Positions 1 through 64,000 of a DNA stretch of 64,000 nt are shown here, piece by piece (the stretch's first letter is position 1; each line of letters starts with the position of its first letter). Made by a program: the position numbers and the translations under genes. Under the pieces are notes generated by a model, which was not told where the DNA came from, made no database searches, and saw nothing but the letters and a program-made list of their open reading frames with translations. The DNA is taken from positions 160,001 to 224,000 of the forward strand of contig CAVXZB010000084.1 in the NCBI GenBank assembly GCA_963765895.1, given 5' to 3'. Origin of the DNA: an uncultured Nitrososphaeraceae archaeon (GTDB taxonomy: Archaea; Thermoproteota; Nitrososphaeria; Nitrososphaerales; Nitrososphaeraceae).

Positions 1-756
1 ACATCATTATAAGAAGAAGGCTCATCGAAAAAATAGTAGTCTGATTCCTTACTAGCGGCTATTGCCACCGCTAATCTTTGTAGCTCTCCTCCACTTAGGT
101 CAGCGACGTTTCGATCTAGGGCATATTTCAAATCTAAATCAGATACTAAGTTATCAAGGACATTGCGTTCATTGTACTTTTGTAAGAGATCTTTAGCTCT
201 CCCCTTGAAAGCCTTTGGAATCATATAGACGCTTTGGGGTTTGATGGAGACGCGCAATTCGCCGCTCGCTATTTTTTCAAAATGAGACTTGAGTTCGGTT
301 CCCTGGAATTTTTTTATAACTTCATCCCAGCTGATATTGTTATCATACTGTCCAAAATTTGGTTTCATGTTTCCAGCTAAAATATCGACAATGGTTGTCT
401 TTCCCATTCCATTCCTTCCAAGAAGGCCTACGACTGAACCTTTTCTTAACGATGGGAGACGATATAATCTAAAGGTATTCATTCCAAACTGATGGATTTT
501 ATCCTCGCCTAGTTCCTTTGCAAGATTAACGATCACTATTGCATCAAAAGGACATTTTTTGATACATATACCGCAGCCAGTACACAATTCTTCTGAAATA
601 ACCGCCTTGCCATCCTCTGGATTTTGTGACTATACACTCTCCACCAGTCTTGTTTACTGGACAATAAATAATGCATTCTAAGCCACACTTCTTTGGCTGG
701 CATAGTTCTTGATCAAGGACAGCTACTCGGTGTGTGGATGATTTTAAATCTTCCAA
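1..756 (-). CDS. ABCE1: ABCE1/RLI1 ribosome-recycling ATPase (5' part; runs off window; +1 indel near 630)
   Basis: N-terminal RVAVLDQELCQPKKCGLECIIYCP; after a frame change near 630 it reads NPEDGKAVISEELCTGCGICIKKCPFDAI (second Fe-S motif), then GLLGRNGMGKTT Walker A and LSGGELQR ABC signature. Confidence 0.95.
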
Positions 757-1000
757 CTATGGTAAATGCACATTTGTACATTATATTCGTTCTGTACAGA
801 TAATTATATATATTAGTTATTAGGACCGTAAATATTCTAACTTTATCAGGTTGGATTTATACATTTGTCAGAGTTTCAACGATATTAATAAATAGTTCAA
901 AGTTTGAGGCTGTAAATAAAATGACGTCGGCCACTTATAGACAGGATACAGACTTTTTAAGGTAAAATCTTGTCTGGTCTGTTATAAATTGCAGGCCATA

Positions 1001-1012
1001 AGGTTAAATTGC
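1001..1012 (+). promoter_or_regulatory. Probable TATA box of the 5S rRNA gene
   Basis: TTAAAT about 25-30 nt upstream of the 5S 5' end, preceded by purine-rich TAAGG. Confidence 0.5.
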
Positions 1013-1033
1013 CCTTTGTCGTCCTCCATGTTA

Positions 1034-1149
1034 AGCCGGCCATAGCAAGAGGGAGCGACCCGGACCCATTCCGAACCCGGAAGTCAAACCTTTTGTCGCT
1101 GCTGTGTTACTTACCTGCGTGAGCGGTTGGGAATCAGCAGTGCTGGCAT
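1034..1149 (+). rRNA. rrf: 5S rRNA, stand-alone
   Basis: GCCGGCCATAGC...GACCCGGACCCATTCCGAACCCGGAAGTCAAACC...GTGCTGGC; conserved CCGAAC loop; terminal helix GCCGGC/GCTGGC; T-rich tract follows. Confidence 0.95.
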
Positions 1150-1266
1150 TTCTACTTTCCAAAGGTTATAGGTTATTGTTAATATTTTAAATAAACAAGA
1201 TAATAGTAGTGTCTGGCTTTTTCGACCAAGCTAATCACATGATTTGGTCGATCGATCGAGTACAAT

Positions 1267-1821
1267 TTAAATGGTCTCTCCTAGATGGATTTGCCCAGTT
1301 AGTTTTTTGATATTCAATGCTATTCTATCTAATATATTGAATATAGATGTCAATTCGTGATATTCCCATATTCGAGTCTGAATAATACACGCAAAGTTGG
1401 CTACCCTGACAGAAATCCTTCGTGTCTGCTCTTCCATAATGCTTTTTCGAATAAATTCACTTAGAATCTGATCCCTTGAGAGAATGTCAGCAAGTACTCC
1501 TCCACTCCATCCCAGTGACTCTAGTACTCCATTTCGCAACGTGAAGAAAGGACTAGCTTGAAAGAGTGTATAAGAATTATCGTCGTTTTCACTGACGAAT
1601 TCATTTTCGATCAAACAGTGGACATCGAAGAATGCTCCCATTCGCATCACCTCTTCAATTCCAATATAGTCAATATTCGTAGCAATAAGTCTAATAAAAC
1701 CATCCCTGTTTGATAACCATCTCTCGAAATATGATCGTCTTTCTGGTACGACATCATGGTTAATATCGCCTAGCCTGCAAATAATTCCTAACTCTGCCAA
1801 TTCCCGTACAAGGCCACCCAT
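1267..1821 (-). CDS. Hypothetical protein (184 aa)
   Basis: Long ATG-started ORF with globular composition; no motif recognised. Confidence 0.65.
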   Translation of the reverse strand: MGGLVRELAELGIICRLGDINHDVVPERRSYFERWLSNRDGFIRLIATNIDYIGIEEVMRMGAFFDVHCLIENEFVSENDDNSYTLFQASPFFTLRNGVLESLGWSGGVLADILSRDQILSEFIRKSIMEEQTRRISVRVANFACIIQTRIWEYHELTSIFNILDRIALNIKKLTGQIHLGETI

Positions 1822-2071
1822 TGAAAATAATGGAAATTCAGATCACCTCTGAGATTACAGGATATTTTGATATAACGCTATATAATAAAGATATATCTTA
1901 GTCTAATTTAGTATTATCAGCAAGAATAGGAATCCACTGTCTTCCAGAACGCGACTTCCGTTGTATACCAACTAACGTCTTAATACCATATCTTTAGTCT
2001 TGGGTCTAGTAAAGATTAAATAAAATTTCTATATTGCAACTTCGTTTTTTAGTAAAAAATTAAGGACCCAT

Positions 2072-3568
2072 TTAATTCTTGGTTGATCCAGCTTCTCGCA
2101 AAAATTTTACCAGTGTTCTGACTCCGTATCCTGTTGCGCCCTTAGGAATATAACTCCTCTCATAGGTTCCGTCCTGTGTCCACGCGGTTCCTGCGATATC
2201 TAGGTGAATCCACGGTTTTTCTGCAACAAAATTAGCCAAAAATGCCGCGGCTGTGATTGCCCCTCCTTGTCTTCCTCCTATATTCTTGATATCTGCTACA
2301 TTGCTTTTAATTTGATCATGAAATTCTTCGTATAATGGGAGCTCCCATAATTTTTCACCAGTTTTTTCCGAAGCCTTCTTCAATTTATCCATAAATGATG
2401 TATTATTGCTTATTGCCGCCGCAACATTCGCTCCCAATGCAATTATCGCCGCGCCAGTCAAGGTTGCGACATCAATAATTGCTTTAGGATCATATGTTCT
2501 TATTCCAAATGCTAAACTGTCAGCCAGGATAATTCTACCCTCAGCGTCGGTATTAGCCACCTCAACAGTTATTCCATTGTACATTCTGATTATATCCCCA
2601 GGTCTGTAGGAACTACCAGATGGCATATTTTCTACCGAAGGCACTATGGCGACGATGTTAAGGGGCAGATGTAATGCCGCAGCAGCCCTAATAACAGCCA
2701 GTACACAACACCCTCCGCATTTATCAAATTTCATTTCATCCATCTTCTCTCCGGGTTTCAAGGATATCCCACCAGTATCGAAAGTGACAGCTTTACCTAC
2801 AAAGAGATAAGGTTTATTGTTTTCAGACGCACCGTGATATTCTAAGATTATAAGCTTTGGTTGATTGTTGCTTCCCTTTCCTACCGAAATAATACCATTT
2901 AGGCCTAGCGATTCCATTTCATAGCGCTCGATCACTCTAACCTTTAAGTTGTATTCATTTGCCAAGGCCATAGATACTCTTGCCAATTCCGCCGGAGGAC
3001 AGTCATTAGGAGGAAGATTACACAAATCACGTGAAAAGGTCACCGCATTAACTATCAAAGTTGATTTATCAAATACTGCTTGGATGCTGGGATCCTCTAT
3101 ATCAACTAGTATTGTTACATCGCTTAGTTCGGGCAATTTGCTAGATACAGATTTGTAATTACTAAATTTGTACGTGGACAAACAAATACCTTCGAAAATT
3201 GCTTCGGCAAGGTCTTCATCGAGCACAGAAAACGGCACAAGACTGAATTCCCCTAGTCCAAGTTCCTGAACCCTGAGAGATATCTTTCCAGCAACAATTC
3301 TTGCATATTCCTTCGAATATTTTTCTTTTTTGCCAAGTCCTGTTAGCATGATTCTTTTAGGCCCAGTTTTCCCAAAAGTAGGTAACAAATAATTAGACCC
3401 GAAGGTACCAGTAAATTCACCATTTTCAACAACCTCCTTTATTACAGATGATAAATCGTTTCCCAATGTCTTGAACAGCAATTCTGGTTCTCCTTCAAAA
3501 AGGCCCAATACCAGAAGTTGGGTTTGTTTAGTGCTAGGCTTGATTTTTTCGAGTTTGATTTGGACCAT
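2072..3568 (-). CDS. pepA: Leucyl aminopeptidase (peptidase M17)
   Basis: VGKAVTFDTGGISLK, MKFDK, NTDAEGRIILAD, WIHLDIAG motifs. Confidence 0.95.
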   Translation of the reverse strand: MVQIKLEKIKPSTKQTQLLVLGLFEGEPELLFKTLGNDLSSVIKEVVENGEFTGTFGSNYLLPTFGKTGPKRIMLTGLGKKEKYSKEYARIVAGKISLRVQELGLGEFSLVPFSVLDEDLAEAIFEGICLSTYKFSNYKSVSSKLPELSDVTILVDIEDPSIQAVFDKSTLIVNAVTFSRDLCNLPPNDCPPAELARVSMALANEYNLKVRVIERYEMESLGLNGIISVGKGSNNQPKLIILEYHGASENNKPYLFVGKAVTFDTGGISLKPGEKMDEMKFDKCGGCCVLAVIRAAAALHLPLNIVAIVPSVENMPSGSSYRPGDIIRMYNGITVEVANTDAEGRIILADSLAFGIRTYDPKAIIDVATLTGAAIIALGANVAAAISNNTSFMDKLKKASEKTGEKLWELPLYEEFHDQIKSNVADIKNIGGRQGGAITAAAFLANFVAEKPWIHLDIAGTAWTQDGTYERSYIPKGATGYGVRTLVKFLREAGSTKN

Positions 3569-3851
3569 AAGATGATGGTTGTTTGTATACTTTATTTTAA
3601 ACTATTCTACATAGACAAATTCCACTGTGCAAGTGACATTTATTAGTATATTGTTCGTGAATATTCCGGTTAATTATTGGTTCGGAGTAAAAAGCAAAGC
3701 TTATGCAAATTCAACCAACATGACTAGTAGCAGACCTAATTATCGTCGATCACTTAGTGGCCTCTAGGATCCAGCCATATCTTTTTATCTTGCATATTGC
3801 GGCATTTTAGTGTATGCAATCAGAGAAAATGCTAGGCAGGTATGTTATGCA

Positions 3852-5492
3852 ATGGGCCTGAAGATGCGTTATCTTAATTTGAAGCAAAAAATTCGTGAAG
3901 TCCGCATGTTGGCGATCCGGGGTATAGCAGAAGCTGGATCCGGTCATCCAGGTGCATCATTTTCTGCGGCTGAAATTATGGGTGGACTTTATTTTAGAAA
4001 AATGAAACATGATCCTCTAAAACCACATTGGCATGAGAGGGACTATTTTGTAAATTCTAAAGCTCATTCTGCTCCAGGATTCTTTGCTACTCTTGCTGTT
4101 TCTGGATATTTTCCCATCAGCGAAATGGATACCCTGCGTAAATTTGGTGCTAGGTTACAAGGACATCCCGTAAGATATTCAAAAGAGCAAGAAAAGCATA
4201 GTGTTCCAGGCATCGAGTACTCTGGAGGTTCGGAAGGGATTGGCCTGTCGGTATCTTTGGGGATCGCCTTAGCAACGAGACTTGACGGGAAGAAAAATCA
4301 TATATTTACTCTTATTGGTGATGGAGAATCTAATGAGGGTCAGGTATGGGAAGCAGCCATGGCTGCTTCAAAATTCAAGCTGGACAACATAACTGCCATT
4401 CTTGATCGGAATAGAATACAGCAAGACGGATTTACTGAAGATATAATGCCTCTCGACCCAGTTCGTGATAAGTGGATAGCGTTTAATTGGAACGTCGTGG
4501 AGATAGACGGCCACAAAGTTGAACAGCTTATTGAAGCCATCAACAAAGCCTACGAAGTTAAAGATAAGCCTACTATCATCATCGCGAATACCATCAAGGG
4601 TTATGGAATCAAGCATATGACCAACAATCCACAGTGGCATGGAAAGGCGCCTCCGAAGAAGCATATTCCAATTCTCCTTCAAGAGCTACAAAGTGAATTT
4701 CTGATCGCTCCATCTATTATCGCTGGCAAGCGTGAAAACTATGAAGAAAAAATTAGAATTGCAGAACGTTGTGGTGCAGATATGATCCACCTTGATGTGA
4801 TGGATGGTAAATTTGTGCCCAACACTACATTCTTCGCAGACACCATCCGAAAACTGAGGCCTCTTACTAACTTGCCTTTTGATGTTCATCTCATGATTGA
4901 AGATCCGCTCGAACATATCCAAGAATATATAGATGCTCGATGCGATATCGTTACAGTACACGCTGAGGTATGTACCGAAGACTCCTTTTCTGTAATTACG
5001 TCCGAATTGCTCAAGAATGGAATTAGTCCTGGTATTGCAATAAACCCATCAACAAACATCCCGAGTTGGCTATATCACCATCTATCAAAGATAGATGTAA
5101 TTATTGTGATGTCTGTAAATCCAGGCTCTGCTGGTCAGAAATTCATACCAGAAATATTACCCAAAATGAGAACGATAGGTCAGGACCTGCGAGAACATAA
5201 TTTTGTTGGTTATCTGGAAGCTGACGGGGGGATCGACGCTATGACGCTCAGGGAGGTCTATGGTGCTGGAGCCAGAATAATGGTTGCAGGTAGCGCTGTC
5301 TATGGTAGCTCTGATATTAATGGCGCGATCATCCAGTTAAAACATACAGCAAACGTCGCATTAGAAAGAACTCTATTGGAAAATGCAAGTCAGATTGGGA
5401 CCAGATTGGACTGGATAAAGGCACGTAAACATATATTGATTCCCTTTGCAAGTGAATTAGGAATAGAGGAGGAAATTCATGCTATTAAGTAA
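3852..5492 (+). CDS. Transketolase N-terminal (TPP-binding) subunit fused to ribulose-phosphate 3-epimerase
   Basis: GSGHPG, LQGHP, GDGESNEGQVWEA (TK-N), followed in frame by IAPSI, IHLDVMDGKFVPN, FDVHLMI, MSVNPG, EADGGID (Rpe); ATG at 3852 preferred over GTG 3810. Confidence 0.92.
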   Translation: MGLKMRYLNLKQKIREVRMLAIRGIAEAGSGHPGASFSAAEIMGGLYFRKMKHDPLKPHWHERDYFVNSKAHSAPGFFATLAVSGYFPISEMDTLRKFGARLQGHPVRYSKEQEKHSVPGIEYSGGSEGIGLSVSLGIALATRLDGKKNHIFTLIGDGESNEGQVWEAAMAASKFKLDNITAILDRNRIQQDGFTEDIMPLDPVRDKWIAFNWNVVEIDGHKVEQLIEAINKAYEVKDKPTIIIANTIKGYGIKHMTNNPQWHGKAPPKKHIPILLQELQSEFLIAPSIIAGKRENYEEKIRIAERCGADMIHLDVMDGKFVPNTTFFADTIRKLRPLTNLPFDVHLMIEDPLEHIQEYIDARCDIVTVHAEVCTEDSFSVITSELLKNGISPGIAINPSTNIPSWLYHHLSKIDVIIVMSVNPGSAGQKFIPEILPKMRTIGQDLREHNFVGYLEADGGIDAMTLREVYGAGARIMVAGSAVYGSSDINGAIIQLKHTANVALERTLLENASQIGTRLDWIKARKHILIPFASELGIEEEIHAIK

Positions 5493-6454
5493 TGAAAGAA
5501 AAGTAGCCGATATGAGAGAGGCATTTGGTCAGACACTCGTTGAATTAGGCAGTGTGAATTCCAATCTTGTCTGCGTGGGCGCCGACACGACTGACTCACT
5601 CAAGACAAAAAAATTTGGTGATAAATATCCAGAAAGGATGTTTAACATCGGGATAGCAGAAGCGAATCTTGTTTCTATTGCAGCAGGACTAGCAGTGGCA
5701 GGTAAGATAGCATTTGCTAGTACATACGCAGCTTTTCTTCCTGGCCGTTGTCTTGATCAAATTCGAAATGCCATTTGCTATCCCAACCTTAACGTCAAAC
5801 TCGTAGTTTCTCATGCCGGACTTTCCGTCGGACCGGATGGTGCATCACATCAACAGATCGAAGATATATCAACAATGAGAGCAATACCCAACATGAGGGT
5901 TCTCGTCCCCGCAGATGCAGCTTCAGTTAAACACCTAATCAGAAGAATCGTTGACACTCCTGGGCCATTTTATATGCGACTTGCAAGACCGTCTGGGAAG
6001 GTAATTTATAGAGAAGGTGAAGCTATCTTCGAAATTGGAAGAGGGAACATCCTTAGAGATGGCAAGGATGTGACTATAATGGCCTGTGGTCTGATGGTTG
6101 TAACTGCGTTAGAGGCGAGCTGACTTGTTAGAGCACGACCACGGTCTAAGCTGCAGAGTAGTAGATATGTTCTCAGTCAAACCAATCGACAAAGAATTAA
6201 TAGAGAAGTGTGGTAGAGAGACCGGTGCAATTGTTACTATTGAAGAGCATAATATCTTGGGTGGTCTGGGTGGAGCAGTGGCAGAGGTGTCAGCTGAATT
6301 ATATCCTGTCAGTGTCAAGAGATTAGGAGTTTTGGACACATTCGGAGAATCCGCAAGAGATGACGAGATTAGTAGTTTATTTGAAAAGTATGGTTTGAGC
6401 GCGATGAAAATAGTCGAGACGGTAGTTGGTATAAGGAGACAACAAAGAAAATGA
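5479..6454 (+). CDS. Transketolase C-terminal subunit (split by an indel near 6120)
   Basis: GIAEANLV and GPDGASHQ in 5479-6123; VKPID, TIEEHNILGGLG, DTFGES in 6125-6454. Confidence 0.9.
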
Positions 6455-7107
6455 AGATATTCTTAGATACTGCTAATTTAGCATCAATAAGAACCTATAA
6501 CGACATGGGAATTGTGGACGGCATCACAACAAATCCCAGCCTTCTTTACAAGGAAAAGCAAAGCCCAGATGTAATTATGCGAGAAATAGTTAAGCTAATA
6601 AAGGGGCCGGTTAGTCTGGAGGTAATTGACACAAAGTCAGAGGAGATGATAGCGGAGGCTCATAAGTTAGTGAAATACGGTAAGAATGTTGTTGTCAAGA
6701 TCCCCATGATTCCTGAAGGCCTGATAGCTGTCAAGAGACTAAAAGATGAAGGAATTCCTACTAATGTAACTTTGATATTTTCAGCTAATCAAGCAATTTT
6801 GGCAGCGAAGGCAGGCGCTTCATACGTGAGTCCTTTCATAGGACGGTTGGATGACATAGGGCAAGATGGAATGATTCTCGTTAAGGAGATAGTTCAGATC
6901 TTTAGAAATTACCAGTACGACACTCAAACGCTGGTTGCAAGCATAAGACATCCATTGCATGTAATTGAGGCGGCCAAACTCGGCGCAGATGTAGTGACCC
7001 TTCCTCCTGATATTTTAGGGAAAATGATGAAACATCCTCTTACCAATAACGGACTTGATTCATTCCTAAATGATTGGAAAAAGATAGATAAGGGTTTGTT
7101 GATTTGA
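6451..7107 (+). CDS. tal: Transaldolase (TalC/Fsa family)
   Basis: MKIFLDTAN, GITTNPSL, VVVKIP, NVTLIFS, YVSPFIGRLDD. Confidence 0.95.
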   Translation: MKIFLDTANLASIRTYNDMGIVDGITTNPSLLYKEKQSPDVIMREIVKLIKGPVSLEVIDTKSEEMIAEAHKLVKYGKNVVVKIPMIPEGLIAVKRLKDEGIPTNVTLIFSANQAILAAKAGASYVSPFIGRLDDIGQDGMILVKEIVQIFRNYQYDTQTLVASIRHPLHVIEAAKLGADVVTLPPDILGKMMKHPLTNNGLDSFLNDWKKIDKGLLI

Positions 7108-8664
7108 TCAGTGACGAAGCAGGTTTATCACCTTTTGTGGAATGTCCTCTAGTCTACTGGCGGCCAGGCTCTTTTCATAATTTAAATATTTCAAGTTTTG
7201 ACCAACGTTAATCGAGTCATGCAGGTTCCTTCCTAGTCCTAGCGCTACCATGTGTATCCCAGATTCCTTATAAGACAAGACCATAGACCGTACAGCATCA
7301 TAATCCGAAGGTTCACCATCAGTTAGTGTCACCAGTATATCTGGTTTGAACAGGTTAATCATCGGTTGGAGCAGGGCGTAAATCTCAGCCAGAGGAGTGC
7401 CGCCACTTGCTTTGATTTGTGCCAAGCGACGTGCACAAATACTTGACCATCTTAGAGTGGCTGGTTTTATTATCCAACACTTTACCTGTCTTGATTCGGT
7501 ACTAAAAGCATAAACTGAGAATTTAATATTCAAGTAAGAAAGTGCCTCGCAAAGAGCTACTGTAGCTTGCTTGTATTTTAGCTCCACATCTTGTATACTA
7601 CTAGAGTGATCAAGTAGAATGGCAATTTTAGTTTTAATAGAGAGTTTAAAATCAGTCAAAAAAGGTTTTGGAAGCCTTTCAACATAAACCTCTGGATCAA
7701 ACTCTTCACCTGCAAAGTCATGTCTTTCTATCCACCCTGTTTTCCAATCTCTAAATTTCGACTTTATTTTTTGAATAAGAATTGGATCGTAAAGAAAACT
7801 CTCGTCAATATCCATTTTTTCTGGAATACTCAGACCAAAATCTTCCAGACTCTCATAGCCCTTATTTTCAGTCTTTTTACTTTCCTTGATAAGCGTATCG
7901 AACTCGCCTAAAACCTCATTTCCTTCGATTATTTCCTTGGAAATTCTTTCAATATTTTCATCCTTGATCCTTCTTTTCACGAATTTCTCAACTTGCTTTA
8001 AAATATCGCTTTGGTTCATGGAAACTCCAAATTTAGTTCTGGGTACTGAGATTGGAATTGTAAGTAATGGATTAAGCTCCAATATCTTGATTAATTTTGG
8101 CACGTGTTTTTCTAGCCAATCGGTTGAATACGAAAAGTCTATTGCCTCTTGTACTATATTATTAGCGTATTCCGTAGCTTCTTTTACCTTTTCAAATTCC
8201 CGACCAAACAATTCGCCCTTGATATAGCCAGTAGAAAAGTATTGGGAGAAGGCTTCAATAGTCTTCTGACGCCCGTACATAGAATTAAGAAGTGGTCGTC
8301 CTAACCATGACATTGCCTCATTATAAATTAGCTCATTTAACATTCCATGCCAAAGTTTCAGGCCTAGTATTTCGATTCGCTTAGTCTCTATGGTATTAAG
8401 TATGAATCCGTACGCATGTTCGTAACTAAGTACCTTTGAGGAATAACCCATGCGCATAGATTCGTACCATAGCGCTACCCTCCACTGTCGGTATTTCTGG
8501 AAATTTGTTCCAGCATAGTGTTCCAGAAATGGTAGGGCAATCTGATTCTTATCAGGTTTGGCCAGTGGAATCTTGTCCTGATTTAGAGTTATTACCACCT
8601 TACCTCGTCCGGACCATCTCCTGGCCAAAAATGTGGCAATATCAATTAGTACATCATTTCGCAT
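7108..8664 (-). CDS. vWA-domain protein (CbbO/NorD-like partner of the adjacent MoxR-type ATPase)
   Basis: C-terminal MIDAS LLDHSSS...GGTPL...TLTDGEP; ATG 8664 preferred. Confidence 0.8.
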   Translation of the reverse strand: MRNDVLIDIATFLARRWSGRGKVVITLNQDKIPLAKPDKNQIALPFLEHYAGTNFQKYRQWRVALWYESMRMGYSSKVLSYEHAYGFILNTIETKRIEILGLKLWHGMLNELIYNEAMSWLGRPLLNSMYGRQKTIEAFSQYFSTGYIKGELFGREFEKVKEATEYANNIVQEAIDFSYSTDWLEKHVPKLIKILELNPLLTIPISVPRTKFGVSMNQSDILKQVEKFVKRRIKDENIERISKEIIEGNEVLGEFDTLIKESKKTENKGYESLEDFGLSIPEKMDIDESFLYDPILIQKIKSKFRDWKTGWIERHDFAGEEFDPEVYVERLPKPFLTDFKLSIKTKIAILLDHSSSIQDVELKYKQATVALCEALSYLNIKFSVYAFSTESRQVKCWIIKPATLRWSSICARRLAQIKASGGTPLAEIYALLQPMINLFKPDILVTLTDGEPSDYDAVRSMVLSYKESGIHMVALGLGRNLHDSINVGQNLKYLNYEKSLAASRLEDIPQKVINLLRH

Positions 8665-8706
8665 TTTCAAAAACGTCAAACTTCTTTCAAAATGGCTACA
8701 CATGAC

Positions 8707-9510
8707 TCAGGTTCCAAAAATCGAAGTTATCATATCCATTACCTTGCGATATTCAACTTGGCCCCATTGATCATAAGCATTGGCATAAACCACCTCCGCG
8801 GATTCTCTTGCGGAAAGACCACTTTTCAGCATCTTTGAATAAGCAATCGTCTCTCTTAAGCTGGGACTATAATAAAGTTCCTCTACTGCCGCAGCTTCGC
8901 GAAGATTTTTGGCTAGTCGGATAGCATTCCTTACTGCATCAAGGTCTGAGTTAGGCAGATCAATATGTCTTTTGACAATTTCAAGTTCCACATCCTCTGG
9001 AGGATACTCTAGTCTGAGTCTGACAGGAAATCTACTGAGCAACTGAGGGGGAAGCTCCTTTGTCCCTACATGTGATAGTGGGTTAATTGTGGCAACAACT
9101 GACCAATTAGCATCAGCATTTATAACTTGTCCTTCAGCTTCTTTTAATACTAGTTGCCTCCTATCATCCAATGCTTCATCAAGCCTTAACAACACATCAG
9201 CCTCAGCAGCATTTAACTCATCTAGGTATAACAAACCACCACTTCGCATAGATCTAACGAGGATCCCCTCCACGAAACTAATTTCACCATTATCAATGGT
9301 ATTTGTACCAACCAGATGTGATTCTCTGGTTCGTAGACTAAAATTTACCGAATACAGCTCCTTACTGTAATACGAAGCGAATTTCCTTACCAGTGTTGTC
9401 TTACCAGTTCCCTTTGGTCCGATAATAATTGAAAATAAACCTGCTTCATGAGCCTTGTTCAGTATAGGTAGAGCATTATTCCAATCAAGGTAATTTACTT
9501 CGACCCCCAA
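8707..9510 (-). CDS. CbbQ/NirQ/NorQ-like (MoxR clade) AAA+ ATPase
   Basis: GPKGTGKTT Walker A, LYLDELN Walker B, ATINP, LLSRF. Confidence 0.88.
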   Translation of the reverse strand: MGVEVNYLDWNNALPILNKAHEAGLFSIIIGPKGTGKTTLVRKFASYYSKELYSVNFSLRTRESHLVGTNTIDNGEISFVEGILVRSMRSGGLLYLDELNAAEADVLLRLDEALDDRRQLVLKEAEGQVINADANWSVVATINPLSHVGTKELPPQLLSRFPVRLRLEYPPEDVELEIVKRHIDLPNSDLDAVRNAIRLAKNLREAAAVEELYYSPSLRETIAYSKMLKSGLSARESAEVVYANAYDQWGQVEYRKVMDMITSIFGT

Positions 9511-9589
9511 ATCAAATCTCGTTTAATGTGACAGATTATTAACATAAAAACTAATGGATCGGATTTCACTTGCCTACAAAGATAAGGCA

Positions 9590-10976
9590 TTAGATCATTA
9601 TCAACTTCTTCTTATACAAATAGTCAGTTAGTAAAATTCTATCTATGGAGTCAGGGTTAAGATAATAGGATCTTCCTCTAACAGCCCTTTCCAAATCATT
9701 AACGTATCCGAGTAAGGTATCATCTTCACTTATCATTACTGTATCAATATCGACACCTCGTCTATGACATCTTTTTGCCTCGGATATCGTTTTCTCTCCT
9801 ATATACTGATCCACTTGTTTATAGCGGTAGCACAGATATACAAGCTTATTAGACATCACATCAAGGTTCATAAATAAATGAGTTTTCGCGAACTCGATTG
9901 CATCATTATCTGGTGTATAAAAATAGGAATGCGGTCTCTTGGACAGTATCTTGCTGTACCTCCGAATTATCTTCTATAAAGCATGCACTTGGGTGTCCGT
10001 CGGTTATCAGGACAATCCTTTTGTTCGGGGCAGTGTCTTTTTGTAATATCTTAGTTGCAAGTCTAAAGGCTGCTTGGTAGTTAGTATAATGTAGGAGGTC
10101 GGCACCTGGCTCAAAGGTCTTCAGATAAGGTATATCATTTGCATTGATTTTAGAGGCTAGCGCGCCAAAACCGACAATGTATATCGAATCCATCGGGAAG
10201 AATTTTCGGTTTAATGTAACGATGCCCCACAACGCCCGCTTAGCAGCTTCTATTCTACTCATACTTCCATACATAGCCGAATATCTCATAGTCGAACTTA
10301 GGTCAATGCAGTATACAACTGCAACTCTGACTTCCTGGATAGTTTCAAATTCTTCAAAATCGTCTGAAGTGATCTGGAGCGGAAGACCCAGCGGCTCCCG
10401 ATGCCTAGTAATCCTTTGGACGGCGTTAAGCAAAGATACAGGTACGTTCAATAATTTGATATCGTTACCAGTTTCATATCTCTTAGTAGTATCCAGAATT
10501 ACGGAACCATTTCCCAAACTATTAGTTTCATGGAGACCAAAACCACCCTTCTTCAATGATCTCATAAGATCCTTTAAGATCTTTTCTCCAATACTTACAA
10601 AGGCCTTAGAAGTAAGCCACCTCGTATCATCTTTTATGTAACCGCTTTGAATTAATTCTGCAACTATAGGCAGGTGCATGCCAGTCTTAGAATAATTTGG
10701 ACGTAGATCAGCATTAGGTTGTTTTGTCTCTTTCTTCTGGTTATTAGGCTTTGCACTTTGCGGCAATGCTGCTTCCAGGGTGTACTCTAAATCATGCAGG
10801 GTTGGAGTTTTTTCTTTTAGGACTTCTCTACCTATGACATCGAGCAATTTGTAGTTAAATCTGCTTGGGATTTGATCCGTGTCCAAATCGATTTGACTAT
10901 TCTTCTCGTTTTGTTTGTGTTCTTTACCAAAGTAGATATAAGAACTTACATCTAAAGCATGGTCATGCAGATGCAT
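9590..10976 (-). CDS. vWA-domain protein (split by indel near 9900-9940)
   Basis: YCIDLSSTM MIDAS, HYTNYQAA, LITDGHPSA; C-terminal part TISEAKRCHRRGVDIDTVM in the 9590-9871 frame. Confidence 0.8.
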
Positions 10977-12609
10977 ATGAATTATCCTTCTTCTCCAATA
11001 TGGGCGGTTCAGTCCATCTGAGACCTTCGAGGACTAGCTCAGTAACAGAGGCTGTAAATTCTCCGTCCATTTTGTTAGACAGAATTAAATTGTCAAGTGC
11101 AATTTCATGGTCCTTGGCAGCTTTTACAAACTCTTCTTGTTCCGCCTGAATTAAGCCAAACATCTTGATTACAATTTTATTCAATGCTGGAAATCTAGCC
11201 AATTTGGATTCATAATCAAAAGAATTAATTTTCTTGTGACCTATGATGCTCTGCGACACTTCAAAGGTCTTGTTTTTAGTAAACTCATTTTTTATTTTGG
11301 ATATATCTGTTATCGAAATTTTGCGTATGTATTCGCTGGAGATCTGTTTAATCGCATCTGCAATTATAAGGTTTAGTACATTGAATCGATTTTCGTATGT
11401 ATCTTCAACATCTAACAGTTCGAATTTTGATGCCTGACAAATGCTATGGAAATCACAAAACCTTGGAATAACCGTGACTTTATTTTTTATTGATCTAGTT
11501 CGTTCAGTTTCTCCGATTAAAAGTTCCAAGGAATGAATTCCCATTCTGACGCTAACTCCCCTCTCCTGATTAATGTCAGGATGTTCTCTGGCAATATGCG
11601 CAATTTTCGCCATAGCCTTTAATATATGGACAGGCAGCAAAACGTTATCCCTGTCAACAATTTTTACTTCTTGTGACATTATCAACATCTCATCAAAAAT
11701 ATGCTTTGGATAGTGGGTTCTTACATGACTTCTTAGTCTATCAAAAAGTGGTTCGATTATTTTACCGGAATGAGTATAGTCAATTGGGTTAGCCGTAGCA
11801 ACGATCTTTACATCAGGCTTGAAGATTATTGGATATGCACCTGTTGTAAATTTTCCTTCTTGCAGGACACTGAGTAAGGCCACTTGTTTCCTAGGATCGA
11901 GCACAGGAAGCTCATCAATACAAATAATTCCGTGTCTTGCTTGTAATAATTGGCCCGCGGAATACGATTCAATATCGTATATTTCTACACCTTTCTTTAC
12001 GATCTTAATTGCATCGATCTGCCCTACTAGATCCTTTACAGATATATCGGGAGTAGCAAGGATATACCGATAGCGACTCACGCCATCAATCCAGTCAATC
12101 TTTGTATCCAATTTATTATCTCTAATCGTAGTTTCACAATCTGCAGAAACAGAAAATTCTGGTGATATTCTCTTTATTGCGACATCATTTAACATCGCAA
12201 TTAATTCCTCTTCGGGAATTGTAATGGGTATGTCGTTAGTGAGAGTACCTCTGACGACAGGAACTAAGGACAATAGATTCTTTGCAATGGATTCGGCAAT
12301 CTTTGTCTTGGCCTGACCAATCTGTCCAACAAGGAGTAGGTCATGTCCTGACAATATTGCTCTGTTCAAGGCTGGTACGACATCGTCATCATATCCGATA
12401 ATTCCACGATATGGATTTTGCCCACTCTGGATTTTGGAAACGAGATTACCTCTGATCTGTTGTTCAATCGTTGGCGGTTTATAATTTATCGTGAGCAAAT
12501 CACCAAGTGTTTTAATCTCCCTAAAGCAAGCAGGAACACCAAGCATTAATTCAGAATAGTTTGGAATAGATGAATAAGAGAGATGTACTAAATTGTTGAT
12601 TGAGCTCAT
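10963..12609 (-). CDS. Mg-chelatase ChlI-like/MoxR-related AAA+ ATPase
   Basis: GIIGYDDDVVP, GQIGQAKT Walker A, ATPDISVKDLVG, ICIDELP Walker B, ATANPIDYT, GVSVR. Confidence 0.82.
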   Translation of the reverse strand: MSSINNLVHLSYSSIPNYSELMLGVPACFREIKTLGDLLTINYKPPTIEQQIRGNLVSKIQSGQNPYRGIIGYDDDVVPALNRAILSGHDLLLVGQIGQAKTKIAESIAKNLLSLVPVVRGTLTNDIPITIPEEELIAMLNDVAIKRISPEFSVSADCETTIRDNKLDTKIDWIDGVSRYRYILATPDISVKDLVGQIDAIKIVKKGVEIYDIESYSAGQLLQARHGIICIDELPVLDPRKQVALLSVLQEGKFTTGAYPIIFKPDVKIVATANPIDYTHSGKIIEPLFDRLRSHVRTHYPKHIFDEMLIMSQEVKIVDRDNVLLPVHILKAMAKIAHIAREHPDINQERGVSVRMGIHSLELLIGETERTRSIKNKVTVIPRFCDFHSICQASKFELLDVEDTYENRFNVLNLIIADAIKQISSEYIRKISITDISKIKNEFTKNKTFEVSQSIIGHKKINSFDYESKLARFPALNKIVIKMFGLIQAEQEEFVKAAKDHEIALDNLILSNKMDGEFTASVTELVLEGLRWTEPPILEKKDNSYASA

Positions 12610-12940
12610 AAAATAGATGTCATGACTTAAGTAGACATATATTTATTTAAATCCCTAATGATTATTAAGACAATGCACGTAACTTTCACTCTTATTCTTA
12701 TCTATAATTCCAAATGACTTAACATTATTTTCACTTTCAAAGATTTGCTGGGCTCAGTCATAGTGGGAAGCTCATTCTCCTATCAATATCAAAATGCCGT
12801 AATTTTTATCATGCACGAATTTTTTTATAAAACTAGATGGGACTTGAACCTAGCAAATTAATATTCGTTAGACTATCCATCTAGCGGATATGAATCCTTT
12901 AGCATGGTTTTTATTTCGGATTCTTCATCGTGATTCTGAT

Positions 12941-13501
12941 TTGTCTGCTTTGGAGTACCGTCACATCCTAAGAATATCTGGTAAAGATATCGATGGGAGT
13001 AAAAAAATTATTGTTGCTTTAAGCATGATAAGGGGTATAGGCTACAATCTTGCTCAGGTAATGCTTCAATCTCTTAATATAAATCCGTATATACGAGTAG
13101 GGTTCGCGACAGAAAGCGAACTGAAAGAAATCGAATTAACAATCAAGGATCCGTCAAGAGTAGGAATCCCTCTTTGGTACCTTAACAGAAGGAAAGACAT
13201 GGATACCGGGTCTGACAAACACTTAATTACTTCTGATCTAGATTTTACGATTTCAAATGATATAGAACGTGAAAAATCGGTCATGAGCTGGCGCGGTTAT
13301 AGACACATGTTTGGGCTAAAAGTAAGAGGGCAGCATACAAGGACCTCAGGAAGAAAAGCTGGTGCTGTTGGAGTCAAAAGGTTAACCAAGCCAGGTGGCA
13401 CTGCTCCGTCTGCTCCTGCAGGCGCGGCAACATCGACGACAGCTACTTCAACACCTGCTAAACCAGCAAGTGGAGTGACTGCTGGCGAAGCTAACAAGTA
13501 G
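12941..13501 (+). CDS. rps13: 30S ribosomal protein uS13
   Basis: YRHILRISGKDIDG, WYLNRRKD, SWRGYRHMFGLKVRGQHTRTSGR; TTG 12941 is the likely start. Confidence 0.95.
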   Translation: MSALEYRHILRISGKDIDGSKKIIVALSMIRGIGYNLAQVMLQSLNINPYIRVGFATESELKEIELTIKDPSRVGIPLWYLNRRKDMDTGSDKHLITSDLDFTISNDIEREKSVMSWRGYRHMFGLKVRGQHTRTSGRKAGAVGVKRLTKPGGTAPSAPAGAATSTTATSTPAKPASGVTAGEANK

Positions 13502-13517
13502 GAAATGTTGATAAGAA

Positions 13518-14030
13518 ATGGGTGATCCTCGTAAGCCAAAAAAGACATACAGTAGGCCGAGAAGAATGTGGACTACGGACCAGCTCAGCGCTGAACTTTA
13601 TCTAGTGGGAACCTATGGTTTGAGAAATAAGAGAGAGCTCTGGAAGGCCCAGACAGAAGTAGCTAGATTGAGAAATCAAGCTCGCGCACTACTATCTCTT
13701 AGTGCAGAGGCCCGAAGTGACAAGGAAACTCAATTACTTAATTTTTTGAACCGATTAGGCCTGGTCAATGAAGGCGCGACACTAGATGATATTCTAAATC
13801 TGAAAATCGAAGATTTGCTAGAGAGAAGGCTGCAGAATATAATAATGAGAAAGACTGGAAATAAGTCTCCGTACTTTTCAAGGCAGTTGGTCGTGCACAG
13901 ACACGTCTCGATCGGTAATCGATTCATAAATCTGCCTGGCTATTTGGTGAAAAAAAATGAAGAACAGCAGATTTTAGTTCATCTCGACGTACACAGGAGT
14001 ACATCCGGAACCCCTCAAGAACAGGTTTAG
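13518..14030 (+). CDS. rps4: 30S ribosomal protein uS4
   Basis: MGDPRKPKKTYSRP, YGLRNKRELWK, LLERRLQ, ARQ-like SRQLVVHRHV. Confidence 0.95.
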   Translation: MGDPRKPKKTYSRPRRMWTTDQLSAELYLVGTYGLRNKRELWKAQTEVARLRNQARALLSLSAEARSDKETQLLNFLNRLGLVNEGATLDDILNLKIEDLLERRLQNIIMRKTGNKSPYFSRQLVVHRHVSIGNRFINLPGYLVKKNEEQQILVHLDVHRSTSGTPQEQV

Positions 14031-14061
14031 CTTGGTGTAGTTCTGTAGTTCTGTATGTTCT

Positions 14062-14976
14062 TTAATATTCTGCGATCACATCGACATGATCTATTTTACC
14101 ATCCGAATTCATATCGAATCCTTGGACAACAAGTGCCCACTCTTCTTCGCTTCGATAACTCTTTAGGATTTTCTCGCTAAAGTTTGTCAGTGCAATGACT
14201 GCAGATTTAGTACCAATTGATCTAACACCCGCAATCACAATTATGCTGCCGCTGCCGCTATAAGGATTTTTTATTTTTGCAATGAGTCCCTGACTATCCG
14301 AGTTATATATTTCGTTCGAACTCTTTTCCAAACCCGCCCAGAAATTTGATTCATTAAATTTTATAGGCAAATATTTATTAAATTCTGCAGTAACGATATT
14401 CGTCCCAGGACCTCCTATGGAAATTATGTTACGATTGTCTAAAACTCTTTCTGCTTTAGCATCAGCGTCAAGCTTGACCACAAATTCTGATGGAATGTTA
14501 GTAAGGGTTCCTAAAAAAAATGCTAATTGAACTGCATAATGCCCGTCCCTTGCTGATGATCTGTATGGACCATGGGGGCCTGGCGCACCCACTACAATGA
14601 GACCGTCGAAAGAATTATCTATGATAAAGTCATTGAAAAAATCCTTTGTGTAGTGTTTGTTGTTTTCATGATCAACGGTTATTTCTGACTGCCTTTCACC
14701 CCAGTCCATTTCTATTCCAAAGGATGGACAAGTTGATCGGAATAACCTAGCAGTACCGCCCCTAACAAGAGCTGTTCCAACATCTTCCAATGCACCGATA
14801 GAATTCAACTTGCGTGTATAATAGTAAGCGCTCTGTTCATAGATTCCAAGTTCCTTAGCAACTTGTGCGGTGTACATTGGTCTAGATGACAAAAGCTGCA
14901 TTATTTTCCAGGCGGTTGGATTAGATATAATTCGCAATTGGTCAACACTGTCATAGATAATTATTTCTTTTGCCAT
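14062..14976 (-). CDS. ArsR-like wHTH regulator with C-terminal alpha/beta domain
   Basis: N-terminal ISNPTAWKIMQLLSSRPMYTAQVAKELGIYEQSAYYYTRKL HTH; C-terminal NIISIGGPGTN motif resembling the archaeal S-layer C-terminal domain. Confidence 0.75.
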   Translation of the reverse strand: MAKEIIIYDSVDQLRIISNPTAWKIMQLLSSRPMYTAQVAKELGIYEQSAYYYTRKLNSIGALEDVGTALVRGGTARLFRSTCPSFGIEMDWGERQSEITVDHENNKHYTKDFFNDFIIDNSFDGLIVVGAPGPHGPYRSSARDGHYAVQLAFFLGTLTNIPSEFVVKLDADAKAERVLDNRNIISIGGPGTNIVTAEFNKYLPIKFNESNFWAGLEKSSNEIYNSDSQGLIAKIKNPYSGSGSIIVIAGVRSIGTKSAVIALTNFSEKILKSYRSEEEWALVVQGFDMNSDGKIDHVDVIAEY

Positions 14977-15194
14977 GAATCCTTTTTCTATATTGTAAAC
15001 CAGGGTCTTCTTCTTCAACAATATTTTTTTCAGAACCTATTATAATAATATATAGCGGTACAATTCTATTTTTAGCTGAATCGTTATATGCATCTGGCTT
15101 TCAAAGTTTCTTATCTGGACCTCCATAAATAGAACTATAACGGTACAAATAAAGCTTCATAATTTTTAAAAAGAGTCTTTATTGTTTATCTATT

Positions 15195-16959
15195 GTGTGT
15201 TCAATTATCGGGTATAAAGGCAATCTATACGCTGCTCCAGTTCTCATAGATAGCCTAAAAAAAATGGAGTATAGAGGTTATGATAGTGTAGGGATTAGCA
15301 CTATTGATGATGGCACTATGCTTGTACGGAAGGGCGTGGGAAAAGTGGCTGAGGTCGATAGGCATTTGGAATTAAATGAAATGCCTGGTAAAACAGGCAT
15401 CGGACACACCAGGTGGGCTACGCATGGACTGGTAAACGATAAAAACGCTCATCCTCACACCGACTGTAATGGAAGTATAGCGGTAGTTCACAATGGAATT
15501 ATAGAAAACTACGAGGAGCTGAAGACGGAATTAATACATAAAGGACATTCATTTAAAAGTGATACCGATAGTGAAGTCATCGCTCATTTAATAGAGGAAC
15601 ATCATAAGTCGAATAAGGATATTAAATCTGTTATGATAGAGACATGTAAATGTCTGAAGGGCGCCTTTGCCTTTGTTTCAGTATTTGAAAATGGTGCGTT
15701 AACTGGTGCACGATTCGATGAACCTCTAATTATAGGAATTGACCAAAACGCTTGCTTTATTTCAAGTGATGTTCTAGGATTCCTAAAATACACCGATAGG
15801 GCAGTATTCCTTGACAACAGAGATATCGTGATTGTAGATAAATCTGGAATCCAGTTGTTTGATTTCGATGGAAATACCGTAATTCGTCAACCTACCGAGG
15901 TTGCATGGGAGCTAGCCACCGCTGATAAAGGGAGATATGCACATCATACCCTAAAGGAAATACACGAACAAAGTAAAATCGTATCAAAGTTCAATAACCG
16001 AGATACACATAGGTTAACCCAATTTTGTAACTTTTTGTCGGATGCCCAAAGTGTGTATATTACAGGGAGCGGAAGCAGCTATCACTCAGCTTTGATTGGA
16101 AAATATCTTATGGCAAAATATCCCAAAATTAGGGCAGAATGTGTGATGTCTAGCGAATTCCAATATGTCCAAGATCTTATTGATGATCATGCTGTAGTAA
16201 TAGCTATTTCGCAGAGTGGTGAAAGTGCTGATGTCCTACAAGCAGTTAAGGCAGCTAAACAAAAGGGCGCGACAATACTTTCAATAGTCAATATTACTAC
16301 TTCATCATTAGCTAGAATAAGTGATTGCTTTTTGGAGATTGGGTGCGGCCCCGAAATTGGGGTGGCTGCCACGAAAAGTTTTACATCGCAGACTATTAGT
16401 TCTATATGGAATTATCAATAATCTGTGCAAGGACTTCAGATTTTGGAAGGGTTTGAGTAGTTTGGCAGAATCTACCGAAGCAACGCTTTCTATCGAACCA
16501 GAAATAGAAAAAATATCTGACAAAATAAAAAGCTTCAAAGACATATACATTATGGGTAGAGCATTACATTATCCCATAGCGCTTGAAGGAGCGTTGAAAA
16601 TTAAGGAGTTATCATATATTCATGCCGAGGGAATGGCTGGTGGGGAACTGAAACACGGACCATTAGCTGTTGTAGATAAAAATACATTGATATTCGTAAT
16701 TAATCCATCTGACTCGACATATGGTGATATTATCGCAAATGCGCACGAGATCAAAGCGAGAGGTGCCACGATTATTGGCATCTCAGATATGAAAAATAAT
16801 GTGTATGATTACCTCATAAAAATACCATCAGTGGATGAGATTCTCTACCCACTCGTAGAGGTAATTCCCTTTCAACTTGTAGCATATTACCTAGCACTCG
16901 TGAGTAATGCCGATCCAGACTACCCCCGCAACCTAGCAAAATCCGTGACGGTGAAATGA
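15195..16959 (+). CDS. glmS: Glutamine-fructose-6-phosphate aminotransferase (indel near 16395)
   Basis: MCSIIG, YRGYDS, GHTRWATHG, HNGIIEN, SQSGES, GPEIGVAATK; second frame ELKHGP...PRNLAKSVTVK. Confidence 0.95.
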
Positions 16960-17074
16960 GGAATCAGATTTTTGTCTTGGCTAGTTATTGCGTATAAACT
17001 ATGGGCTTGCGACAGACAAATTAGGCGACTTAACTATAAATAGAGATAAAAAATAACAAATCTCGCTTTAATGG

Positions 17075-18535
17075 ATGACTACTGGTGAAAGAGATTATGA
17101 TGTTATAGTCGCAGGGGGTGGCCTGGCAGGCATGATTGCTGCCTGTTCAGTTGCTTTCTACTCAGATCAGTCTCTTAGAGTTCTTGTCATAGACAGAAAC
17201 CTATCATCAAGCTTGGGGAAAAAAACCGTCACCGGTTGGATCTGTGGTGATGCGGTTGGTAAGAAGGCAGTCGATTACATGTCAAACAGAATTGGGATCA
17301 GATGGGAAAACCCTGAAATCGAACACAATGTAAAAGGTGTAGTAGCCTATTCTCCAAACCATGAAACTGCTGTTTCTTTTGATGGCGAAGGATATCTTCT
17401 AAATAGAAAAGTTCTGCCACAAAAGCAAATGAATGACGCCCTTAACTGGGGCATAGAAGTTAAGGACAGGGTCGCGTTGAGATCGTTAATTTATGAGGAT
17501 AATATGATCGTTGGTGTTCTAGGCGAGGAGATCGATACTAAAGAAGTGTTCAAACGAACCTCGAAATTGGTAATTGATTGTACTGGGGTAACATCTGTTC
17601 TCAGATCAAATTTGCCCATCAAGTCTTTTATTGAAAAGAGGATAAATCGAAACGATTTGGAAGCCACCGGTCGATATATCTATACTTTTGAGATTGCCCG
17701 ACATGATAAGACTTACTTTGACCCAGATTATTGTATTATTCATTTAGATCAAGAGATCGCTCCTGGTGGGTATGCATGGGTTTTCCCCAAAGGAGAGAAT
17801 AAGGCGAACATAGGATTGGGCGTACAGCAGAAAGCATTAGAGTCCCTTAATAAAAGAAACGGTACAAAAAAGGATCTAAAATCACTAATAGATGAATATA
17901 TTCGTTCTAATCCAGTCTTAAAAAATCTGAAAATGACGGACGAGAAATCGGATGAGGGAAATTCATGGGGGACCTGGCAGGTCTCAGTTCGTAGGCAGAA
18001 CGATTGTCTCGTCGCAAATGGATACATCCTTGTGGGGGACGCTGCGTGGATGCCCAAGCCTATTGATGCTGGCGGAATCGGGCCCGCGATCATAGCTGGT
18101 ACCATTGCTGGAAAAGATGCAGTTCAAGCTATCCAACAAGATGATGTCACTGAAAATGGTCTATGGATATATAATAAGGAATTTGTTGAAGAGTACGGAT
18201 ACAAGACAGCAGGTTTAGAAGTGTTCCGTCGAATGCTACAGGATCTTACCAATGATCAAATTAATTATGGCATGAAGCACTTTCTCTCTAAGATGGATGT
18301 TGAAAAAATTACAAATGGTGAACATCCAGAGTTCAACGCGGTTGACAAGCTATCGATGTTCATGAAAGCGGTGGTTAACCGAACTCTAGCGGAACACTTG
18401 AGCCACACTTCCAAAATGAATGAAAAATTGGTCGCTCACTACCATAATTATCCTGATGATCCCCGAGAATTTCCCCAGTGGCACCTAACTTTGGAACATA
18501 TTCTGGAAGAAGCATTTGCAAAATTTCGAAATTAA
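17075..18535 (+). CDS. Geranylgeranyl reductase family flavoprotein (DGGGPL reductase-like)
   Basis: DVIVAGGGLAG, ICGDAV, PGGYAWVFPKG, LVGDAA, PIDAGGI. Confidence 0.88.
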   Translation: MTTGERDYDVIVAGGGLAGMIAACSVAFYSDQSLRVLVIDRNLSSSLGKKTVTGWICGDAVGKKAVDYMSNRIGIRWENPEIEHNVKGVVAYSPNHETAVSFDGEGYLLNRKVLPQKQMNDALNWGIEVKDRVALRSLIYEDNMIVGVLGEEIDTKEVFKRTSKLVIDCTGVTSVLRSNLPIKSFIEKRINRNDLEATGRYIYTFEIARHDKTYFDPDYCIIHLDQEIAPGGYAWVFPKGENKANIGLGVQQKALESLNKRNGTKKDLKSLIDEYIRSNPVLKNLKMTDEKSDEGNSWGTWQVSVRRQNDCLVANGYILVGDAAWMPKPIDAGGIGPAIIAGTIAGKDAVQAIQQDDVTENGLWIYNKEFVEEYGYKTAGLEVFRRMLQDLTNDQINYGMKHFLSKMDVEKITNGEHPEFNAVDKLSMFMKAVVNRTLAEHLSHTSKMNEKLVAHYHNYPDDPREFPQWHLTLEHILEEAFAKFRN

Positions 18536-18605
18536 CGGTACTTTTATAACTTATCTGATTTAGCAAATTTAGATCCTGTCCCGTAGTTTCATTCATTTTC
18601 TCAAG

Positions 18606-19232
18606 CTATAACTTCTCAAGATGATCTTTTAGATTATCCATCGCTGACATAATCATCTGTCGTCGCTTTTCTTCTGTAATAATTGCTCGAATATCCTCGA
18701 TCAAAACTTTAGCGACATCTAGCTTTCTTCGTAGGCCAGGTACAAGGTTGTCGTATGCGGCAAACGGATAGATTGAGCTATAGATTTCTTCCATAACTAA
18801 AAATAATTTTGTGCTCTCATCCGGTTTTCCAGCTCTCAGTCTATCATACACCATTCGCTTGAGCTCGCCCACACAATCAAGCAGGCCAGTTAAATATGAT
18901 GAGCCGGAGACGCCAAGATCCTTCGAACTTGGCAAGAGTCTGTCCTCTGTTATGGCTCTTAACATATAAGCTTCGACAAGTTCTTGTTCAGGGACACTAA
19001 TATATTTATAGAGGTCAGTTCTAGCCTGTTCTCTCAGGGCGTCTAACGTAGCCTTAGCTCTCTCCATTCGTTGTGTCGCTTTGCTAGTTTCGGACCGATG
19101 CAGAGATATTATTGAATTACTGCAATCATGGAGTACGTCTCGTGTATTTTTGATGAGGCTGTCTCGTCTGGATTCTATATCTTTAAGATCATCGTTAATT
19201 ACGTCCAAGGACATTTTCACACTTGTGAACAA
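18606..19232 (-). CDS. Translin/Trax-like (archaeal C3PO) RNA-binding protein
   Basis: All-helical; EQELVEA, YLTGLLDCVGELKR, LRRKLDVAK motifs. Confidence 0.8.
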   Translation of the reverse strand: MFTSVKMSLDVINDDLKDIESRRDSLIKNTRDVLHDCSNSIISLHRSETSKATQRMERAKATLDALREQARTDLYKYISVPEQELVEAYMLRAITEDRLLPSSKDLGVSGSSYLTGLLDCVGELKRMVYDRLRAGKPDESTKLFLVMEEIYSSIYPFAAYDNLVPGLRRKLDVAKVLIEDIRAIITEEKRRQMIMSAMDNLKDHLEKL

Positions 19233-19338
19233 TGCCTTCCCATCTATCTAATTCAATATAGAGATTTCCATAGTTTAAGATTTGAGAAGACTCGGATGAA
19301 TGAATACAAATAACGGTATGTTGTTTAGCAATAGTATT

Positions 19339-19629
19339 ATGAGCGCGAAGAAAAAAGAGTTGAAGGAAAAGGCCAATGAAGACCGCCTTTCCAAGACGAT
19401 CGTCACACTAGAAGCGATTATAAAAAATCGAGATATTCAGAGAAATACCAGAAACTTGGTGAAAGATGTTCTTGCCACCCTTACTGATGAAAAAGGTGGC
19501 AGTATTTCGGTAAGAGCAGCTAATGCGATCAGTATGTTGGAGGGTCTAACTCAGAGCAGACAGATGGAATCTCATATAAGGACAATGCTTTGGCAGGTCG
19601 TCTCAACTCTGGAAAGTATAAGGGAGTAA
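19339..19629 (+). CDS. UPF0147 family protein
   Basis: IQRNTR...VRAANAISMLE...HIRTMLWQVVSTLESIRE. Confidence 0.85.
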   Translation: MSAKKKELKEKANEDRLSKTIVTLEAIIKNRDIQRNTRNLVKDVLATLTDEKGGSISVRAANAISMLEGLTQSRQMESHIRTMLWQVVSTLESIRE

Positions 19630-19880
19630 TCTATGAATTTATGTAGGTCCCGATATCTGAATCGAATTGTCTGAGTAGCAAATTAGACTCAGTTAAGGTG
19701 GATTGTAAATACATACAGGCTCGATAGTATAAAATATATCTACAGGTTTGATAATATCCGAAATTGATAACTCACTAAATCTGATGGGAAATTCTTAAAA
19801 TATATAATCATTATTCCACGTGTCTAGAGCGAATAAATTAAATGATAGGTCTACGAGACCAAAACAAAGGTATTTGAAGA

Positions 19881-20768
19881 GTGAGTATTAGTGACTATAT
19901 AGAAGTATCGAAGCCACGTATCGTAGTAGTACTAGTAATCACTGCAGTTACATCTTTACTAGCAGGCAGCAGATTCGATAATACTCCTACTATAGGTTGG
20001 GATGTCTCGTTTTGGCAGATAGGTTTTCTTTCCTTGGCAGGGGCTTTAGCTTCAATGGGATCAAGCGCTCTTAATCATTATTATGATAGAGACATAGATA
20101 AGATAATGCTTAGGACGTCGCTTCGGCCTCTGCCTGCGGGTAGGCTGCTTCCACGAAATGTACTTGTATATGGACTCGGTGCATGCATATTGGCTGTGAT
20201 TATTGCATGGATTACCCTAAATCCTGTAGCGACAGGGATGATCATACTTGGAATATTATTCTATGTTATTGTATATACACTATGGCTTAAGCGAAGTAAT
20301 GCCTCAAATATTGTAATCGGCGGTTTCGCCGGAAGTGCTGCTTCTATGGCGGGATGGGCGACAGCTACTGGATCCATTGACCTTCTAGGTTTTTTAGTAG
20401 GCTGGCTTGTATTCATGTGGACACCTCCGCATTTTTGGTGTTTGGCTATTAAGGCAAGAGAAGAGTATGCGAGTGTTAATGTTCCAATGTTACCTGTTCT
20501 AGTAGGCAATCAGAAGGCCGCTAGCTATATCTTTTTAAATACTCTTATTCTTCTGCCCTACTCCATATCTCTATATTTTTTTGGGCTAGGACTTTTATAT
20601 ACTATAATAGCTGCTTTTTCAGGATCCTTGATGTTGATTTACCATTATAAACTAACTAAAAATGCTACTTCACAGTATGCCTGGAAGGCTTACAAAGTCA
20701 CTGCCCCATATTTGGTAGTAGTCTTCATTGGATTAGCATTGGATGCTCTGTTTTACTACAGATTATGA
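19881..20768 (+). CDS. ctaB: Protoheme IX farnesyltransferase (heme o synthase)
   Basis: SKPRIV, NHYYDRDIDKIMLRTSLRPLP, YTLWLKR, FMWTPPHFW. Confidence 0.93.
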   Translation: MSISDYIEVSKPRIVVVLVITAVTSLLAGSRFDNTPTIGWDVSFWQIGFLSLAGALASMGSSALNHYYDRDIDKIMLRTSLRPLPAGRLLPRNVLVYGLGACILAVIIAWITLNPVATGMIILGILFYVIVYTLWLKRSNASNIVIGGFAGSAASMAGWATATGSIDLLGFLVGWLVFMWTPPHFWCLAIKAREEYASVNVPMLPVLVGNQKAASYIFLNTLILLPYSISLYFFGLGLLYTIIAAFSGSLMLIYHYKLTKNATSQYAWKAYKVTAPYLVVVFIGLALDALFYYRL

Positions 20769-20844
20769 TAGTGCAACTAGATGATGTTTCCCCTAGTTAC
20801 AATGTAGACTCAACTACATGCGATTGGCTAGATACAAAGTTTAG

Positions 20845-21063
20845 CTAGACAGATTCTATTCTACGTTTGTCCTTTGCGATCCAAGATACCTTGATCAGAC
20901 CATATATCTCAAGATCTAACAAGGTCTTATCCAAGTCAGCATTGGTAAGTGAAATATTATCTCTAGTTAAGCTGTTTATAAGATCTACGTCAGTGGTATT
21001 CCCTACATTCTTTATCTTTTCATAGATTAAGTTACGCAGCGGATATTTCATATAATATTGCAA
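20845..21063 (-). CDS. Small winged-helix protein linked to cdc48
   Basis: DLDKTLLDLEIYGLIKVSW wHTH-like pattern; directly downstream of cdc48. Confidence 0.7.
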   Translation of the reverse strand: MQYYMKYPLRNLIYEKIKNVGNTTDVDLINSLTRDNISLTNADLDKTLLDLEIYGLIKVSWIAKDKRRIESV

Positions 21064-21169
21064 AGTATGTCAGAGGCATATATCAACAATATGAAAATAC
21101 AATAGCACGTGTTTGTACATACAACCTGATCGAATATCGGTTAAGTTATAGTGGAGCGGCAATGTAACC

Positions 21170-23413
21170 TCAACTATAAAACGATTTGTCAGTAGGTCTT
21201 GGAATACTGTAGGTAACCGATTTTCTTATATTTTCATACCAATCCTCGATATCCTTCGTCATAGACGGTTTCACTTGATGAAGTGCCTTTTTAAAATCAT
21301 CCCTTGATATTACCGTGGATTTGTTTCGCATCGCGTTAACTGCTGATTCTCTAGCAAGTGCAACCAAATCTGCCCCGCTGAAGCCTTTCGTTGAATAAGC
21401 TACCTCCTCCAGTTGAACGTCCTGGGTGAGTGGCATAGAATTTGTCAAGATTTTGAGAATTTCGTATCTGCCCTTCTCATCTGGCGGAGAGATATACAAA
21501 ATAAGGTCAAGTCTTCCAGGTCGCAACAAGGATGTATCAATTAGATCAGGTCTGTTGGTAATACCTGTAACAATAACCCCAGCACTACCGGAGTCGTCCA
21601 TCTCTGTCAGGAGCTGAGAAAGCACACGTTCATTACCAGAGAGGTCATCTTCTCCTCTTGGCCTTGCTAACGAATCCAACTCATCGAACACAACTACACA
21701 GGGGGACGAAGCCTTCGCTTTTCTAAATATTTCTCGAATCGCCTTTTCTGACTCGCCGACCCATTTCGATAATATCTCAGGTCCCCTGACTACAATGATA
21801 TTAGCACTACTTTCAGTTGCAAGCGATTTAGCGATGAGTGTTTTGCCACATCCAGGGGGACCGAAGAGAAGAGCTCCTCTAGGCGGTTTAATACCCATCT
21901 TAGTAAATCTGTCAGGCTCCCTAATAGCTGTAATCAGGTTATCATAAAGTGTCCTCTTTGCGTCATATAACCCACCTACATCATTCCACTTTACCTTGGC
22001 AACTTCAACGTAGAATTCTCGCATAGCGGTGGGAATAATTTCCTTCATCCCTTCTCTAAAGTCCCTACTTCTTATTTCCATCATCCCTAGAGTCTCTCGC
22101 GATATTTTGTCGCCTTCGAGGTCAATTTCCGGCAGATATCTTCTGAGGGCCTTCATTGCTGCTTCTCTACACAGAGCTTTTATATCGGCACCGGTGTAAC
22201 CATGAAGTTCAGCCGCCAAACTTCTAAGGTCTATATCATTGGCCGCAAGAGGCATTCCACGGGTATGGATCTGAAGAATTTCCAGCCGACCCTCAGCATT
22301 TGGTACTCCGACCTCGATCTCCCTATCAAATCTTCCTGGGCGTCTCAAGGCTGGATCAATGCTCTCGGGCCTATTTGTAGCCCCAAGAACGATTACATTC
22401 CCACGTTCGGACATGCCGTCCATGAGCGCAAGCAACTGTGCAACAACTCGCTTTTCTACGTCTCCGAATGCCTCTTCTCGTTTTGGCGCAATAGCATCTA
22501 TCTCATCAATAAAAATTATACTAGGTGCCGAATCCCGTGCCTCTTTAAAGATATCCCTTAACCGTGCTTCGGTCTCCCCATAATACTTATTGACAATTTC
22601 CGGACCATTTATTATGTAAAAGTTAGCTTCAGACTCTGAAGCAAGGGCTTTAGCGATCAGTGTCTTGCCGCAGCCTGGAGATCCATACATAAGAATCCCA
22701 TTATGTGGTTCAATACCTAGTCGCGTAAATACCTCCGGGTGCCTTAAAGGTAATTCGACAATCTCGCGAAGACGCTTTATCTGGTCCTTTAGACCGCCAA
22801 TCTCTTCGTATGTAATTCTAGGCTTCTTGTCGAGGGTAGATTCGGCCAATATACTAAGTTTTGTTGAACTGTCAATCTTTGCGATAGTCTTTGGAACCAC
22901 CTTTTCGACTCTAAAGTCCATGGAATTTCCCAAAATGATAACCGATATCTCATCGCCAGCTGTAACTGGGTAACCACGTAGCCTATTTTTTACAAATTCA
23001 CAAAATTCTTTATCGATAACAACATTATTATTCGCAAGTGGTAGGAGAACCACCATTTTTGCAGCTTTCGCCTTTATTGGCTTTACCGAAAGTAAATCAT
23101 TAATTCCTATGCCAGCATTTTTTCTTGTTTGGCCATCAATTCTAATAATATCACTGCCCTGCTCATCATCGGCTTGCCATCCTATGACTGCCGTATTTCT
23201 TTTGCCAGTCAATTCTATTACCTGACCCGGTTCTATGCCAAGCTGACGCATAGGCTCTGGGTCTATTCTTGCTCTGCGCTTACCCACGTCACGATGTTTT
23301 GCTTCAGCTACTCTTAACTGAATTTTCTTGATAGCTCCCTGATCTTTATTTTTCTTACCTTGAGGTCTTTTCAAATGTGTACCAGGTACAGCCTCCGGCC
23401 GAAGTCCATTCAT
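21170..23413 (-). CDS. cdc48: CDC48/VAT AAA+ ATPase
   Basis: N domain (RDVGKRRARID) and two AAA modules (GSPGCGKT/FIDEID/RRPGRFDRE; GPPGCGKT/FDELD/RPGRLD). Confidence 0.96.
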   Translation of the reverse strand: MNGLRPEAVPGTHLKRPQGKKNKDQGAIKKIQLRVAEAKHRDVGKRRARIDPEPMRQLGIEPGQVIELTGKRNTAVIGWQADDEQGSDIIRIDGQTRKNAGIGINDLLSVKPIKAKAAKMVVLLPLANNNVVIDKEFCEFVKNRLRGYPVTAGDEISVIILGNSMDFRVEKVVPKTIAKIDSSTKLSILAESTLDKKPRITYEEIGGLKDQIKRLREIVELPLRHPEVFTRLGIEPHNGILMYGSPGCGKTLIAKALASESEANFYIINGPEIVNKYYGETEARLRDIFKEARDSAPSIIFIDEIDAIAPKREEAFGDVEKRVVAQLLALMDGMSERGNVIVLGATNRPESIDPALRRPGRFDREIEVGVPNAEGRLEILQIHTRGMPLAANDIDLRSLAAELHGYTGADIKALCREAAMKALRRYLPEIDLEGDKISRETLGMMEIRSRDFREGMKEIIPTAMREFYVEVAKVKWNDVGGLYDAKRTLYDNLITAIREPDRFTKMGIKPPRGALLFGPPGCGKTLIAKSLATESSANIIVVRGPEILSKWVGESEKAIREIFRKAKASSPCVVVFDELDSLARPRGEDDLSGNERVLSQLLTEMDDSGSAGVIVTGITNRPDLIDTSLLRPGRLDLILYISPPDEKGRYEILKILTNSMPLTQDVQLEEVAYSTKGFSGADLVALARESAVNAMRNKSTVISRDDFKKALHQVKPSMTKDIEDWYENIRKSVTYSIPRPTDKSFYS

Positions 23414-23418
23414 ACTGA

Positions 23419-23700
23419 TTATTTCATTTTTACAGACTGCCTACTCACGCTAACTACATCAATTTCACCAACGCCTTCTGTGTTCTTGATGGATTCTTCT
23501 AGCTTGTCCATTTGCCCTTCTTCATCATCAATCAAAAAATCTCCAAGAATGGCATTCACTCCAAATGCTATAGGCTCAGTCACATGAGCCTTAAGCTCCA
23601 TACCCTTCGGAATTTGATCATTAAGTGTATTCACTAATCTATTTAGATCAGTATCAGCTTCCGCAGGTAGAATTTTAATTCGTGCCACTAATCTGCTCAT
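23419..23700 (-). CDS. ef1b: Elongation factor 1-beta
   Basis: KILPAEAD, EPIAFG, EGVGEIDV. Confidence 0.93.
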   Translation of the reverse strand: MSRLVARIKILPAEADTDLNRLVNTLNDQIPKGMELKAHVTEPIAFGVNAILGDFLIDDEEGQMDKLEESIKNTEGVGEIDVVSVSRQSVKMK

Positions 23701-23880
23701 CTATGGTCCCTCTAGACCGCAACCAACACATTTGTAAGCCCTAGCAAATTCCCTACAACTTTGGCATCGCCATATGAGGACGTAACCACAATTAGGACAA
23801 TAATATTTCACGCATTCGTCATTTGGCATAATGGGACGATTACAAGATGTACAAACTGGCAATTGTAAAGGCTTTGACAT
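23701..23880 (-). CDS. DUF1610/HVO_2753-type Zn-ribbon protein (59 aa; not in ORF track)
   Basis: Hand translation MSKPLQLPVCTSCNRPIMPNDECVKYYCPNCGYVLIWRCQSCREFARAYKCVGCGLEGP; four CxxC pairs; conserved position upstream of EF-1beta. Confidence 0.92.
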   Translation of the reverse strand: MSKPLQLPVCTSCNRPIMPNDECVKYYCPNCGYVLIWRCQSCREFARAYKCVGCGLEGP

Positions 23881-23921
23881 GTATATATCGTTGAAGATAA
23901 ATATCCGAATTTATACCTTGC

Positions 23922-25116
23922 TTAATCAAATAAGCGTCTTAATTCATTACTTAGCACAGACTTTATGATTTTTGTAGCTTTTTTAGTTCCGATAATTCTG
24001 GCCAACGCCGTTGAATGGAAGTCAAAGTCCCCTGATTGTGATATGAAATCAATTTCCGATTGAGAGATAGAGGCAAATACTTCGTCCAATCCCCTATTAT
24101 CCAATCGCTCAAGGAGCCTTCGAGCAAGTAGCATTTTTTTAAACTCAGAATTAAACTCCAAAAACCATTCTCTTTCGTAGTCCTTTAGCAATTCCTGGTC
24201 ATTTGTATTGATCGCATTTGCCGTAGCTCTGCCAGCATGTATACCTCCCATTCCGCATGTAAAGATTCCACCGGCTGTCGTAGGTTTAGTTTGGCCGGCT
24301 CGCATCTCCTACTACCAAATACTTACGTCCACATAAGAAACTTTCCAGTGGTCCCATTACCCAAATAGGAGAATAAACCTTCCTAACTATATTATATCTT
24401 GACCCCTTACTATTCAAATAATATTTTAATGCTTCTACCACATTTATCCCTCTTCCACCCACACCTACCTTGCCTTTTCCTGAATCAGTGGGTATAATCC
24501 AGGCAAAGAATCCCGGAAATCTAATATTGTCAAATTTCACCTCGATTGCATCACTGTCAATCCACGGTGCATAGACTTCATATTGTGCAGTTTGCAGAAC
24601 ACCAGTTCTATTTTTATGAATTATAGAACCTACCCCTCTAGCATCTATAAAGTATCTACATTTCATCTCTCCTTCTGAAGTTGAGACCAAATAGATTTTT
24701 CCATCATTGATATTGTTTGGATCAAAATCATGGGTATCTTCGACTACGGATCTTACGGAACACCTAACTCTTATTTCAGCACCCAAATCTTGGGCCTCAA
24801 AAGCAATTTGTTTATCAAATTCTCGTCTATCTAGTACAATGACTTTTTGATTATCTGCGTTAACATCAAAACCATTGGAAGGAGACAGGATTTCTGCCTT
24901 TCTAACTTTATTTTGTATAGACTTGGCAGACGGAAGGATTTGAAGCTTTTCTACTGCACTCATACTTACAAGTCCGCCACAGTGCTCAGGGGTCCCAACT
25001 TCGTAATCCTCTTCAAGAACTAGGACTGAGATTCCATTGTGACTAGATAATTCCCGAGCAGCAAGAAGACCAGAAATACTACCACCTGCTATGATAACGT
25101 CATAAATTTTCGACAC
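23922..25116 (-). CDS. Geranylgeranyl reductase family flavoprotein (indel near 24300)
   Basis: DVIIAGGSISG, EHCGG, PGFFAWIIP, VGDA/AGQTKPTTAGGI across the frame change. Confidence 0.85.
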
Positions 25117-25241
25117 TGCGAGGTTATAATCCCGTAGGTCTGCTTATTAACTAAACGACAAATATACGCAGAAGACGTAGGTAGCTATCAGAATCGAATT
25201 TTTACAACAGTACAACAAGGATCAGTCATAAAAGCGGTGCA

Positions 25242-26132
25242 TTAAATCATGTTACGTTTCAAATCGCTATATCTATTCCTAATTGTCACCTCAGTTATTC
25301 CTGCGGCACGTGCAATATCGGCCTGTGTTTTGTTCTCTTTATTCTTGAGACATGAAACGTAAAGAACTGTAGCGGCTAGCCCCATAGGATTCTTGCCCGC
25401 AGAGATTTCATTTTTTATTATCTCATTCATTGAATCGAGAGCAAGTCGTTTGGTTTTTTCGCTTATATTTATCCTATTTGCCACTCCTACAATACATTTC
25501 AAAGGGTCGAGTAATGGAATTTTAAGATCAAGTTCGGTTACGAGCAGTCTATAATCCCTTGCAATATCCTTTCTTTCGAGATTCGCAATCACAGAGATTT
25601 CCTTCAAGGTCCTTGGAGTCCCCATTTCTCGACATGCAATGTACACTGCAGTAGATAATATTGCAGATATGGATCTTCCGTGTACCAAGCCCTTGATCTG
25701 AGCCTTTCTATATAGATAAGACGCTTTTTCAAGCACGGTATCTGGCAGACCGAGCTTATCCTTAAGAGCATCCAGCTCATTTAGTGCTTGCTTGATGTTT
25801 CTAGCCGCATTAGAATCAGTACGGAGCCTGAAATCCCATGTACGTAACCTTTGCATTCTAGATAATGTGCTTGGATCAAGTCTATGACCCCTTGCATCGG
25901 TATTTGCCCTATCAATTACCGTAGAATATTCAATATCATTACAGATTAACGCAAAATTTGATGCCCCAACATTACTTCTATTCGGATAAGTAATGGAAGT
26001 CGTCAACATGCCATGGTCAGGAGAATCAGTAACTTGAACCAATCCGCAGCTATCGCAAATTATCTCTCCAGTATCAGCATCAGCGATGAGATGACCTTTA
26101 CTGCATCCAGGGCATGTTAATGGTGTATGCAT
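25242..26132 (-). CDS. tfb: Transcription initiation factor IIB paralogue
   Basis: CPGC...GEIICDSCG Zn ribbon, RLRTW, GRSI, GKNPMGLAA, TQADIARAAGITEVTIRNRY. Confidence 0.95.
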   Translation of the reverse strand: MHTPLTCPGCSKGHLIADADTGEIICDSCGLVQVTDSPDHGMLTTSITYPNRSNVGASNFALICNDIEYSTVIDRANTDARGHRLDPSTLSRMQRLRTWDFRLRTDSNAARNIKQALNELDALKDKLGLPDTVLEKASYLYRKAQIKGLVHGRSISAILSTAVYIACREMGTPRTLKEISVIANLERKDIARDYRLLVTELDLKIPLLDPLKCIVGVANRINISEKTKRLALDSMNEIIKNEISAGKNPMGLAATVLYVSCLKNKENKTQADIARAAGITEVTIRNRYSDLKRNMI

Positions 26133-26232
26133 TAAGAAGAACTTCTACTAATTGAGTTAATAGTGTCCCTTCCATATAATAGTATTTCATCTTTTCATCG
26201 TTTCAAGTCAAAATCGATCCGCGCCGTTTAAT

Positions 26233-27009
26233 ATGAAGCCATACGAGATTAGTCGAAACGGGAAAACAGATTATAAACAGGTACTTCTAACTTTGAGTAC
26301 GTCTTTAGGTAAATTAACAAGCATATTCGTAATCTTGATCATGATGACACTGTCGATGGTTGGGCTTTCCGCCAAAGCAGCTCCTTCAGGGATCGAGATC
26401 GGGAAAACATCGTCATTTATTGATGAAAACGGAATTATGCATGTGTACGGCGAGGTGAAGAATTTTTCAACCAAGCCCGTGGCAAATGTAGTGATAAAAG
26501 GTTCATTTTATGGTAACAAAGGCAACTTATTAAATGTATTCAGTAGGTCACCAGAATTGAATATTATTAATCCGGGAGGCATTTCGCCATTTGAGATTTT
26601 GTATATTGACAGCAAAACCGTCAATCAGGTTAGAAATTTTAAGATATCAATCGAAACTAACCCAGGACCGACTGAGGGTAGGCTAAAAGCCACGGGACTG
26701 AGGGTTAGTCCATCTAATTCTAGACTAGATATTTTTGGCTTTTACTATATCAACGGAGAAGTAACCAACAATGCCAATCATAGTTCTACAAATACTCTAA
26801 TTATTGCCACACTGTACGACAAAAGCGGAAATGTTATTGCAATAGGGAGAGGCTTAGCCGAGCCATTGAATATTACTGATGGGGCCAGTGGTGCATTTGG
26901 TTTAGCAGTATCAGAGAAATTACAAACTTACAAGACAACAGCCATCTCATTAATCGCAGATTCTGATGAGTTTACTTCTGCCCCCGTATTTACCAGGGCC
27001 AACAGATAG
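26233..27009 (+). CDS. Secreted protein with two FxLYD-type (Ig-like) domains
   Basis: Signal/TM segment; HVYGEVKN...SFYGNKG and INGEVTN...ATLYDKSGNVI repeats. Confidence 0.75.
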   Translation: MKPYEISRNGKTDYKQVLLTLSTSLGKLTSIFVILIMMTLSMVGLSAKAAPSGIEIGKTSSFIDENGIMHVYGEVKNFSTKPVANVVIKGSFYGNKGNLLNVFSRSPELNIINPGGISPFEILYIDSKTVNQVRNFKISIETNPGPTEGRLKATGLRVSPSNSRLDIFGFYYINGEVTNNANHSSTNTLIIATLYDKSGNVIAIGRGLAEPLNITDGASGAFGLAVSEKLQTYKTTAISLIADSDEFTSAPVFTRANR

Positions 27010-27142
27010 TATGAATCAGAAACGATCTCAATTCTGACATTCAAATATTGTTATTCTAGAATTTCTTCTTCTTTTTTGCATAATAATCAAATCAAATAAG
27101 ATGCTCAACTATCAGAAGAAGTAATATCGGTAATATCAGCAT

Positions 27143-28055
27143 CTAATCTCGATACGGAACTCGGACTACCATTAAATCTTCGGCTGCATTCACATTTTCA
27201 TGTATTGATTTGGCCTCACTCACCAATTCGAACGTATTACTGTACCTTGCGCTAAAATGCGTAAGAAGCAGTTTCTTAACTCTTGACCGTGCTGCTTAAC
27301 TGTGCTGCTTCCTTTGCAGTTGAATGAAAATTCAGTGCTGCCTTTCTTTTCAACTTGTGACTATATGTTGATTCAAATACTAGAACATCGCAGTCTATAA
27401 AGAATCTTCGTAGCTTTTCTGATGGCCTAGTGTCTCCTGATATTCCTACTTTGCGACCAAGTCTTCGGGATCCCACTATCTGGCTAGATAATATTGTTTT
27501 CCCTTTATAGATAATGTCTTCCCCATTTTGTAGCCTTCCGTACAGTTCTCCCTCAGGAATACCCAATCGTTTAGCCTCAATAATATTAAAAATCCCTGGC
27601 CTTTCTCCTTCAGTAAGACAGAACGAAAATGCCGATGTAGAATGGGTTGCATTACAACATGTAACATCATAATCCTTTTCTCTTACTACTAGCCCTTCAG
27701 ACTCAATAGTGTGGAGATTCACGTCATAAGATAGACCAAAATTAATGATTCTTGTATTCTCATTTACGAACTCGGCTAATTTAGGTTCGCCATAAATATC
27801 TATCCTATTTTCCCTACCCTGTAACGACATTGTTTGTAACAGACCTAATAATCCAAGACAATGATCCGCGTGCATATGTGTGATGAAAATCTTCATCTTC
27901 TTGTTCACTCCAAGTTTAGACTTTATGTAGTTAAGCTGCATTCCTTCTCCGGCGTCGAACAATAAAACCTCGCTCCCTCGAACTATGGCAAGAGAGGAAA
28001 GCCCTCTGTCTGAAGTAGGAGTTGCGGCTGAAGTTCCAAGAAATGTTATCTGCAT
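27143..28055 (-). CDS. rnz: Ribonuclease Z (indel near 27280; true C-terminus in another frame)
   Basis: FLGTS, FDAGEG, ITHMHADHCLG, SGDTRP, FEST, HST; alternative frame continues LLLTHFSARY...AAEDLM to TAG at 27143. Confidence 0.93.
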
Positions 28056-28249
28056 GTCTACCATAAAATCACCCCGCAGCCCTAGCCTTATGTCCTCGCT
28101 CTAAAGGCATATTGCTTAAAAACACCAATGTGTTAAATGCATCCCCCTTCAGATACTATCATGGTTTATACTTCTAAAACGTGTAAAGGGAATTCCTGAG
28201 GTGTCGGCATCGTATAAAGTCTTGTAGCCTGGTAGTATATAGATCAAGT

Positions 28250-29158
28250 TCAGATAGTATTAGTGATAGCTCGCAGAGGTGAGCAGATGATCGGGCTGAG
28301 ATCTACTTTTGCAAACTCATTAGGAATAGAATTTGTAGCAATAATGTCGTTTACACCGGCTGACATGATCTTTTGTGTTGCATTTTTAATAAGAAGTGCA
28401 TGTGTGCACATTACAAATATTCTTCCGAGTAGACCAAACTGTCTTAGTGCCTCGCATGCTTTAACTATACTGTCTCCAGTGCTTATAATGTCATCCAGAA
28501 TAATTACGTCCCTTTTGCCGAATTGATATTGAGATTCTCCACAATCAATTGTTACTTCACCGGTAGATCTATCGCGACTCTTATTTAGAGCAATAGAGTC
28601 AGTTCTTAATATTGATGCAAGTGCCTTTGCCCGAGCCATACCTCCCAGATCTGGCGAGACAACAATTGGCATATCCAATTTCAACTTTTCTGCGGCGTAG
28701 TTTGCGAATAAAGGTATCGAAGAAAGATTTTGTACATCGATTTTAAAGTGCGAAAGTGACACTTTGCTATGAGCATCCACTGTAATTAGCTGCTTAATGC
28801 CAGCACTTTCCAGTAGGCTGGCTATTAAAGACATCGTAACTACCTCTCCTGGTAAAAATTCTCTATCTTGTCTTGCGTATGCCAAATACGGAATTACTGC
28901 AATAATATTGTTGGCTTGCACTTCAGAGCATTTTCTGATCATCATCATAGCGTGTAACAGATGTCGATCTGTTGGTGGATAAGTAGATTGTACAACGACA
29001 CAAGTCTTTTTTTGGATAGGGGGTAATCGAATCTTGCTTTCCCCATCAGTGAAGATGCAAACTTCTGCAAGGATAGGCGTTACATGTAGGTTGGCTGCAA
29101 TCTTTTTTGCCAACTCAGCAGAAGACGGACCAGATATCACTGAAATATCATCAGGCAA
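28250..29158 (-). CDS. prs: Ribose-phosphate pyrophosphokinase
   Basis: FTDGE, PYLAYARQDR, VSPDLGG, LDDIISTG. Confidence 0.95.
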   Translation of the reverse strand: MPDDISVISGPSSAELAKKIAANLHVTPILAEVCIFTDGESKIRLPPIQKKTCVVVQSTYPPTDRHLLHAMMMIRKCSEVQANNIIAVIPYLAYARQDREFLPGEVVTMSLIASLLESAGIKQLITVDAHSKVSLSHFKIDVQNLSSIPLFANYAAEKLKLDMPIVVSPDLGGMARAKALASILRTDSIALNKSRDRSTGEVTIDCGESQYQFGKRDVIILDDIISTGDSIVKACEALRQFGLLGRIFVMCTHALLIKNATQKIMSAGVNDIIATNSIPNEFAKVDLSPIICSPLRAITNTI

Positions 29159-29429
29159 TCTAACAGACTGTTAGATTATCAACGTTATTAAAAGGATTAG
29201 CAATACAGAATTTAAGAATAATCAGCCGATGAAATAGATTCAGATAGCAACATAATTATTAGTTAAGTTAGGCTTCAATTTTCGAAAATTCCACCAGTTT
29301 AGTCTGCCAGTGAACTGTTTCGAAAAACATAGCAGAAGAGTTGTAATAAGTAGCTACAGTAAACCTGCTATAACAGAATTTCTCGATGGAATCATGCCAA
29401 ATCTCATCAAGGCCAAGAGAGTAGTTCAG

Positions 29430-29940
29430 CTATTTTTGATCCAATGTGAGTCTTTGGTTAATATTTTCTTGTTCGTCGAATTTAGCTAACTCGGCTAAGA
29501 GAAATTCTTTGTATTTTTCCTTTTCTTGTTCAGTCATTCTATCCAAATTTGAACTGAGTGCAGATCCTATTGCAGAAACTCTATCGATTAGATCAAATGC
29601 CATAAATTTGCCCACATTTCCCACTCTTAACATTACATCTAATTGCTTTTGCATTATATTATGTAGAGATTTCATATCGGCGAGCTGTGTTCTCCCCAGA
29701 CGCTGTTGTCCTATATCTACCGTTTTCTACCTCATCAATTAGACCATCTTCTAGTAATCTTCCAAGCATAGGATATATCAAACCCGGAGAAGGTCTCCAT
29801 TTTCCGTCACTATCATTAATAGCTCTATCAATAATCTCCTTTCCTGTCATTGGCTGTTCTTTAAGTAAGCCCAAGACATAATGCCTAGAAAATCCTCTAG
29901 GAATAGAACTACCGACCCGAGAAAACCAGTGAGAAAGCAT
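29430..29940 (-). CDS. PadR family transcriptional regulator (indel near 29680)
   Basis: IPRGFSRHYVL...PMTGKEII...WRPSPGLIYPML; helical tail in the 29430-29675 frame. Confidence 0.85.
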
Positions 29941-29978
29941 ACCAATACTAATATCACTAGCGACAGTTATATTCTTTT

Positions 29979-29986
29979 CCTTAAAT
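29979..29986. repeat. Target-site duplication, left copy (CCTTAAAT); right copy at 32470-32477
   Basis: Identical 8-mer abuts each inverted repeat; the match extends to TCCTTAAATAGTT (29978-29990 and 32469-32481). Confidence 0.85.
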
Positions 29987-30054
29987 AGTTATGCTGCGAA
30001 AAACGACTGATTTCAACACCCGCTGCGGTTCGACTGGTTCAGGAGAACCGCTAA

Positions 30055-31245
30055 TTGTCGCCCTCAGAACAAGAACGTCATCTCACAGGAATCGCTATTG
30101 CACAGTTAGAATCGTCAATTAAACGTATCAATAAATTACGTTATAAAGTTAGATCACAATCAGACATCGAAAAATGGTACGACGTAGTAAAGGAATACGG
30201 CCACAATCTAGGTGGGCACCAGGATGGCAAGTGGACATGTACCTGCGCAGATTACTTATACAGAGGTCTTACTTGCAAACACATCTATGCAGTTTCGATA
30301 TCCAAGGAACTTCGCAAAAGAATTGTAGTAGAGGAATACCAGCCGTCGTCATTACCGGTATCGATAGAATGTCTTAGATGTAGATCAACTTCCATTAGCA
30401 AAGATGGAAGACGTAATAATAAGAGCGGATTTGCGCAAAAATATCTTTGTAAGGCATGCAATTATCGATTCATATCAAACATAGGCTTTGAACATTCACA
30501 GAAGAATCCTAAAGTAATTTGCGCGTCGATAGATCTCTATTTTAAGGGAGTTTCATTACGAAAAATCGCGCACCATATCAAACAATTCTACGACGTAGAA
30601 ATCCATAACACATCAGTTCTAAGATGGATTAGGCGTTTCGGTGAAGTGGTTTCGCCCTTCGTAGATGGGCTATCACCAAAGGTTAGTGGCATTTACCATG
30701 TGGATGAAATGATGATCCACACAAAACGTGAGCGATTAGAGATTGGGAATTATCAATGGCTGTGGAACCTGATGGACGATACTACGCGTTTCTGGATAAG
30801 CAGTATGGTGAGCCAGAGGCGTGAGTTAAATGATGCACGAAATGTTTTCAAGGATGCAAAACGCAAGATGAAAATTGCGAAGGCAATCATACATGATGGC
30901 TTACCGTCATACGACGGGGCGTTCCAGAAGGAATTGTACACATCCAAGAACCCTAGAGTTCGAAATATTAGAAGTATCTCCGTAAGAAATCAAGGGCTAA
31001 ACTCTAAGGTGGAAAGGCTAAACGGCACGATACGCGAACGCGAGAAAGTCATGCGAGGAATGCAACGGAAAGAAACCGCGCAGCAGATCGTTAACGCTAT
31101 GAGGATTCATTATAACTTCGTTAGAGAGCACCAAACATTACAGAAGACTCCGGCAGAGAAAGCAGGAATACGATTAGGTCTAGGTGGAAATAAAATCGAA
31201 AGTCTGATCCGACTAGCCAGTAAGAATAATCAGGGCCATCTATAG
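30055..31245 (+). CDS. DDE transposase with N-terminal SWIM finger, C4 Zn ribbon and HTH
   Basis: WTCTCADY...CKHIYAV (SWIM); CLRC...KDGRR...QKYLCKAC (InsA-like ribbon); GVSLRKIA...SVLRWI (HTH); YHVDEM / IHDGLPSY / KVERLNGTIRER (D-D-E). Confidence 0.93.
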   Translation: MSPSEQERHLTGIAIAQLESSIKRINKLRYKVRSQSDIEKWYDVVKEYGHNLGGHQDGKWTCTCADYLYRGLTCKHIYAVSISKELRKRIVVEEYQPSSLPVSIECLRCRSTSISKDGRRNNKSGFAQKYLCKACNYRFISNIGFEHSQKNPKVICASIDLYFKGVSLRKIAHHIKQFYDVEIHNTSVLRWIRRFGEVVSPFVDGLSPKVSGIYHVDEMMIHTKRERLEIGNYQWLWNLMDDTTRFWISSMVSQRRELNDARNVFKDAKRKMKIAKAIIHDGLPSYDGAFQKELYTSKNPRVRNIRSISVRNQGLNSKVERLNGTIREREKVMRGMQRKETAQQIVNAMRIHYNFVREHQTLQKTPAEKAGIRLGLGGNKIESLIRLASKNNQGHL

Positions 31246-31308
31246 ATGTATTATCGAACTAAGATAATTATAATTGTCTTAATATTAAGCACAATAGAAG
31301 CTCTGTTT

Positions 31309-31744
31309 ATGGTTGACTTCCTGGGATTGTTCGGAATTGCGAGCTACGATTTCGTTACCAATTGCGGCTGCTGTAATCGGAATTGGAATAGTTATTTGAC
31401 AGGAGTTAAGGAGGCAGGATAATAGATTCGCCCAGACCACCACCGAATTGAGAGATTTGAATAGATTTCTAACGAGTATAACTTTGAGTCAGATACAGGA
31501 GAAGATATCAGTCTTGCATAATTATTCCAATTCGCAGACTGAGGTTATTCAAGGTCATTTAGACACAATTATTTCAGATATTAGAGCATTACAGCACATA
31601 CGTGATTTGCTTACAGATCCACAAAGAGAGGAACTTGGTATCATAAGAGGCAGATTCGTTAACAGGTCGGATCTACCGGATATAGTAAATCGAATAAATG
31701 CAGCATTTGAAATTATTTTTTCCACGACTATTCGGGAGGTTTAA
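31309..31744 (+). pseudogene. Transposon cargo: single-pass membrane protein (~145 aa) with a frameshift near 31340 and an in-frame TGA at 31397
   Basis: ATG 31309 lies ~25 nt after TTAATATTAAG; reads MVDFLGLFGIA/ATISLPIAAAVIGIGIVI*QELRRQDNRFAQTTTELRDLNRF..., continuous with the 31448-31744 ORF. Confidence 0.65.
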
Positions 31745-31883
31745 TGGATTCTAAATGATGTCTGGCCGATTCTATTACGAATTCGGATACGGTGCGATAT
31801 GTCCCTAGCTTTTGAACCGCTACTTCGACGATTTTATCCGCCAATGGCTGAGGGATCTTTACTGTGGCATACTTGACTAACAT
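31728..31883 (-). CDS. Ribbon-helix-helix (CopG/Arc/MetJ) DNA-binding protein, 51 aa (not in ORF track)
   Basis: Hand translation MLVKYATVKIPQPLADKIVEVAVQKLGTYRTVSEFVIESARHHLESIKPPE: beta-strand TVKIP, helix, G-x-Y-x-T-V-S-E-F-V turn-helix; TATTAAAG about 25 nt upstream. Confidence 0.85.
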   Translation of the reverse strand: MLVKYATVKIPQPLADKIVEVAVQKLGTYRTVSEFVIESARHHLESIKPPE

Positions 31884-31949
31884 GAGAATAATATATGGAA
31901 TGAGACTTTAATACCTTTGTATATATCCTTATTCTGTAATAATGTTAGC

Positions 31950-32356
31950 TAACAAAGTATAAATATCGGCGTAGCTCATCCAAGACTCGGATGCAGAGCA
32001 AAGGCATGCCGATCGAAATTAGAAGAAAGACCAATTGGGGATCCCAATCCCAATGATCACATTGCTGGTTTTGTGACGTGATCGCAAGACTATTCGGGTA
32101 CATTGGCGCAATCGCTGGCGCACAGATAGGGAAGTACATATGCCGCGTCCTGTTTGTAGACAGGAAGTGACTTATGTAAACGAAACGTCCCCCGATAAGG
32201 GGGATATACTCTTTCTGATGAATAAATGTTTCTGTTTAATTTTTATCATAAATGTGGTGGGTTATGTAGCCGGTTGTTTGATTCATCATTACGGCTTTTC
32301 AGGCATCCATAGGACATATAGTTGGTATTTTCTTTCCAGACCCCTCTGGAATGGGG
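31950..32356 (+). ncRNA. Candidate structured non-coding RNA inside the transposon
   Basis: Chain of hairpins: 31965-32013, 32034-32054, 32055-32083, 32148-32165, 32187-32205, 32216-32288, 32341-32356; G-U pairs favour the + strand; TATATAT at 31920-31926 upstream; no convincing ORF. Confidence 0.4.
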
Positions 32357-32504
32357 ATGACATTTTATGGGTAAATATATATCCGAAGCAATGAGAGTTG
32401 TGAGTGCCATTTAATTCTTTCAGCCGAATTAGAGCAGTTATCTAAATCAGTCGATTGTGCAGCACAACTCCTTAAATAGTTCCGCATTAAAGAGGAAGCA
32501 TATA

Positions 32505-32753
32505 CTAATGATTTAGCGACTTTATTTGCCTTATTACCTCCCTTCCATGTAATTTCACCGACTCATCATTGGAATGGTTCAGAATCTCCGTGATAGGGTT
32601 TATTCCATCCCTCCCAAATGCTGCTATAGTATCGATAATTGTTTTTACTACCACTTCTTCATTATGATCAATAGCATTCTTTGTTAGTCTAGACAAATGA
32701 TCATTATTAGGAGATGTTTGTCTTATACTCTTTTTACTCTTTTTACTCTTCAT
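32505..32753 (-). CDS. Small helical (HEAT-like) hypothetical protein
   Basis: 82-aa ATG ORF, IIDTIAAFGRDGINPITEIL...VKLHGREVIRQIK. Confidence 0.6.
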   Translation of the reverse strand: MKSKKSKKSIRQTSPNNDHLSRLTKNAIDHNEEVVVKTIIDTIAAFGRDGINPITEILNHSNDESVKLHGREVIRQIKSLNH

Positions 32754-33131
32754 ATAATATTTTCATACACTGTCCGACTAAAAACTCCCAATGGTTCCTT
32801 ATTGAAGTTACTGCTGTAGTTCGGAATTGGTTACCACTAATTATAGAATATTTCTGAAGGAAATTAAGGTGTGTCACTTTGTGGTAACTCATTTTGTGCC
32901 ATAAACCAACATCATGCACTAGCAGGGGTGCGTCTCAGTCCATGAATCCTGATCATAACTTAACTTAACCAAGGATTTGATCGATTAGTATTTGCTGGGA
33001 CTACACTATCTTGTTGTGCTTCTCGATTAATAGGCGTCAGGCTAAACTGCATTATCTCAAAAATACTCTGAAGTCCTAAATCAAGAGAAGCAGATCCTTT
33101 AATAATTGCAATCCCCCTTTAGACAAAGCAC

Positions 33132-34016
33132 TTGAGGAAACAGAAGAACAATAAGAGATCTTTGAGAGAACGAATCGAGGATAAAAAAAATATTCTTGTT
33201 CTTCCGGGGGTTTATGATGCATTAACTGCAAAGATAGCAGAAAGTGTTGGATTTGATGCAATGTTTCAGACCGGCTACGGTTCTGCTGCTTCACTGCTTG
33301 GAATGCCCGACTATGGTTTTTTGAATGCTGGCGAAACTATTGATAACGCTACTAGAATCATTCGATCTGTGAATTCGCCAGTAATAGTCGATATTGACAC
33401 TGGCTATGGTAACCCACTGACTGTCTGGAAACTTGTTCGCGATTTGGAATCTATTGGCGCAGCAGGTGTCTTTATAGAAGATCAGCTCTGGCCTAAAAGA
33501 TGTGGTCATATGGAAGGTAAGGATGTCATAGAAATGGAAGAATATATTTCAAAATTGAGGGCGGCACTAGAAGCGAGAAAAAGTAAAGACTTTATCATTG
33601 TCGCAAGGACAGATTCAAGAGCCCCACTCGGCCTAGATGAATCTATAAGACGTGGAAAGGCATATCGAGAGATGGGCGCAGATGTTATTTTTATCGAAGC
33701 TCCCAGATCAATTGCAGAGTTAAGAAGAATCGCAGGTGAAATTGACGCGCCCTTGGTTGCAAACATGATCGAAGATGGAGTAACACCGAATCTGAATGCA
33801 AAGCGACTTCTTGACCTTGGATATAGGATTGCAGTTTTCCCGTTGTCAGGGTTATATGCAGCTACTTATGCAGTTGACGAAGTATTTACGGAATTAAGGA
33901 AAAATGGCTCGACTACAAGACTCAAAAAAATTATGACAACATTTGATAATTTCAATAGATTAGTTAATTTACAAATGTATCAGGCTCTTGAGAAAAAATA
34001 CAAGACAGTTCGCTAA
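33132..34016 (+). CDS. prpB: Methylisocitrate lyase / ICL-PEP mutase family
   Basis: PGVYDAL, GMPDYG, DIDTGYG, IEDQLWPKRCGH, ARTD, GADVIFIEA. Confidence 0.88.
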   Translation: MRKQKNNKRSLRERIEDKKNILVLPGVYDALTAKIAESVGFDAMFQTGYGSAASLLGMPDYGFLNAGETIDNATRIIRSVNSPVIVDIDTGYGNPLTVWKLVRDLESIGAAGVFIEDQLWPKRCGHMEGKDVIEMEEYISKLRAALEARKSKDFIIVARTDSRAPLGLDESIRRGKAYREMGADVIFIEAPRSIAELRRIAGEIDAPLVANMIEDGVTPNLNAKRLLDLGYRIAVFPLSGLYAATYAVDEVFTELRKNGSTTRLKKIMTTFDNFNRLVNLQMYQALEKKYKTVR

Positions 34017-34139
34017 GAATTCTGCTAGTAGGAATTCATTTAAGACGCTTTGTGTTTTGGCAAGATATCTAGCTGTCTCAAACGGAGGCAATGTCAATAG
34101 GTTCAATATCGATCAAATCGATCCTATATAGATCACGCC

Positions 34140-35021
34140 ATGAAAATAGCGCATATAAATAATATATCAGGCATAGGCTCTGACCTCTCCCAGGCACAAA
34201 TCTTACAAGGACATTTATCAGATGTTTATGTATTCAATCCAAAGATCTATAACCAGTTCGGAGGCACTATGATTAACTACAGGTCTCCCTTTTCAAGATG
34301 GAAAGTGTTCAGAAAGTTGAAAGAATATGATATCTGGCATTATCATTATCCATACGGTTCCTTAAAAGCAGGCTTGGAAAAACGAAATCAAGGAAAAATA
34401 TACCTCAAGCATTATCACGGAGATGATCTCAGAGGAAAGTCTGATGACGATTTTTGCCTAGTCTCTACGCCAGACCTCTTACAGTACGCTCAGACTGGTA
34501 AATGGCTTCCTAGTCCAGTTTGCATCGACAAGTTGCTAACAGTAACAGAAAATAGAGACGGCGGTAGACTCAGGGTAGCACATTATCCTTATTATAAAAT
34601 GTATGGACATCTGGACATTTATTCTGAAATCCTAGATTCATTACAGAAGGCTGGCAAATGTGACATAGTTAGAATCTTGGACGTTTCGCATAGAGAGACT
34701 TTAAGGTTAATTTCTACCTGCGATATAGTACTTGGAAAGATTATTCCAAATATTGGCTGGTTTGGGAGATTCGAACTTGAAGGAATGGCTCTTGGAAAAC
34801 CGGTCATTGCTTATATATCTGATGAATTATACGATAAATACAAGCCTCCTGTCTTTATAACGACTAACCAAAATTTTAGACAGGATCTCGAAGCATTATT
34901 GGAAGACACAAGTGTTCAAGATAAACTAGCAGAAGAAGGAATACAATATGTAAAAGAATATCACTCCACCAAAAAGATAGTAGAGACTCTGCAGAATATA
35001 TATAGACAATTAGGTTCTTAA
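34140..35021 (+). CDS. GT-B (GT4-like) glycosyltransferase
   Basis: MKIAHIN, HYHGDDLR, GWFGRFELEGMALGKPVI. Confidence 0.8.
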   Translation: MKIAHINNISGIGSDLSQAQILQGHLSDVYVFNPKIYNQFGGTMINYRSPFSRWKVFRKLKEYDIWHYHYPYGSLKAGLEKRNQGKIYLKHYHGDDLRGKSDDDFCLVSTPDLLQYAQTGKWLPSPVCIDKLLTVTENRDGGRLRVAHYPYYKMYGHLDIYSEILDSLQKAGKCDIVRILDVSHRETLRLISTCDIVLGKIIPNIGWFGRFELEGMALGKPVIAYISDELYDKYKPPVFITTNQNFRQDLEALLEDTSVQDKLAEEGIQYVKEYHSTKKIVETLQNIYRQLGS

Positions 35022-35151
35022 AATAACTTGGTTCCTTTGTGAATAAACAGCATCTAACAAGGCGATAGAACCTTATTACAATCGGGAGTGAATTTCGTAC
35101 TTCAGAAGGGCTTACGATATATTTTTTAAAAGCCAGACGTACGACTTAACG

Positions 35152-36366
35152 TTGATAAATCTATGCAATTTGCTGACGTTGAGGTATGACCCTTTTTATC
35201 CAAAGGATTCGACCAAAATAGCTGACGTTACCACAGACCAGATTTTAGCTCAAAGAAAAGGTACAGAACCCATTCCAACTTCATTAGAGATAGAAAAAGC
35301 CCTTCGTAATGTAATAAAATATTCAGTCGAGACCAACAAAGCTGACCATGTCGCTGTTGCATTAAGTACAGGTGTAGATTCGAATCTTATATTCTCATTA
35401 ATACGGGACGAATTCCCGGCGATTGACATCAATTGTTATTGTGTAGGTTTCTACGATGATCATGAGCTCTTGATTGCTAAGCAGATTTCAGAGAGTAAAG
35501 GAGGATCGTTCAATCGTATCGTTGTAGAAAACCCGTTGAGAGATCTGATTGAAATGATAAGCATAGTCAAAGAACCGAGATGGAATATATATCAATATTA
35601 TTTTATTAAAGAGGCAAAATCCACTTCTGATATCCTATTCACTGGAGACGGCGGTGACGAATTATTTGCTGGATACACTTTCAGATATAGAAAGTTCCTT
35701 TCTTTGATAACGTCAAAAGCTACTCCATTAGAACGGATTCAGGTTTATCTGCAATGTCATGAACGTGATTGGGTAGCCGATCAAGAAAAAATGTTCGAAA
35801 AAAACATGAAATTTAGTTGGTTATCAATTTACGAAATATTCGAAAAATATTTCAACAACACTTTAGAACCGCTGGACCAGCTATTATGTGCAGATTATAA
35901 TGGTAAGTTATTGCATGATTTCGTCCCAACTAATGAGAAGTTTTTTAGGTATTTCAATATTAAGGGCAAGGCACCTCTTATGGATGATGAAATTGTGAAG
36001 CTTTCCATCAAGATTCCTCCAGAATTGAAATATGATTATAGAAATAATGTTGGAAAGATCCCGTTACGATCTATTCTAACACGCAACTCTAGCCAAAAGT
36101 TCATCGAAAACGAAAAAATCGGATACGGAATGGACCTGAATGCATTATGGTCAAAAGAGGGGATGGAGATCATAACGTGTAACTTGGAACGAGGGCGAAT
36201 ATTTGAGGAAAAAATAATAGATCAAACTTGGTACCATAGTGCGTTATCGAAGATTAATGAAACCGGAGATCCAAGGTATATTAGCAAATTGCTTCAATTA
36301 CTGAGCCTAGAAATCTGGTATAAATTATTTGTTACTCGAGAATTAAAAGGCACTGAGCGGTTATGA
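35152..36366 (+). CDS. Asparagine synthetase C-terminal (ATP pyrophosphatase) domain protein without a glutaminase domain
   Basis: ALSTGVDS PP-loop, TGDGGDELFAGY, APLMD, GKIPLR, KIGYG; no N-terminal Cys-Ntn domain. Confidence 0.85.
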   Translation: MINLCNLLTLRYDPFYPKDSTKIADVTTDQILAQRKGTEPIPTSLEIEKALRNVIKYSVETNKADHVAVALSTGVDSNLIFSLIRDEFPAIDINCYCVGFYDDHELLIAKQISESKGGSFNRIVVENPLRDLIEMISIVKEPRWNIYQYYFIKEAKSTSDILFTGDGGDELFAGYTFRYRKFLSLITSKATPLERIQVYLQCHERDWVADQEKMFEKNMKFSWLSIYEIFEKYFNNTLEPLDQLLCADYNGKLLHDFVPTNEKFFRYFNIKGKAPLMDDEIVKLSIKIPPELKYDYRNNVGKIPLRSILTRNSSQKFIENEKIGYGMDLNALWSKEGMEIITCNLERGRIFEEKIIDQTWYHSALSKINETGDPRYISKLLQLLSLEIWYKLFVTRELKGTERL

Positions 36367-36411
36367 TAGATCCAATATATGATCTTTAATCGCGTAGATA
36401 TCTGACAAACA

Positions 36412-37971
36412 TTGCACTCCCTTATTCAACCGATTTCAAGGATTGTGACGGATAAATATTATGCAGCCTTACTGGTCTTTTCTGCTGGCTTCCTACTGAG
36501 ACTTGTTCCGGAGATGATCGCATATCCCTACCCAATTGGTTATGATGTAATTAACTACTACATCCCGGTGTTATCCAATTTCGATATCCATTGGCATTCC
36601 ACTTCACACGAATTTCCGATGTATGTTTACTTGTTGCATTTGATTGGTAGTGCAGTAGCATCATCGCCATACATTACGGTATTAGCCTCAGCCATATTCA
36701 TGTTTGGAATGCTGTCTGTCTCAATATTCGCGATAGGAATAAGAATCCTAAACATAAGTGTAACAGAAAGCGTATTTCTTTCTATTTTTGTTATTCTACA
36801 AATGTCCGTCCTCCGTACTACGTGGGATCTGCACAAAGATGTCTTTTCTATTTCGTTAATGTTCTTCGTCTTTTCATTGATTGCTGTCAACAAATCAAGT
36901 AATAGTTTAAATCAATTACTAAAGTCAATAGTATCAATCATCCTATCCTCGGTTATCGCAGTATCGGACAGGATGGTCGGTGGATTGTTCTCACTTTCTT
37001 TATTCATATACGCAATCAAATCCAAGGACAAAATCGCTGCATTAAGTTCTATCGCCGCGTTATTTGTATTTGTAATAGCCTTGTTCATGGGCTCTACTAT
37101 ATGGAATGATCTTAGCAAATTTAGTTTTATTGAACATCAGGTAGTCACGGTTCGACACACTGGAATATCCTCTACATCTTACAATCCATTTAATCTATTA
37201 ATTTCTTTTATTGCAGTAAACGGTCTCTTGGTGCCGGCAGCTCTATTGGGTTTGCGACATGAAAAGAATGCTAAGATCCTGAAAATTGCACTCCTGATCA
37301 CCATTTTTGGGTCGTTTTCATGGATATTATTTCCAAATGATGAATCATTAGTTGCTAACAGATGGATCATATTGACCGGGATTTTTCTTTCGATTTTCGC
37401 CGGCAACGGATTCATTATTCTTAGTAAAAGAATTGGTGTTCGGAAATCGAAAACCGCTTATCCTATCCTTTTAATCACAATAGCAATATTTGGTATTATT
37501 GGAATAAGTTATGTCGCCTCACCATATCGTAGCCCATTTATACTATATGAAATTGTGCGTGGCTATATTGGATCATTTGAACCGGTGAGTATGCAGTTTA
37601 ATTCTCTAGACATAAAGGAGAACCCTATGCTATTATCAGCAATAGAGTGGATCAACAAAAATACCACACCAAATGCAATTATAATCGGAGCAAACCACTT
37701 AAGGGGCTGGATGGAATTGGAACTTGAACAAGATAGGACCTTCCATTTTTTCAAGAGCAAGGAGGGCATATTGAATTTTTTGCGAAATACGAAATCCCAA
37801 AATAGTTATTTATTTTCGATTAACGGAGAAAATCCCGTTCTGTCGGGCATAAAAGTTAAAAATGTCTATAAATCTGAACTAATAACGATATCAAGAGTAT
37901 ATTCCCCCGCAATGCAGGCGGGTCAAATTATTAACATAATTCATACCAATGGAATGCGTAACACATTTTAA
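36412..37971 (+). CDS. Polytopic membrane protein, GT-C-like glycan transferase/polymerase
   Basis: About 12 hydrophobic segments; PYPIGYDVINYY first loop; WDLHKD; C-terminal AIEWINKNT soluble domain. Confidence 0.65.
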   Translation: MHSLIQPISRIVTDKYYAALLVFSAGFLLRLVPEMIAYPYPIGYDVINYYIPVLSNFDIHWHSTSHEFPMYVYLLHLIGSAVASSPYITVLASAIFMFGMLSVSIFAIGIRILNISVTESVFLSIFVILQMSVLRTTWDLHKDVFSISLMFFVFSLIAVNKSSNSLNQLLKSIVSIILSSVIAVSDRMVGGLFSLSLFIYAIKSKDKIAALSSIAALFVFVIALFMGSTIWNDLSKFSFIEHQVVTVRHTGISSTSYNPFNLLISFIAVNGLLVPAALLGLRHEKNAKILKIALLITIFGSFSWILFPNDESLVANRWIILTGIFLSIFAGNGFIILSKRIGVRKSKTAYPILLITIAIFGIIGISYVASPYRSPFILYEIVRGYIGSFEPVSMQFNSLDIKENPMLLSAIEWINKNTTPNAIIIGANHLRGWMELELEQDRTFHFFKSKEGILNFLRNTKSQNSYLFSINGENPVLSGIKVKNVYKSELITISRVYSPAMQAGQIINIIHTNGMRNTF

Positions 37972-37998
37972 CAGTAAAAAGCATCATACACCATAGGG

Positions 37999-38520
37999 AT
38001 GCTTACAAGAGACTTCATACGAAAGGCTACTGGAAATTGGGTAAGAAGAAGATGGCTCGATTTTCGAAATGGCCATAGTATCTATTTAATTTTTATAATG
38101 ACTTTTGCTAACTTTATTACAATACAGTACAAGTTACTTATCGACAAGGCGCCGGTATTTAGTTCAGCATTTCACAGTATATGGGGATTCGCTCTTCTTT
38201 TTGTGGCAGTCTATGTTCCCTTGGGCATAATTATTGGATATTGGCATCGAAAAAGCCAGTGGAGAGTGGAACAGGATGCCCTTTTTAAGGAAAATGAAAT
38301 TGGAGCCACAATGTGGTTGTTTGTAATCGACTTGATTGATGGAAGGGTATCTGAGGAAGAGAAGTTGCAAATGAGAGAAATGCTCACTAAAATTACTCGA
38401 CGTAGCATAAGAGCCGCCGCACTTAGACCATCATCATCGACCATAAATGCATCACCTGAGAACGGGAAAACTCAAAAAACAAATCCCGTCGATGCAAAGG
38501 TAAATACTGAGAATATGTAA
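37999..38520 (+). CDS. Hypothetical membrane protein (2 TM)
   Basis: RRRWLDFRNGHSIYL...GYWHRKSQWRVE; two hydrophobic helices. Confidence 0.7.
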   Translation: MLTRDFIRKATGNWVRRRWLDFRNGHSIYLIFIMTFANFITIQYKLLIDKAPVFSSAFHSIWGFALLFVAVYVPLGIIIGYWHRKSQWRVEQDALFKENEIGATMWLFVIDLIDGRVSEEEKLQMREMLTKITRRSIRAAALRPSSSTINASPENGKTQKTNPVDAKVNTENM

Positions 38521-38542
38521 TGTAGCACTTAGCCTGGAATAT

Positions 38543-39460
38543 ATGCTGCGTATTCTTCATGTATTTGATCAAGCAGGTGTGGCATTTATTCTTGCAAAGT
38601 TCCAGCAACTACAAGGGCATGAGTCAAAGGTACTAACCACTAAAACCTCAGATAAATATGGGATAAAGGACTTTTATAGAGATCAGATGTTATATGCAAA
38701 ATCTGAAAAAGAGTTTCATGAGGATTGCTTGATGTATGCTAAAACTGCAGATATAATCCACATCCATAGCAGAATTGATGCATTATTATTCCTACGCAAG
38801 AAGCTTGGTAATTCAAAGAGGATTATCTTACACTACCATGGGACTGACATAAGAGGACTGAAGAAAATCAAACTGCCGCATCGATCTAGTATATCTGACC
38901 TGGCGATAAAGTCGATTCACAACTACAGGAAGATACGTGACAAGCTGTTGTTAAGACATAGATTTCATGAGAAGGCTCAAAATATGTCCAATGCAGTTAT
39001 AGTTGCAACGCCTGATCTCTTGTCACACGTGAAAGGTGCAGTATTTATTCCCAACCCAGTAGACACCGAGCATTTTACCCCAAATAATTCCAAGGATGGC
39101 CGGGATTTAGATAGAGTTGCTTTAACTATGGACACAGAAGCTACAGATTATAATTTGACCATGCAATATTGTAGAAATAACAATATTCGCCTAAATATTG
39201 ACGTTCATGACAGAGCGAAACAGCCGATTATGTATCGGGATATGCCCGCATTCCTACAGAGGTATGCGGTATACGTAGATATAAGATACGTTAATGGTGT
39301 GTTATTGCCTAATCTGAGTAAGACAGCGTTGGAAGCCCTCGGGTGCGGCCTTAGAGTATTGAATTACAAATTACAATACCACGACAATCTGCCATTTGAA
39401 CACCAGCCGTTAAACGTTGTATCTCAAGTACAATCATTATATGGAACAGTATACCATTAA
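38543..39460 (+). CDS. GT-B (GT4-like) glycosyltransferase
   Basis: LRILHVFDQAG, HYHGTDIR, ATPDLL, IPNPVDTEHF, SKTALEALGCG; paralogue of 34140-35021. Confidence 0.78.
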   Translation: MLRILHVFDQAGVAFILAKFQQLQGHESKVLTTKTSDKYGIKDFYRDQMLYAKSEKEFHEDCLMYAKTADIIHIHSRIDALLFLRKKLGNSKRIILHYHGTDIRGLKKIKLPHRSSISDLAIKSIHNYRKIRDKLLLRHRFHEKAQNMSNAVIVATPDLLSHVKGAVFIPNPVDTEHFTPNNSKDGRDLDRVALTMDTEATDYNLTMQYCRNNNIRLNIDVHDRAKQPIMYRDMPAFLQRYAVYVDIRYVNGVLLPNLSKTALEALGCGLRVLNYKLQYHDNLPFEHQPLNVVSQVQSLYGTVYH

Positions 39461-39646
39461 TCTTGACTAGTTGGAGTTACTTAGGCGAGATCAGATACTC
39501 ATAGTTGAAGTATCAATACTTCTTGAGGACAGAAAGTTGCTTGGAAGTCATTTCCTTCAGCTATGACTTTCATTAACTAGCGATAAATGCTATCCATAGC
39601 GTTAACATATGAATTAAAAGAATGAGAATGCTATGAAATATAAGAT

Positions 39647-40790
39647 TTGAAAATATTACACCTGTCTCATGAAGGTCTACCAGATTGGCGGGTCGAAAAA
39701 TCAGCAATTACGGCTACGAGGCATGGTCATCAGGTCATTTTCTGTGGTAAAGGATCAAATTATAAAACGACACTTTTCCAAAAAATCTATCAAATCAATT
39801 GGAATGCAAAAGCAAGGTTCGGAGTTCCCCTATACTGGAAATCGGTAAAGCGACAACTAGCTAAAGTCTTAGATGAGACAAGACCAGATATTGTTCATGC
39901 ACACAATATTTTTTCAGCGAGAATGATTTCGGAATTTAAACTCCCATTTGTCTACGACGATCATGAATTCTGGTCCGCATCTTCAAGACTACTTAATGAA
40001 ATGAAGCCGAAGTCAGACGTTGTTACGAAATCCAAGACGTTGGGTCGCAATTTCCTCGAACTGGCTACTGGTACTCGAAAAAAAATCGTGAATCGCTATG
40101 CCATAAAATTATGGGCCAGATGGGAAAAAGAAATCGTTTGTTCAGCGCCAACTATCACAGTTTCTGATGCTAGTTCTAACGAGATGCGAAAATTAGGCTC
40201 GAGCAAACTGTTTGTTGTGCCGAACTTTCCTCTGTCGTCTGAAACAAGTAATATTGAAGGTCCACGATATCATCAATTTTTATCATCGGTGTATGCAGGC
40301 GAGCGATGGTCTCAATATCGATAGATATCCTCATCGAAATATGACCGGCTTTACCGACGTTTTTGAAACCAATGGAATAGGAACCCTTACAGTATTAGGA
40401 TGGAAAAATAATTCAACGGATAGAGTAAAGTACAAAGGATACTTATCGAGACAAGAGATGTTTAATGAAATGTCCAATCATTCGATAGGTCTACTCCCAT
40501 GGAGGAAACATTGGGCTCACTTCTTTACTAATCCCAATAAACCATATGAATATGCTCATGCAGGGCTGTTTGTCATGTGTTCTTCCTCTGTTCAGCCTGT
40601 CATTAGAACACTTCAAGATCATTGCTCTGTATTCGACGACTATGATGAGATGGTTTCTCAACTATTATATTTCAAGAATCACTTGGATTTGCTCTATAAG
40701 AAAAGACGAGAGTCATATAGATTTGCTAAAGCTAATATAATCTGGGAGAAGCATGAAAATAATATACTCCAAGCATACCAACTTTCTTAG
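39647..40790 (+). CDS. GT4-like glycosyltransferase (indel near 40300)
   Basis: PDWRVEK, PDIVHAHN, VYDDHE, VVPNFP; second frame IGLLPW...PNKPYEYAHAGL. Confidence 0.8.
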
Positions 40791-41065
40791 CGCTTGTTTC
40801 GTGGCTCATTAAATCCAGAATTACACAAATTATAGTTTGAAATTAGATCATATCTCCATAGAATTGAAATAAATCATTCCAGCACCAACTATTGATTTCG
40901 ATTTTGAAGATGTCTATAATATAGACTTGTCAAATTGGACATCTATTAAGCAGCCTTGAATTAACTCAATTCGAATTTGAATCCCAGGAGAGGTGTATAC
41001 CATCGATTTATCGAGATAGAAGAAAGAACTTTAAAATTGATGTTATTCGCTGGTTCTATAACTAA

Positions 41066-41921
41066 TTGGGCAGTTATTTCGCAATTGTTACTTCGAGGAA
41101 TTCAGAAAATGGGATCAAGTCGGCACTCCTCTCGCTAAAGAATCAAGCATTGGGCCCCGAATACGTCATAGTAATCGATGATGGCTCTAAAGATAGTACA
41201 CCGGAAATTCTTAAGGAATTGCAACAAAGCTGGAGTGAGCTATTCATAATAACAAACCCCGATATGGGTTATAATATCAGTAGGGTAGTGAAAAACTGGA
41301 ACGCGGCGTTAGAACTCGTGAAAAATAGAAATATGGTAAGAACAGATTATCATCTTATTGCCACAGATGATACCGAGTACGCTCCGGATTATGCTTTTAG
41401 GCTGATTTCTTATTTAGATTCTAATCCCGAGGTCGCCATAGCATCGGGCAACTATACAAATCATAAACCAGAAATGCCACATGGCGCCGGTAGATATGTA
41501 CGAAATACTGTATTTGAAAAGACAAGGTGGAAAGGAAGTCTATCCTGAGCAAATGGGCTACGAGTCAGCTATTTTGTACGAAGTGGAATTTCTTGGTTAC
41601 AAATATTCTGTAATCGAAGAGGCGAGATTTCGACATCTCAGGCCTCTAGGTTTAAATCATCGCTTTTACGAGTTCGGCGCTACTATGCATACGCTTGGAT
41701 ATCATCCGGTGTATGCATTAGGAAGATTTGCGAAGTATTTTTTAACCGGCACGGTCACAGGGCGACTTGGATCATTATACATGATCTATTATTACCTGAC
41801 ATATAGGGCAGAAATCCGAGGTTATAACCGTCTTTATGATACCCAACTCAGACAGTATGTAAGAAAGAAACAGAGCGATAGAATAAAAAGAATACTCAAT
41901 ATGAGAATACTCAAGAAGTAA
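41066..41921 (+). CDS. GT2 glycosyltransferase (indel near 41540)
   Basis: VIVIDDGSKDST, ATDDTEY, HGAGR; second frame YPEQMGYES...HLRPLG...GYHPVYALGR. Confidence 0.82.
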
Positions 41922-42021
41922 CTAAGATCGTGACTATACCATGGCAGGGTGATAAATTATTTAGTATAGGTTGGAAGGTCACTAGATTTTTATATCTTAT
42001 ATTTTGCTCTGTTCAGCTAAT

Positions 42022-42819
42022 ATGTGTGAACTCAATCCTAAAGATTACTGGGAAAATAGATTAAAGGAAAATTTTGGATTGCACGGCACCGGCTTCCAGG
42101 GTCTCGGAAAGCGGTACAATGAATATATGTACAAGGTTAGGAGACGAGTCTTCATTCATAGAATGAGCAAATTAGATATAGACTTTGCAAATGTAAATGT
42201 GTTAGATATCGGTTCAGGTACTGGGTTTTATGTAGGCCTGTGGAAGGATCTCGGCACGATTAGTATAACTGGTACTGACATAACAACTGTAGCAGTTGAT
42301 AATTTGAGATCAATGTATCCCTCCGACGAATTCTTCCAAGTAGACATTGGCGATGAAGCGGCCTATAAGAAACTTGGTAAAAAATTTGACATTATTTCAG
42401 CTTTCGATGTATTATTTCATATCGTAGATGATACTCGATATGAGAACGCCATAAGGAATATATTCTCTTTATTGAAGCCTGGTGGATTCTTTATTTTTTC
42501 CGATAATTTTTTACATCATGATTCTATAAGGTCAGCTCGACAAGTTAGCAGATCACTGAATGTTATTCAAAAAGTGTTACGCGAAAATCATTTTGAGGTA
42601 ATACTACGCCGTCCCATGTTTGTATTAATGAACGCGCCGGTTGATACGAATCGATCTGTTTTGAGGGCTATCTGGCATACCATTACCTCAGCAGTCCAAT
42701 ATAGTGAAAGTATGGCGTTCATTGTGTGTACTATACTATACCCGATTGAACTGTTGTTAATATCGATTATCAAGGAGAGCCCTTCCACAGAGATGATGAT
42801 TTGTCGATCTGCAATTTAA
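42022..42819 (+). CDS. Class I SAM-dependent methyltransferase
   Basis: VLDIGSGTG, GTDIT, FDIISAFDVLFH, LLKPGG. Confidence 0.88.
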   Translation: MCELNPKDYWENRLKENFGLHGTGFQGLGKRYNEYMYKVRRRVFIHRMSKLDIDFANVNVLDIGSGTGFYVGLWKDLGTISITGTDITTVAVDNLRSMYPSDEFFQVDIGDEAAYKKLGKKFDIISAFDVLFHIVDDTRYENAIRNIFSLLKPGGFFIFSDNFLHHDSIRSARQVSRSLNVIQKVLRENHFEVILRRPMFVLMNAPVDTNRSVLRAIWHTITSAVQYSESMAFIVCTILYPIELLLISIIKESPSTEMMICRSAI

Positions 42820-43176
42820 GGACGTCAAATTGAGATAGATTTTTATTAATATTGGTAATAATAATACTGCATAGGTCTCAATGTAAAGTGAATCATTCTA
42901 AAGAGGGACATTAAGAGATCTAAATATTATGCGGATCATATACACTGGCTGATAAAGGATTAGCGATCAACTGGGTTGTCATTTGCTAGTGACTGGTTCG
43001 ACTTTCCAGAGAGATATCGTTGGCTAAGGATCTGATGTCTTCCTTACTGTATTTGACTACGCTTGAGAATACGCTGATTTATTGTTGGTTGTTGAGAAAA
43101 AAGTTGGCAAGTGCGGTCAAACTGAGAGTTGGGGGCACAAACTGGTCGTTTAATATTTAGCATTACCCTATTGGAG

Positions 43177-43872
43177 TTACTTCCATTCCCAGCCCTTTAT
43201 TGTACTGATACCATTCGGATTACCTTGATCTTTAAACATCATCACTGTGTTGCTCAAAGAGGAAAGGTCTCCTGTGGCGTTTGAGTTAAAGATAGCTGCG
43301 CCTGTTCCCTGCATTACCTGATTTCCAGTTACTTGCGAAGGCTGAGTAGATGGGTTATAGTGAGCAATCTCTCTAAAATTAAACGTTGCATTCCCAGCTT
43401 TTCCAGCAGTGGTTTTGATAAGGCCGCCGCCAACGATATCAGCAATTCCCTTCGATAAAGGTATAATAATTGCCCTGCCTTCAGGCTGAACAAAGTTTGT
43501 ACCATTTACTGTACCTTTACCTATGAATATTACTCCAATTGCATGTAGTCCAGTGTTCAGGACCAGAGGTTGTTGTCTAATGGTTTTCACATATTCTATA
43601 TAGAACGGATTTCCCAAAACGATGGCTTTTTTCGTTGTTGTCGTTTGGACATCATTAGAAGAAGTGGGTGTAATTTTCAATGCTTCTTTTTGAAGAGCAG
43701 ACTCCATAGTATTCGACATTGTGTTATTCGTGCTAGTCGCGTTGTTCGCATTAGTTATATTCGAGGACGCTGCATATAATTCAGTAATAAAGCTGGACTG
43801 GAAAGACAACAATCCTACCGCAAATATATTTGCTATCAAAAAAACTATGACAGCCGCTTTTTTTGATTCCAT
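43177..43872 (-). CDS. Secreted hypothetical protein
   Basis: N-terminal signal/TM, Asn/Thr-rich linker, beta-rich C-domain ending KGWEWK. Confidence 0.7.
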   Translation of the reverse strand: MESKKAAVIVFLIANIFAVGLLSFQSSFITELYAASSNITNANNATSTNNTMSNTMESALQKEALKITPTSSNDVQTTTTKKAIVLGNPFYIEYVKTIRQQPLVLNTGLHAIGVIFIGKGTVNGTNFVQPEGRAIIIPLSKGIADIVGGGLIKTTAGKAGNATFNFREIAHYNPSTQPSQVTGNQVMQGTGAAIFNSNATGDLSSLSNTVMMFKDQGNPNGISTIKGWEWK

Positions 43873-44146
43873 GTTGACTTACTTTACTTGACATCCTTTA
43901 CTTAAGGATTGCCGAGATTGGGGAATAGATTGCACCTGATAATAAGGCTAAATAGTTCTCAATCTATACTACAAGTACTAAATTCATAGCCTACCTAAAA
44001 AACTACTCAATTTGTAACTCATTTTAGGTAATCATTACAGAGATTAAAAATAATTCGTTGTTTCTGAGGATTTTGATCGCTAAATATGTCAGATTATTTA
44101 TACTACAATGCTTTCAGTGAACAGGGGGTCAACCTCGTTCGATGCA

Positions 44147-44673
44147 CTAATCAATTAGGTGATAATTCATGTGTGTGCCAATATTTACATTATGTCTCTC
44201 AGTAAAATTAGCTGTTGTTTCCAATACATATAATGAATCTGCCTCGGGTGAGTATGTTGGACATGCAATATCAATTAAGCACGGCGACAAATTACGCTCT
44301 ATGTGTACTACATTACCCCCCTTATCAAGCCAGATGATATCTATCGGAAACTTCATACCATGCATCCAAAAAGGTTCTTTAGATGGCTTTGTGAAAATGA
44401 ACAGCATTCCCCTGTTCTCATTTAGATGATCTTTAATATCCAGTCCTTTTTGAAATTCATCGTTTGTAGTCGGAACGTCTGCAAGTAGGTTAAAGCCATT
44501 CACAGTTATATTTGCTAACCTGTAGGGTGAGCTTTTGTCTGCAACACTGCCTAGATTCTTAGCTAGAATTAAGAATTCATCATTGGCCCCTCTCAGAAGC
44601 AGACCACGATATAACAAAATATACTAATGCCTATTATGGTAAATAAGAAGAGGGCGATATATTTACGCTTCAA
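44147..44673 (-). CDS. DUF192 family protein (indel in the T-run near 44617)
   Basis: KGLD...GMLFIF...FWMHGMKFPIDIIWLD...YVLE; the signal peptide KRKYIALFLFTIIGISI lies in an adjacent frame upstream. Confidence 0.82.
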
Positions 44674-44899
44674 ATGACATTTCTAATATACCATAAACCT
44701 ATCAATGAATTAAAAAGATTTCTAGTTGAGTATTTATAAGGCCATTTCTAAAATTGGACATAGATAACACGTCTCCAAAGATTCTCTTCAATAATAATAT
44801 TTCATAGAAACTTTAGTACTGTATATCGATCTTGGCTATAATAGACTGGTAGAAGCTATAAATTCTTATCCTAAGCCAATATTCGTCGTATTTGAGCGA

Positions 44900-45436
44900 T
44901 TGAATTTAGAATACGTAATTAGTAGTCCAAAACCAAAGGAAGCTAATATATCATTAAATGGCACACAAATTGCAAAAATAAGTAAGGAGGGTAACCTAAC
45001 ATTCAAACTTGTCGATGAGAGAGATGGTCACGAATGGATCTTTAGTAGCAAGGTTCACGGCGAGTTTCGGCCCTTCTCTCTATCCATATCAGAGATAAAG
45101 AATGGAAACGTTGAGACTGAAGTTCTGACTATTCGAGAACATCTCTTTAGACATAACGGTAAATTTTATATGCTAACAAATCATCCGGAATGGAAATCTT
45201 GGAATGATTATGTGAGCAGTCCGAGATACATCTCAAGATTAGATAATTTCCCGTTTAGGGATCTAGTAGAAATCGATCATCATACTAGACAAAGAATTAA
45301 GAGATTTAGAGGAATAGCCGTAGGCGAGGCTTCAGGTTTCGGCACGGATGGCCATCGCATAAAACTAAGCAATGAACTGGAGGAAATTGGACTGTTGATT
45401 GCCGTCGCATCCTTTGTCTTGTACTCAATAGGCTAG
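44900..45436 (+). CDS. Hypothetical protein (beta-rich with a C-terminal hydrophobic helix)
   Basis: 178-aa ORF; C-terminal IGLLIAVASFVLY helix is reminiscent of tubby/LURP-type folds (inference). Confidence 0.6.
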   Translation: MNLEYVISSPKPKEANISLNGTQIAKISKEGNLTFKLVDERDGHEWIFSSKVHGEFRPFSLSISEIKNGNVETEVLTIREHLFRHNGKFYMLTNHPEWKSWNDYVSSPRYISRLDNFPFRDLVEIDHHTRQRIKRFRGIAVGEASGFGTDGHRIKLSNELEEIGLLIAVASFVLYSIG

Positions 45437-45537
45437 GATTGACTCGAAACCTATCAATTCTTAGGAATGTATGCCTCAGTGTTGCTAAACCAGCCTATAA
45501 TAAAAGTAAATATGTAGAGAACATAACATGATTTTTG

Positions 45538-47008
45538 ATGGAAGTAGAACCTAATCGCATTGGTCAGTTTCCATTTCGAATGTCAGATCCTGAAAAGAGA
45601 AAAGAGGATTTTTCCGAAGTACAACAACCCTACACCAAAGAGGAAGTTATGAAAGAGACTGAAAGATGTTTGTTGTGTGGAACGCCTGTTGTATAGATGC
45701 ATGCCCCGTTTTAATGGATGTTAGGGGTATGAATGAAGCCGTAGCCCGGGGCGACTTCAAGAAAGCACACGAACGTATAAAGGAAACTAATTCACTTTTG
45801 GGCGTAACAGCTAGATGCTGCCCTCAGCTACAGGGCCTGTGTGAGGATGCATGTGTATTGCGTTGGAGCGGCCAGTCTATTGGGATTGGATTAATTCAAA
45901 GATACATTGCAGATTGGGAACAAAAGCAACAGAATAAGGAAAAACCATCAATGTTGACAGATACCAACAAAACAATAGCAATAATTGGAGCTGGACCTGC
46001 GGGGATAGCGGCAGTGAGCTTTTGAAAAGATACGGACATCATGTACTAATCTACGAGGAACTAAAGACACCTGGCGGGACAGCTTGGTACCGCATACCTG
46101 ATTATCATCTCCCAAAGGATGTATTACTTTATGAGATTGAAAGGATAAAGGATATGGATATTGAAATAAAAACTAGTATAAAGATTGGGAGGGATATTTC
46201 GCGGTCCCAATTGAAAGAAGAAAATAATGCTATCCTAATTACTACTGGTTCTAAAGATACCAATAAACTCGATACTCCAGGTATTGAATTGAAAGGAGTA
46301 ATTGACGGCTACCAGTTTTTAGAAGATGTATTCAGAGACGGAATTGATAACTATCTAAGAAAGACACCTCAAAAATATCATCTGGGAATCGATGTTATAG
46401 TAGTTGGTGGTGGGGACACGGTGCTAGATTGTGCAAGAACAGCGCTTAGATTAACTCAAGGCAATATTATGATAGCATACAGATGGACTGAATATGATAT
46501 GCCGGCTGATCCCATAATGCTTCAGGAAGCTAAGGAGGAAGGGATAGAATTTGTATTTCTTGCTGAACCAAAGGCATACCAGGGCCACGATGGAAGCGTC
46601 ACTTCAATAATTATGAACAGGATGCTACTCGGAGCACCCGATCATAGCGGTCGCAGAAGTCCGGAACCAATTTCGAATCAGGAATTTAAAATGGAATGTT
46701 CTAGTGTACTGCTAGCAGTAGGACGGGAACAGGATTCCTTCATACAAACAAAGGCTGGAATTAAAACCAGTAAACATAAATCAATTGCAGTTGATAATCA
46801 ATATAAAACTTCAATGAAAGGAGTCTTTGCCGCCGGTGACGTGACCACTGGAGAAACGCTTGTGGTGAAGGCAATGTCATCGGGTAGAGAAGCTGATCAG
46901 AGAATACATGAATACTTAATGAATTTAGAAGAAAATCATACTTCCTTCTACGAAAGATATTACAAGGAAAACTTTTATGATAGGATGCTAGAAGGCGGTA
47001 AGGCTTGA
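45538..47008 (+). pseudogene. GltD/SudA/DPD-A-like FAD/Fe-S oxidoreductase with two frameshifts (near 45690 and 46020)
   Basis: EKRKEDFSEV...ERCLLCGTP/CIDACP, ARCCPQLQGLCEDAC, IIGAGPAG, IPDYHLP, VVGGGDT, FAAGDVTTG. Confidence 0.8.
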
Positions 47009-47169
47009 CCTCTACCAGAATAAAAGTAAATAGGCTTGAATTCACCAGATTACAACTCTGGCAGCTATGGAGCAAATTCCACAATTGTATGATATTGCGA
47101 GTGGGTCCGAAGAATGGTTAAGTAATCCAACAGCATTATAGATGAAGTATAATTGGAGATTATTGTCTA

Positions 47170-47406
47170 ATGACTGATGACGTTAGATCTGAGGATGTTA
47201 TAACAAGATGGCAGAAGAAAATTGAAATGATAGGTATTGATATAAGGGGCCTAGAACAAGATATTCAGACTGGGCGGATAAGATTAAAAACTAAGTTCAT
47301 AAATCAACATTTCATTAACGAGTTGGATAAAATTGGTCTCCTTCTGATAGGTATAACAGGAACCTTCACGGGAAAGCTTCTGATAAATCTAGAGCCTAAA
47401 GTTTGA
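47170..47406 (+). CDS. Hypothetical protein (78 aa)
   Basis: ATG ORF preceded by TATAAT-like box; no motif. Confidence 0.5.
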   Translation: MTDDVRSEDVITRWQKKIEMIGIDIRGLEQDIQTGRIRLKTKFINQHFINELDKIGLLLIGITGTFTGKLLINLEPKV

Positions 47407-47602
47407 AATTTAAAACGAATTTATTAGAAGGATATGACAGGAGCGATAATCTATTAGTCGTGTATTCCAATGCCAGTCATGTTTACTATAATAAGCCATT
47501 CCTTTTTTTGACGTGTATGATACATAATTTTAAAATTTCACCATAGTCTAAGTCCATCTGCTTTATCATAGATTTCATCAACACACGAATTAATTTGACT
47601 GA

Positions 47603-48631
47603 TTAGAGGGCATTAACCAATCTTCTCATTTTGCCAAAGTTTATTTCGAATCCAAAACGTTTCTCCTCCTTTTTCATATTCATATACATACTCATTATCA
47701 AATTCAAATGTCTAACCATGTTTAGTTTATTTTCCATTTTTAACCTTACAATTCTGTAGACATCATCGTAATACGCGAATTTTTTTAATACTTTTTTCCT
47801 ATACTCGTCAATATTAGGCATGGTGCTCTCTTCCAAAGTTTCAAGAAATAAATCGCAGCACAATAAAGACGGTATTATCCCTTCCCCCAGCATTGGGAAT
47901 ACACATCCGATTGATTCCCCTACGCCAACTACATTGCCAGAGGTGAATGGCTCCATTCTTTTGGGTGGGGCTAATCGTATGGGTCTACCTATTTTTCTAA
48001 TAATTTTTGATTTTGGATATCTTCTGAAAAAATCTCGTATACCATAATATTTTCTATCAATATCACCAGCTCCGATGTATGCTTTTTCCTTATCAAGCGG
48101 GAAATACCAAAAGTAGCCCCTTGCCCCCTTGTAACCTATGACATAAAATTCTTCTAGTGCCTGAGTATTTTCGACAAGATATTCGTAGGCAGGTATGATA
48201 AAATCCTCATTGGATTTTGGTAACATAGTACCATGAAAACCCGTACAATCAATCACGAGATCATATTTGAAAGAAGGAAAAGTGTTGGCCAGGCACGGTG
48301 TTCCATATTCAATTTTAATTCCTGCCAGCATATCCTGTTCCCATCTACGTTTGTCGTACGTCACAAGTCCTCTCAAATCAAGGGTCTCTGTAATATTATT
48401 CGGAAGATCCATTTTCAGGACTTTACCTATGTGAAGCACGTAGTTATCAAAATTTAAACCCGCCTTAGCTGAAAACCTGGAAAGCATATGATATGAGGCT
48501 CCCCATGCGCATACCGGCCAATGATTCTCCTTTTTGCTTGCTTCAAATATATTCACATCGTGACCGCTCCTATTAAGCAGGCAGCCCAGATAGCTACCAG
48601 CCACCCCTGCGCCGGCAATGGCTATCTTCAT
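47603..48631 (-). CDS. Geranylgeranyl reductase-like FAD oxidoreductase
   Basis: MKIAIAGAGVAG, CAWG, GYFWYFP, VGESIGCVFPMLGEGI. Confidence 0.85.
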   Translation of the reverse strand: MKIAIAGAGVAGSYLGCLLNRSGHDVNIFEASKKENHWPVCAWGASYHMLSRFSAKAGLNFDNYVLHIGKVLKMDLPNNITETLDLRGLVTYDKRRWEQDMLAGIKIEYGTPCLANTFPSFKYDLVIDCTGFHGTMLPKSNEDFIIPAYEYLVENTQALEEFYVIGYKGARGYFWYFPLDKEKAYIGAGDIDRKYYGIRDFFRRYPKSKIIRKIGRPIRLAPPKRMEPFTSGNVVGVGESIGCVFPMLGEGIIPSLLCCDLFLETLEESTMPNIDEYRKKVLKKFAYYDDVYRIVRLKMENKLNMVRHLNLIMSMYMNMKKEEKRFGFEINFGKMRRLVNAL

Positions 48632-49021
48632 TATATTCTCATTGTTTAGAAAGAATAACTTATAATTCTTATCAAGTTTGATATGCATTAAATTAATGTG
48701 AACAAATTCTCAACACTATTTTGAACAGTATTCTCCTCATTAGTAAATTCTAGTTCTTATCGTAGTAAACAAGTATCAACAACTGATTTAATCCAGATTT
48801 TTTACAAATGTAACCGCTGTGAAAATCTCGAAGCAAGTTATTTTTGAATGGGCTGATAGTAGTATTTTTCTATTGGTTAGTCACAGTAGAATGATTACTT
48901 CTACCATTACTTATTTTCAATCAATAAGCCAATTACATACTTATGTTGAATAGGCACGAATCTGGAATTTAGTACAAATAATAGTTTCACATAAATACCT
49001 TATTTTCTAGCCATTTTCTGA

Positions 49022-49828
49022 ATGAAACGAACTATAATGACGTACACCATAGCAACAATAGTGTCATTGGCGGCAATAGGAGGACTAATATTTCAACCAT
49101 CATCACAAATGGCACAAGCGCAGACAATACCACCAGCAGCAGGGCCGGTTGTAACTAATCCTACTTGCGGGGATCGTGTCACCGGAGTTGTGACTCTAAC
49201 TTCAAATCTTGTGTGCGCTGGGGACGGCATAATCGTAGGTGCTGATAATACAGTAATAAACATGAATGGATATTCGATTAAGAACTCTGCAAGCGGAACA
49301 TCTAACAATAAAGTGGGAATCATGGTACCAATGTATGATAACGTTGTGATCAATGGTCCAGGAACGATAAGTAACTTCCAAGCTGGGATATTAGCAACAG
49401 GAGCTAGTCACTTGAGCGTATCAACAGGCGTAATATTATTGAATAACGAAATAGGCGTATTTATGACAGGTGCAGATCACGCACAATTGGCGATGGACTT
49501 GTTCCTATCAAATAACATAGGATTTGCTACTCATTCCGTAAGCGACCTTGCCTTAAAGAGCAATACCTTCTCTAATAATAGACTAGCAGGTATAACCTTG
49601 GTTAACACACATGGTGCTACATTAGATACAAATAATGTTCAAGGAAGCGACAATGGCATATTCACAGACTCACAGAGCGAAGGCAATCATATAGTAACAA
49701 ACTCAATGAAACAAAATAAAATAGATATCAACAATGCAAATGGATTACCGTCAAATATTAACTCAAACCAATTCGTCGGAAATAACTGTGATACTAGCAA
49801 CCCATCTGGTATATGCATTGCAAAGTAA
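49022..49828 (+). CDS. Secreted right-handed parallel beta-helix (NosD/CASH-like) protein
   Basis: Signal peptide; CG...TLTSNLVCAGDGI; repeated N-N-x-x-G-I coils. Confidence 0.8.
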   Translation: MKRTIMTYTIATIVSLAAIGGLIFQPSSQMAQAQTIPPAAGPVVTNPTCGDRVTGVVTLTSNLVCAGDGIIVGADNTVINMNGYSIKNSASGTSNNKVGIMVPMYDNVVINGPGTISNFQAGILATGASHLSVSTGVILLNNEIGVFMTGADHAQLAMDLFLSNNIGFATHSVSDLALKSNTFSNNRLAGITLVNTHGATLDTNNVQGSDNGIFTDSQSEGNHIVTNSMKQNKIDINNANGLPSNINSNQFVGNNCDTSNPSGICIAK

Positions 49829-50192
49829 ACAGTAATAACGAGTACGAACGCAACCCATCTTCTTTTTATTCTTATTCTAATTATTATCTTTACAAATTAT
49901 ATCTCTAGGGCTCTGTTATATTACCGCAAGCTGGCTATAACATCAATCAATGTTACGGCTGCGTAGATTTTAGTACATATCACCAATAAGACATAGAAAA
50001 CTGATAGATAAGATATTTAACATTGGTTTTAGATTACCACATCAAGATGTATGTAATCAAGCCAAGTCACTATGAGCTTTATGCCTACTGCGTATCTCCT
50101 TATTTCTAGTGACATTGCACTACATTTGTAACTGTACTTTTGCCTAGAATAGAAGATAGAAATAAATAAATTTAATACCAATCCTCTTTCAC

Positions 50193-50707
50193 ATGATGAA
50201 TAATAAACAACAGGTGAGTTATCGATTATTCTCCACACTAGCCGTTCTAAGTATTCTAATCGGATCAGTGGTTATACTAAATCATAACACACTTTTTCAA
50301 AGGGTTTTTGCACAACAGACAAATAATTCCACCGTTCGCCAAACTCCAGGTAAGTCACCTGAGGATTTGGTAAATTCTCTCATGTCTCCAAAATCTCTTA
50401 TGGAATCAGTTATTAACCAAACTCGTAATACTAACGCGACAAATTTTGCCGCGAAGCAAATTCTTTCTAAAGTAAATGTGACTAATAGTACAGCCGCTGG
50501 TATGAATGGGACGAATAGTACAGCCCGCTGGTATGAATGGGACGAATAGGTACAGCCGCTGGTATGAATGGGACGAATAGTACAGCCGCTGGTATGAATG
50601 GGACGAATAGTACAGCCGCTGGTATGAATTCTGTCATACAGAAATTACAGAATACTAATGCGACAAATTTTGCCACTCATGCCATTATCGACGCAATTAA
50701 GAGATAG
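50193..50707 (+). CDS. Secreted low-complexity protein with NSTAAGMNGT repeats (two +1 indels inside the repeats)
   Basis: Signal peptide ending VFAQ; removing the extra C (~50525) and extra G (~50550) restores the frame to TAG at 50705-50707. Confidence 0.7.
50484..50629 (+). repeat. Tandem 30-bp repeat AATAGTACAGCCGCTGGTATGAATGGGACG, about 4.8 copies
   Basis: Copies start at 50484, 50514, 50545, 50576 and 50606 (partial); no spacers. Confidence 0.95.
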
Positions 50708-50908
50708 ATAGCGAGTACATCATCTGTAATGTATAGATGACTTACCGCCGTGGTAAAATTGGTAAATTGTAACCAATATCTTACCTTATCTTGTCTAATC
50801 TCGGTATCCTAGTGGCAAAAAATGTATGCTGTAGTTAGAATTTTACATCTTATAAGAGCTTTGCATTAAGTGTATTGAACGAACATCTTAGATATTCAAA
50901 TTTAAACA

Positions 50909-51073
50909 TCAAGCGCTTTCTAAGTGTGCATCTTTAATCCTGAGTCTGGCATACTTGTCGTCCGGAGAATATCTTGCGGGATGAGCGGAAAAAGTGGGTG
51001 ATTTACACTTTGGGCATTCGTACTTCATTGTATATGCCCCACACGATTGACACCTTCTCAGAAGAAGTCTCAT
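50909..51073 (-). CDS. nop10: H/ACA RNP protein Nop10 (54 aa; not in ORF track)
   Basis: Hand translation MRLLLRRCQSCGAYTMKYECPKCKSPTFSAHPARYSPDDKYARLRIKDAHLESA; directly downstream of aIF2-alpha. Confidence 0.95.
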   Translation of the reverse strand: MRLLLRRCQSCGAYTMKYECPKCKSPTFSAHPARYSPDDKYARLRIKDAHLESA

Positions 51074-51081
51074 TCTTTGAA

Positions 51082-51891
51082 CTATCCAGAAGAGTGTGTC
51101 TTTTTAGATTCAAGGCGGATGAAGTTAAATGTTCCATGGTGTTTAATTATCGATGAACGGACTTTATCTACCACATTATTCATTATTTTTTCTGCCATCT
51201 TGAAATTCTCTGTGGTAATCACAATCCTGTAACGTGGGGCGGCTATGTATGAAATGGCGACCTGCGAATTGTTTTTATTACTTTCTACGGATGATAGTAC
51301 AGATTTAACAACCTCTATTCCATCAGGTTTTTTAATTGAAATCTCAAAAATTCCTCGTATTTCGACGTGTGGAATCTGAATCTTCTTGCTTTCCTCTTCA
51401 ATCGCCTTAACAATTTCAGCTGAGAGATCTAGATTCTGAATTGGCTCCACTCCTTTTCTGGCTGCGGCCTCGAAAAGGTCGTATACATAATCATATTTTT
51501 GCAATATCTTTTCTTCGAGTTCCTTCATCTGCGTATCTGTAAGGTTCGCTTTGGACTTAATAATCTCCATAAATGCCGAAGCTTTTTCACTCTTCTTCAC
51601 TTCGATGACTTTGGATTTTCTTTCTTCTCCAGAGACCTGTTTTAGTGAAAGGTCAACCTCAGCTCTAGCTTTATCTACCCTAATTACCTTTAGGACTAGT
51701 TTTTGTTTAGGTTTTACATATCGCTCAATATTTCGAATCCAACCTGTCGCGATTTCCGAAATGTGAAGAAAACCCGTCATTCCTTTATATTCATCTAAAC
51801 CAACATAAGCGCCATGTCCAGTAACTTGTTTAACAGATACAATGACAATGTCTCCTTCATCAGGAAGTTGTCGTAACTCGGCAGTAACCAT
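51082..51891 (-). CDS. eif2a: Translation initiation factor aIF2 alpha subunit
   Basis: LPDEGDIV S1 domain, GAYVGLDEY, LHISEIATGWIRNI, VDLSLKQV, APRYRI. Confidence 0.95.
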   Translation of the reverse strand: MVTAELRQLPDEGDIVIVSVKQVTGHGAYVGLDEYKGMTGFLHISEIATGWIRNIERYVKPKQKLVLKVIRVDKARAEVDLSLKQVSGEERKSKVIEVKKSEKASAFMEIIKSKANLTDTQMKELEEKILQKYDYVYDLFEAAARKGVEPIQNLDLSAEIVKAIEEESKKIQIPHVEIRGIFEISIKKPDGIEVVKSVLSSVESNKNNSQVAISYIAAPRYRIVITTENFKMAEKIMNNVVDKVRSSIIKHHGTFNFIRLESKKTHSSG

Positions 51892-52121
51892 TTATAGGGG
51901 TAAACCGAACAAGTCGCATACTTTAACGTTACCATCCTTACAATTTGCTTACCTTCATTGCCATTCGGATCTTAATTTGCGACACAGTCAAAATATGTAA
52001 TTAGCAATAGGCATGGAATATACTTCTAAGTAGCAATGTCGGCACAGGCACATCCATGAATATAGGAATTTGGACCAAGTTCACTTTTTATACATGTTAA
52101 ATTTATTGGATTTAATCATTA

Positions 52122-52673
52122 ATGCAAACTGATAGCATGTTCAACAAAAGTGGTCTCATAGTCGTGTACACTGGAAACGGTAAGGGTAAAACTACTGCGG
52201 CTCTAGGCATTGCCTTGCGGTCAGTAGGACATGGCCATAAGGTATGGATGATTCAATTCATAAAGGGCGAATGGTATTATGGCGAACTCACTAGCTCAAA
52301 AAGATTGGAACCTGAATTTGAATTAATAGCAGCTGGCAAAGGCTTTGTAGGAATCTTAGATGATGATCACTCAATAGCCGAACATCAAACGGCCGCAAAA
52401 AATGCTGTTGTGTTAGCAAAAAACAAAATCACTTCAGGAGAATACGATGTAATCATCCTAGATGAGATCAACTATGCTGTAAAACTGAGTTTAATACCAA
52501 AAGAAGATGTAATAAATATATTGAAACTGGTTCCTAGGCAGACAACAATTGTACTTACTGGTAACTATGCGCTTCCAGAAATTATAGATATGGCCGATAT
52601 AGTGACTGAAATGAAGGAGATTAAGCATCCTTATCGATCGGGATTGAAAGCGAAGGAAGGTATAGATTATTAG
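52122..52673 (+). CDS. cobO: Cob(I)alamin/corrinoid adenosyltransferase (CobA/BtuR/CobO)
   Basis: VYTGNGKGKTTAALG, QFIKG, ILDEIN, LTG, KHPY...GIDY. Confidence 0.93.
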   Translation: MQTDSMFNKSGLIVVYTGNGKGKTTAALGIALRSVGHGHKVWMIQFIKGEWYYGELTSSKRLEPEFELIAAGKGFVGILDDDHSIAEHQTAAKNAVVLAKNKITSGEYDVIILDEINYAVKLSLIPKEDVINILKLVPRQTTIVLTGNYALPEIIDMADIVTEMKEIKHPYRSGLKAKEGIDY

Positions 52674-53008
52674 CACTTGAATAATGCTTCATCCAACAGC
52701 GAAAACCTTAGCCCGCAGAATTGGGCGATGCACTAACCTGTGTCCCTTGTCTCATTCAGAAATAATTAAGTTCCGGCGAAGAGAATAATGAAGACGCAAG
52801 GATATAACACCGTGTTTATTTTTGTCAAGCTATGCATTTTCCCGATTTTCCCTCGATCCCTTAAAAGTCGCGATTTCGGTTCTAGACCACCTAGTATCAT
52901 TAAGATTTACCTTGGCTCAATTTCATATTTAATTCAATACAATTACCAATTGAAAATTATGTGAATCTTCACATATATATACAAGCAAAATTTTTACTAG
53001 TAATTATA

Positions 53009-53386
53009 TTGAATTTTGAAAAATTGTGTCAACAAGTATTCGCTTTACATGATGACATCAGATATGCTGGGATTATTGATGACTTCGGATCGTTGATTGC
53101 AGGTGGTATGCGTAAAGGAATCGATTCGATTACTGCAGAAGATAATGACGAACTATATTTGGTTCAAACTGCCCTCAGAAAGTCGATGAGACATAGATTT
53201 GATAAGTCTATGGGTAGAGCAAGGTTTGCATATGTGGAACGGGAGAAAATTTCCATGTTGACCTTCTATATGGAAAAGTTTACCCTATTATTATCTATCG
53301 AACCTAATGTAGATTCCCACACCGTGATAGATATTACCAAAGATGTGCAAGATTTGATCGTGGCCAATAATCGGGAAGAAGGCTAA
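53009..53386 (+). CDS. Roadblock/profilin-like small protein (DUF6659-type)
   Basis: IRYAGIIDDFGSLIAGGMRKG...FDKSMG...YVEREKI...LLLSIE. Confidence 0.75.
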   Translation: MNFEKLCQQVFALHDDIRYAGIIDDFGSLIAGGMRKGIDSITAEDNDELYLVQTALRKSMRHRFDKSMGRARFAYVEREKISMLTFYMEKFTLLLSIEPNVDSHTVIDITKDVQDLIVANNREEG

Positions 53387-53582
53387 ATTGTTGTACGTGA
53401 GGTTTCAATTGGTGCCGGCGCCCAATGAAGTCTTCTTACATTATATTTCAACTTGATTATGGCCCTATAATTAGATTTTCCTTATTTGTTTTATTACATG
53501 AAAAAGCAGGTAAATTAGTTGAATGAAAGGTAGAAACGTATTTATTTAAAAATCAACTTTTCATACCAGTTGTGGATTTGTT

Positions 53583-54020
53583 ATGGTAATTAACACTGAA
53601 CTGCTTAACGCTCGAAAAAAAATCTCTGCTTCTAGGCCTAAATTTGTTAGGCAGGAAAGCTGGAGGTATGATAGATTATCAGAGAGTTGGCGAAGGCCTA
53701 AAGGGAAAGATAACAAGATGAGACGTCAGGTCTCTGGAGTTCCCCCTCTTGTAAAGGTAGGCTATCGAGGGCCCAAGATAAGCCGTGGATTACATCCATC
53801 TGGATACACGGACAATCTCGTGTTTAACGGGAAGGATTTAATGAAATTAGATCCAAAGAATGATGCAGCAAGGATTGGACATGCTGTGGGGAAACGTAAA
53901 AGAATTGAGATAATCACAAAGGCATCGGAACTGGGGATTAAGGTATTAAACGCTGGAAAATTGTCACAAAAAGAGAAAAATGAAACAAATAACACTATCG
54001 AAACTAGGGGTAAAAGATGA
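53583..54020 (+). CDS. rpl32e: 50S ribosomal protein eL32
   Basis: RPKFVRQESWRY, WRRPKGKDNKMR, GYRGP, GLHPSG. Confidence 0.96.
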   Translation: MVINTELLNARKKISASRPKFVRQESWRYDRLSESWRRPKGKDNKMRRQVSGVPPLVKVGYRGPKISRGLHPSGYTDNLVFNGKDLMKLDPKNDAARIGHAVGKRKRIEIITKASELGIKVLNAGKLSQKEKNETNNTIETRGKR

Positions 54021-54026
54021 GAACTC

Positions 54027-54473
54027 ATGGTAATTAACATAAGAAAGAAGAGAGAGCTAGCAGCGAGAATACTTGGCGTAGGGATCAATAGGGTCAAGTT
54101 CGAACCGGACAAACTTGACGATGTGGCTGATTCAATCACTAGAGAAAATATAAGGAGCCTGATCAAGAAAGGAGTAATTTGGACAGGTAAACCTGCTGGT
54201 ACATCAAGGTCTAGAGCTAAGGCCAAACACATAATTCGAAGAAAGCATGGAACGGGGCCCGGTTCCAAGAAAGGGAAGAGGTCTACAAGAGTAGGAAAGA
54301 AGAAGGTCTACATACAAAAGGTAAGATCAATGCGATATCATTTAAAGGTACTAAAAGATAGAAGCGATATAAATAGAGAAACGTTCTGGATGCTTTACAA
54401 GAAGGTAAACGGTGGCCAAGTGAGATCACTGGCGCATCTTAGGGATCTGGTGAAGGAAACTAAGCTTCATTAG
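54027..54473 (+). CDS. rpl19e: 50S ribosomal protein eL19
   Basis: KRELAARILGVGINRV, ITRENIR, GTSRSR, GPGSKKG. Confidence 0.96.
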   Translation: MVINIRKKRELAARILGVGINRVKFEPDKLDDVADSITRENIRSLIKKGVIWTGKPAGTSRSRAKAKHIIRRKHGTGPGSKKGKRSTRVGKKKVYIQKVRSMRYHLKVLKDRSDINRETFWMLYKKVNGGQVRSLAHLRDLVKETKLH

Positions 54474-54826
54474 TCGGCAATACCAAATACGATGGTCCTT
54501 AGAAGAGACAAAGATCATTTAATTAGCAATTCTGTCTTGAAGTAGAGCAGATAGCTACCAATTCCCATATATTTTCATGGTACAGTCGATAGATCGAATT
54601 TTGATTCAATATTTTGTAAATATCATTGTTCAAACACTCAGTTTCATTTAATTTAATTCATGATTAAACAAATAACTTCCTGAGAAGAGAAATATAATTT
54701 AGTACTGCTCCCTTCATTTGAGCAAGTGTACTCGCACAATTCCCACATAGAATCACTCAATTATGATTATAGAAAAAACAATCGCATACACTATAAAGAG
54801 GATTTTGATAGGAGCCTATAGTGTAA

Positions 54827-55165
54827 ATGGGTATTGATATTTCTCCACTGGCTACCACTGCAACATCAATAGGATTCGGCGGAATTACTGGTTTTTTGAT
54901 AGGTTATGCCATCAAGAAGGTTATGAAAATTATGTTAGTAATACTAGGTTTATTGTTCGTTGCGGTCATTTCCTTGGAATATCAAAAGCTAATAAGTGTA
55001 AACTGGAATAAAATCCAAACAGGTCTATCGGGCGCATTAGGGAATGTTACCAATGGTCAGATACCTGGGACTCACGAAAATATTGCATCGACAATGTCTA
55101 GCATTGGTATTCCACTAACAGGCAGCCTTACTGCAGGCTTTGTGCTAGGTTTTATGAGAGGATAA
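54827..55165 (+). CDS. FUN14 family membrane protein
   Basis: IGFGGITGFLIGYAIKKV, ISVNW, GFVLGF. Confidence 0.85.
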   Translation: MGIDISPLATTATSIGFGGITGFLIGYAIKKVMKIMLVILGLLFVAVISLEYQKLISVNWNKIQTGLSGALGNVTNGQIPGTHENIASTMSSIGIPLTGSLTAGFVLGFMRG

Positions 55166-55698
55166 AATGAATAGCTGATGGTTGAAATTGACATGGCCTG
55201 CTTATTATTACACACACGAACCTTTTTAATAACTATAGCAACGGCTTGGATCTACAATAGAAGGAAGGTAAGGTTACGGCTCTTATCATGTTATTTCTGT
55301 TTAAATTATCACATAGTACTTCAGTAATATGTAGAATCATACTGCCCTCGTGATTACTCACTGCTTGTCTCATTGCCTTATTGCCGCCAGGGTCGATATC
55401 ATATTTAGATCTCTTGTATTCACTAGATAGAGTGGCATGCCACTTGATAGAGTTTCCAAACGTATGTCTCTTATTTCTTGTTCTTTATTTTGATCATTCA
55501 TCGTAGGTTAGTTCATCGATTCGTGTTGGATGATGAATAGTATTTCTGCCAAGCACCTCAACGTCGTCGGGCAGTTTTATTGGATTCTTCATTTGAGATC
55601 ATATTTCTTTTTTAACCTTGGAGTAGATCCCACTTTTGGGACCCAAAAGCGGAATTTGTATATGCATATAAAATAATGGCAATTCTCATTAACAAGTA

Positions 55699-56159
55699 AT
55701 GAAAAAGCAAATACCACCGCTATACTGACGTTGATGATCTCGACGACATTTCTGATTAGTTCATTTTACTATGGTAGTCAGACTGGGTTTCGGGGACACT
55801 TAGCCTCAGCTACTAACAATACGGTTGTTAATGGTGCTACAAATACAATTCAATTGTCTGCGAAGGAGGTAAAAGATGGAGTTTAAAATTGGATAAGCGG
55901 GAGTAATGGAGCATCCAATCCTACGATAAAGGCGTTCGTAAATAACAAGAACGTTATAGAGATTCATAACCCTACTGACACTAAACATGAATTAATTATA
56001 GACACTGGAGCTGACGTACTGCCATCGAGTGATGATATTGCTCCTAATAGGTCAGGTCAACTAACTTTTAGTCCAGGCGTTACTGGCACGTTCACATATC
56101 ACTGCGCGTACCATCCATTTACAATGAAAGGAACCATCCAAATAGATATGGTCAAATAA
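55699..56159 (+). pseudogene. Secreted cupredoxin (type-1 copper) protein, disrupted (not in ORF track)
   Basis: Signal peptide; ...KEVKDGV*NWI...NPTI...HNPTDTKHELII...GTFTYHCAYHPFTMKGTI; one base short in the 5' A-run and in-frame TAA at 55884. Confidence 0.85.
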
Positions 56160-56436
56160 TTTAATTAATTATTATTTTGATCTATCACAAAGACTTCGTA
56201 TCTACATACTGTTAAGATATCCCGGGAAGGAATCTATCAAAAAAATAGAAATACGATAAAAACTATTAACTACAAAAATGCAATTCACTCATTAGACGAC
56301 AATTGCCAATGACTTATTCCTCATGATTAAGCAGTTCTGTGATAACTAACTTTACCTTGCTCTAGAAGGAATTAGGAAAAGTTCTGAGTCATACGTCTTA
56401 TGACTCCTATTTTTATTTTCATTTCAATTATTTTAA

Positions 56437-57330
56437 TCATGGCGGACCAAAATATTGTCTACGCATTACATCATATTCCTCAAATTTGCACGTGCTGCAA
56501 AGGACATTACTTATTTGATCGGGAACCGTTTTACCGATTTAGACCTTGAATCCAACAATACACCTGGTAATGGCTTCTTACAAACGTTGCATTTCAACTT
56601 AACAATGCCCTCTACCAAAGAGTCGATTGAACTGAGCATTAAAGATTCTAACCTAGATTGCGATTCATGCTCAATTCTTAATTTTATCAGCTCATAAACA
56701 TCATTATTAGACAAGTAAACCTCATTATAATATTTTTTAACAAGAAGAATCAATTTTTCAGCAGGTTTTGAATAAGCCTCACAATCAGCTATGATGGTTT
56801 TCAGGAGCGCATAATTGTCTCGATCGATTAATCTCGTGAACCTCTGATATTCAAATTCTACAACGTCTGGATGATATCCCTGGTCAGCAATTACGTCAGA
56901 CGGTCTTTTACCTGCGTTAAATCCACTATATAATGTCTTCAGCTCTTCGGGCACCATTTCTGGAATATCTAGATATTTATTTGATTCACTATTTTGAAAA
57001 ATGACGATCTGTCATTGGTGTTCAAGGTTGGCTATTTGATATTGGAATATTCCCTGATTTTGCTCTCCATAAAAGGTTAGTTGAAAAATTGTTGATGTTT
57101 CATCCTTCGTTTTTGAGAGTTCTGTAGTGCTTCTATTTACAATAAGGCTTCCTACTGTTTTCGACTTAAGCCTACTAGTTTCTTTCCAAACATAGTCTTT
57201 AGTAGTGTGAACTATTGAAGTAATCTGACCAGTGGTGAATTTGCCATCAGATACAAGTTCCCAGACTCGCTCCTTTTTGTTCTTTGGATTAGGTGGTAGA
57301 TTAGTCGGCTTTATCTGGTAAGGGTAGGTA
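56437..57330 (-). pseudogene. Disrupted HTH + C4 Zn-ribbon protein
   Basis: KKERVWELVSDGKFTTGQITSIVHTTKDYVWKETSRLK (HTH); in-frame TGA at 57012; LYSGFNAGKRPSDVIADQGYHP; CNVC and, after a frameshift near 56538, CSTC; start uncertain. Confidence 0.6.
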
Positions 57331-57819
57331 AGGTAAGTAATAGTAATAATTAACCTTTTTGAGCGATAATATGATATAACTGGAGCCAAAGGTCTACGTT
57401 ACCTACTTACCTACCTGCTACGCCAATTCTCCTTATCTACTGCCTTACCTACACGCATTAATGCGGTATGATTACTGTCATGAACCTGTTTTAGATTACA
57501 CACTTAGAATTTCATTTTTAGACCATGCCTCCCGTGACACTGGCCATAAGTCAAAAATCTCCGACGAGGATAGGTTATTACCTAGTTAACAAAATGAAGG
57601 CCGAATTTGACTCGGATGGCAATTTCAACGGGAAATTCGAGCTTGAGACAGGCTGGAGCACGGCCAAGTCAGAGCCACTGGGTAGACACGTATGAACGTA
57701 GCTATTTCCACCATCGTTTTATTACTATAAGTAGGCTGGTTCTTATTGATATTGTAGCTTATATAGATGCAATAAATATGGTAGCCATGGCCTCGAACCA
57801 ACGGTATCTGAATGTTCTC

Positions 57820-58260
57820 TTACTTAGCCTCATTAGCTGTTGCGTTCACAATTGAATGCGCTATTCGTGAGAACGTAACCGTCTCTACAAAGTTAAAGTC
57901 CTTAACTCCATTTTGTTTAACGTTCTCGGAGGGATTACTAAGGAACTTCACGGTTTTTCCGAGCAAGGAATTAGTGTCATCATAGTACGACGCAGTTAAC
58001 TTTACATCTTGGACATTTTTAGTGGAATTGTTTCTTACTTTACCTGCAACATCTATGGCACCTGTAGGACCCTTATTTATTTTCAAGTTCTCAATCTTTA
58101 GAAAAACTTTCGATGGTTTACCAGTAGCAGCGTTGACTGAATGATCTCCAATATAATTCTGAATTAACAAAAGACTGACAACAACTCCTGTTACAATAAT
58201 TGATAGGAGTGTTACTGTTCGTGCCTTTTTTTGCATATCGACTGATCTTTGATAAACCAA
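57820..58260 (-). CDS. Secreted FxLYD-type protein
   Basis: Signal/TM; VAGKVRNNS...VKLTASYYDDTNSLLG. Confidence 0.75.
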   Translation of the reverse strand: MVYQRSVDMQKKARTVTLLSIIVTGVVVSLLLIQNYIGDHSVNAATGKPSKVFLKIENLKINKGPTGAIDVAGKVRNNSTKNVQDVKLTASYYDDTNSLLGKTVKFLSNPSENVKQNGVKDFNFVETVTFSRIAHSIVNATANEAK

Positions 58261-58658
58261 ATTAATTCTTGCATACTAACACAGTACTACTATATATCCT
58301 ATGATATCGCACATTTAATAACAGAGATTTTAAACAATCATTTTAATAATTGTTAGAAATTTTTGTTGAACATTTTTTGTACATTATTTATAAAATAACA
58401 TGAGAATTACATAGCCCATCCATGGGCTTTCATACTAAGAATGTCTTACTGGTTAAATTTTACCGTAAATTTCGTCTCTCGCTGAGGAAGGATCGCTTCA
58501 CAAAATGGCTTGGTCTTGTCAAAAGTTTACGAATTTTATAGTCATTGGTCCCTACTCAGTACTACTTACCTCTGTGTCAACGAATTTATTCACTAATGAC
58601 TTTGATTGATCAGTTAAAGCCGGACTGTATCCTTATAATATAGAAGAGACATAATAGA

Positions 58659-59309
58659 ATGTATATGAGTAGTTCTGACGATAGTGGGGTAGAGCCATTT
58701 GATTGGTATAACAGGTTCTTCGGCAAGGGGAGGAGAGGATTTGGTTTTAGTGACTTTTTCAAAGGTTTTGATGAAATGAGAAGGGAAATGGAAAGCGAAT
58801 TTGAACACAGATTTAGAGATATAGAGACGAAGGCACCTAAGGATTTGGTAAGAGAATATGAAACTTCAGAAGGGGGTAAAGTAAGAGAATATGGCCCATT
58901 CGTATACGGTTATTCAATGACAATTGGGCCTGATGGAAAGCCGAAAGTAAGAGAGTTCGGAAATGTCAAATCGCCGCTATCTCCAACTGGTAGAAAAAGC
59001 ATTTTTACCGGATCAATGATCTCATCTGAGAGAGAACCGCTCGCAGATATAACGTCAACAAATAGTGAAATAAAGGTCATAGTTGAAATGCCTGGCGTAA
59101 ACAAGGAAAACATTAAAGTAAACGCGTACGACAATTCTGTAGAGATCATCACTACTGGTACCGATCGAAAATATCATGAAGTCATTGAGATACCCCCAGA
59201 AGCTGACATTGAAACCGCCAAGTCAGTGTATAAGAATGGTATACTCGAAATAACATTTAAGAAAAAGGAACAGTCAAAGCCTAGAGGAAAGCAGATAAAC
59301 ATCGAATAG
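58659..59309 (+). CDS. hsp20: Small heat-shock protein (archaeal Hsp20)
   Basis: GPFVYGYSMTIGPDGKPKVREFGNV, REPLAD, EMPGV, YKNGILEI. Confidence 0.95.
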   Translation: MYMSSSDDSGVEPFDWYNRFFGKGRRGFGFSDFFKGFDEMRREMESEFEHRFRDIETKAPKDLVREYETSEGGKVREYGPFVYGYSMTIGPDGKPKVREFGNVKSPLSPTGRKSIFTGSMISSEREPLADITSTNSEIKVIVEMPGVNKENIKVNAYDNSVEIITTGTDRKYHEVIEIPPEADIETAKSVYKNGILEITFKKKEQSKPRGKQINIE

Positions 59310-59488
59310 AACACTGAGAAAATAGCATCATCTGCGGCAGCTGAAAGAAGTAGACTTGTAGGTATCTCTTTCTAATGCTATTTTATTCTCTTCAGTCAAA
59401 TTATTAGCGCCTTGATTTTCTTAGAATCCGGATTAGGGAATACTAACAACTTATGCTATCTTATGTCGGATAAACTGAATCTAATGTT

Positions 59489-59560
59489 AAAAAGCGGTTC
59501 GTTCCCCGTTACGACCCCCGCTACCAAAAGCCAGCATCCGCTGAGCTATTGAGCGAGCAA
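59489..59560 (-). ncRNA. Candidate ~70-nt small RNA or strong terminator
   Basis: GC-rich island; minus-strand hairpins CAGC-GGAT-GCTG and AGCGG..TCGT-loop-ACGA..CCGCT followed by a T-run; TTATAC box about 25 nt upstream. Confidence 0.3.
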
Positions 59561-60245
59561 TTGCTTCGATTAATACTACTGTATAACGCAAATTATGGAG
59601 ACCAAATCAGTACCAGGAACACAAATAGACTTCAATGATTGTGAAATTCCTATTCTTGACATTAAATAAGCCGATACTAACCTTGGATGTATGTTTTTCG
59701 CATGTATAAACACATGATCTTAAGGTATTTTGTGATCCAAATGACAGAATATTTAAAAACTGGCACCTTTTGCACAGATTGACAAAAGGTTTGCAAATAT
59801 ACAACGAATGAGTATCAATCCACCATTTTTGTTATTGATGATAGTTATTTGCAAGATATTTGCAGCAAATTCTCATTAGTTCGGCTTTTACACCTTTAGA
59901 TCCTAACTTGTACCATACGTAAATATTTGCAATCTCGGATATCTTTAATACAGATAATAATCTGAAAGTGCAATAGTCCAGTTTGATTAACCGACAACAT
60001 ATCGTTCTGCAATGAAACAAAAAAACAAGACAAGTCAACCTAATACCAATAGGCTTATTTGATGGGTAAATATCAATCGACTATATATGGACCACTTTAA
60101 ACTAATAAAATATGAGACTTTGAATTATCTACCTAGCGTATCTTATTACTATTTGACAGAGAGGTGCGTGCTACTTACGAATAAAACTTGTTAACAGTTT
60201 GGCTTTTCGACATTATTGAACATTCCACTGCATTTTATTGAATGC

Positions 60246-60548
60246 TCACGTTTCAGGTTCCTTTATACTAGATTTGCCAGCATCGTCAAGATCCAACTCA
60301 AAAACGGACTGATGCAACTGTCTGTTATCCATACTGACTGCTGGCTGAATATAACAAAAAATAGATTTGAATCCATATTGTGTCAAAATTTGAGTTATAT
60401 AGCCACTAAGCAAAAAGTGATGCTTAATAACCATGATAAACCGCGAACTCTTACAGTTCACCTCAACATCATATCCCCTTCTGGTAACGCTTTTTATAAG
60501 AGCAGCAATACCTCGACGAGTCTTTCCATCAGTATTACTCGCTGCCAT
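60246..60548 (-). CDS. Hypothetical protein (~100 aa)
   Basis: ATG just after the yyaL-like stop (MAASNTDGKTRRG...); no motif. Confidence 0.4.
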   Translation of the reverse strand: MAASNTDGKTRRGIAALIKSVTRRGYDVEVNCKSSRFIMVIKHHFLLSGYITQILTQYGFKSIFCYIQPAVSMDNRQLHQSVFELDLDDAGKSSIKEPET

Positions 60549-60559
60549 ATTGACTCCTT

Positions 60560-62675
60560 TTATTTGGAGTAGATATGAGTCTCCAGCTCGTTTGCCGACA
60601 AAATCGGGAGAGAGCATGTAGAATCTCTACATACTATGGCATACTCTGGTCGGCTCTTGGAAATACCATTCAAATCTCTTCCGGAAAAGAACGAATATTT
60701 TTGGAGTTCATCTAGCTGTGTTTTATCATTTATTAATGCTGAAATTTGGCTGGGGATAAAATGTTTATTTAGCCAACTCATCAACTGAAGAGGTCGTACA
60801 CTACTATCTTTTTCTTGCATGATCAATATTTCTGTACATTTCTTTATCAAAAGATAAATTGCAATTAGCATGTGGCCAAATCCGAATGGATTTTCAGCTG
60901 CTGCATGAGCTGCAGACTTCATAATTGATTCTGCTTTTTGCATATATTCATCTTTATTTGTCAAGTAACACAGCCTAATCAGGTTAGATGCAGCTATCGA
61001 ACTACCACTTGGAGTAGCCAAGTCATAAAATGTCTTTGTCCTAACAATCAATTTTTCATGGTCGTCTGAAGTAAAGAAGAGGTTATTTTCTTTATTGTCC
61101 CAAAAATGCTTAAGCATAAAATCTGTGTACAGAATTGCTTTTTCAAGGTATCGTGGTTGCGTATCGACTTCAAATACATCAAGTAATGCGTTTGAATAAA
61201 AAGCATAATCATCCAAATAACCATTTAGTTTAGACTTTCCATCTTTGTGCATTCTCTTTAGCCTGCCATCATTGCTACTCAGGTTTTTTTCAATAAATTC
61301 TATTGCATTTTTCGCAACTCTGAGATACTTAAGATCACCGGTAACTCGATATCCCTTTGCAAACGCCGATATCATTAACCCGTTCCACGATGTTAGGATT
61401 TTTTCATCCTTTCCAGGCTCCATGCGTTTTCTTCTGAAATTAAATAATTTTAATGATGCATCTTCGATTATATGTTCTATATCCTCTTGGGTTTTATCAT
61501 ATTTTTCGGCAAGTCCTTTTATTGTTCCTTTGATATACAGTATATTTTTTCCATCAAAGTTACCATTGTTAGTAACTCCATAATAATCACAAAGGATTTC
61601 TGAATTAGTATGGTCTTCCAGTAAATCAAATATTTCCTGTTTAGTCCAGACATAGTACTTACCTTCTTCACCCTCAGAGTCAGCATCTTGAGCGGAATAA
61701 AACCCGCCATCAGGAGAAGTCATCTCTCTGGTGACATAATCAAGGGTTTTTTTAACTATTTGCAAATAATGTTCCTCGTTAGTGATTTGGAACAATTCAA
61801 CATACAATTGGATGATAAGTGCATTATCATAAAGCATTTTTTCGAAATGTGGAACTAGCCATCTTTGGTCCGTAGAATACCTAGCAAACCCGCCTCCAAG
61901 ATGATCATGAATTCCTCCAGCTGCCATTTTTTCGGCTGAAAATATTACGAAGTCCTTAAATCTATTTATCCCTGAAATATCGTGATAGCGCAACAAAAAC
62001 ATGAGGTTGGAAATATTAGGGAATTTAGGTGCTTGGCCAAAACCACCGAAAACATTGTCAGCCATGCGAAGTAAGCCAATTGCTGCCTTCGTCTAGGATA
62101 GAACGCTCCAATTTTGCTCTGTCTATCGAAGAAGGTATGTCAGCTGCTGTATGCATCAATGCCTGCATAAACTCTGAGGAGGCGGAGTTTATCTCCTGTC
62201 TTTTCGTCACATATGCTTCTTTCAGTTGGTTTAATATTAGACCAAAGCCAGGCATACCGTTTCTACTCTGATTCGGGAAGTAGGTGCCAATGTAGAAGGG
62301 CCTTTGGTCTGGCGTAAGGAAAACTGATAGTGGCCATCCTCCTGTTCCATTTGCAAGTTGACAGACCTTTTGATATATGTCGTCTAGATCGGGTCTTTCT
62401 TCTCGATCTACCTTTATATTAACAAAATTATCGTTCATGAAGCTCGCAATCTCCGTATTTTCAAATGACTCGTGTGCCATTACATGACACCAGTGGCATG
62501 CACTATAGCCTATGCTAAGAAATATTGGTTTATCCTCAATTTCTGCTTTTTGAAGAGCCTCATTTCCCCAGGGGTACCAATCAACAGGATTATGTGCATG
62601 TTGTAATAAATAAGGGCTGCTTTCATTTATGAGCCTATTTGTCCATTGCTGGGTCTTATTGCTGAGTTTATCCAT
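60560..62675 (-). CDS. Thioredoxin-domain protein YyaL/SSP411 (DUF255) (indel near 62065)
   Basis: [46 protein letters not shown]; second frame [31 protein letters not shown]. Confidence 0.93.
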
Positions 62676-63419
62676 CTGAATCGATCTTATTAGTAATCTT
62701 ATTTATAACTACGGAATCACTAACCATGCAAAGTATCAACATGTAAGTTCAAGGATTATGGATAATCCAAGCTGATTAGAATTATCAGTAAGAGACTTGG
62801 TAATTGTAGAGTCCAATTCTTGTAGTCGGTGATTAATAATTGATGGTCTCTAATTGTTATTCTTTTTGACGCTTTAGATAAATAGTGATATGTAAGATTA
62901 TTTGTTGAATTCGCTGCTATCGCATGTTTTAGCTAGATTTAGTACTAGCATAGCAAATGGTAAAAATGACGCGCTTTTCACTCCTCCCTATTTAGAATAA
63001 CTCAATTCCAGTTCGGCGTGAATAAAAATTGACATAATATGGAAGCAATAGGTACAGGATACAAAGTGCTTGCCAACTAACCCTAATTATCAATAGGATT
63101 CAAATTATGCGCACGTTCTAGCATCAATAATAGTAAGCTCAAGCTCAGAACAGATAAACTGATATCATTAAGATACTATACCTGGTGAGTCCATTGATAT
63201 GGCCGTAATGCAACAGCACTATATATTCCCGTATTACAGACTATATAATTTGTATGAGTATGGACCTGAAGTCTGTTGATCTCGTCTTATCAACTTGCTG
63301 TTTAGATACACTGAAAATATTTATACGTAGACAGGATATCTGGGCTTGTTAAAAACTATTATGAGGATTATTTACATAGAAAATGAGAAATTTCATACTA
63401 GACCAATAATTTTGATTGA

Positions 63420-63951
63420 ATGGTGATAGAATCTGGGCAATATCCGAAGAAGCAGGGGATACAGCTTTGAACACACACTTGTTCAGAGATTAGACAGAGG
63501 GGAATGGCATGCAAGACGTTTAGGAGGCTCTAGTACTGGCCTCCCGGATATCATCGCTGTTAATAATAGAGAAGCCATTTTGCTTTCGATTGAGGCAAAA
63601 GCGGGTACAAGCGACATCTTATACGTACCGCAGGATCAAATACAACGATGCGTGTATATCCGTGATATGTTCAAGCATTATTCTAAAAGACATGTTATAT
63701 TTGCCTTCAAGTTTATGAGGAAAAAGCGAGTCAGGAAGAAAAATTGCACAGTATATGAACACCGAAAGTTAATTGAATACTATAAAATAGGCGACATCTT
63801 TGGAAATGTGAAGAAGATACCTGTCCTTAAATGTAATTATGATGGGAATACGTTTGTTCTGCATGATGATAAATGTGAAAGGCTTAGTCTTCCGAACTAT
63901 GTCATGCCTTTTCATAGGATAGTCAACGTTATTGGCAAAGATAAATTCTAG
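63420..63951 (+). CDS. Holliday junction resolvase Hjc-like PD-(D/E)xK nuclease
   Basis: The frame of 63580-63951 is open from 63433: GNIRRSRGYSFEHTLV...RRLGGSSTGLPDIIAV...IEAK; probable ATG 63420 with an extra G at 63435-63437. Confidence 0.82.
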
Positions 63952-64000
63952 GTAACTTGGCATAGGTGTTAGGAATTATCCCTAGGAGAAAGCTTTACCA

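Follow-up and report, generated by a model that had tools for sequence, protein, structure and literature searches.

An IS6-like cargo-carrying transposon inserted at a putative padR-family promoter in an uncultured Nitrososphaeraceae archaeon

The DNA analysed here, a 64,000-nt stretch from an uncultured Nitrososphaeraceae archaeon (the window), carries a 2483-bp insertion at bases 29987-32469, as delimited by comparison of its two ends. The insertion holds a transposase gene, a broken accessory gene, a small ribbon-helix-helix (RHH) type gene and a long orphan region, and it adjoins the upstream side of a padR-family gene of the host (Table 1).

Table 1. Features of the insertion and its host flanks, with positions in the window.
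Feature	Position	Strand	Basis
padR-family regulator gene, 93 aa, host gene outside the element	29659..29940	-	Pfam PadR, E 6.3e-11
Imperfect palindrome GTCGCTAGTGATA between TATA-like box and padR start	29952..29964	-	sequence
Putative padR promoter core: BRE-like AAAAG (29974-29978) and TATA-like AATATAAC (29966-29973)	29966..29978	-	sequence
Left target-site duplication CCTTAAAT	29979..29986	.	single copy in G004 empty site
Left terminal inverted repeat AGTTATGCTGCGAAAAACGACTGATTT	29987..30013	+	aligns with subfamily ends AGTTCTGCTGCAAAGACGACTGATTTC
Transposase gene, 396 aa, TTG start	30055..31245	+	Pfam SWIM, DDE_Tnp_IS240 and rve_3 above threshold
Broken accessory gene, two-helix membrane and coiled-coil protein	31246..31744	+	tblastx/tblastn
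Small RHH-type gene, 51 aa, intact	31728..31883	-	homologues, AlphaFold model, fold hits
Orphan 560 bp with short unconserved ORFs (64 aa, -; 84 aa, +)	31884..32443	.	no similarity
Right terminal inverted repeat (reverse complement AGTTGTGCTGCACAATCGACTGATTT)	32444..32469	-	sequence
Right target-site duplication CCTTAAAT	32470..32477	.	sequence
Host flank AGTTCCGCATTAAAGAGG, possible stump of an older family end	32478..32495	+	7/8 bases match subfamily end AGTTCTGC

The left end is composed of AGTTATGCTGC-GAAAAA-CGACTGATTT (27 nt) and the right end, read as its reverse complement, of AGTTGTGCTGC-ACAAT-CGACTGATTT (26 nt). They share 21 matching bases in two blocks separated by a spacer that differs by 1 nt in length. 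The right inverted repeat is 78–81% similar to ends in two relatives (L066 and G023:C83). An empty site, ...TTTCCTTAAATAGTTCCGC..., is present in genome G004 of the same genus with flanks that are 96–97% identical, and a more diverged one, TTTTCCTCAGATAGTTACG, in genome G003, also of the same genus (flanks 84–93% identical). The padR gene adjoins the empty site in both. Clearly, bases 29987-32469 are one DNA transposon insertion, which two genomes of the same genus lack at this site. The initial annotation had called a complete transposon with inverted ends and an 8-bp duplication, about twice as long as its transposase gene, and had named an empty-site allele beforehand as a test; on these points it is borne out. 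The insertion postdates the split from G004 (flanks 96% identical), and the element is single-copy at the DNA level within its own genome. Soil contigs from four runs of one study, possibly the source sample and hence no independent support, cover the element at 99% or more. Among them no contig joined across an empty-site junction, and one has one A fewer at 29998 in the left inverted repeat.

The direct repeat is in fact 13 nt long (TCCTTAAATAGTT, at 29978-29990 and 32469-32481), exceeding the 8 bp first reported. The sequence is equally compatible with a 10-bp duplication and GTT...AAC ends; 8 bp was preferred because all 51 relatives show 8 bp. The AGTT next to the target is also found in the G004 and G003 empty sites and beside a different element in genome G006. 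The match between the right host flank and a subfamily end (Table 1) sits exactly 8 bp from the element, and the best real family end matches the flank at only 7/10 bases. This flank is possibly the stump of an earlier family end, which would explain why the direct repeat runs on for AGTT. At least 7/52 relatives adjoin another family end at exactly 8 bp. For annotation, odd "long direct repeats" at such elements may thus be read as a duplication plus the stump of the previous tenant.

The transposase has a SWIM zinc finger (residues 57–84), a zinc ribbon (106–135) and an IS6-type HTH and DDE core (145–357). Pfam confirmed the SWIM and DDE domains of the 396-aa protein that had been called from the sequence (PF04434, 29.1 bits against a cut-off of 19.6, residues 57–84; DDE_Tnp_IS240, 42.4 bits against 27). 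C62, C64, C74 and H76 of the SWIM signature CxCxnCxH are invariant in the seven relatives aligned. The ORF is intact, and each of the 61 invariant columns of the 7-sequence alignment is preserved in it. D217, D281 and E320 form the likely catalytic triad, the glutamate being placed by inference. The top NCBIfam match was the IS6 equivalog NF033587, at 91.4 bits against a cut-off of 125 (E 5.9e-26, model positions 1–202/202 covered), followed by the IS1 model at 60 bits; for the zinc ribbon, IS1/IS1595-type and IS256-type models fell just under their cut-offs. By tblastn the closest annotated plasmid genes are IS6 and ISCpe7-family transposases with 24–27% identity. Full-length relatives with 89% and 81% identity occur in metagenomes, and relatives are labelled by NCBI only as "DDE-type integrase/transposase/recombinase". 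The assignment to IS6 is one of distant similarity only.

In two collections 532 and 561 relatives were confirmed, and a protein search counted 1373 relatives; the hosts of the clade are Nitrososphaeria, Bathyarchaeia, methanogens and others. Elements were bounded by a perfect 8-bp duplication, giving 28 full-size elements from genomes (27/79 loci plus L124) and 24/80 loci from metagenomes, of which 22 were used. Unbounded loci (52/79 and 56/80, respectively) were excluded. Bounded full-size elements are 2216–6928 bp long with a median of 3201 bp (n = 51, this element included). Every one of the 51 contains extra genes, and clade members hold up to 6 ORFs of at least 100 aa. The initial annotation had counted ends lying right after the transposase stop codon as evidence against its reading. 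Such ends do occur, 52–65 nt past the stop in four relatives (L068, L096, L163 and L195); there the extra genes lie upstream instead, and a search of the 51 full-size elements found no compact member.

A small RHH- or AbrB-type gene lies beside the transposase gene and diverges from it in 25/31 elements. In the AbrB-like clusters 7/8 tested members match MazE/AbrB (PF04014), 3 of them above threshold; in the RHH-like clusters 8/10 tested members match RHH families, all below threshold. The rest of the cargo varies and often consists of restriction-modification or other defence-type genes, with hits to restriction-modification genes, AAA_15/AAA_21, ParB-DUF488, Panacea, NYN and HEPN. The prediction that homologous elements would keep the small regulator while other cargo varied therefore held. 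Pairing of the small regulator with a neighbouring ORF of about 150 aa as a toxin-antitoxin system was considered and rejected: these ORFs lack toxin domains, and BLAST shows no similarity among them.

The relatives' ends are mostly GGTTCTG or AGTTCTG, that is, of (G/A)GTTCTG type. Those of this copy, AGTTATG and AGTTGTG, keep G7, have A at position 1, and both lack the C that the clade otherwise conserves at position 5. On a soil contig the end of another element shares the first 14 bases, AGTTATGCTGCGAA, suggesting that the unusual base at position 5 is a variant that elements use rather than a sign of decay. The AGTT ends had been taken to mark a distinct type; they are instead a variant of the relatives' (G/A)GTTCTG... 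end. The element is a member of a large cargo-carrying archaeal clade and, judged by the models it matches best, appears to be IS6-like.

Across the clade the order outward from the element is the 8 duplicated bases, then 5 bases, then a TATA box, and the position profile outward from the left duplication reads AAAnnTTTATATA. With a TATA match defined as at least 6/8 to TTTAWATA at exactly offset 5, 19/60 flanks of the genome set matched, against 143/7281 background positions (2%; P 3.5e-18). The independent metagenome set gave 10/44 flanks against 57/4908 (P 7.7e-11). Matches of at least 7/8 were found in 9 left and 2 right flanks at offset 5 and in at most one per side at any other offset from 0 to 39. 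An outward ORF starts within 90 nt of the TATA start in 25/41 TATA-positive flanks, with a mode of 29–41 nt. As for orientation, 20 flanks have the TATA box on the transposase-upstream side and 9 have it opposite; this is only a trend, and an orientation rule was rejected. The second family element of this genome (contig C36) is also 5 bp from a TATA box, TTAATATA, and padR and thermosome promoters are used repeatedly. Insertions of the clade lie at a fixed distance from promoters, 5 bp upstream of the TATA box. Targeting is the probable reading, made from surviving insertions, to which selection against harmful insertions must contribute. A literature search did not find insertion at a set TATA-box distance described for archaeal transposons.

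At the padR locus the TATA-like box has the position of the family-wide TATA signal and starts 33 nt before the padR ATG. It matches the strict consensus TTTAWATA at only 4/8 positions, and this element is among the 16/52 that fail both the TATA test and the adjacent-end test; promoter assignment here rests on position and conservation. The palindrome is probably a PadR operator, and padR-type promoters at many loci of other genera have the same motif after the TATA box. From its sequence, the target is a padR-family promoter whose predicted BRE/TATA element, palindrome and start codon were left intact. The same padR position holds different family elements in G006/G005 and in G002, and on a soil contig a G002-type end abuts the same CCTTAAAT with a flank that is about 95% identical. 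Three other family elements occupy this position in related genomes or strains. padR-type promoters are occupied in other genera as well.

We consider it probable that the insertion is an IS6-like cargo transposon of a promoter-targeting archaeal clade. The DDE enzyme would bind a two-box end (outer box AGTT.TGCTGC, inner box CGACTGATTT) and make IS6-like cuts staggered by 8 bp. Movement would probably follow the copy-in or cointegrate route, by analogy with IS26-type elements. The insertion point would be set by something that the transposase reads at the promoter, either TATA/BRE DNA or a TBP/TFB complex. Landing one BRE-length upstream would keep the host gene working, so that such sites may act as safe havens. 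The small RHH protein may be the element's own regulator.

What the transposase reads can be pictured in two ways. It may read DNA only, in the form of TATA/BRE sequence or bendability, the 5-bp spacing then reflecting how the transposase seats on TATA-like sequence, and no host transcription factor would take part. This is a real possibility, if short of an even chance. Preferences for particular sequences or DNA shapes are common among transposases, the signal here is a sequence motif found at one set offset, and the data require no protein partner. However, TATA-like 8-mers occupy 1–2% of flank positions, so non-promoter copies should often be struck, yet ORFs lie at promoter-like distance in those 25/41 flanks and the same few promoters are used again. 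Selection could explain both. Alternatively, the transposase, perhaps through its SWIM/N-terminal part, would dock on TBP/TFB bound to BRE/TATA and integrate one BRE-length upstream, a proposal that we advance tentatively. Among eukaryotic retroelements, Ty3 inserts at RNA polymerase III start sites, and Ty1 and Tf1 insert upstream of promoters. By analogy, not by family, they resemble the archaeal clade in a fixed place by a site of the initiation machinery, in sparing the gene and in reusing sites; they differ in having a retroviral-type integrase in place of an IS6-like DDE transposase, and the mechanisms are unrelated. If docking is correct, it would be the archaeal counterpart of Ty3-type promoter-directed integration and would give transposons that carry cargo, often defence genes, a safe landing. 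Successive elements would stack at the same 8 bp, and the elements would be natural markers of active promoters.

The cargo of this copy is less regular than that of its relatives. The accessory gene has a TGA at 31397-31399 where relatives have Trp, and in the window an extra 1-nt frameshift near 31341 that is absent from two soil contigs. It resembles a gene in the G006 element (E 8e-13), whose stop is at a different place, and aligns to L082 without a stop in the aligned part. The 58-aa ORF once read as a membrane-protein gene is the front fragment of this broken gene. An end-like 20-mer, AATTATGCAAGACTGATATC (31504-31523, minus strand), could suggest a hidden compact insertion sequence; this was rejected, as its box spacing is wrong, no duplication adjoins it, and it falls inside the conserved coiled-coil reading frame.

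RHH proteins of the Arc/MetJ/CopG kind have about 45 residues folded as strand-helix-helix and dimerise through the N-terminal strand. The 51-aa ORF has 10 homologues with 67–96% identity, three of them named Arc/MetJ-type RHH by JGI, and its AlphaFold model (pLDDT 73.8) shows an extended N-terminus followed by helices at residues 12–26 and 32–46. The only PDB fold hits were NikR and Arc, which are non-significant (E 2.4 and 3.9), and the Pfam and NCBIfam search of this ORF gave no hit. The profile match to the family's RHH genes is weak (hhalign E 0.013, probability 3%), and in L166 a copy with 41% identity is found 1.8 kb downstream of the family transposase. The proposed RHH identity is supported but not proven. 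The position of this gene is atypical as well: it converges on the transposase gene, whereas the small gene of most relatives diverges from it. No single inversion or deletion was found that would turn the typical order into the present one, with the transposase far left and the RHH gene downstream.

The orphan 560 bp gave no Pfam hit and no similarity in 40 relatives or the fetched loci. A structured region or RNA module had been proposed here. The Rfam search over 29900-32600 returned only RAGATH-25, below threshold at 19.6 bits (gathering score 49; E 0.12). For 31884-32180 the folding z-scores were -1.8 and -1.35, and 10 and 20 of 200 shuffles on the respective strands folded equally well or better, so that proposal was dropped.

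The transposase starts only 68 nt from the left end with no evident promoter between, while the distance in relatives is mostly 0.8–1.3 kb and up to 4.6 kb. With its accessory gene broken, its 560 bp orphan and a single genomic copy, this copy appears partly decayed, although its transposase looks intact. It could even be a dead relic, a once-typical member that lost its upstream module, with 1.2 kb of "cargo" that is decaying functionless DNA, and hence an ordinary degenerate insertion sequence. The imperfect ends with a non-consensus base at position 5 and the short leader would agree with this as well. We find it doubtful. The transposase keeps 61/61 invariant columns and has the close full-length metagenome relatives noted above, the RHH gene is unbroken and has 10 conserved homologues, the insertion postdates the split from G004, and the position-5 variant recurs in the other element's end on the soil contig (AGTTATGCTGCGAA).

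It is improbable that there is no targeting at all and that an AT-rich preference, with survival of insertions that spare genes and promoters, piles survivors upstream of promoters. All the data are indeed surviving insertions, and the intergenic DNA that precedes promoters is AT-rich and tolerates insertion. Selection, however, would permit any site further upstream, whereas the TATA match is confined to one offset, a pattern replicated in the metagenome set; different elements share the same 8 bp at the padR promoter, and neighbouring elements are spaced exactly 8 bp. Although a 13-nt repeat exceeds a typical duplication, we rejected as very improbable the reading of TCCTTAAATAGTT as the att core of an island integrated by site-specific recombination: the segment has no integrase or recombinase gene, 51 relatives share its type of terminal inverted repeat and all show 8-bp duplications whose sequences are unrelated, and the extra AGTT is host flank present in empty sites.

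The promoter-targeting, IS6-like transposon favoured here can be compared with known systems. IS6 ends conserve GG at positions 1–2 and G at position 7 (Harmer and Hall 2019, PMC6807381), and are described as "generally perfect" by Varani et al. 2021 (PMC7986276). The clade resembles IS6/IS26 in the 8-bp target duplication (here and, perfect, in 51 relatives). Its DDE domain matches IS6-type models (Pfam DDE_Tnp_IS240, NCBIfam IS6), and its (G/A)GTTCTG ends appear related to the GG...G7 consensus. In contrast, the repeats here are imperfect, with 21 matches plus a gap, and the clade transposase adds a SWIM finger and a zinc ribbon and scores below the NCBI IS6 cut-off. According to PMC7986276, IS6 members are mostly 700–890 bp with one gene, the archaeal members in ISfinder are short, and a passenger gene is attributed to a single member, ISDsp3. 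Clade elements of 2.2–6.9 kb always have extra genes, against a transposase alone in about 0.7–0.9 kb (up to 1.8 kb in long clades). Harmer and Hall state that they found no experimental data on either archaeal or long IS6-like elements. The clade's fixed TATA distance has no mention for IS6 in the available parts of PMC7986276 and PMC6807381.

The long clostridial IS6-like elements of the ISCpe7 group (clades h/i in PMC7986276, VII/VIII in PMC6807381) likewise have longer transposases, of 340–450 aa, with an N-terminal zinc-finger extension, and rank among the best tblastn matches that carry an annotation (E 7e-13 to 2e-11, 27% identity). They differ in being bacterial and 1.2–1.8 kb long, with no cargo described in those accounts, and the similarity spans only residues 154–372, leaving the SWIM/zinc-ribbon N-terminus unaligned. 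The thaumarchaeal IS-like transposons catalogued by Krupovic et al. 2019 (PMC6563490) occupy the same hosts as this clade. They are said there to have 1 or 2 genes, IS6 being named, and passenger-gene transposons are reported as not detected in archaea, thaumarchaea included. The clade departs from that catalogue with its multiple ORFs, including restriction-modification systems. As for the initial annotation's "distinct archaeal transposon type", the ends are not a new type: they vary on the apparently IS6-type end of the relatives, the duplication is 8 bp and the transposase best matches IS6 models, if below the NCBI cut-off.

The TATA-distance rule is simple and testable, and possible uses are promoter mapping and targeted insertion in archaea. 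The clade is widespread in archaea, often with defence-type genes, and may carry defence systems from one archaeal genome to another. Should the rule stem from recognition of the transcription machinery, transposition would be tied to promoter architecture in a domain with a eukaryote-like transcription apparatus.

The insertion at window positions 29987–32469 is real. CCTTAAAT adjoins the element on both sides, and the length enclosed is 2483 bp. The transposon ends, the 8-bp duplication and this length, as claimed in the initial annotation, are all seen in the sequence. The 8-bp copies stand, and the full direct repeat reported by a repeat finder is actually 13 nt, TCCTTAAATAGTT. A 5.9-kb query spanning the locus matched the genome G004, of the same genus, in two pieces with a 13-nt overlap, one breaking off at window position 29990 and the other at 32469. 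The empty-site allele expected in relatives is at hand: G004 reads ...TATATTCCTTTCCTTAAATAGTTCCGCAAAGAGG... uninterrupted, with flank identity of 96–97%, and G003, another genome of the genus, has a more diverged empty site. Each end is built of two boxes: the 11-nt outer ones differ at one base, the 10-nt inner ones are identical, and the spacer between the boxes is 6 nt in the left end and 5 nt in the right. A soil-run contig has a single-base deletion in the left-end A-run (window position 29998) that makes both ends equal in length. An element of another type on a soil contig has the left end's first 14 bases in common, so the unusual A at position 5 represents a variant that is in use. 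The source genome (4.9 Mb, 88 contigs) contains one copy of the element at the DNA level.

Features of the window element and of other elements at the same padR site
Feature	Window position	Strand	Size	Ends	Duplication	Remarks
Left end	29987–30013			AGTTATGCTGCGAAAAACGACTGATTT		
Transposase ORF	30055–31245		396 aa			
Membrane/coiled-coil gene	31246–31744					Broken; homologues in the G006 element and L082 (locus of a transposase relative)
RHH-type ORF	31728–31883	minus	51 aa			Intact
Right end	32444–32469			AGTTGTGCTGCACAATCGACTGATTT		Reverse complement
padR site, archaeal genome G006			3073 bp	AGTCCTGTTGCAATCTCGGG	TCCTCAAG	
padR site, archaeal genome G005			2180 bp		CCTTAGAA	Relative of the G006 element
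padR site, archaeal genome G002			2837 bp	GGTTCTGTTAACTT	TCCTCGTG	
padR site, soil contig				G002-type		End directly against CCTTAAAT; flank ~95% identical

The transposase ORF is intact. SWIM (residues 57–84), DDE_Tnp_IS240 (residues 215–358) and rve_3 matched it above the Pfam thresholds, and a match to an InsA-type zinc ribbon (residues 102–135) was weak. The best NCBIfam match is the IS6 family (E 5.9e-26), in which residues 145–357 cover the whole 202-position model at a score of 91.4 bits, short of the required 125; the runner-up is IS1. Among annotated plasmid genes, transposases of the IS6 and ISCpe7 families come closest, with 24–27% identity over the core only. Alignment with six relatives gave 61 invariant columns. 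The SWIM residues C62, C64, C74 and H76, the ribbon cysteines C106, C109, C132 and C135, and the aspartates D217 and D281 are all invariant. We infer that E320, with R327 seven residues on, is the third catalytic residue. E320 is not invariant, as a paralogue on contig C36 of the source genome, 39% identical to the window transposase, has K there. Judging by the family resemblance, transposition would be IS6-like and DDE-type, with cuts staggered by 8 bp. According to the relevant section of one review, a copy-in route has been shown for no archaeal IS6-like member (PMC6807381).

A protein search found 1373 relatives of the transposase. At least 532 confirmed stretches were found in species-representative genomes and at least 561 in metagenome contigs. 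Hosts among the genome matches listed are Nitrososphaeria, Bathyarchaeia, Hadarchaeota, Thermoplasmatota, Methanoregula, Methanosarcinales and Methanoperedens. Elements were bounded by an inverted-repeat search in which a perfect 8-bp duplication was required; loci with contig ends or imperfect repeats were left out of the counts. This procedure bounded 27/79 genome loci, to which a 6928-bp element (genome G019) and a 166-bp miniature (genome G023) were added, and 24/80 metagenome loci, two of which were dropped as duplicates of genome loci. The ends of the family begin with GGTTCTG or AGTTCTG and are often perfect over 20–60 nt; those of the subfamily nearest the window element are AGTTCTGCTGCAAAGACGACTGATTTC. 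Full-size members measure 2216–6928 bp (median 3201, n=51) and none is compact. The 6928-bp member (L124, 1949–8876, on contig C1) has a 64% identical transposase, the duplication ATCGCTCT and a 975-aa Eco57I/MmeI-type restriction-modification gene as cargo. The miniature (L125, 1273–1438, on contig C83) consists of two subfamily ends within an 8-bp duplication, ACTTGCTC, and adjoins a promoter with the padR-type palindrome. The second family element of the source genome, on C36 (L003, 468–3358), is 2891 bp long and has ends GGTTCTGTCAAC..., an AbrB-like small gene, the duplication CAATTTTT and a TTAATATA box 5 bp away.

In 25/31 elements a small ORF lies directly upstream of the transposase gene and diverges from it. 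The clusters of these ORFs are of two kinds, MazE/AbrB-like (PF04014 match in 7/8 tested) and RHH-like (RHH-family match in 8/10 tested, all below threshold). The presence of two unrelated DNA-binding folds at one position suggests that the small ORF is a regulator of the element. The remaining cargo is variable. It includes DNA methylases, parts of type I, IIG and Mrr-type restriction systems, AAA_15/AAA_21 ATPases, ParB-DUF488, SocA/Panacea, HEPN, NYN and PIN proteins, Holliday-junction-resolvase-like nucleases, proteasome-like and CAP-domain proteins, and many ORFs that belong to no family.

The statistics show that the target is chosen at a fixed distance from a TATA box. The archaeal TATA consensus is TTTAWATA. 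For 30 elements the left flanks, taken in the direction away from the duplication, combine into the profile AAAnnTTTATATA; 19 of them have A at +3, 20 have T at +8, 21 have A at +9 and 23 have A at +11. A flank was scored as positive if at least 6/8 bases matched the consensus at exactly offset 5, and offsets 15–139 served as background. In the genome set 19/60 flanks passed, against 143/7281 background positions (binomial P 3.5e-18). The metagenome set gave 10/44 flanks against 57/4908 positions (binomial P 7.7e-11). When offsets 4–6 were accepted, 21/30 elements of the genome set and 13/22 of the metagenome set passed, compared with 2–9 and 0–2, respectively, in control windows under the same test. 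The boxes look like those of real promoters: in 25/41 TATA-positive flanks an outward ORF starts no more than 90 nt from the TATA start, most commonly at 29–41 nt. N-terminal residues, read by eye with no tool, suggest that the ORFs behind the boxes encode thermosome subunits (three cases), TFB, ribosomal protein L11 and PadR-type proteins. By the same naming, L093, L116 and L119 hold three independent family insertions upstream of thermosome-like genes.

Another family end lies at exactly 8 bp in at least 7/52 elements, and further cases were also seen. This spacing is expected from repeated use of one 8-bp target. Stacked family ends or stumps with the same 8 bp between them occur at L137 (~800–1970, where GAAGAAGA is present three times), in both flanks of L180 and at L127 (~430–450), as if one target had received several insertions in turn. 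Neither the TATA test nor the adjacent-end test was passed by 16/52 elements, the window element among them. The cue for the transposase could be the DNA itself or the TBP/TFB complex on the promoter.

The left flank of the window element, read on the minus strand, runs duplication, AAAAG, the TATA-like box AATATAAC, the palindrome GTCGCTAGTGATA and then the padR ATG, which lies 33 nt from where the box starts. This order indicates that the padR promoter was preserved, together with the 13 bp ahead of its TATA box. The box matches TTTAWATA at 4/8 bases. The palindrome is likely an autoregulatory operator. As TCACTAGTGATAT (window 29952–29964), it stands in several genera behind the TATA boxes of padR-type genes, and it is present at L045, L048, L064, L066, L125, L127, L129, L130 and L165. 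Family ends are found at padR-type promoters with this palindrome in several other genera, an unusually frequent target. The host flank to the right of the right duplication, AGTTCCGC..., agrees with the subfamily end AGTTCTGC in 7/8 bases and could be what is left of an earlier tenant element; if so, the 13-nt repeat would be explained. The AGTT of this flank is also in the empty sites, and the best match of the flank to any real end is 7/10. An 82-aa ORF right of the element (32505–32753, minus strand) shows 73–79% DNA identity in same-genus genomes and has no match in Pfam or NCBIfam.

In the window element the transposase and RHH genes are intact, but an accessory gene is broken, part of the DNA is orphan and the ends are imperfect. 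The gene order is atypical: 68 nt separate the left end from the transposase start, and the RHH gene is found downstream of the transposase gene, pointing towards it; at L166 a 41% identical RHH gene occupies the same relative place. The membrane-protein gene proposed initially has a homologue in the G006 element (31% identity over 113 aa, E 8e-13), but it is not intact, since TGA replaces the Trp of the G006 and L082 genes and there is an additional frameshift. The G006 copy is also interrupted by a stop, though elsewhere. Contigs from two soil runs have one base fewer at 31341, which removes the frameshift and leaves the stop. The single-base differences at 29998 and 31341 are either strain variants or assembly homopolymer errors. 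The ORF of the proposed RHH regulator has 10 homologues with 67–96% identity, three of them labeled Arc/MetJ-type RHH by JGI. A model predicted from the homologue alignment shows two helices behind an extended N-terminus, and its only two PDB fold matches, NikR and Arc, were both non-significant. The suggested structured RNA region was not borne out, as the remaining 560 bp had no match in sequence searches, no Rfam family above threshold and folding no better than that of shuffled sequence.

In the sections of two reviews that describe them, IS6 elements measure 0.7–0.9 kb, clostridial clades with zinc-finger extensions reach 1.8 kb, archaeal members are short, and a single IS6 member has a passenger gene (PMC7986276, PMC6807381). 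In contrast, members of the present clade measure 2216–6928 bp. The pertinent part of a mobile-element survey gives thaumarchaeal IS-like transposons one or two genes and states that passenger-gene transposons were undetected in archaea (PMC6563490). Neither SWIM-bearing IS6-like transposases nor TATA-directed insertion in archaea was reported in the full-text literature searched, which includes few subscription journals. The original observation is confirmed, and its interpretation as a distinct transposon type is partly supported, the element being a member of an IS6-like clade. That clade comprises SWIM-bearing, cargo-carrying archaeal transposons that insert close to promoters at a fixed distance.
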